Shown: positions 1-64,000 of the stretch, one piece after another | Position numbering within the stretch: position 1 is the first letter of the stretch | How the letters are laid out: every line of letters begins with the position of its first letter | Assembly (NCBI GenBank): GCA_951406725.2 | Contig: OX597830.1 | Coordinates: 10,230,001 to 10,294,000, forward strand | DNA from: Octopus vulgaris | Taxonomy: Eukaryota | Reading direction: 5' to 3' | DNA: 64,000 bases | Translations under genes and position numbers: made by a program | The notes under the pieces: model-generated | The model's database searches: none | Seen by the model: the letters and a program-made list of their open reading frames with translations, nothing else | Told to the model about the DNA's origin: nothing

Positions 1-213
1 AATATCGTTTTATGTTTATGAACTTGTATCGCAAGTTTCCTGATGTGGGACTGTGCGTTGAAACAGATATTGTTGTATTTCGGGGTGGTCATTATTTTTT
101 TCTCAAATAAACACACACTCAAACTATATATTCGTTCTTCACTCGTTTATAACTGTTTTTATTTTAACTCATGTCCATTGTCCGGTAATATTTCGTCCAG
201 AAATACAACAATA
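1..213 (-). mobile_element. Penelope-pLTR-like short element fragment (same family as 14315-14456 and 52030-52695) with a short terminal inversion
   Basis: GAAACAGATATTGTTGTATTTCGG..GGTCAT motif shared with ~52020 and, reverse-complemented, with ~14370; TATTGTTGTATTTC (68-81) is inverted at 200-213. Confidence 0.5.
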
Positions 214-744
214 TTATTTTGATATCATTTTTAAAGTTTCGTCAGAAAAATTACAGATAAGAGATTCTATACATTTTTCTCCATGTATACTTTCTGATTC
301 CTATCCTGTAACGAACCACATGCGACATGGAACTAAAAAAATATACTAAATTCTCTAGTCTTCCGTTTCCATATATATCTTTTACCATTTAACTTATATT
401 TATTTCAGTGATTAGACAGCGGCCATGTTGGGTCACAGCCTTCAAGAAATTTAGTAGAATGGGTCGTACTTAGTACCTTTTCTTTACAAGCCTGGCACTT
501 TTACTCAAGTTTCTAATGCATTTTAAGTGAGTGTCTTGTCTATTTTTAATATAGGCAGTATTTTAATAGACGTCCTATAAATATTGTATCGTATTTGAAT
601 TTCTATCTCCACGAGTCAGAACAGCGTTGTTTAATCTTTGTTTTATTCTGAAGATTGCTAAACCAACGGCTTTCTCAGTGAAAAAGAATCAAAACGCTCT
701 TATTATCTTTGAAAATTTTGTGTCTGTGACTATCCAGTTTCCAT

Positions 745-930
745 TTATGCAAGTACACACTTGGCTTTGCTATAAACGTTAGTGTTACAATGGTTGTATT
801 CACTATGAATGTCTATATAGAGAAATAGAGAAGCTGTATCCCCTGGAGTGTTAGTAATACAGTACCGGGCTAAACATCCGGCAAGTTTGGAACGGAAGTG
901 GTCCGGATTTCTGAACCACCTGGTTTTCAT
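745..930 (-). pseudogene. Possible decayed Penelope-like RT fragment
   Basis: SLFLYIDIHSEYNHCNTNVYSK resembles the PLE RT motif LPFLDVxI...TxVYRK; short and degraded. Confidence 0.3.
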
Positions 931-947
931 GAGATAGTCTTAATATA

Positions 948-1137
948 CCTTTTACTTCTTTGAGTCATATTGCGGCCATGCTGGGGCACTGCCTTAAAGA
1001 ATTTTTAGTCGAATGAATTGACCCCAGTACTTATTGCCTCGTGTTTATTCTATCGGTCTCTTTTGCTGAACTGCTAATTTCGAGGACATAAAAACACCAA
1101 CACTGGTTGGTGATGGGGATCAAGCGCAGACATAACC
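948..1137 (-). mobile_element. SINE family B, 3' half
   Basis: Matches the 3' half of the full copies at 18819-19195 and 58769-59168 (CAGCATGGCCGCA..TGACT end). Confidence 0.75.
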
Positions 1138-1201
1138 ACACACACACGCACACGCACACGCACAGATGCGTGTGTGTGTAATAATTGAAGGTCAGGTGTG
1201 A

Positions 1202-1286
1202 ATTCATTACAACCGTTTCTAACGAATTTTTTAACCGATTAACGAGTGCATTATGTCATTATAAAAAATGTTTTCTTCAGATAAAT
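1202..1286 (-). ncRNA. Type-I hammerhead ribozyme motif with extended stem II, inside fold-back element 1178-1484
   Basis: Minus strand: AUUUAU-CUGAAGA-(long imperfect stem II)-GAAAC-GGUU-GUA-AUGAAU; 6-bp stem I; the opposite arm reads GAAACGGCCGTA. Confidence 0.6.
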
Positions 1287-1748
1287 ACACGAATTACACA
1301 ATGAAGAACATTTAAAATAATTTAGAATCCATGGCAACATGCATACGCAATGAATCTGCCACTAGTTCAGCGACTGAGCTAGTGGCAGAATCATTGAATA
1401 AGCATGGTGCCGTGAATTTTATCAATTAAAACATTCGTTAGAAACGGCCGTAATGACTTTGACACCTGTCTTTCAACTGTTACTTATTTATAATTCACCT
1501 ATCTCAGAACATGCCCCTCGCGTGATTTCAAGTATTTTATTGCACTGGATATGTAATAAAATGTACGTGTCTGAACAGCTCAAGAGCAGATCATATACTC
1601 AGCTGGGTCAAATTGACTGCATACATTACCCAAATATCACTTTATTAATACTTCTATACCAAGGTTGGTATTCATCTAAAAATTGTGTGTGCATCTTATC
1701 CGGACCTAACTAGGTGCCTCAATTTTAAGTACCTTATTCAACTGAATC

Positions 1749-1804
<56 letters not shown>

Positions 1805-1957
1805 GACGGTCTTCTTTCAATTTCTGTCAACCAAATCTGCTCACAAGGCATTGGTCATCCAGGGATTTTTGTTGGATACACTGCCCAAGATCCCATGGTG
1901 GGGGACTGAACCTGGAACCAATTGATTCTGAAGCAAACTTCTTACCACACAACCACG
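1805..1957 (-). mobile_element. SINE family B, 5' half
   Basis: Degraded copy of the head and CTTGGGCA body, ending at an internal (TA)n. Confidence 0.75.
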
Positions 1958-2341
1958 ATCAAAATATAAAGCAAACTATGAAAAGTGAAAAACTAAATTT
2001 TATTTAACAAATTCATATTAATACATTTCGAAAGCAGCGTATATTTGATAGCTCTTAACCCACGAAAATTTCTTAAATTATATCATCGTGTACCGAGCAT
2101 ATGGTAATATGTTTACAAGACATTAATTAAACAAATAAAAGTAAAGAACATGATTTTATTTAACAAATATGGGCACAAAACAATAACATTGTAAAGAAGA
2201 GTTTGTTTAATCTTTATCAATCCACATAAAAAAGTGAGAAACTAAACTATTTGGCCATCCTATAAGCAATACGGCTTGTTATACTTCTTATATTTTTCAA
2301 AATTAATATTAATAAATGCTGCGGGCGAAGCATTTGTTTGT

Positions 2342-2506
2342 AGGCGTAGGAGTGACTGTGTGGTAAGTAGCTTGCTAACGAACCACATGGTTCTGGGTTC
2401 AGTCTCACAGCGTGGCACCTTGGGCAAGTGTCTTCCACTATAGCCACGCGCCGACCAAAGCCTTGTGAGTGGATTTGGTTGACGAAAACTGAAAGAAGCC
2501 CGTCGT
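2342..2506 (+). mobile_element. SINE family B, 5' half (tRNA-like head, CCTTGGGCAAGT core)
   Basis: GGCGTAGGAGTGACTGTGTGGTAAG...GGGTTCAGTC...GAAACTGAAAGAAGCCCGTCG; many copies in the window. Confidence 0.85.
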
Positions 2507-2522
2507 ATATATATATATATAT

Positions 2523-2766
2523 CACGTCACGTGACCGACCAGACCATCAGATGTTGTTACACATCGTTGGTCACAATGCGTTCGCATTGTTTTAGCCTTC
2601 GAATGACACCACCCCGCTGGCTAAGCGAGCAGGTCAACAGAAGAAAGAGTGGTGAAAGAGTACAGTAGGGATCACTCAATAAACACACACAACGCCCGGT
2701 CTGGGAATCGAAACCGCGATCCTATGACCGCGAGTCCGCTGCCCTAACCACTGGGCCATTGCGCCT

Positions 2767-2768
<2 letters not shown>
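2523..2768 (-). mobile_element. tRNA-derived SINE family A (internally deleted)
   Basis: Reverse complement of 4240-4537; A box TGGCCCAGTGG, B box GTTTCGATTCC. Confidence 0.85.
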
Positions 2769-2806
<38 letters not shown>

Positions 2807-2830
2807 ATGTGTGAGTGTGTGTGTATATAA

Positions 2831-2861
<31 letters not shown>

Positions 2862-2885
2862 TGTGTGTGATATATATATGTATAT

Positions 2886-2915
<30 letters not shown>

Positions 2916-2916
<1 letters not shown>

Positions 2917-3162
2917 GAGGCGCAATGGCCCAGTGGTTAGGGCAGCGGACTCGCGGTCGTAAGATCGCGGGTTCGATTCCCAGACCGGGCGTTGTGAGTG
3001 TTTATTGAGCGAAAACACCTACAAGATCCACGAGGCTCCGGCAGGGAGTGGTGGCGATCCCTGCTGTACTCTTTCACCACTCTTTCTTCTGTTGGCCTGC
3101 TCGCTTAGCCAGCGGGATGGCGTCTTTCGAAGGCTAAAACAATGCGAACGCATGTGTAGCAA
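2916..3162 (+). mobile_element. tRNA-derived SINE family A
   Basis: GGAGGCGCAATGGCCCAGTGGTTAGG...GGTTCGATTCCC head; body shared with the 4240 copy. Confidence 0.85.
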
Positions 3163-3678
3163 CACACACACACACGCATACATACATATATATAAGCATG
3201 CAAATATATATGGGGAACAGCTTCTTTTCTTTTAAAACCTACCAACATACTGAAAACCTCATCACAACCCTAAACAAACAACAGAATTACTCCTTAGTTA
3301 TGCACCAGCAAAATAGTAGACGAAAATTACATGAGGAAATTGTATACGTATCCCTATGTTCACAATTAAGTCCCAAAATCATTGTGGTGAATGTAGCAAG
3401 AATAGAAAACGTGAAAGGTAACACCGCATAAACCTGTGACAAAAAAACCAGATGTGTTGGTTATATATTCTTGAAGGACGCAACGGAAAGCGTAAAAAAG
3501 ACGAAAACATCAACGCCTTTATGAATTGGGACCTCGAAATAAGTACGGTGAGAGTTTTCTTATCCGGCTTTCAGATATCCGGGAATAATATGCAATACGT
3601 TGCAATATTCTGTGCTCTGTATTGAGTGAACGGACTTTTTTTGAAGGTGGTTAATTTGCATACAATATATTAAAAATA

Positions 3679-4045
3679 TTGGGTCATCCCATAAATATGC
3701 GGGGGGGGTTTTTTCAGTTGGTCTCAATACGAAAGATGTTCTATCAGGATAAGGCTAGGCCACATACAGTAAGGATGACATTCCAAAGGCTGGAGCAGTT
3801 TGAATGAGAAACGGTGCCCCACCCACCATATTCACCAGACATTGCCCCGTCTGATTATCATTTATTCAGCAGTCTTCAAAATCATTTTGACTGAAAAAAT
3901 ATGAATTCCGTAGATGAGGTCAGAACAGTACTGGAGGAGTATTTTTTGTTACGGACAAGTGAATTTTGGAAGAGGTGCCTTGCAAGTCTACCAGATAGAC
4001 AGATAGAAGAGCATTGAAGAAAATGAAGGAGAGTGTATTTTAGAT
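3679..4045 (+). mobile_element. Decayed mariner transposon: left TIR-like end plus C-terminal transposase pseudogene
   Basis: From 3739 translates FYQDKARPH...E*ETVPHPPYSPDIAPSDYHLFSSLQNHFD*, the mariner QDNARPH / YSPDLAPSD motifs with stops; TA-TTGGGTCATCCCATAAAT end. Confidence 0.9.
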
Positions 4046-4239
4046 TCAACCATTTACCCTTTTACCATTTTACTTGTTTCGGTCATCTGACTGTGGCCAT
4101 GCTGGACCACCGCATTTAGTCGAGCAAATCGACCCCAGGACTTGACTGAAGATTGAAGGCTTCGAATGTCCCGTCCGTGTTTTTTGTATCGTCTTCTAAA
4201 TGTTTTGCGTTCTTGTATGATTATATATATATATATACG

Positions 4240-4535
4240 GGAGGCGCAATGGCCCAGTGGTTAGGGCAGCGGACCCGCGGTCGTAGGATCGCGGTTTCGA
4301 TTCCCAGACCAGGCATTGTGAGTGTTTATTGAGCGAAAACACCTAAAAACCTCCACGACGCTCCGCCAGGGGGTGGTGATCCCTGCTGTACTCTTTCACC
4401 ACTCTTTCTCCCACCCCTTCTTCTGTTGGCCTTCTCGCTTAGCCAGCGGGGTGGCGTCATTCAAAGGCTAAAACAATGCGAAGCGCATTGTGACCAGCGA
4501 TGTGTAACAACATCTGATTGCCTGGTTGATCACGT

Positions 4536-4537
<2 letters not shown>
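4240..4537 (+). mobile_element. tRNA-derived SINE family A, full length
   Basis: Pol III A and B boxes, ends TCACGTGA, flanked by (TA)n on both sides. Confidence 0.9.
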
Positions 4538-4590
<53 letters not shown>

Positions 4591-4976
4591 GCTTACATAT
4601 AATCAAGCGAAAGTGAAAAATAGAAAACAGCAATAAAGAAAGCTACGGAGAGGAGGATTTCAGTATGACAGACAGACAGGTAGGCAGGCAGGCAGATGGA
4701 TAGATTTGGAGAGAGAGAGAGAGAGAGAGGAATCATTGTGATTCCGTACACCTGTACTAGGAAATCGTGCGGCATATTATTTTACAAGACGGATACAAGA
4801 GTTAGGAAGCAGATGAATACTGAAATCTATTTGCTTTTGTGTGAACATTCCGTTAGAATCACGATTTCTCTTCTATCAAGCCGGTGGGGGGGGACAACTG
4901 TTATAGTTTAAACTAAAGTCACAAACGCACTGCCATAGGAAACCATAGATTTACACACACACACACACACACACAC

Positions 4977-5027
<51 letters not shown>

Positions 5028-5196
5028 TATTATTATTAATTGGTATAGCTTAGAAAGTGACTCAGGGCCGAGATTTTATAAGTGTAATTAGATATATATA
5101 GAAAACGGGCCCCGAATTTTGAAGCCAGTTCGAGGAGTGGCGTGCACGAAACTTTTGACTCATGAGTCACTTTGTAACTTCTGGTGATTAAATATC

Positions 5197-5231
<35 letters not shown>

Positions 5232-5237
<6 letters not shown>

Positions 5238-5329
5238 ATTGAAGAAATGGAGCTGAACGAAGATTGAACAGAAATCGTTTTATTTCATTCTGTTCAATCT
5301 TCGTTCAGCTCCATTTGTTCAATTCACTA
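5232..5329. repeat. Near-perfect hairpin (42-bp arms) at the start of a (TA)n-flanked short element (~5232-5486)
   Basis: TAGTGAATTGAAGAAATGGAGCTGAACGAAGATTGAACAGAA pairs with its reverse complement at 5288-5329, one mismatch. Confidence 0.9.
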
Positions 5330-5482
5330 ATAATATTAAAATTCAATTATCCGCACCAACGCATGGTTGCAACACCATATGGTTGTACCTCCAACCGTGC
5401 TATCTTCTGCTGTGATTTTTGCTACCAAGGTATCGGTTAAACTTTTGATTAATCTGCTACAAGATTATTCATCTTTCTATTT

Positions 5483-5523
<41 letters not shown>

Positions 5524-6268
5524 CTACATTTTTCCTTCTATCAAACGTGTGTGCGCGCTCGTATATATAAATAGATTTATATATATATATATCACGCACA
5601 TGCATGCACGCATATATATATGTATATGCGTATGTGTGCGTACACATATGTATGCATTTGTACATATATATATATATCGCCCATGTAGCGAAAATACAGA
5701 TCGATAAACATGACATTTATGTAATTTGAAAGAAAATATATAAATTAATGAAATAACTTGCCTGAATTAAATTGTCCAATGCCCTGAGAGATAAAAATCA
5801 TTTCATACGCAGAAGGGTTAAAGATCGGTTTGTAAATTTACGTGTTTCGTTTCTAGCCATAAACATGTGTTTCTAGAAATCGTATCCGTAAAATAATCAA
5901 CAATTTTATTTCATTATATTTCGTTTGTTTTAACCTATTGACATCCTTCATCTACTATTTCGTAAAAGTACTGGCAGCAGAAACAGCGGGATGGGGGACG
6001 GCGAAGTGGCAACAACGGACTGGCCTTATGGAGTCAGGTTAACGGATATTCTTGCCTCTCACATTATAGAAACATTTCTCATGGCACCAGCAGATAAAAT
6101 GAAGCAGGTGTTGCTCCGGAGGGTAACGAAGGAAATGCTCTGGGACAGCCACTCTACCTCACGGGCCTCGCACTGACGGACAGCAGTCTCTGCCCCGATC
6201 ACGTGATCGATCAGATTATCGAACGATGCTATACGTCGTTGGCCACAAAACATGACCCTTTTGCTTGT

Positions 6269-6572
6269 GGAGGCACATGGCTTAGTCGTTAGAGCAGCGA
6301 ACTCGCGGTCGAGGCATCGCGGGTTCGAATCTCAGACCGGGTGATGTGTGTGTTTATGAGCCAAACACCTAAGGTCTGCGCGGCTCCAGCAGAAGGTAAT
6401 GGCGAACTTCTGCTGAGTCTTTCACCACAATTTTCTCTCACTCTTTCCTCCTGCACCTAGCAGCTCACCTGCGACGGACCAATGTCCCGTCCAGGTGGGG
6501 AAACTATACGCCAAGGAAACCGAGAAACCGGCCCTTGTGAGCCAGGCATGGCTCGAGAAGGAGAAGGAAGGA
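6269..6572 (+). mobile_element. tRNA-derived SINE with a family-A-like head and a different 3' part; 12-bp TSD
   Basis: Head like 4240; tail CCTGCGACGGACC..TCCCGTCCAGG..GGAAACCG; ACCCTTTTGCTT at both 6255-6266 and 6573-6584. Confidence 0.85.
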
Positions 6573-6899
6573 ACCCTTTTGCTTTTCATTTATTAAGATT
6601 ATTCATACACGTTTCAACTCTTTTATATATAAAACGATCATGCACAAACGTAATTTGAGTTGTGAAACTGAAACTGGTTTCAAGTCATTCATATGTAAAA
6701 AAAAAAAAAATTTATAAACGGAATTTGAGTTGGGATATCTGTGTCATGTCCTTAATACGTAAACACAATTCTAGCTGTGATTTAGATCGTTCCTCAGATG
6801 GACTTTCATAAATGGCTTTTCACTGTTATAATTTGATAAGCTATTTGTTTATCTGAAACGTCGTGATATTTCCTCTGGATTCTGGAACCACCAGTTAGC

Positions 6900-7560
6900 T
6901 CTTCTATGAAATGCTATGATTCCTGGCTGCTTCTATAGATATTTAGAGATTCCGTAACCAATTTCTCAACACATCACTGAACATAGGCAGTATTTGTAAG
7001 TTATTAACAATATACTCTGAGAATGAATCGGTCTCAAATATTTGTTCATAGCTTTTTTTTTTTTCTTTTATAAAACTCGGTTTTCTTCTGTGAGTCTAGG
7101 AGCGTTTTCACATTTACAAGCGTGGGTTACATTTCCTTTACCTATTAAACAAACCAGCCGCGAAACTGTCGTAAATTTCTTCCTTTTGCTCAATTTGTGG
7201 GAGGCGTTGCTCCAGATTGTCTGTAAATATTTCACAAATGCGTTCTTAAAATCAAATCGACCTTGAAAAGGAACTTTCACTAGAGCGGTAATCTGATCTG
7301 CCTCAAAACATATGGGGTTCCGTTGGATTCAAGGAATTAGGGGCAAAAGTATTTTCTTATGCCACACAGATATTTAATTACTAGCAAATGTTAAATCGAG
7401 ATTTAATCCACGTTTCCAACATCCACTCTTAAAAGATGTTATGGACTATAATTCGATGGTTATTTTCTGCCCAGAAATAAGCGTAATTTCAATCAGCTCT
7501 AGTTATTTGGTAACCCCATGAAATATTGTAGCTAATGATATCTCCAAGGAGGATCTTGGA
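6900..7560 (-). pseudogene. Probable heavily decayed Penelope-like RT / GIY-YIG ORF
   Basis: Collinear remnants on the minus strand: SSLEISLATIF (cf. GSPLxxxLANIFM), LVKVPFQG..KFTT..GNVTHACKC (cf. LPYxG..FxT..NVVYxxxC), SFSEYI and LVTESLNI (cf. AIxEH..LExLxI). Confidence 0.4.
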
Positions 7561-7840
7561 TTTCGTTAAGTTTATAAGTTACTCCTCAGAAACCAAGAAT
7601 GGCCTACTGGGTGGTTTCTAAATTGATATTGTTATATGAGTTTTACCAATTCTGTCAACACCTTCAATATTAGCTTCATATAATTAAGATTTTGTTTTTC
7701 AGAAATATCACAATCTAAAGAGTGTTTACTTGCCTTGCCCTCCATTTTAGGTTCGGAGTTTTATAGGCGTTTAGGTGGGGGGGGCGTTCTTCGAAAGCAT
7801 ATGACGTCACAACGCACTTCCTAGCAACAGTTGATATTAT

Positions 7841-8188
7841 AGGAGATTATTGTAAAAATAAAACAAAACACTTGCACGTATAATACGTAACTTAGAAGCA
7901 GCGCTGCGGATATGCCGATACACGAGCTCGAGACATGGCCGCCCTCACGCACTTCTCATGAGGAATTCCGGAAGGAGCTTCGTGAGACCACTGCAGAGAC
8001 GCTTCCGGGAAGATAATTTCACTAACCGTTGGAAAACCGATTATATAAGTGACTCGATCAATTCCTAGCAATACCTGAAGAAGGAATTTTTATATTCCGA
8101 AATATTATATCAGACTATGAATAATTAAAGTATAGCAGTTATTATAGTCCATTCTGCAGAGTCGTACCATTCAAGACACGTTATATTT
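7841..8188 (+). mobile_element. Solo pLTR-like insertion with a 13-bp flanking direct repeat and a minimal hammerhead motif (8071-8110)
   Basis: CAGTTGATATTAT at 7828-7840 and 8189-8201; TATATAAG followed by CTGAAGA-A-GGAAT-TTTTAT-ATTCC-GAAA. Confidence 0.55.
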
Positions 8189-8357
8189 CAGTTGATATTA
8201 TGTTGTATTTGTTTATTTTTGTTTCCTTTACCAAATTCCGTCAATGTTTATTCATGAGAGAGTAAGGTATGGCACCTATTGCTTGAGAATGAGATTACTG
8301 TTTGTAAGATCAAAAAATATAACCTGAAAATCCATCAATAGCGTAAGCGATGAGGGC

Positions 8358-8682
8358 GCTTGTATTGTAACTCACAAAAATTTACTTGTAAGGACTGTGA
8401 CACGATTATTTTGTGACTTAAAAAATTCGTAGCTGGAATTGTGACACAATTGCTTATGTTGTGACTCAAAATTTCTAGCGGAAATTGTAACACAAATTCT
8501 TGTGTTATGACTCACAATATTTGAAGCCATATTGCTTGTGTTGTGACTAAGTTGAATTGTGACAAGAATGTTTGTATTGTGATTCGAAAGTTTTCAGGTG
8601 GAAATTGTAACATAGTTGCTTGTTTTGCAGCTCGCAAAATTTCTAAGAGGACTCGCGACGAGAATGCTTGCGCTGTTACTCT
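8358..8682. repeat. Degenerate minisatellite, ~43-bp unit, about 7 copies
   Basis: Recurrent GCTTGTGTTGTGACTC-AAAATTTCTAG-GGAAATTGT(G/A)ACA. Confidence 0.7.
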
Positions 8683-9347
8683 AAACAGACTCTCGCTGGT
8701 TATCAAAGAGAAAATTCTTAAAGAACAAGACGGATTAAGTCCTAAGTCGACTGTGTGTGAACAAGTTAATCTCACTGAATATATATAGAACTTTGTATTG
8801 GAATTACTGATGGTCTGTGCTGACAAAATATGATACATGTTACTTCAAACAGGAGCATTAATGGCGTTAGGAAACAGCACAAGTTTAACCTTCGGGGTTG
8901 AGAATTTTGTCGAGAGAAGGTGAAATGTTCGCAGATGTCGAAGGATAAATAAAAAGGAAATTAGTGAGAAAGAGGGGGGGATATAATTAGAAAAGAAAAG
9001 AATAAAAAAGAGGGTTGATATAAGAGGAAGGATGGAGAGGGAACGAGTTTAGGTGGGGGAGAAACGGTCAGAGCGAAGAGGAAATAAAACGAACGCCAAC
9101 AGATATGAAAATAACGCGAAGAGGAATAATGACAGAGAAACACAATTTAGATATCAGAAGGCCGTTTCTGCCTTAGAGAATTATATACATTCCATCGTTT
9201 GAAATATTATACACAGGATGTCATGTTAACAATGTTAAACAGATTAAAATTATGTTCTTTAATGAAATATGTGTGAAAAAAGAGTTCTCCAACAATAAAC
9301 GATTAGACATACGCACATAAATATATATATATACAGACACACACAAT

Positions 9348-9390
<43 letters not shown>

Positions 9391-11064
9391 TAAGTATTGT
9401 TGAAATCATCGGCAAAGCGGTGGGAAACGCGTTTAACAAGAACAACCACGTAACTCCACAAAGACATATGCGGAATAAAACCCAGAATAACTCTCTCCGG
9501 TTTAAACTACTTGAGGACTGTAAAGTGGTACTCACAGAGAGGTGTAAGGTAATGCTGTCTTATAAAAATAAAATGATTTCCAACGAAGACTGAAAATAAG
9601 ACATCATTATTATAAAAGGCTCTTACTAATTCCACACATTTTCAGGCGAGAAAAAATGTGTTTGTATAAACGGGGCAGAGACACTTAAGTTTAGTTCTTA
9701 ATAACACAGAAAAAATATCGAAACGTTGACACAAAAATGTATGATAACATTAATTATGAGGAGAAAATAATAGCTACAAGACTTACAATAGATAAGATTG
9801 TTCGGTTCTTAAATAACCTTTGCCCCAAACGCTCAAATGCTGTGTATTAAACACTGGTGGAATTGGTTTAGGCAATCAACAAACCTGCTAAAGAATATTA
9901 ATGATAAAGTTTGAAATCCCGCCATACTGTGGCAGTGGAATAATATAAGCACGATACTTAATGGGTGTAATAGTACTGGTTTCAAATTTTGGCACAAGGC
10001 CAGCAATTTTAGGGTTAGGGTTTAAGTCGATTACATCTATATTGGTACTCAACTAGGCAGAATTTGAACTCAGAACATAATGAATGACAAAACGCCGCTT
10101 AGCATATCGTCCGGAATGTTAACGATTCTGCCAGCTCGCCGCCTTAATGTGTTTAGTAATATTTATTGTAAAGTAAGAAGACGAGTTCGCAGAATCGTTA
10201 AAACGTGGGGCGAAATGCTTAGCGGACATTTCGTCCATCTTCACGTTCTGAGTTCGAATACCGCCGAGGTCGACTTTGCCTTTTATCCTTACGGAGTCAA
10301 TAAAGTAAGTTTATATTTTGCTTGGCGTGCTAACCATTCTGCTAGTTCGTCACCCTAACTAATCTTCTGTATTACAATTTGGTAAAATATCGTTTTAACT
10401 TCGACAGTTCAAACAAACATACGACACCTCAACAGATACGCATGAATAAACACACGGCTAAATCGTACATTTGGCCAAATCATACATTTTCTAATCCGTG
10501 ATTAATAACAAAATATTATTCTTTAAATTCATCCCTCATAATCATTACATTATGTAGCTTGTATATCAACAATTACTAGTAGCGTTGTTGTGTATCTTTG
10601 TATTCGTCCTTGTCATATTCTTGTTTGATAAACTTTGGTGAACCCCCTTTAATTCTTTGGTATACCCCCTTTAATTCTATTAACTTTCTCCAAACTACGA
10701 TTTAGGACTAAAATGGCTTTCAGTTGCTGTTGTCGTCTGCTTTTACTGTCAGACCAAGACAAGTGAAATGATACAATTATTTCAACCAAACTTGCATCAC
10801 TACGCATGCGTTTCTATTTACTTGACTGACGCCATTATAATTCTCATAACAGCAACAAAAACCCGGTGGTGGGAAAGAGGTAAAAGGGAAATTGAGCTTG
10901 GAGCTTAGAATCTTTACGTGGTGGGCGTAGAGAGACGGGACCGTCGAGCGACTAAGTATACCATGTAGGCACAGCTATAGCTATGAGCAAGTGTCTCCTA
11001 CAAAAAACCCAGCACGACCAATGCTTTGTGAGTGGATTTTGCAGCAGACAGGTACTGAAAGAAG

Positions 11065-11116
<52 letters not shown>

Positions 11117-11319
11117 AGAGAGAGAGAGAGGGGAGGGGTCGTTTTGTGTTTGTGCTTCTCGTTCCATCCGTCGTTTGACAATCGATGCCAGTTTGTTCAC
11201 GTCCCCATAACTTACTGGTTTGACAAAACAGACCAAGTATCAGATTTTAAAGGAAAAACACCTGAGCTCTGCAGCCAATTTCACTAAAACCCTTCAAGGT
11301 GGTACTCTTGTTTTTCCAT

Positions 11320-14245
<2,926 letters not shown>

Positions 14246-14284
14246 TCTAGCATGGCCGCAGTCAAATGAATGAAACAAGTAAAA

Positions 14285-14314
<30 letters not shown>

Positions 14315-14320
<6 letters not shown>

Positions 14321-14450
14321 ATATTTCGGAATATATAGTGCGTGTGTTTTTATTGGCTAAACTGGCAATATGACCATTCCGAAATATAACAATATCTGTT
14401 TCAACACACGACTTCACATAAAAAATCTTGCACAACAAATATTTAAACGT

Positions 14451-14456
<6 letters not shown>
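14315..14456 (+). mobile_element. Short pLTR-like element in (TA)n with a 19-bp terminal inversion
   Basis: TATTGTTATATTTCGGAAT ... ATTCCGAAATATAACAATA; body matches 52630-52695. Confidence 0.65.
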
Positions 14457-14494
<38 letters not shown>

Positions 14495-14639
14495 GTATCG
14501 ATATAAAAGATAAGATCTACGGATCCAAGAGTAGGAGGTTTGTAATCTTTAAGCAGTCCGTGGCAGGTATATAGAAGAAAAATGTGGACACTGTTTGCAT
14601 AAGGAAGAATAACAAATTATTGGCATCGAAAGTTACAGA

Positions 14640-14891
14640 GTCTACGGGGACGTAAACACACTAACGTCGGTTGTCAAGCGATGGTGGGGGACAAATAGAC
14701 ACACACACACACACATCTATATATATACGACGAGCTTCTTTCAGTTTTCGTCTACCAAATCCACTCATAAGGCTTTGGTCAGCGTGAGGCTATAATAGAA
14801 GGTAATTGCCCAAGGTGCCACGTAGTGGGACCGAACCCGGAACCACGTGGATGGGAAGCAAGCTATTTACCACACAGCTACTCCTACGCCT
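14640..14891 (-). mobile_element. SINE family B, 3'-truncated
   Basis: Head, core and internal microsatellite as in the full copies. Confidence 0.85.
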
Positions 14892-15304
14892 AGACACACA
14901 CACACACAAAAACGGCTTTTCGCCATGATGTAATGTAATCATTCATCTATTAAGAATGCCTAAGAAACAGCTGCAATGAACTGACATTTATTGGTCGTCT
15001 GTTTTCATTCATTTGCTTGTAAGATACCAAATGGATTCACGATACGTCGGACATCCTAGAGCATACCAAGCAACATATGGTCACCACGACATGCTTTTGG
15101 GCCAGCCCCTAGGCACTAAATACTCGTAGGGGTGGTTCTCTCTCTGCGCACAACCCGAATAGTTTTCTGGATATTTATTCGACTAATGGTGGCGCTCACA
15201 GGTTAACTCAACCCTACCTAGTGCATATCATTCAAGTACCCGATCCCCTCAAGAATCCTTATTATTATTATTTTTATTATTATTATTAATCATTATTTTC
15301 ATTA

Positions 15305-15568
15305 GCATCTTCCATGTCTTGCCGAGTGTCTTCCTGACACCTAGGGCAGAGAAACGTACTTTATACATTGGTAGGCCATTAAAACAAACACACCAGATTG
15401 CTCATTTACAGAGTCATGTGATAGCGAAAAGGGGAAAGACAAAGAATAAAGGGAGAAAAATAAAAAAATAAACAAATAAAATAAAGGGGAGTGAAAAGAA
15501 AATTCACATCAACAATGCTCTTCTCAATACATGTGATGTGCCAGTTAAGACAATATTTTGTACTTCAT
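15305..15568 (-). mobile_element. 3' end of an R4/Dong-like (RLE) non-LTR retrotransposon in (TAA)n
   Basis: HEVQNIVLTGTSHVLRRAL* matches the clade C-terminus LQKxxLLGTAxILRxxL; TTA repeats on both sides. Confidence 0.6.
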
Positions 15569-15595
15569 GCATCATCATTATTATTATTATTATTA

Positions 15596-15858
15596 TGGAG
15601 ATGTACTTACATAGCATGTGACCTGATCTAAGATCGTGTGCTGAAAAAAAGTAATTGTAGCGTGGAAGGTGTTTATAAGTCATTTGACAATATCTCCGAG
15701 ATGCAGCACGGAATTTTGTCAATGAACAGGTCACGGTCTCAAAGCGGCGAAAATATTTTGACAATATTTGAATGCTGAAAATATTTGAATGCTGAAGTGA
15801 ATCTAACGGTTTTTGTGTGTTTCTCAAATGGCTTATAAACACCTTCCAAGCTGCAATG
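15596..15858 (+). mobile_element. G3:C8-hammerhead family element, fold-back copy (motif 15716-15764, core decayed to AUGAACA)
   Basis: Homologous to 44197-44405; 15596-15688 is an inverted copy of the family's 3' part. Confidence 0.75.
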
Positions 15859-15864
15859 ATATAA

Positions 15865-15914
<50 letters not shown>

Positions 15915-15915
<1 letters not shown>

Positions 15916-15986
15916 CTTCTACGATAGCCTGAGGCCGACCAAAACCATGTAAGGGGATTTAGTAGACAGAAACTGAAAGAAGACCG

Positions 15987-16021
<35 letters not shown>

Positions 16022-16226
16022 TGTTTGTATGTCTGTGTTTGCCCCTACCACTACAACCGATGCTGGTGTGTTTACCTCCTCGAAAGTTAGCGGTTCGGCA
16101 AAAGAGACCGATAGAATAAGTACTAGGCTTACAAAGAATAAGTCCTGGGATCGCTTAGCTCGACTAAAGGCGGGGCTCCGGCATGGCCGCAGTCAAATGA
16201 CTGAAACAAATACAAGAATAAAAGAA
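15915..16226 (+). mobile_element. SINE family B, 5'-truncated
   Basis: Core, internal (TG)n and 3' half. Confidence 0.85.
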
Positions 16227-16285
16227 TAACATATATATTAAATTATATGTACATATATATGAATTACAGTATAGACGTGTGCATG

Positions 16286-16325
<40 letters not shown>

Positions 16326-16343
16326 CATACATAGACATATATA

Positions 16344-16660
16344 GAGGAACACTCCGTCAGTTGCGACGACGAGGGTCCCAGCTGATACGATCAACGGAAC
16401 AACTTGCTCGTCAAATTAACGTGCAAGTGGCTGAGCACTCCACAGACACGTGTACCCCTAACATAGTTCTCAGCGAGACACAGAGTGCGACAAGGCTAGC
16501 CCCTTTGAATTACAGGTACTACTCATTTTTGCCAGCTGAGTGGACTGGAGCAACGTGAAATAAAGTGTCTTGCTTAAGGACACAACACGTTGCCGGGAAT
16601 TGAACTCACGACCTTACAATTGTGGGTCGAACCTCCTAACCACTAAGCCACGCGCCTTCA
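16344..16660 (-). mobile_element. tRNA-derived SINE family D (Meta-domain-like body)
   Basis: GGCGCGTGGCTTAGTGG..GAGTTCAATTCC head; GTGTCCTTAAGCAAGACACTT..CAGTCCACTCAGCTG..AATGAGTA; second copy at 34588-34863. Confidence 0.8.
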
Positions 16661-17616
16661 CTGTACATATATACATGTATGCACATATACATATGAATTG
16701 TATGTGTGTACACTTACACATATATTTAGTCAACATCCTCGCCCCTTTAAAAAGAAAACACCCACGCTGCTGTACCGAAAACAACTCCCTTCTCTCCCGT
16801 CTCCCCTTAAAACTAAAACTAAACCCAACTACTTCATCTTCGCCCCGCCAACCCACACTTTCCCTCGCACTCACATATTTGTTGCCCCCTTTTTCTCTTT
16901 GCTTGTTGCCCTAAATTTTCTCTCTGAAAAGCTGGAGTCCTTTTGGTACTGTTTTTTTTTTTGTTTTGTTTTTTTTGCTACTTTTCTTTTTTGCCCCTTA
17001 ATTCAAATTGTTACCTAATTCTCTTAGACTCATCTTTGCATCATTCCTCATTATTTACCGAATTTTCTTTTCTATTCGTTCTTTCATTTTTCTTTTTGGT
17101 TCCCTTAAGTACGCTCCCCACCCCCACTTCAGGAACAAACATTCGCATAAATTGTTTTGTGTTTTCACAACCACAAGTACATAAATAAATAAATAAATAT
17201 TGTAGAGCATTCCCATATGACGAGTGAAACGATGATGATGATTACGATGATGATGATGATGTTGATGATTTACAAATATAACTATCACATCTGGTTCCTT
17301 GTCAGTTCCTAATCTAACACTTTCTACCAAACTCTTCTCACTCCAATGTACCAACCAACCTACCTACCTACCAACCAGCCAACCACCTACCTACCCTCAA
17401 ACACTCACCCACCCGAGCAAGGAACCAAATAACGAAGCGAATAACAAAACAACCAACCGACAAAACAGCCAGCAGTGATTACAATCTATTTTTAATAGAG
17501 AGGAACCTAAAAACAATTAATAATGATTATATGATGGACAATGAAATGATCCACCCTCTCTCTCTCTCTCCCTCTCTCTCTATCATATTTGTGTGTATAA
17601 AGGAGAGAGAAAGAAG

Positions 17617-17658
<42 letters not shown>

Positions 17659-17947
17659 GATATGGCAAAATTAGACGTTGTTTTGAATAATTGGGTGTAT
17701 GAACGTCAGATGCGACATGTTTAATAGCATAATACACAGATATTTAGTCAAATTTTAAAATATCGTCTGCAACATTACACATAACATAACAGAATTATTA
17801 TACGCTGAAGAAAAAAGAAAAAAATCCTCTGAGAATACCTTCGTCTTCCTCAAGACTCATCAGGTTCTTATATTCTCATCCGTCATTTATCGGTATTATG
17901 GAGAATGCTTCTCACGAATCACGTCAACAATATATATTCTTTTCTTC

Positions 17948-18522
17948 TCTAGGCAGAAGGCACGAAATTTTGGGGTGGAGGCCAGTCGATTACATCGACC
18001 CCGGTACGCAACGGCTGCTTAATTTATCGACCACGAAAGGATGAAAGGCAAAGTCGACCTCGGTGGAATTTGAACTCAGAACGTAAAGACAGACGAAATA
18101 CCTATTTCTTTACTACCCACAAGGGGTTAAACACAGAGGGGACAAACAAGGACAGACAAACTGATTAAGTCGAATATATTGACCCCAGTACGTAACTGGT
18201 ACTTAATTTATCGACTCCGAAAAGGATGAAAGGTAAAATCGACCTCGGCGGAATTTGAACTCAGAACGTAAAGACAGACGAAATACCTATTTCTTTACTA
18301 CCCACAAGGGGTTAAACACAGAGGGGACAAACAAGGACAGACAAACGGATTAAGTCGATTAGATCGACTCCAGTACGTAACTGGTACTTAATTTATCGAC
18401 TCCGAAAAGGATGAAAGGTAAAATCGACCTCGGTGGAATTTGAACTCAGAACGTAACGGCAGACGAAATACGGCTACGCATTTCGCCCGGTGTGCTAACG
18501 TTTCTGCCAGCTCGCCGCCTTA
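17948..18522 (-). mobile_element. SINE family C, trimeric (one head plus three ~186-bp body units)
   Basis: TAAGGCGGCGAGCTGGCAGAAACG head; three copies of the GTCGACTTTGCCTTTCATCC-type body. Confidence 0.9.
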
Positions 18523-18818
18523 CTTTATATATTGACATGTTTGAATTGGAGATTTGGTTCCTGTGATTGATAATCTATTAGAACGACTTTCATGAGATGG
18601 TACGGTCCACTTGCTTTGTCATTTAACAATAGATCCCGTGGACCTATCATCTCTGAAGATGTCCGTCAATGTGTCTAATGCTTTACTGACTTCAGCATAA
18701 ATTGCTCAGTAAACACTAAAGCGGAGTGTGTCGTTTACTAAATAAGCACATGTATATTCTGCAACTGGGTACACAAACAAGGATATGAAATTCGTTTCTA
18801 TACAAAAAATGTATATAT

Positions 18819-19195
18819 ACTCTTTTACTTGTTTCAGTCATTTGACTGCGGCCATGCTGGAGCACCGCCTTTCGTCGAGCAAATCAACTCCAGCGCGTAT
18901 TCTTTGTAAGCCTAGTACTTATTCTATCGGGTACTTTAGCCGAACACACCAGCATCGAGTGTGAAGCGATTCTGGGGGGACAAACACAGACATACAAACA
19001 TATACACACACATACATACATATATATATACGACAAGCTTCTTTTCAGTTTCCGTCTACCAAATCGACTCACAAGGCTTTGGTCGGCCCGAGGCTATAGT
19101 AGAAGACACTTGCCCAGTGTGCCACGCAGTGGGGCTGAACCCGTGACCATATGGTTGGTAAGCAAGCTACTTACCACACAGCCACTCCTGCGCCT
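18819..19195 (-). mobile_element. SINE family B, near full length
   Basis: Head to GAAACAAGTAAAAGAG tail, with an internal TA/CA microsatellite. Confidence 0.9.
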
Positions 19196-19745
19196 ATATG
19201 TTTAAAATCTTTTTGTCAGAAGATGAAGTGCAAGCACTCTGATCCGACTCGGGACTCTAATTCTGGTGTAATGACATTATCTTCAACCTGTATACGTCGC
19301 ATAAATGTTTACAAAAGAACGTAGTCCACGTGAAGGCACTTGATCTGCAGGTGTTAAACCGAGAAGCAGGTTACATCTAGCAAGAAAATGACAATGATAA
19401 AGATCCAAAAGAGTATCGAAGCGAATAGAAACATAAAATCACTTCGGTGGTCACAATGAATTAGGGTCTAAAGAGGTGAATCATAAGCGAAATTCAGTGC
19501 GCTACAAATGAACGTACATAAAAAAAAATTTTAAGCAGAAAAAAGGACAATTAGGTATGGAACAGATCTCGTCGGCTATGGAATCCTGAATCAATTTAGT
19601 TTCGACTCACCAGAGTTTTTTTGCACTGGCCAATAATGGGAAAACATTAGAAAGAAAAAGCTGTAGAATATGGGTGATAAGATACAAATAAGGAAAATTA
19701 AGGACAAAGAAAGAAAATTTCGTATATTCTTTCCAAACGCCAAAG

Positions 19746-19824
<79 letters not shown>

Positions 19825-19826
<2 letters not shown>

Positions 19827-20348
19827 ACTTATAAATAAGGGCAAACGAAAAAGTTTCTAATGCCAAATATGCCGAAATTGAACATATTGTCCATAACCAT
19901 ATAATTTTTCACAATACGCACGCTACTCGAAAAAAAGCCGACAGAAATTTCTAAAAAATTCCATCATTACCATATCGGACCGATTTCAGGGTTAGTTCGT
20001 AAGAAGTGTTTTGCTTCTTTCATGGGTATGAGTAAGTATCGCATTTATTTCTTTGCCACATTTATCACTGACGAAGGGAGGGTTCTTACGAACTAACCCT
20101 GGAATCGGTCCGATGTCGTAATAATGGAATTTTTTTAGAAATTTCTGTCGGCTTTTTTTCGAGTAGCGTGCGTATTGTGAAATATTATATGGTTATGGAC
20201 AATATGTTCAATTTCGGCATATTTGGCATTAGAAGTTTTTTCGTTTGCTCTTGTTTATGAGTTGTTTATAATTTTAACCTTTAAAGGTATTTTTTAATAT
20301 GCTGGCCATTGATAAAAAATTTTTTTCAAAAAAACGTTTATCCTATAT

Positions 20349-20352
<4 letters not shown>
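19825..20352 (+). mobile_element. Fold-back pLTR-like element (~180-bp inverted arms) in (TA)n with a hammerhead motif at 20062-20121
   Basis: 19825-20005 is the reverse complement of 20083-20264; CTGACGA-AGGG..CCCT-G(G/A)AA-TCGGTCCGAT. Confidence 0.8.
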
Positions 20353-20390
<38 letters not shown>

Positions 20391-20622
20391 ACATTTGGAG
20401 AGCCAGCCAATTTTGAATAATCTCAAGTGTTAGAGGCCGAAACTGTAATGATAATTTGGAAACTTGACTGATGAAGACAAGGCCATGAATGATCTGTCCT
20501 TGTTTTTTCTTGTCCGTCTTTGTATCGTCTATCTAACAGTATTTTTTTGTCGTCTGTTACGTTCTACTTCTATTTTTAAGAATTATAAATCTATCTATCT
20601 ATTTATCTATCTGTCTCTCTCT

Positions 20623-20685
<63 letters not shown>

Positions 20686-21303
20686 TTACCCACACTCGTG
20701 TATGTATGTATGTATGTATGTATGTATGTATGCATTATATATATATATGCGTATGTATGTATAGTAAGATAGATAGAGACAAACAGGTACTGTGTGTGTG
20801 TGTGCAAAATATTCTACATGACATATATATATTTTTTTTACGTTGGAAATATTTTTAAAGTACACTTAGCATATAACATATACCTATTTTCTTCAATTCT
20901 CATGTGAACCTTTCCTGACGAAATGATCGGTTCCTTCTGGATTTCATCGCCAATAACACCAAAAAATTAGCGAAAGTACTAGGGAATACCTATGTTCATC
21001 TCCATTAAAATGGCGGTTATTGCTTTCTAACATTGATAACAACACTGTAGATGGAAATTCATCGTGAGATCAGTAACGAGGTGAATACATGAGACGAAGA
21101 TAAACATAGGATATGTAACATATGAAACAATATAAATATATACAATGAAATATTATATTCAAAATCGTTTCCCAGATGTTTCAATTAGGTTTTAGATTTC
21201 AACATTGTTATTGTCCTTATAGTTGTTGTTGTTCTTCTTACTGTTGTACTCGTTGTTTTTGTTGTTGTTGTTATTATTATTATTGTTGTTGTTGTTATTA
21301 TTA

Positions 21304-21339
<36 letters not shown>

Positions 21340-21525
21340 CCGCAGTTATCATTATCTTTATTATTTATTGCTGTTATTTTTATATTCATGTATATATGTG
21401 TGCGCCTGTACATATGTATGTACAATTATATACATATATATATTGAATATATATATATATATCTTTAGAGGGAGAGATTTAATATATATTTCATATGTTA
21501 CATAGACGTATCATATACGTATACA

Positions 21526-21571
<46 letters not shown>

Positions 21572-22129
21572 AATATATATCCAAGCACACAAACATATAT
21601 ATGTATATGTATATATACATACTACATGCGTACACACACACACACACACATATATATATAAATATGCGCCTATGTCTGTGTGGGGATGCATTTGTATGGG
21701 TGTATGTGTGCCTGCGTTTGAATACGCAGAATTTTGTAAAAAAATATGATTTACTCAGGAAATTAATAGAGAATTTTATTTCAAAAAGATCTAGAGATGA
21801 GATAAGATTATATTGGTGTTTCTGGGTGGTTGAATTAACAAGAGGTTTTAAATGGAAGCTATTTCATAGCGTGATTCGAAACCGAATTCCAAATTCTGTC
21901 CTTGGTGATCTACACACCCAGAGTGCACTCTTTCACAGCCGCAAAGCATATACGCTTTCTAACTACGGCACCAAGATTCTCATTTAGAACAGGCATAGCT
22001 AGAGATTATGGTGCAGTCATGTTCTTGTCTAACCCCTAAATTAAGCTATTTTGGCCGACATTTTGAATAAACATAAAAGGACTCAGAAAGAACCCTTTTA
22101 AGTAGAATAGCTCTATGCCTCCTGAAGGC

Positions 22130-22560
22130 GGCGATCTGATGGAATTGTTAGCACGTTGCACACAAGATGTAGCGGCATATGTTCCGGGTTCGCATTCTAA
22201 TATAAAATTCCACCTAGGTCGAATTTGCCCTTCATACTTTCGGGATCGATAAGACAATAGCAGTTAAATATTGGGGATCGATGGAATCTACTTACTCTAT
22301 TTCCTTAAATAGCTGATCTTGTACCCAAATTTGAAACTGGTATCATACCATTTGAAGGAAGAGCAAGATAGCAGAAGAGTTAACGTGCTGGACATATTGC
22401 TTGGCGACATATATTTCAGGTTTGCATTACGAGATCGAATTCAGCAGAGGTCGATTTCACCTTTGATCCTTTTGGGTCGCTGAAATAGAACGAGTCGGGC
22501 ACTGGGCCCGATGTAATCGTCTAATCCCCTTTCCCCAAACTTCAGGAATTTTGTCTGAAC
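22130..22560 (+). mobile_element. Two old SINE family C copies in tandem
   Basis: Degenerate GGCGGCGA head and GGTCGA..CCTTT core, twice. Confidence 0.65.
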
Positions 22561-23004
22561 CAGAAATAATTATTATTCCGCGTAGAAGAAGGATACAGCG
22601 ACTCGTCGTGTGACCTGGTTTTCGATATCAGAAGTAAATTCAGTTGAACAATTTTCATCCTTGACAGGGACAGGGACAGGAAACTGATACATTTGAATTG
22701 CCAAGTACTAAGTATATCATATATACATGTGTGTGTGTGTCTGGAAATTGAGAGGGAGATATATATATATGCACATATATATGTATACATATATATATGC
22801 GTGTGTGTTTATACATACATACATATATATGTATATATATGCATATATATATATATATATATATACATATCTCCATATATATATATATATATATATACAT
22901 ATCTCCATATATATATATATATATATACATATCTCCATACTATATATATATATATATATACATATCTCCATACTTATATATATATATATATATATATATA
23001 CATA

Positions 23005-23041
<37 letters not shown>

Positions 23042-23048
23042 CTCCATA

Positions 23049-23086
<38 letters not shown>

Positions 23087-23119
23087 CATACTTATATATA
23101 TATATATATATATATATCT

Positions 23120-23185
<66 letters not shown>

Positions 23186-23227
23186 CTCCATATTTATATA
23201 TATATATATATATATATACATATCTCC

Positions 23228-23264
<37 letters not shown>

Positions 23265-23274
23265 CTCAACATAT

Positions 23275-23305
<31 letters not shown>

Positions 23306-23310
23306 CTCCA

Positions 23311-23347
<37 letters not shown>

Positions 23348-23351
23348 CTCC

Positions 23352-23390
<39 letters not shown>

Positions 23391-23395
23391 CTCCA

Positions 23396-23432
<37 letters not shown>

Positions 23433-23435
23433 CTA

Positions 23436-23491
<56 letters not shown>

Positions 23492-23495
23492 CATA

Positions 23496-23564
<69 letters not shown>

Positions 23565-23630
23565 TTATATATATATATATATATATATACATATCTATAC
23601 TTATATATATATATATATATATACATATCT

Positions 23631-23666
<36 letters not shown>

Positions 23667-23675
23667 CTCCATACT

Positions 23676-23708
<33 letters not shown>

Positions 23709-23717
23709 CTCCATACT

Positions 23718-23750
<33 letters not shown>

Positions 23751-23791
23751 CTCCATACTATATATATATATATATATATATATATCTCATA

Positions 23792-23888
<97 letters not shown>

Positions 23889-23889
<1 letters not shown>

Positions 23890-25759
23890 TATGCCAAAGA
23901 AACTACAGGTATGCCAAAGAAACAGCTACAGTGCACTGTAGAATAGGGCCACTCCTCGAAAAGGATGGCACACTTACAGGAAAACCAATGAGGGTAAGTG
24001 AAATACTGAATGAGCAATTCAAGAGTGTTTTCACTCCACCCCTTGGGCATCTCCAAATCACCAATCCAACTGACTTTTTTACCACTGCAGATATAAAATC
24101 AGAGGCGGCGACGATAGATTACATCGATATAAATGAAGACGATGTAACCAAGGCTATAGATGAAATGAAAACAGACTCAGCTACTGGCCCCGATGGATTC
24201 CCGGCAATCCTCCTAAAAGCATGTAAGAGAGTCCTAGCAAGACCACTGCAGTTCCTCTTTCAGAGCTTCCTTGCAGCTGGCAAACTTCCAGGAAAACTGA
24301 AGGAAGGTAAAATATGCCCCATTCATAAAGGAGGTAGCAGAGCGGAAGCCAAGAACTATAGACCTATCTCTCTGACCTCACACATCAGCAAGGTCATGGA
24401 ACGAATAGTCAGAAGGAAGCTGATCACCTTCCTTGAAGAAAATGACTTGCTTCCCGACACCCAACATGGTTTCCGACCAGGGAGAAGCTGTTTAACTCAG
24501 CTCCTACAACACTATGACTGGGTGCTGAAACGGCTGCTCAACCACTCAAATGTGGAAGTGATATATCTCGACTTTGCAAAGGCCTTTGATAAAGTCGATC
24601 ATGGAATGATATGTCACAAACTGCGTGATCTCAACATAGTTGGAAAACTGGGAGAATGGCTTCATGACTTTCTGAAGGATAGAAGTCAGGTGGTAGTAGC
24701 CAATGGGGCCACCTCCATTAACACACAAATAGTGAGCGGTGTTCCGCAGGGCACTGTTCTGGGACCACTACTGTTCATAATGGCCCTCTCAGACATGCCC
24801 TCAGCCACGCAGAGAGCCACGATCACAAGTTATGCAGATGATACAAAAGTTTCACAGGCAATACAGAACCCTGAGGACACTAAACACCTGCAATGTGAGC
24901 TGGACGAAATATACAAGTGGGCTGAAAAGAATAGCATGCAGTTCAATGCTGGAAAGTTTCAAGCTTTATACTATCAGCATGCAAAACTGAATGCAATACC
25001 CAATGAATACACTGGACCCGGAGGGATTGCAATCCCAGAGGCACAATCAGTGCGTGACCTGGGTATTCACATGAGTGATGACGCGACCTTTCATGTACAT
25101 GTTGCTAAACTGACAATGAAATGTAGACGGCTGGCTGGATGGATTCTTAGAACCTTTAGAACAAGAGAACAAGAAACCATGATGGTCCTCTGGAAGACAC
25201 TTGTCCTAAGCCACTTTGACTATTGCTCTCAGCTATGGTCACCATCCAGTGTCAAGTTGATCACAGAACTTGAGGCGATCCAACGAAGCTACACAAAGAA
25301 GATAGCCTCTATGCAGAATGTAAGCTACTGGGAAAGACTCAAGAGATTAAAATTATATTCCCTGGAGCGTAGGCGGGAAAGATATGCCATAATATACATC
25401 TGGAAGATCCTGGAGGGAAGTGTCCTGAACTTTGGCATCGAGAGTTACGCAAATGCCAGAACTGGGCGCCACTGCGTGGTGCCTAGGACTCCAAACCTGC
25501 CATCAAGATGTAGGACAAGATACTGTGATAGCCTGGGCTTCCGAGGCCCACAGCTCTTTAATATCCTCCCGAAGAGCCTGAGAGACCTGCATGGGGTGGA
25601 TACAGATGTCTTTAAAATGAAGCTGGATCTCTTCCTGTCGGGTGTCCCAGATGAACCAACTTCACGGCAGGAGGGGCAGATGAGGGCAGCATGCATATCT
25701 CTCATGCACCAAATATAGTTGCTAGATATATCCATGAATAACCAAGTAGCAACACCAAT
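23889..25759 (+). mobile_element. 5'-truncated non-LTR retrotransposon (CR1-group LINE), young insertion
   Basis: Sharp boundaries against (TA)n; uninterrupted ORF2 RT; very short 3' UTR. Confidence 0.92.
23931..25718 (+). CDS. LINE ORF2 reverse transcriptase, 5'-truncated (endonuclease missing; the GTG start is not the natural start)
   Basis: [81 protein letters not shown]; 595 codons with no stop. Confidence 0.93.
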
Positions 25760-25787
25760 ATATATATATATATATATCAATCAATAT

Positions 25788-25845
<58 letters not shown>

Positions 25846-25849
25846 CATA

Positions 25850-25978
<129 letters not shown>

Positions 25979-25982
25979 CTCC

Positions 25983-26216
<234 letters not shown>

Positions 26217-26220
26217 CATA

Positions 26221-26259
<39 letters not shown>

Positions 26260-26266
26260 CTCCATA

Positions 26267-26338
<72 letters not shown>

Positions 26339-26367
26339 CACATATATATATATATATATACATATAT

Positions 26368-26805
<438 letters not shown>

Positions 26806-26909
26806 CATATTATATATATATATATATATATATATCTCCATACTATATATATATATATATATATACATATCTCCATACTATATATATATATATATATATA
26901 TATATCTCC

Positions 26910-26985
<76 letters not shown>

Positions 26986-26987
26986 CT

Positions 26988-27025
<38 letters not shown>

Positions 27026-27034
27026 CTCCATACT

Positions 27035-27070
<36 letters not shown>

Positions 27071-27077
27071 CTCCATA

Positions 27078-27116
<39 letters not shown>

Positions 27117-27119
27117 ATA

Positions 27120-27162
<43 letters not shown>

Positions 27163-27169
27163 CTCCATA

Positions 27170-27208
<39 letters not shown>

Positions 27209-27231
27209 ATACTTATATATATATATACATA

Positions 27232-27266
<35 letters not shown>

Positions 27267-27391
27267 CAAAAATTTAGATTCGAACGAATATGGTACTTAC
27301 TTTAGATGCACCAGAATTTTGTATCGTGTTATCCATAAAAATTTTCGGGGTGATTATAATCAAAATAAGCAACAAGAATGACTCCGGTAAT

Positions 27392-27477
27392 TTGGTACAA
27401 TTGTTTCGCACTACATCATTTTATTAAAAGTTGTAAGTATTACAACAGATTTAAGATGCTGAGGGCTCATCAGCCAA
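27392..27477 (-). ncRNA. Type-I hammerhead ribozyme, intact core, extended stem II
   Basis: UUGG-CUGAUGA-GC...GUUGUAA/UAC/UUACAAC...GC-GAAAC-AAUU-GUA-CCAA. Confidence 0.8.
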
Positions 27478-28339
27478 TTATAGAGGTTTTCCATTAATAT
27501 AAAAGCTTTCAAATCAAGTAGCAACATTATAGAGAAGGTAAATATACAGACAAAGATGTAGATTTAAATTTTAAGAACATATGAGGTAGGGAAGTCCAAC
27601 CACTGACTGACCAAGTTATGTCTGTATCTAACTGCTATAAGGTTAGAAGTAATAAAGATTTTTTAGTTGTAGGAATGGGGTAAAGGAGGTTTCAGAATAC
27701 CATAAAAGGAATTCAAGTTGAAGACAGTAGTGGCCACTAACAAAATGCCAAATTACTACTATTTGGTGAGAGAAACTAGGTTAATGTCAAATGGTCATTA
27801 ATCCCCTTTACAGAGAGTAGGGAAAAAGCCTATCACTTATTATTATGAGTAGGCATAGTATTTTATAACTGGGGGAAAGCCTTATTTATTTTAAAACTAG
27901 ATTAGATTTAGAAAAATTGCCAATTTCAAGTTTACAAAGAAGTTTTTTTAGTCATCTATGAAAGTTAAATTGAAAGCTAGTATAGTATGTTTCTTATTGG
28001 GTGGGTGGATGGATGGATTGATGGGTGGGTGGGATTTGGGTATGTGGATGGATGGGTGGGTGGGTGGGTTGGTGGATGGATGGATGGATGGATAAAAAGG
28101 TAAATAGATATGTCAAAGAGATAGCGAGAGACTTTAGACGGATGGATGGATGGATGGAAAGATAGGTCGAAAGATAGAGAGATGGATAGATAAGAAGTAT
28201 TTAGAATATAACCATTAAATAAGCAAATAAATAATAGCAGAAAGAAGAAAACAACAATAAGTAGAAAGGAACGCCAAAACTTAATCAAAGAATGGAAAAG
28301 TAATTCGCGAAAATAAACGATAACAAGAATGAGAAGTGG

Positions 28340-28525
28340 AAGAAAGAGGAGGAGAAAAAGGTGAAGAAGAAGGTGAAGAAGGTGAAGAAGAAGAAGGTGA
28401 AGAAGGTTGTGAAGAAGAAGAAGGTGAAGAAGAAGAACAAGAAGGTGAAGAAGAAGAAGGTGAAGAAGAACAAGAAGGTGAAGAAGGAGAAGAAGAAGAA
28501 GAAGAAGGACAACAGCAGCAGCAAC
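28340..28525. repeat. (GAA)n/GGT compound trinucleotide repeat
   Basis: Direct reading. Confidence 0.9.
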
Positions 28526-29295
28526 AAAACTAATGTAGCATAGAGCACGAATATGGAAAACCTAAGAGGAGAAACATTTAAAGAATAAGAATCACCAATT
28601 CTGAAGACAATTGAGGAAAGAATTGTGGAAAGAACCAGCAGCAGCGAGGGGGGGGAGCGATGATTCTGGGTCAACGTCTCTTTCTGTTAGGAAGGAGAAA
28701 AAAGAAGGGAGAAAGAAACGTGAGTAGGTGGATGACTGGGAAGAAGAAGAAGAAGAAGAAAAAGGTCTGTTAGCATTTAATTAGATAGGGTGCTGTTTGG
28801 GTAGATACATATGGTGGGGTGGCTGGTGGTGGTGGTGATGGTGGTGTTTGTTGTTATGTGTTGCTTGTTGTTGCTGTAGCGGTGGTATGGTGGTAGCGCT
28901 GGTTTTTGTTGTGGTGGCTGTGGTGGGGCCGATGGTAGGGGCGATGATGGCGGTGGTCGTTGTAATGTTAGTTGTGGTAGTGGGCGGTGATGGCTGGAAG
29001 TGACGGTGGAGAGGGACAGTGGAAGTGATGGTGGTGGTATGGTGCTGGTGGGGATGGTAGTGGTGGTGATGGTGGTGATGATTGTGGTAGAGGTTGTGGT
29101 CTCATAGTGATGGTAGTGGCGACGAAGTTGATGATGTTAGTGTTGGTGTTGTTGTTGGTGATGGTTGCTGTTAATGTGGTGATAGGGGTCCTCTTCGTTG
29201 TCGTGATGGCGGTGGTAGTCTTGGAGGTGGTGGTTGTGATTCTGGTGGTTGTGGTAGTGGTGGTAGTGGTGGTGGTGGTGATGGTATGGTATGGT

Positions 29296-29530
29296 TAAGG
29301 CGGTGAGCTGGCAAAACCGTTAGCAGGCCGGGCGAAATGCTTAGCGGTATTTCGTCTGCCGTTACGTTCTGAGTTCAAATTCCGCCGAGGTCGACTTTGC
29401 CTTTCATCCTTTCGGGGTCGATGAATTAAGTACCAGTTATGTACTGGAGTCGATGTAATCGACTTAATACCTATGTCTGTCCTTGTTTGTCCCCTCTGTG
29501 TTTAGCCCCTTGCGGGTAATAAAGAAATAC
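29296..29530 (+). mobile_element. SINE family C monomer with an apparent 14-bp TSD
   Basis: GTATGGTATGGTTA at 29284-29297 and 29531-29544. Confidence 0.9.
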
Positions 29531-30482
29531 GTATGGTATGGTTATGGTAATAACTTAAACTATGTAGAATTATGTATAAACGTTTCTGAAACTCTTTAGG
29601 TGAAGAATATTTCTCTCTTCAATTGAAATAAATGGAATTATAAACGTTCTCCTGTCTTGGGGCCTCTCGCACAGTAAATAACCCTCTTTTTTTTGTTTTG
29701 TTATTTTTATGTTGTTCTGCTCATTATGTCTGTCTGTGTGTTTATAACTGTCATTTTGTATATGTTTGTATGTATAGGTATTTATAAACACACACATATA
29801 TAAATATACATACATAGACACACACATACAAATATGTATATATACATATACGTATACAAATATATATATGAGTGTATATATATTTATATATATATATACA
29901 TATATAGACACATACATGTGCACACATATATGTATATACATGTATACATGGATACATATGTGTACAAAGAGGAAGGGAACACACACATATGCATATATAT
30001 ATATATATACATATATAGATATTGATATATATATATATATATTATATTTATTATTTTGAAACAAAAATATTTTTGACAATGACACACGCTCACACACACA
30101 CACGTATATATATATGCATATGCAAATACCAATATGTATGTATATATAAATGCGTGTGTTTATGTTGTTCCTATTTAGCCCTAGGTCAGACCTGATAGAG
30201 CAATCTTATAATTAAAAGAGTTCCATTATTTATGTAGACTTAACGTATTTATGACTACGCGTTAGAAGTGTGTCATTTCTATTCCCATCTATGACGGAAG
30301 AGCATCATTTGAGGAATATTTGGCTGTTATGTTTAGCAAAATAAATCATGTTGAGGCTCCCTCATTGGCTCGTATTTATTTAACACATTGAGGTGTCAAA
30401 CACTTTTCAGATTGCTCAAATTAGAATAAACTTTAAGACAGACATCTGTTAAGACATTATTAACTCTCCCATTCTCTCTGTC

Positions 30483-30533
<51 letters not shown>

Positions 30534-31139
30534 CTGTCTTTCTGTCTACATTTATCTTTTTCTCTCTCTATCCTTAACTAACTGTATGTGGGTGTGGGTG
30601 TGTGTGTGTGTGCACATATATAAATACATGCATATATAAATTAATACTCACACATATACATGTATGTATGTACATATCAAAAGAATGTGTTATAACGCTA
30701 TTCTGCAAATACAAAAACTGCCATACCAACAATCCAAGATACCCCCATCATCAGCTGCCCCACAGATATCATTATGGTTTCGACACCTTGGCACTACCAT
30801 TCAATCCGGTGGTGTCAACAGTACTAAAAGAAGTGTTGTATATATGTTACTTCCTTACGTTATCTCTACAGATTTTTCTAAAGTAATTATAACCAGTACT
30901 GGAAGTTATGACGTTTCGTATACGAATATATTTACGTAAAGGTAATACGAATATATTTGCGGTCAAAGGTCCATTAATACCTGATTATGCCTTTTCGTTT
31001 TTTTTTTCTCTTTTACTACGTTGACTTGTTTTGGTATTAATGTTGAATTGAACAAACAATCTTAAGAACAAGATTATTACAGCCACTTTAAGTAATGTTT
31101 AAGTAATGTGAGATCGATATTTTTGTAGGTGACAAATAT

Positions 31140-31705
31140 AGGTGACAAGAAGTAACACAGTTTCTAGCTCTTTAGACCGGAAAGGCCTAAACATCCAATG
31201 GAAATCCTGCTGGTCATGTCGACTGTACTTTCACTCCGGACGCCATGCTTGCGTTTATGTTGACTGTAACATCAAAGTGTCTGATATTATTTGATGCCAT
31301 GAGAGACTTTCCTAAAGAAAGAGAATATAACGATTATAGTATATCCTTTTATTCGTTTGTCTTCAAAGCGAATGAAAGATTTTTAGCATATTGTCAGAGA
31401 CTTTCAGCTTAATCTTTTTTTGTCTAGCAGCATATTTTTTTCCCCTGGTACACTGAATCACTTCTCATAAAACAGACTGGAGTTCTGAACAGTCACCTAG
31501 TTCGCTGATGCGTTTCTTGATTATTTTGCAATTATTTTCTATGATAGTTTATTAGGTTTGATGACGTTTTTATATCTTATAACGAAGAGAAGTAGGCCCT
31601 AAACGGTGCCTTGGAAGACGCCACGAAAGGATTCTGTGCGTGATAAGTGGTCCCAATCAGTCACAATACATTGGGCTCCTTTTACCAGGAACCTTTTCTG
31701 TAAAA
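31140..31705 (-). pseudogene. Old CR1-group LINE RT fragment
   Basis: RFLVKGAQCIV..GVFQGTV*GLLLF and MFRPFRSKELETVLLL align to [24 protein letters not shown] and [16 protein letters not shown] of the 23931 ORF. Confidence 0.7.
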
Positions 31706-31730
31706 CTCCAGTATGTATGTATATATATAT

Positions 31731-31761
<31 letters not shown>

Positions 31762-31880
31762 TGTATGTGTATGTATATGTGTATTAATATATATATATAT
31801 AAAATATTAAGTTATATCTTGAGTGACAACAACGCTCAAGATATACAACGGACTGAAAATAGAAGTGCTCTAATGAGCTG

Positions 31881-33050
31881 TATACACTTTTTTTTATCCG
31901 AGGGGAGGCAATGCGAACAACAACCACAGGAACATCACAAGATCCACAGATGGACCAAACACATACAAATCTTCATATACTCATTTTTATCTATAAAGCT
32001 CGACATTTAAAAATTTAGTAATATATAAATATATCATATAAAAATATAATTTTGCATATAACACCTTGAATTAACGCTTAAAACATTTAGTATAAATTTG
32101 TTACAATAAGAGAAATAAATATAATAATAATAAATAAAAATAAAGCATACAATGGCATATTAAAAGACGAATTAAAATTCTAGCGAAATGTATAGAGAAG
32201 ATAATAATAATACAAGTTTACAAAAATATAAGTTTACAAAGATACACAGAAGTCCATCTTCGGGCCGTTTCGGGGACGCGCCAATTAATATTAGACATAT
32301 CATATACTTAAAATTGGCACTCCCTTCAAGGACTTGAACCCGAATATGTGGCTTTGCATGTATGTGAGAATTTATAAGATTGAAATAAAATAAAATAGAA
32401 CAAAATAAGTACAGAATTGAAATGGTCCAGATGGCGCTGTGTGCATACAATTTACTATGGCTGATGGATCGAATTATATGCGTATAATATAGCATTCAGG
32501 ATCGGAGAAAAAATTCTGGGAGTACGTAATGTCTCGGTTCTGAATATGGCCGGTATGTGATTGTGTATTTGTTCACGTTTGTTATGTGTTGTATGTATAG
32601 GACATCCTGATGAGGAGAGTGTCAATTTTAAGTATATGATATGTCTAATATTAATTGGCGCGTCTCCGAAACGGCCCGTAGATGAACTTCTGTGTATCTT
32701 TGTAAACTTATATTTTTGTAAACTTGTATTATTATTATCTTCTCTATACATTTCGCTAGAATTTTAATTCGTCTTTTAATATGCTTTTGTATGCTTTATT
32801 TTTATTTATTATTATTATATTTATTTCTCTTATTGTAACAAATTTATACTAAATGTTTTAAGCGTTAATTCAAGGTGTTATACGCATAATTTATATTTTT
32901 ATATGATATATTTATATATTACTAAATTTTTAAATGTTGGGCTTTATAGATATAAATGAGTATATGAAGATTTGTATGTGGTTGGTCTACCTGTGGATTT
33001 TGTGATGTTCCTGTGGTTCGCATTGCCTTCTCTCGGATAAAAAGTATATA
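31881..33050. mobile_element. Large fold-back pLTR-like element, ~440-bp inverted arms
   Basis: 31881-32324 is the reverse complement of 32614-33050 at high identity; the ORF track shows the same peptide on opposite strands. Confidence 0.88.
32603..32684 (+). ncRNA. Type-I hammerhead ribozyme, intact core, extended stem II
   Basis: CAUC-CUGAUGA-GGAGA..UCAAUU...AAUUGG..UCUCC-GAA-ACG-GCC-CGU-A-GAUG; predicted cleavage after GUA at 32680. Confidence 0.85.
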
Positions 33051-33419
33051 CATACATATACATACATACATACGTATGTATGTATGTATGTATGTATGTA
33101 TGTATGTATGTATGTATGTATGTATGTATGTATGTATGTATGTATGTATGTATGTATGTATGTATGTATGTATGTATGTATGTATGTATGTATCCATCCA
33201 CCCACCCACCCACCCACTCACTCACTCACTCACTCACTCACTCACTCACTCACTCACTCACTCACTCACTCACTCACAAGGCTTTGGATTGCCCGAGGCT
33301 ATAGTATAAGAAGACACTTTCCCAAGCTGCTACACAGTGGGACTGAACTCGGATCCATGTGGCTGGGAAGCAAGCTTCTTATCTCACAACCACTCCTGCG
33401 CCTATACAGGTATTCAAAA

Positions 33420-33737
33420 CATATTCCGATGCGCATGCGCGCTCGTTAATGATAGTCTTTCGAGTCTGAGAAAGGCAGTTCTGCAATATCTTGCTGAACT
33501 ACCCCCACGGTAGATTTGTTGATATTGATTAAAAATCATTCGGCTATAGATTACCTCACTTCTGCCATCAAATCGATAGTTCCATTGGGGGAACCCCGGG
33601 TGCCACGCATCCGACCTCGAATTGATCGTAGGGCAACGTAAAATGAAGTGCGTTACTCGAGGACGCAATACGCAGTCTGGTCTGAAAAATCGAACCGACG
33701 ATTGCCCGATACTTGCCACTAGGCCGTGGGACTCATG
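33420..33737 (-). mobile_element. Old tRNA-derived SINE with a Meta-like body
   Basis: CGGCCTAGTGG and GGTTCGATT boxes; GTCCTCGAGTAACGCACTTCATTTTACGTTGC resembles the family D body. Confidence 0.5.
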
Positions 33738-33789
33738 TATGTGTATATATATACACATATACATACACTCATATACATACACTCATATA

Positions 33790-33823
<34 letters not shown>

Positions 33824-33998
33824 ATGGATAATAAAACGAATAAATTGGCGCACACGTGGTTGTACAGTAATAAGTAACATGGTTCCGGGTTAAGTATTCC
33901 ACTGCACAATACCTTGGGCAAGTTTTTCCTACTATAGCCTCGAGCCGACCGAAGCCTTGTGAGTGGATTTGGTAGACAGAAACTGAAAGAAGCCCGTC

Positions 33999-34046
<48 letters not shown>

Positions 34047-34143
34047 AGTGTGAAAAATTTAATATTAATTTGATTAATATCAATTTAAAACCAGTGGTCT
34101 AACATATTAAAATCTGAAGATTCAAAAAAATTATATTACATAC

Positions 34144-34336
34144 ATATAAGAGGGATGACCACTATGTGGACATCCATAATGCTGGTAGTAGATCCACTAA
34201 GAAAAGAATGTTCTCAAGTAAATTTAGCAAACGCTTTGCTAAATTTTCTTGACAACATTCTTTTCTTAGTGGTAAGACCATAGCGGATCTACTGCCAGCA
34301 TTATGGATGTCCACGTAGTGGTCATCCTTCTTATAT
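34144..34336. repeat. ~190-bp fold-back hairpin next to TA/TG microsatellite
   Basis: Arms pair around the loop CGC at ~34231, with an extra ~15-nt segment in the right arm. Confidence 0.88.
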
Positions 34337-34344
34337 ATATATAT

Positions 34345-34385
<41 letters not shown>

Positions 34386-34587
34386 CTATGTATGTATGTT
34401 TTTGTATCTACGTTTGATCCCCTGTAGCGGCAAAAGAACCCGATAGAATAAGTATTAGGTTTGAAAAAAGAAAAAATTCCTGAACTCGATTGATTTGTTC
34501 GTCTGAAGCCTTTCGAGGCAGTGCTCCTCCCCGGCTGCAGCCAAATGACTGAAACAAACAAAGGAATAAAAGAATAAAATGATATAT

Positions 34588-34863
34588 GCCCGTGAAATTA
34601 AATGCAAGTGGCTGAGTACTCCACAGACACACGTATCCTTAACGTAATTCTCAGGGAGATTCAGAGTAGGACAGGACATGACAAGGTTGGCCTTTTGTAT
34701 TACAGGTTGAAATCATTTTTGCCAGGTCAATAGACCGGTGTCCAGTTTCCCAGGACATACAGCTGGCAACGGGAAATAAAGTGCCTTGCTCAAGGGTACA
34801 GCGCGCCGCTAGGAACTGAACTTACGATCGTAGGCCGAATATATCAACTACTAGGCCACGCGT
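34588..34863 (-). mobile_element. SINE family D, degraded
   Basis: Collinear with 16390-16655. Confidence 0.75.
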
Positions 34864-34865
34864 TG

Positions 34866-35260
34866 TCACGCAGTGTGGTAACGAGCTTGCGTCCGTCGCA
34901 AACACATGGTTCCGGTTTCAGTCCCACTGCGTGGCACCTTGCGCAAGTACCTTCTACTATATAGCCTCGGTCTGACGAAAGCCTTGTGAATGGATTTAGT
35001 AAACGGAAACTGAAAGAAGCCTGTTGTGTGTGTGTTTATCTTTGTGTTCGCGTTTTTTTCCCAGCTACCATCGCTTGACAAACGATATTGCTGTATTTAT
35101 GCCTCCGTAACCCGTAACTTAGTGGTTCGGCCAAAGTGACCGATAGAATAAGTACTAGACTTACGAAGAATAAATCGTGGGGTCGATTTCATCGACTAAA
35201 AACCTTTTAAGGCGGTGCTCCAGCATGGCCGCAGTCAGATGACTGAAACTAGTAAAATTA
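34866..35260 (+). mobile_element. SINE family B, near full length
   Basis: Collinear with 58769-59168. Confidence 0.88.
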
Positions 35261-35343
35261 TAAAACAATGTGTGTGTGTGTATGTATGTAGATGTATATA
35301 TATATATATATAAAGAAAAAAAGCAACAAGAATGGATTAGTTG

Positions 35344-35432
35344 TTCAGTACAATTGTTTCATACGAAGAACAGCTTTATTAAAAGCTGCAAATATTGCAG
35401 CAAATACAAGTGTCCCGTATTCATCAGCCAAA
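35344..35432 (-). ncRNA. Type-I hammerhead ribozyme, intact core, extended stem II (relative of 27392-27477)
   Basis: UUUGG-CUGAUGA-AUACG...GCUGCAA/UAU/UUGCAGC...CGUAU-GAAAC-AAUU-GUA-CUGAA. Confidence 0.8.
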
Positions 35433-35949
35433 ACACAAATGAGTTTTCTAAACATCCTGGGCGGGGGGGTGAGGCTACACTCATGAAGTATCGAAGACAG
35501 TTCTATGAAAAGCAAAGTTAGATTGTAAGCAGACTTCAAATGTTCTCTAATGATGCACAGTTTTATAAAAGGTTTTTAAAAAAGTTTGTTAGCTTCACAG
35601 AAAAGGTAAATGTTTTACGAAAATATATATATATATATATATATACGCACAGACACACACACGCACGCACATACACATGCACACACTGTCCCACACCCGT
35701 CCCATACATATTTACTTAATGTTTTGACTCTGTGCCGTTTGTCAGCAACACAAAGTCAGTCTGTCTGTTTACACGTTTAAGTGAATATTATAAATATTTA
35801 TTAGTCCCGCTGTAGAGACTCGTTGACAGCTTTAACTCTGTGTGGCGGAACCCTATCGCATCCAATATCCTATATCTGTCATATTATCACTTCCTTTATA
35901 TTTCGGGGGTTTTTAATCTCTTTTCCATCTTCCTTACCAAGTTATCAAT

Positions 35950-36034
35950 AGCAGCAGCAGCACCGGCAGCAGCACCGGCAGCAGCACCAGCAGCAGCACC
36001 GGCAGCAGCACCGGCAGCAGCACCGGCAGCAGCA
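35950..36034. repeat. 12-bp tandem repeat (GCAGCAGCACCG) x ~6-7
   Basis: Direct reading. Confidence 0.9.
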
Positions 36035-36912
36035 CAATCAACCTCGTTCTCATCGTCATCATCCTCTTCGTTTTTCATCGTCCTCATCGTCGTCGTCGTT
36101 GTCTTCGATCTCGTCCTGCTCCTTCTTCCTCTCCTTCTTCCTCTCCTCATCCTCATCCTCCTCTCTCCTCCTCCCCCTACTCCGCTTTCTCCTCCTCATC
36201 TCTCCATCACCTTCTTCGTCAGCTTCTCCATCTCTTCCTAACCCCTCCTCTTTATCATCTTCCTCATCTTCCACCTTCTTCTCCTCCTCTACCTCCTTTC
36301 TCACCTACGTCCGCACCGCCTTCCCCTCCTCCTCCTCCTTTCCCCCGCGTCCCCTCCTTGTCGTCATCATCCTCATCGTCGACGTTGTCCTCTTCCTCCT
36401 CCTCTTTCTCCAGCACCTTCTTCATCCGCTCCTCTTTCTCTTCTTGTCCTCTCCTTCATCATCATCATCATCATCGGCATTTTCATCCTCAGCGTCAACA
36501 TTATCACTATTGTCCACATCAAAAATGTGTAATAAATGACCCCTTTTTTTTATATACAATAGGCACAGGGTCAGAGAATATATTGTTGGCTGTGAGGAGT
36601 GGGTCGAGAAGCTGGTCAATTTCAGTGACCCCATTACTTGACCGGCACATATCTTTATCGATCCTGAACCGTATGAAAGACAAAATCGACCGCAGCACAA
36701 CGTGAAATGTGAATGTAAATCCAAAAAAAATGCTGCTGGGCATTTTATCCGGCACGGTACCGATTCTAGCAGCTTGCCGCCTGAAACAAAGTAATAAATA
36801 ATGGTTTCCATTTTTGGCACAGGGCCAGCAACTTTTGAGGAGAAGTGGAGATCGATTACATCGACCCCCAGGACTTGATTGGTACTGATTTTATTGATCC
36901 TGAAAAGGCTGA

Positions 36913-36948
<36 letters not shown>

Positions 36949-36955
36949 GTTATTG

Positions 36956-36992
<37 letters not shown>

Positions 36993-37001
36993 CATCATCA
37001 T

Positions 37002-37218
37002 TAAAGGCCGCGGGCTGGCAGAATCGTTCGCACGAAGGACGAAATGCTTTGCGGTATTTCGCCCGTCGCTAAGTTCAAATTCCGCCAAAGTCGACTTTGC
37101 CTTTCATCCTTTAGGGGTCGATAAATTATGTACCAGTTACGCACTTGAATCGATGTAATCGACATAATCCCTCCCACCACCACCAAGTTGCCCTTGTGGC
37201 AAAATTTGAAATAACCAA
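37002..37218 (+). mobile_element. SINE family C
   Basis: Head plus GTCGACTTTGCCTTTCATCC core. Confidence 0.8.
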
Positions 37219-37309
37219 TCGTTTTCCATCTCAGAACGTTCGGTATTGTTTGTTTTGGTAGATTCTGTGACAGCGGACAGCAGCCTGCTGTCAGAGGTCT
37301 CACTTTCCA

Positions 37310-37591
37310 CACATTATAAACTTTGATACTTGGTTGTTAATTATCGTGGGAGACATTCAGCATCCAAGTACCAATCTCAAAATTCTAGCTGTCCCCAGCG
37401 GGGCAGTTTTGGGGGCTTGCTCTGCTCTCATATCGATTCCGATTTCTTTGACATATTTCTCGAACTTGGTTGTTAATGCTCCGAGGGGCCCTACAACTAC
37501 TGGAATGACAGACACTCTCCCCATAGTCCACATCCTTTGCAATTTCATCGTTTAATAGTCTGCGCTTTTCCATCTTTTCTAGTTCTTTGTC

Positions 37592-37592
<1 letters not shown>
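37310..37592 (-). mobile_element. R4/Dong-like RLE retrotransposon 3' fragment
   Basis: RMWTMGRVSVIPVVVGPLGA...KTAPLGTARILRLVL*; abuts (TTA)n. Confidence 0.8.
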
Positions 37593-37639
<47 letters not shown>

Positions 37640-37689
37640 TAAAACTCAGAGATTATTTTGCTGGGTGTGATGGAAAGTGTCAACTGTCC

Positions 37690-38160
37690 TTAGCCAGCAG
37701 ACTAAGGTGACACTTGTTTATGGTCATGCTTCAAGAACCCTGCGAAGGATTCTTGCAACTCCAAGCAATGCTGACTTTCATAGGTGTTTCTACCTTCACC
37801 CTTGCACCAATCTTTTTCAGCCATGTTGATAGTTGAGTGCTGATACTTCCAAGTGCACCAATTGGTATCACGTCTACTCCCTTCATTGACCACAACCTTC
37901 GTATTTCTCACTTCAAATCGTCATAGTTGTTTATTTTTCCTTCTTTCACATTGATCCTGTTCTCACCGGGGCATGCTATGTCGATTATCATACATGTTCT
38001 TTCTTTTCTATTCACCACAGCAGTGTCCTGTTTCATACGTCTGGTCGGGTGATCGAACTGGATCATTGCATCCCACAGGATCTTGCAATTCTCATTCTCG
38101 GTAACTCCTTCTGGGATCTTCTCATACCACATATTTGCTCTTTGTAGCCTGTGATTTCTA
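37690..38160 (-). mobile_element. R4/Dong-like RLE retrotransposon fragment (restriction-like endonuclease domain)
   Basis: WYEKIPEGVTENENCKILWD..IQFD..CMIIDIACPGE..KINNYDDLK then EIRRLWSM..VIPIGALG; lies between (TTA)n tracts. Confidence 0.85.
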
Positions 38161-38199
38161 CAGCTCCCAGTGGATCGTTCTTGCCTCACTGTCATAGCG

Positions 38200-38232
<33 letters not shown>

Positions 38233-38273
38233 GTTATTATTGTTATTATTATTATTATTGTTATTATTATTTG

Positions 38274-38435
38274 CTAAGGCGGAGGTATTGTTTTCAGTCG
38301 TATTTGTTCGTTTGTCCGTGGATATCTCAAGAACCGCTGGATGGATTCAGATGAGACTTTCAGGGATGTTTCACCTCGTGACTGGCACGAACTGATTAGA
38401 TTTTGGGATCGATCCAGTACCGGACAAGGATTCTG
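38274..38435 (+). mobile_element. Fragment resembling a non-autonomous Helentron/HINE-type element
   Basis: GGCGGAGGTATTGTTTTC..GTTTGTCCGT..ATCTCAAGAACCGCTGGATGGATT..GATTAGATTTTGGGATCGATCC pattern; termini not seen. Confidence 0.45.
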
Positions 38436-38644
38436 TTCGTTTATTATTATTATTTTTGTTTTCTATTATTATTAATGCAGCGAGCCGGCAGAAATGCAGC
38501 ATTTCGTCCGTCATAACGTACTAAGTTCAAATTCATCCAAAGTCGACTTTGCCTTTCATCCTCTTTCAGGGTCGATGAAATAAGTACCATTTACGTACTG
38601 AGGTCGATATTATAGGCGTTGTGCCTATAGGAGAAAGTATTATT

Positions 38645-38885
38645 ACTGATTTGACTCAGGTTCGGTCTTATCCCTGCTAGGATTTATCTGGGAAGTGGGT
38701 TACTACCTGTAACCTTAGTTATTCACTAGCTTTCAATAGGCTTTGAAGTGCTTAGGACCCTCCTGATAATCTTTTCTGTCCATAAGGGTCAAACTTTCTG
38801 TAGAAGCTCTACAGGACATTGTATTCCAGTCTCCTTCAACCATTTGTCTATTTATTTGCTTACAATTCCCAATGCACCAATTTTA
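38645..38885 (-). mobile_element. R4/Dong-like 3' fragment
   Basis: IGALGIVSK*IDKWLKETGI..EKIIRRVL. Confidence 0.65.
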
Positions 38886-39934
38886 CTGCTTTCATATTCC
38901 AAATTCTTGCAATTTCATAGGATAACTGGGCCATGGTCTGTACAGATTCTCTCAGACCGGTCAAATTGATTCCATTAGTATCCCGTTTCCCTCGATGGCA
39001 ACAAGGAGTCCTGTCTTCGACAGCAGAAGTAATTGGCCATCGTGACTATCGTGGGGCCTGTTGGGGCTACGATATAGGTGACGAGAGGTAAGGACACATG
39101 CGGTTCAGAATACTGGAATGGGAATCGACGTCTCCAAGAATTTGTTTAGTTCTCGGTCGAAGACCAGAGAGGAATCTGCAGCATTTTGTTCTGCATCCAA
39201 GGCGCTCAAGATGGCATGTAGAGGTGCTAAATATGGCGATGGATCAAATCTACCTCTTAAATACGTCATAGGAGGGTTAGAACTCAAAACGCGAAGAGTC
39301 AGAGCAAGACACCGACTGTTCTACTTGTTCACTTCACGTGACTGGTATTTCATTTACTGGCCCCGGAAGTACGAAAGAAGTAGATTTTGGTGATATTTGA
39401 ATTCAAAACTTTCAAGGTACCAAAATAAATACAGAAAATTACAGTATTTGTTTTAACGACTATGCCTTTTCGATGTTGAGTGCGATTTCACAGAGATTTG
39501 GCTGTTATTTCTAGCCAGTAAAATGAGCATTAAAGGCATCTCTGCTTTGTTTGGCATTGGTTTTGGCAGGGAATTGGGTCAAGGTTATACCAAAAGTCTA
39601 CAGATGTTGGGAGTAGAACAGAGAAATTCCATCTTGTATTTTCCTTCTGTGAATACTTAGAGCTTAACCTATTTAATTCCTGGAATATAAATCTTTGAGA
39701 AGAAAATAAATAAATAAAAAAAGAAGAGGGGAAAAAACAAAAGAAGTGAAAAGAATATTTGAAAGGGATATCATTGGCGGAAATAAACTAGAGAACGAGA
39801 AATATGTGGTACGGGGAGAAAAATATCCAGAAGGTGGTTTCTGAGTAAAGCTGAGATTAAAATTGTGAATGAGGCCGTACTTTAGAAAGAGTTTTTCAGT
39901 TAGTTATTTGGATTCCGATTTTGGTACAGGACCA

Positions 39935-40342
39935 AGCCGATGACATCGACCCCAGTACTCAGTTAGTAATTATTTTATCGACCCCGAAAGGATGACAAGA
40001 AAAATCGACTTCAGCTGAAATTGAACTCATAACGTAAAGACGGACGAAATGTCGCTAAGCATTTTGCCTGGCGTGTTAACGACTCTGCCAGCTCGCCGCC
40101 TTAATGATACTGCTACTAATGATAATGCTTTCAAATTTTTGGCACAATGCCAGCAATTCCGGGAAGGAGTTCAGTCTATTACATCGATCCCAGAGAGCAC
40201 AACTGATATTTATGTTATCGACCTCGAAAGGATGAAAGGCAAAGTCGACCTCGGCGAAATTTGAACTCAGAACGTAAAGACGGACGAAATGCTGCTAAGT
40301 GTTTTGCCCGGCGTGCTAACGATTTTGCTAAGTCGCCGCCCT
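39935..40342 (-). mobile_element. Two tandem SINE family C copies
   Basis: Heads end at ~40103 and ~40342. Confidence 0.85.
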
Positions 40343-40657
40343 ATAAGTTTAGATATTTGATGAAGACGAAGAGAAGCAGCGTCAAAGTAAATCGTTGCAA
40401 TTTCGAATGAAGATCAGGGAAGATGCAAGGCCTTAGGTTTAAGGGGAGAATGAAAATGTTTGTTGAAGCGAAAAGACAAATGTAGTTATTTTAACTTTTG
40501 GAATGAAAAAAGAATATCTGTATGTTTCGATCAAAATTTATTTTAGAAAATTCCGCCAAGCAAAATGCTCAGTGGAATTTAGCCTGTCTTATATATTCTG
40601 CCGCCGAGGTGGACTTTTATCCCTCTGAGGTGAATGAAATGGTTCATTGATTTAGCT

Positions 40658-40730
40658 CAGGGGTTCCCAACCGGGTTCCACAGAAGCTTTAAGGAGGTCC
40701 ACGAGTAAAAAATTGTAATTTGTGGGTCCA
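40658..40730. mobile_element. hAT-like MITE end fragment
   Basis: CAGGGGTTCCCAACC terminus and GGTCCA subterminal motifs; the other end was not found. Confidence 0.4.
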
Positions 40731-41850
40731 TATATAAATTTTGCTTACTAGGAGGGGTACCTGTGTTTATTGAAATTTTCAAGATTTGTATTTGGAAATT
40801 ATGGGATCTTTTCAATCTGACCGACAGATTTTTTAATAAATTTTTTTAACTAAACACTTTGAAACTCGGATACTGGTAGAATGTGTCACATAGAACAGGG
40901 TCTATTCTTAATGTTTTTGACAAAATTTTGTTTTAGAAAGTATTTCGTGTTAAAGTTGTCGTATTTGGGTAATTTTAACTAATCAATGACGTGTATTCAG
41001 CTGAAGAAAATTACTGCTGCTGTTTGCGAACAACTTCCGGGTTCACTCCCCTAACGAAACCCTTTTTTAATAACCAGAGATGTTTTTTTTTATAGCAACA
41101 TAGGTTTGCTGTATCAGGGTTGATTCGAGGCTAATTAACAAAATTATTACTAAGACAGACCAACGACGGAGCCTCTATGTGGTTGCATGACCTGCTAGAA
41201 AAAGTAGCCAAACTTTTTTATATACAGTATAGAAAAACTTCTATATACACGTAGAGTCCATTATGTCTGGGTAGAAAGACAGAATGGTCACAGTTGGGAC
41301 GTCTTTGATCATATCTGTTCAATCAGATCCAACTCGGAGATAAACAACGAATGACGAAGGGAACGAGACAAGGCAACGGGAGAGCCTTTACGGGAATCGA
41401 ACTCACAACCTCATGATTATGAGCCCGTGGCACTAAGCACTGAGCCATAAACCTCAGACTATCTACCCGTACATCGACGCCGCTGTGGGCGTTAGAGTTA
41501 TAAAATTGCCAAATGTTACGTAAGCTTGTGATATTAGTTCGACGGTGTCCTCTTGTGGTTTCGGAATCGGTGACAGAACGACTCCTGTTTCAGTTATATT
41601 ATTTCACGATTCGATAAACATGAGTGGATATTAAAGACTCGAGAAAGTATCCAAGTTATTGAGATAATGTGTTGACTTCTTCGGATAATATAGCCTGATT
41701 TTTCCCCACTTCTATATAAGCAGAAGCTCAGATTTGGCGGCAAAATTGCTGTAGCTGGGAGTCGAAACCGTATCACCACGATGACGAGAAAGGGACTTAT
41801 CATTTGCTCTTCAGGGCTGGTCATATTTGTGGCAGAATATTGTTGGACAT

Positions 41851-42068
41851 TAAGGCGGCGAGCTGGCAGAAACGTTAGCACGCCGGGCGAAATGCTTAGC
41901 AGTATTTCGTCAGTCTTTGTGTTCTGAGTTCAAATTCCGCCGAGGTCGACTTTGCCTTTCATTCTTTCGCAGTCGATAAATTAAGTACCAGTTGTATACT
42001 GGGGTCGATGTAATCGGCTTGCTGCCTCCCCCAAAATTTCGGGCCTTGTGCCTAGAGCAGGAAAGAAT
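41851..42068 (+). mobile_element. SINE family C, young monomer
   Basis: Near-consensus head, core and CCCCAAAATT..CTAG tail. Confidence 0.9.
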
Positions 42069-58032: not shown

Positions 58033-58768
58033 AATGTATATCGAGAAGATAGATAGGTGTGTATGTATATATGTATGCATATATGTATTTTGACATATTA
58101 AAAACATCATTTAGCTGTAATCAATTTACACCAGAGTTGTGTACTACGTAAATACGCTAGCCGAATTAGCGAGGAAATTCTTGGAACCATCTTTGAGAGC
58201 GTAAATTTCGTGGGAAAGTCGTCAAACATACTTTATCCCTAAGGATATAATTTGCTCATAGATTTGTACATGTCTATGTATGTATATACATATATGTGTG
58301 TGTGTGTGTTCACACATATATAAACATATATGTGTGGTTTAACTTTATTGTTATCTTCATTTTTCCCTGATATCTAGCACATGCTGTTGAAACAGAATAT
58401 ATGTGCGCGTGTGTGCATGTATTTGTATATACATACATACATACATATGCGTGTATATATATATATATGTATATACACTTGCAGTTATAATTATGTTAGG
58501 CTTAGTTATCAAATAGGAATATGTTCTAAAAGATGTGTGTGTGTGATAACACTGTTATCAAATAGAGGAATATTTTAACATTATAATACACAATAACACA
58601 CTTAGAATAAAACGGAATGTTTGGTAATTTAGTATTAAATACAAACCTGTTTAAGCATCGGTGCATGTATGACGGTGTGTCCATTTGGTACTCACGCAGG
58701 TGTCATTTCCACCATATATAGATACACACACACATGTATGTATGTCTCTCTATATGTGTGTATAGATA

Positions 58769-58925
58769 AGGCACAGTAGAGGTTGTGTGGTAAGAAGGTT
58801 GTTTCCCAACCACATGGTTCTGGATTCAGTCCCACTATGCGGTACCTTGGGCAAGTGTCTTTTATACCCTCGGGCCGACAAAAGCCTTGTAGATTTGGTA
58901 GACGGAAACTGAAAAAAGCCCGTCG

Positions 58926-58958
<33 letters not shown>

Positions 58959-59168
58959 ATTTGTGTGTCTGTGTTTGTCCCGCCATCATCGCTTGACAAC
59001 CGATGTCTGTGTGTTTATGTCCTAGTCACTTTACGGTTCGGCAAAAGAGACTGATAGAATAAGTACTAGGCTTACAAAGAATAAGTCCTGGGGGTCGATT
59101 TGTTCGACTGAAGGCGGTGCTCCAGCATGGCCGCAGTCAAATTACTGAAACAATTAAGAGAATAAAAG
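58769..59168 (+). mobile_element. SINE family B, full length
   Basis: Head, CCTTGGGCAAGT core, internal (TA)(TG), 3' half. Confidence 0.9.
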
Positions 59169-59195
59169 ATTGAAAGAATACCACAGAGAGAGAGA

Positions 59196-59228
<33 letters not shown>

Positions 59229-59831
59229 TCACACATACACATGTAGGGTGTTTACAAATGCCCTCTTTTCCGACCCTGGGCCGATGAATGCTTTGTAACT
59301 GAATTTGGTAAAGGGAAACTCCAGTGAAGATAGTCGTGTAGATGCATGCATGTGTGTGTGTGTGTGTGCTTGCGTGTGTATGCATGTGTGTAAAAGAGAA
59401 ACTCGTATAGGCACAGTCGTGAGTCTGTTTGCATCTATTTGGTGTTTCTGTTGGACAACCGATGTTGGTTTGTTTACGGTGCGTTAAAAAGCAATTCGTA
59501 GGACAAGTAAGTGAGTTATAGAAAATAAGTACTGAGGTCGGTTTGATTACCTGTTTCCATGCCGTATAATTGACTAATTTACCAATTAACCCTTGAATGA
59601 GGCGCCGGTCCGTTACAGAGGTCAAAGTCAGAAATTTTCAGGGCAGGGTACAAGTTGATTACATTGACCCCAGTATTTGGGTCGGGCTTTATTTTATCGA
59701 CCTGAAGAGATGAAAAGCAAAGTTGACCTCGGCAGGACTTGAACTCAAAGCTGGACGTAATGTCACTAAGCGTTATGTCAAACATGCTAAAGATTCAGCC
59801 AGATTGCCTTCAGATAGGTCTGAAGCATATA

Positions 59832-60123
59832 TAGGGTGTTCAAAAAGTCTCCCCACAGTGAATTTTTTCGTCCCGACTCTCCAAGAGTCAGACACTCCAA
59901 GAGTCAGACACTCCAAGAGTCAGACACTCCAAGATATATTTCAAAACATGTGTAGAAGAGTCAACTTATGTATTGAAAATGAAGGACGACACTTTCAACA
60001 ATTCTTATAAAGATTTTTAAAGACTTGTAAAGTCTAATATATTCTTTTGTAGTCCTATGCCATCTTATAAATATTTACTTTGCAATAAAATATTTACTGC
60101 GGAGTGACTTTTTGAACACCCTG
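59832..60123 (+). mobile_element. Tc1/mariner-superfamily internally deleted element (MITE) with both TIRs and TA TSD
   Basis: AGGGTGTTCAAAAAGTC ... GACTTTTTGAACACCCTG-TA; transposase C-terminus TLQDIFQNMCRRVNLCIENEGRHFQQFL*. Confidence 0.88.
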
Positions 60124-62029
60124 TATATATCATACTTATTTTTCCGTTGTTCTGTTTATTCCTTTGCTTTCACATATTTTGGCGAAAAACATAGTAGACG
60201 ATAATATTACGTCGGCATAATGATAAAACGTTTTTCTTAACTGATGATTATATGTATAACACGTGAAACATTTATATATCGAGTCCGAAGTCTCATGAGC
60301 AACATTATTTTAATAGCTGTACATATAAATTATATTATTGTCTCAAGAGTATCTAGGTGTTTAACTGTACACATATGTTCTCAAGCAGTGGTAGAAATTG
60401 AGAGAGTGCGCAAGGGAAAGTGATTTCCTAGTTTTTATGTGACAGAGGAGGCTTATGGCATCTCACCCTCCATCATTCTCAACTTCAGATTCAATAATAT
60501 TTACATACCTCTTGTTTCTAAAACTAATTTCCATCGCTGGACTCCACATGTTGAGCCCTGTCATGAGATTAACTTACACGTATCAATGCATCGTTGTATA
60601 TATTGCGTGACTGAATTACAAACTAGATATATACACGCATGTGTACATATATATACATATGTATGCATGTGTATGTATATTTACATGTATGTATATATGT
60701 ATATATTATTGTGTGTGCATACATATGTATATATACATATTTATATATGTGTATATACGTATATATATGTATATATACATATTTATATATGTGTATATAT
60801 GTATATATATGTATATATACATATTTATGTATGTGTATATATATAATATTTATATATGTATATATATATATATATAATATATACATATTTATACATGTAT
60901 ATATATGTATGAATATATGTGTGTATGCATATATATACACACAGATGCACATACATGTATACATATATATTCATAAATGTATATACATATATATATGAGT
61001 ATGTACATATAAATGTATATATATGTATTTTCATTTATTTGCATTAAATTATATTAATGATATCACATCTAGCAATATACACACCTACACACACATAGTT
61101 ATATATACATGTGTGTACAATATATATATTAAATGTATCTGTAATTTAAATGTGAGTGTGTATATACATGTATATATATATATATACATACACATAGACA
61201 CGTGTGTGTATGTGTGCTTGTGTGTGGGTGTGTGTATGTATATATAGAATGTAATCATGCAACGGGTGTGTATCTATATGCATATATATATACACCAATA
61301 TACGTGTGTGTAAATGTACTGATATATATTTATGCATACACGTACTTGCATAAATATATGCATACGTATGTACATAAGTGACAGAATGTATAGTCGTGTG
61401 TTCCCATCCATTTTTCAAATTCCAGAAAAGTCCCCAGAGTCATCACGGTATAGTTTACTCTGCTATTATAAGTGCCAACAAAGATTAAAGTATTGAATTT
61501 CACGTTTTTTATTATGTAAATTAATTGCATTTCAAGGACAAATATCGTTTAACCTAATTATTTCTTTAATCCTATGTAATTAAAGCCAGAAAAACTTTAA
61601 GATTCAATGTTCCCAGGCTGAGTGCTTGAAAACTGTCTTTGCTGAGGTACTAAAAATGTCGTGTTTCATTTTTTTATCTGCTGATACGTAATGGCGGAAA
61701 ATTTATATGAAAAGAAAAAGAAATATGTCATTGGGGTTAAATGTATTCAATGAAAATTGGAGAAAAAATTGATATATTAATATTATAAATAACAAATAAT
61801 CATTTCTTACATGAAATATAAAGAAAAATGTTTATTTCTGACGGAGGAGCGAGATCAGAAATTGTATGTGTGAAAGAGTGGAGCAGGGGATTATACGTAA
61901 ACTCATGTGATTGTACTTTATCAGCCCTGAAGAGAAGAAATTCAAAGCTTTGTAAGACGGGACTTGAATTGAAATGATGATGATGATGATGGCAATGATG
62001 ATGAAATCATTAATAATAATAATAATAAC

Positions 62030-62649
62030 AATCCTTTCTAAAAAAGGCACAATGCCTGAAATTTCGCGGGAGGTGTTAACTCGATTGCTCAGACCCCAGT
62101 GTCACACTGGTACTTAATTTATAGTCCCCGAAAGGAGGGGAGGCAAAGTCGACTTTGGCGGAATTTGAACTCAGAACGTCAAGAAATGCCGCTAAGTATT
62201 TTTGTCGCTAATGCCGCTAACGATTCTTTCAGCTCACCGACTTAATGATAATCCATTATGCTATAGGCACAAGGCCTATGACTTGGAAGAAGGGGACAGT
62301 CGATTACATCGGACGCAGTGCGTAACTGGTACTTATTTTATCGACCCCGAAATGACGAAAAGCAACGTCGACCTCGGAGGAATTTGAACTCAGAATGTAG
62401 CGATATGCGAAATACCTATTTCTTTACTACCCACAAGGAGCTAAACACAGAGGGGACAAACAAGGACAGACACACGGATTAAGTCGAATATATCGACCCC
62501 AGTGCGTAACTGGTACTTATTTAATCGACCCCGAAAGGATGGAAGACAAAGTCGATCTCGGCAGAATTTGAACTTAGAACGTAGCGGCAGACGAAATACC
62601 GCTAAGCATTTCGCCCGGCGCACTGACGTTTATGCCAGCTCGCCTCCTA

Positions 62650-62650
<1 letters not shown>
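62030..62650 (-). mobile_element. SINE family C monomer (62030-62243) and dimer (62260-62650)
   Basis: Same head, body and tail layout as 42820. Confidence 0.85.
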
Positions 62651-62685
<35 letters not shown>

Positions 62686-63324
62686 GGTTTAAAAATCTAG
62701 ATCATATTCATCAATTTTAGGAGTGGAGATTAGTCGATTTCGTGTATTCTGTAGAAGACTGGTATTAGATTTTATCAACCTGCGAAGTGAAAAAAGACAA
62801 TATTGAACAAGAGGTGAAGCTGAATTATGGAATGATGATGATGATGACGAGGAGGAGGAGGAGGACGATGATGATGATGACGAGGAGGAGGAGGAGGACG
62901 ATGATGATGATGACGAGGAGGAGGAGGACGACGTTGATGATGATGATGATGATGGTGATGGTAACTGTAATGGCAGTTTCACATTTAGGTAGTAAGCCAG
63001 TGAAAATTAACGAGAGTTAAACCGATATGATTGATGTTAATGTGTTAACGTTTTGTCTAGTGTTTTAACCCATATCAATGAAATGGTAAAAGAATATTTA
63101 CAAGCACATATACATTCATACATACATACATACATACATGTATTTATATATATATAAACTTTTCCTTTTTTCCACAATTTAACATGTTTTTCATACTTTA
63201 CTCTAAGTTGAAAAAGTCGCAATGACTGAAACCGGTACTAAACTGTTCTTCATGATGAACTTATTTTAGCATTTTGTACCTTGTCTTATTGTCTTTACAC
63301 ACACACACACACATATTATCATTA

Positions 63325-63700
63325 TCGTTTAACATCCGCTTTCCATACCTGCATGGGTTTGACGGTTTGACTGAAGACTGGCGAGCCAGATGGCCGCACC
63401 AGGCTCCAATCTCATCTGGCAGAGTTTCTACAGTTGGATCCCCTTCCTAACGCCAACCACACCGAGTGTAATGGATGCTTTTACGCTGGTAACAATCACG
63501 TCCGAATGGTGCCTTTTACGAGCCACCGGCACGGAAGCTAGTCAGCGGCCCTGGCAACGATCACGCTCGGACGGCGCTCTTAACGTTCCACTAGCACGGA
63601 TGCCATTCAGGCGGTGCTGTCAGAGAATTTGATTTCGATTTCACTTGCCTCAAGCAGAGTTTAGTGTCCAATGAAAGAAAGGTACTCATAAGTGGGCTGA
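63325..63700 (-). mobile_element. RTE-related short retroposon
   Basis: Minus strand GGTTGGCGTTAGGAAGGGGATCCAACTGTAGAAAC motif of the RTE 5'-derived type; ends GGATGTTAAACGATAATGAT. Confidence 0.6.
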
Positions 63701-63864
63701 ATAACTACTATAGATAGACCATAGTTAAGTTCCAGGTTCGGTGATTATGCGATTAAGGGGTCCAACGTTGGTCAAATGTCAGCGTGTGTATATAATTTTT
63801 TTTTTTCGTAATGAGATAAAAAAACCAAGGCTGTGTAGATTTTAGAACATTTAAAGATAGAGGG

Positions 63865-63910
63865 TCTTACAGCTGTTTCCAGGATATTTATTATATCCCT
63901 TCATCTGAGA
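63865..63910 (-). ncRNA. Minimal hammerhead motif with one core substitution (CAGAUGA)
   Basis: UCU-CAGAUGA-A-GGGAUAU-AAUAA-AUAUCCU-G-GAAAC-AGCU-GUA-AGA. Confidence 0.65.
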
Positions 63911-64000
63911 TAAGATGCAAAATAGAGAGTGAGAAGGAAGAAAGAAAATAGACGTGACATATGTAGGGAAATTGTATTTGTAGATCCATTTTTTATGGAA

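Follow-up and report, generated by a model that had tools for sequence, protein, structure and literature searches.

The window, a 64,000-nt stretch of Octopus vulgaris DNA, carries on its minus strand two motifs, A and B, whose sequences make them type I hammerheads: the cores are intact, stem II is long and stem III palindromic. As originally predicted, both contain an intact CUGAUGA (starting at 27473 in A and 35427 in B) and GAAAC-AAUU-GUA (27407 and 35360), and share a downstream sequence, which is CAUUCUUGUUGCUU and starts at 27380 and 35334, slightly outside the motifs themselves. The core CUGANGA ... GAAA ... NUH is present in type I order, with A17 at 27396 and 35349, and the stems able to close around it are stem I (4-6 bp), basal stem II (5 bp) and stem III (2 bp plus the palindrome). 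The features of the two loci are the following:

27267..27998, minus: 5'-truncated 3' end of a subfamily A element (3' UTR, pLTR and ~95-nt tail, running into (TA)n); 90-91% identical, across 646-763 nt, to the region that follows the GIY-YIG ORF in L061
27367..27380, minus: conserved U/G-rich element CAUUCUUGUUGCUU of A, after the predicted cut site and adjoining the main 3' insertion end
27392..27477, minus: type I hammerhead A, predicted to be cut 3' of A17 (27396); basal stem II has an A>C change private to this copy
27408..27466, minus: stem II of A, 59 nt, with basal 5 bp, middle helix, internal loop and apical 7-bp hairpin (27430-27446)
27420..27425, minus: AAUAAA on the 3' side of the internal loop of A stem II, 24 nt before the predicted cut site; candidate poly(A) signal
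35309..35611, minus: 5'-truncated 3' end of a subfamily B element (pLTR, no tail) between TA repeats; across 305-306 nt, 94% identical to the 3' ends of L062 and L239, which bear an ORF
35321..35334, minus: conserved U/G-rich element of B, after the predicted cut site
35344..35432, minus: type I hammerhead B, predicted to be cut 3' of A17 (35349)
35361..35420, minus: stem II of B, 60 nt, apical hairpin 35385-35401; folding z -3.4
35375..35380, minus: AAUAAA in the internal loop of B stem II, 26 nt before the predicted cut site

The measured lengths of stem II agree with the ~60 nt first proposed, and the apical arms (GUUGUAA/UUACAAC vs GCUGCAA/UUGCAGC) show the two described U-A versus C-G double differences between A and B. 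The GC/GC base of stem II reported for A is instead a decayed 5-bp helix: among 37 matches of the A search, GCCCU occurs once, in copy A itself, while GCACU/AGUGC occurs in 21 and GUACU/AGUGC in 9. Nor are A and B two diverged copies of one repeat; identity to other genomic copies is 95-98% for A and mostly 97-99% for B, against ~74% between A and B over the motif, which places them in two separate young subfamilies.

Folding predictions point to pairing between molecules. Stem III had a predicted monomer probability of at most 0.023 in six copies, and the palindrome formed a self-duplex of -5.8 to -10 kcal/mol in five of these six. The predicted MFE of both window copies differs from the active fold, and unconstrained RNAalifold, which recovered stem I and the apical hairpin, missed basal and middle stem II. 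In its solution stem III pairs to the 3' strand of stem II, which may represent an inactive fold of the monomer.

Rfam returned no match at gathering for either motif, and none of the 101 matches at E<=10 across 27300-35500 belonged to a hammerhead family. Long-armed hammerheads thus escape Rfam, so that ribozyme counts in genomes of this kind are too low; this clade by itself accounts for at least 7,486, as its motif pattern matched the genome 3,796 + 3,690 times, compared with a single match for the reversed control, and the motifs are therefore not chance occurrences.

The host element

Beyond the window, the motifs could be followed into longer copies. Among 18 long loci examined, from three related families, five had direct hammerhead pairs 4,623-4,713 nt apart flanking an open ORF. 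Full-length copies are organised as pLTR-ORF-pLTR over 4.6-4.7 kb, with a hammerhead before and after an ORF of ~960 aa encoding RT and GIY-YIG, an ATG ~210 nt after the predicted cut site, a long 3' UTR and a linker rich in Asn; young intact copies have open ORFs of 940-980 aa and pLTRs ~99% alike. The ORF (957 aa) contains YRDD and a VIY...YIG motif, and Pfam models GIY-YIG (E 6e-4) and RVT_1 (E 0.002) matched below gathering, with no matches when the full ORF was searched. By the Hydra-clade motif definition (PMC8557442, section 11), P0001 has RWK, DKT, CxCX5C, CxxC and CxH, while DKG is absent and no CX2-5CxxC was found; the ORF resembles the Hydra alignment given there motif by motif, and an assignment to Neptune or Nematis was rejected on the same test.

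Hammerhead and ORF travel together. At 80 of 110 endonuclease loci this hammerhead is found 385-1497 nt downstream in the same orientation, and distances between hammerheads track those between endonucleases (Mantel rho 0.89, p 0.001); between A and B copies RT is 77% identical and EN 64%. Inverted copies are frequent. Distinct 3' flanks contain a TA run in 134 of 161 cases within the 190 nt scanned, with peaks at +34-38 and +135-160. Insertions end ~36 nt or ~135-160 nt past the predicted cut site and continue through the upstream hammerhead. In copy A the TA tract begins 129 nt past this site; an ATG with a splice donor in its tail was considered and rejected, as the GTAAGT is private to the copy and the short frame closes early. 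A short non-autonomous element with a fixed 5' end at 35611 was likewise rejected for B, because other copies reach further upstream and the truncation is thus private to this one.

We thus find in these elements the features that define endonuclease-bearing Penelope-like elements (PLEs): a single ORF with RT and GIY-YIG, pLTR direct repeats with a hammerhead, inverted and truncated copies, and an optional tail. The units of 4,623-4,713 nt exceed the 'generally <3 kb' of the Hydra clade, a typical but not required trait. A non-LTR retrozyme, built of short non-coding tandem units, was rejected, as the copies represent a coding element truncated to its end, and others extend into the 3' UTR and ORF. 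Taken jointly with the cutting and circle mechanism set out below, the reading of A and B as pLTR hammerheads from two subfamilies of one Hydra-clade Penelope-like lineage, which the original prediction had not recognised, is probable (roughly 0.6).

Conservation of core and stems

Covariation was examined in an alignment (A1) of 36 representatives picked by hand. It combines cluster medoids, from which three with truncations or deletions were excluded, with both copies from the window and four additional sequences. The seed alignment was cleared of two hammerheads belonging to a different family, and of the 186 profile matches 11 were dropped for not being near full length. Across the 36 representatives 86% of stem cells were paired, compared with 27-50% in slid controls. 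In A1, 11 of 27 pairs reached p<0.05 where ~1.4 were expected, and four of 27 passed a tree-aware significance test (none when all column pairs were counted), located in stem I, basal stem II and one pair of the middle helix. The two apical pairs on which the original prediction rested were not among these four (tree-aware p 0.22 and 0.18); one of them passes through U-A > U-G > C-G with no broken cells, and the other has a C-A mismatch in 20 of 133 sequences. Palindrome pair 15.3-16.3 was A-U in 87 sequences, G-C in 32, G-U in 11 and broken in 3 of 133.

Comparing internal with terminal branches of a tree built from endonuclease DNA, we found substitution ratios of 0.08 (catalytic core), 0.25 (U/G-rich element), 0.40 (stem III) and 0.57 (apical stem), against 1.0 for the apical loop and 1.57 for the AAUAAA hexamer columns. 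With all helices taken together, changes on internal branches produce a pair more often than private changes do (p=0.005); this contrast was p=0.07 for the apical stem, 92% of which is paired, and absent from the middle helix (p=1), where the alignment register is uncertain. These patterns, read from sequence, show that the active lineage has retained its core, its stems and the palindrome of stem III. The proposal that structure was selected during amplification is accordingly supported at the level of the family, by the core and stem ratios and the internal changes that end paired, whereas the apical changes cited for it are weak on their own. The strong purifying selection on the core implies that the hammerhead helps the element at some step.

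Proposed ribozyme cutting and possible roles of the long arm

In full-length elements of this lineage, the hammerheads would likely cut a read-through transcript into ~4.65-kb units, which would then be ligated into circles and reverse transcribed. Cutting would be most efficient when two hammerheads pair via the 8-nt palindrome, and RT would prime just past the U/G-rich element and copy more than one unit. The long stem II may represent an insertion in loop II specific to this lineage, whose folding is preserved in a way that lets helix II close the core as before; both solitary copies in the window are most probably inert passengers. Dimer-cleaving PLE hammerheads have been described (Lunse et al. 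2016, as cited in PMC6765202). In axolotl, some cleavage of the monomer occurs with a stem III of 2 bp capped by a tetraloop (PMC7229834), and strict dimer dependence is thus not certain.

Insertion ends speak to the template. We examined 30 loci for insertion 5' ends, four of which had no ORF-start match; among the 26 copies with one, 16 extend upstream through the 5' cut site, so that a cut linear unit cannot have been their template, and none of the 26 5' ends falls at the cut site (nearest +23, +37 and -51). The DNA therefore shows no trace of cutting and is equally compatible with an uncut transcript. Together with 3' ends at +35-38 or later, this would suit a scenario in which the hammerhead cuts but is dispensable for transposition, being carried along or serving another role (RNA level, or the 5' end for translation), with copies made from uncut read-through RNA. 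Published accounts lean the same way, since for Poseidon of the anole unprocessed RNA is described as the main substrate and catalytic mutants as having no effect on insertion in vitro (PMC11167929), and PMC8557442 raises the option of hammerheads parasitizing PLEs. The strong constraint on the core argues against dispensability, which we regard as rather unlikely.

The long arm may alternatively be kept because it presents AAUAAA, which with the U/G-rich element after the cut would superimpose a polyadenylation site on that of the ribozyme and let the element choose between polyadenylated mRNA and a read-through or ribozyme-processed template. AAUAAA/AUUAAA, which the original prediction did not mention, is the best-kept unpaired feature of the arm. 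It is present in 73 of 80 EN-linked copies, where the best hexamer pair in other unpaired or middle windows covers 33-55 (71 in the apical stem and 66 in the U/G element), and in 95 of the first 100 genome matches listed (counted by eye), and lies 23-26 nt before the predicted cut site in all six folded copies. Both hexamers and their spacing agree with the canonical metazoan poly(A) signal. Against this, the idea arose post hoc in an A/U-rich loop, the hexamer columns are not slow, the motif-level tree reconstruction is ambiguous, and the other long-stem families at the same loci mostly have no hexamer (0/4, 0/3, 0/2, 0/2, 0/2 and 1/3, with one at 3/3). A 3' flank rich in U/G is likewise found in published Hydra hammerheads with a short stem II (PMC8557442). 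The motif is covered by contigs from four runs, presumed to be RNA, but contigs do not reveal ends, and the absence of a poly(A) tail among the 21 loose ends listed (of 43) in four contig sets is weak evidence for that reason.

We consider retention of the arm for its hexamer unlikely, and a single ~120-nt RNA that is both a working polyadenylation site and a dimer-activated ribozyme, switching between mRNA and circular or read-through template, would be slightly less likely still. If AAUAAA were functional, 3' end formation would be tied to ribozyme folding, and host transcripts could obtain poly(A) sites from the solo copies, which number in the thousands; otherwise, the finding is a structural variant of the known association of PLEs with hammerheads. 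In a literature search for hammerheads combined with polyadenylation signals in retrotransposons, PMC6765202 mentioned only Clec2.

The original prediction had proposed that the long stem II may bind a protein or make a tertiary contact; a protein partner could be, for example, the element's own RT. The well-paired, slowly changing apical stem fits such a module, as does the presence of a 31-105-nt stem II in several unrelated families of this genome, but the arms of those families differ in sequence and shape and the apical loop here varies freely. No top-ranked off-structure covariation, such as the stem I/loop II tertiary contact of canonical hammerheads might leave, reached E<0.5 (at an effective n of about 20, hence with low power), and the inferred priming sites lie past the cut site rather than in stem II; we find this role doubtful. 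Finally, chance matches or neutral relics, with covariation reflecting the shared ancestry of two repeats, have in their favour only the few pairs that pass the tree-aware test and are scarcely credible given the genome counts, the excess of covarying and paired positions over expectation and slid controls, and a core near-invariant on internal branches; this explanation is ruled out for core and stem I and applies at most to the middle helix.

The preferred reading, of pLTR hammerheads that cut a read-through transcript, can draw on the genome itself, whose young intact copies and ladder of subfamilies with natural compensatory variants form a usable test set.

Comparison with known systems

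The closest relatives are the Hydra-clade PLEs (Craig et al. 2021, PMC8557442), the only relevant work on octopus hammerhead ribozymes among the papers listed. They share RWK, DKT and CxCX5C, carry GIY-YIG at the C terminus, insert into (TA)n and have a type I hammerhead close to the 3' end; TGC/GCA and GTGC/GCAC at the base of stem II, each with T on both sides, are likewise found in File S2. Differences lie in size: units are generally <3 kb there versus 4.6-4.7 kb here, the tail is given as 30-40 bp for PLEs versus ~100-120 nt here, and stem II with its loop spans 10-24 nt in 26 Hydra rows of File S2 (22 nt in Hydra-1_Obim) versus ~56-60 nt here. No relevant type I hammerhead with a long or extended stem II appeared in the literature searched, and Lunse et al. 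2016 and subscription papers may describe such variants.

Enlarged stems II do occur in the spike-moss elements PLE-X1_sMoe (53 nt) and PLE-X1_sTam, flagged in File S2 as noncanonical structure, but these are Chlamys-related, endonuclease-less, rDNA-targeting and unrelated in sequence (PMC8557442). Poseidon PAc of Anolis likewise has a pLTR hammerhead and two defined 3' ends (a tail) matching two RT start sites, but belongs to another clade, and its ORF starts within stem II rather than well past the cut site (PMC11167929). Animal non-LTR retrozymes share type I hammerheads, circular RNA and a proposed PLE pLTR origin, but are 150-450-nt non-coding tandem repeats, unlike the ends of an autonomous coding element seen here (PMC7229834; bioRxiv 10.64898/2026.07.22.740005). 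A known group of type I hammerheads with a short stem I and a short palindromic helix III shares with the octopus motifs the proposed dimer cleavage and circular template, the many solo copies and the covarying families; its helix II is 7-8 bp, whereas here a multi-helix arm invisible to Rfam takes that place. Judged by sequence, the octopus motifs are otherwise ordinary hammerheads with an arm 2-6 times longer than that of their published relatives.

Two hammerheads and their parent elements

Both originally predicted hammerheads were confirmed as type I motifs on the minus strand (copy A, 27392-27477; copy B, 35344-35432), with CUGAUGA at 27473 and 35427, respectively, and a stem II of 59 and 60 nt. 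The two share GAAAC-AAUU-GUA and, shortly 3' of the predicted cut (after A17 of the GUA), CAUUCUUGUUGCUU; an Rfam search detected neither motif. As claimed, two pairs of the apical arm are U-A in one copy and C-G in the other. The GC/GC base of stem II reported for copy A was also seen, but it represents decay private to that copy: of 37 matches, 21 had GCACU and 9 had GUACU opposite AGUGC, and GCCCU occurred in 1. The features of the window are:

27267-27998, minus strand: copy A, matching DNA 3' of the GIY-YIG endonuclease ORF in genomic locus L061
35309-35611, minus strand: copy B, matching the end of the ORF-bearing loci L062 and L239
32603-32684, plus strand: type I hammerhead, the third of the window and from an unrelated family, whose stem II of 54-57 nt is well paired
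23889-25718, plus strand: non-LTR (LINE-type) reverse transcriptase, a 609-aa open frame between long TA tracts
34903-35270: SINE-like repeat adjoining copy B, common to many fetched loci and presumably akin to octopus SINEs

Searching the 2.8-Gb genome (227 contigs), we found near-identical copies of each motif to be numerous and often arranged as inverted pairs (first-look candidates numbered 1,867 and 1,077, of which 40 per motif were scored), and the clade pattern gave 7,486 genomic matches versus a single control match. This hammerhead lay downstream on the same strand in 80 of 110 loci chosen by endonuclease, and hammerhead divergence follows endonuclease divergence (rho 0.89) along a ladder-like tree; the parent elements of A and B show 77% reverse transcriptase and 64% endonuclease identity. 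In 5 of 18 long loci, drawn from three related families, a direct pair of these hammerheads 4,623-4,713 nt apart flanks an open ORF.

The 957-aa protein contains RWK, DKT, YRDD, CxCX5C, CxxC and CxH but neither DKG nor CX2-5CxxC, the presence/absence pattern defining the Hydra clade of Penelope-like elements (PLEs) in the consulted sections of PMC8557442, whose printed Hydra alignment it resembles motif by motif when compared by eye. Pfam matches to the protein were below gathering, with none for the whole ORF. The hammerheads almost certainly belong to a Hydra-clade PLE lineage, the clade being assigned by protein motifs.

Five young copies (L236, L237, L238, L240 and L247, on contigs C6, C4, C19, C20 and C15) have open frames of 976-984 codons, and their terminal repeats (pLTRs), where paired, are up to 99% alike, which suggests a subfamily that was recently active.

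Covariation and selection

Across 36 hand-picked representatives, 85.8% of cells pair over a 27-pair structure, a figure biased upwards since the structure was drawn from the same sequences; slid controls pair in 27-50%, and 17 of the 27 pairs show a double change. Under a tree-based null, 11 pairs had p<0.05 and four passed E<0.05 within the structure, half of them from stem I and a single pair each from basal stem II and the middle helix; a 133-row set gave three of 27 at this E-value threshold. No pair was significant against all column pairs. The two apical pairs originally cited show compensatory differences that lack tree-based significance (p 0.22 and 0.18): one changes via a U-G step, with zero broken cells among the representatives, and the other stands as a C-A mismatch in 20 of 133 sequences, whole subfamilies included.

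Shared changes, placed on an independent endonuclease tree, more often ended in a pair than did private ones; this held overall (p 0.005), for stem I (0.018) and for stem III (0.026), with a borderline contrast in the apical stem (0.07) and none in basal (0.53) or middle (1.0) stem II. The ratio of internal to terminal substitutions was lowest in the core (0.08), followed by the conserved U/G-rich element 3' of the cut (0.25), stem III (0.40) and the apical stem (0.57); other parts gave roughly 1 or higher. Selection therefore acted on the ribozyme in the lineage that transposed. The proposal that structure was selected during amplification is supported for the ribozyme; the apical hairpin is probably maintained, and maintenance of the middle helix is uncertain.

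Stem III and the copied template

Stem III comprises 2 bp and a self-complementary tetraloop, its palindrome preserved across AAUU to GAUC changes. Its predicted formation in the monomer is rare (probability at most 0.023), while an 8-mer self-duplex is predicted to be favourable in five of six copies, a combination that fits the dimer model of hammerhead cleavage (PMC4209133). The 3' strand of stem II, along with G12/A13, can also pair with the 3' half of stem III, a conserved alternative (columns 80-83 with 89-92 of the 36-sequence alignment) that could hold the monomer inactive.

Under the dimer model, whose cut-and-circle reading we place first together with the element identity, at a probability of about 0.6, both pLTR hammerheads on a transcript would pair with each other and cut out one unit, which would be ligated and copied more than once around. 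Insertion copies end 3' of the cut site; 16 of 26 extend through the upstream cut site and none ends at it, although in diverged copies the alignment end may mark divergence rather than the true insertion end. Either a circle or uncut read-through RNA fits these copies, and in vitro data on an anole element, in the part of PMC11167929 consulted, favour uncut RNA. A cut linear unit is excluded as template by where the copies end.

The long arm and known elements

AAUAAA or AUUAAA is the most constant unpaired feature of the arm in the copy A/B family (73 of 80 copies; by eye, 95 of the first 100 listed genome matches), retained better than other loop hexamers and lying 23-26 nt upstream of the cut site. 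Poly(A) sites combine this hexamer with a downstream U/G-rich element, so that the layout here looks like a candidate poly(A) site. Against it, the idea is post hoc, the hexamer columns are not slow-evolving, the tree reconstruction is ambiguous, most other long-armed families in the genome lack the hexamer, and the contig loose ends among those listed carry no poly(A) tail.

Several unrelated hammerhead families with 31-105-nt arms occur in the genome, at least seven of them additional (L050:591, L009:2019, L241:6737, L161:2893, L025:2080, L252:8053 and L244:7313); the L241 and L244 hammerheads sit 3' of related PLE ORFs of 842 and 955 aa. The third hammerhead of the window has an inverted partial copy at ~32150-32330, giving a fold-back arrangement; its first-look candidates in the genome number 407, many of them grouped on contig C30.

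Hammerheads in Hydra-clade pLTRs are already published; on a ~60-nt arm we found no paper in the literature searched, one key paper lying outside that search's reach. The 3' ends here fall into two classes, ~36 nt and ~135-160 nt past the cut site and continuing into (TA)n, matching the tail pattern of PLEs in the sections consulted of PMC8557442 and PMC11167929. In the 26 Hydra rows consulted in PMC8557442, stem II plus loop spans 10-24 nt, shorter than the arms of copies A and B, whereas a spike-moss PLE hammerhead there has a 53-nt stem II, so that long arms have a PLE precedent. The ~60-nt stem II arm is thus a variant on the published association of hammerheads with Hydra-clade pLTRs.
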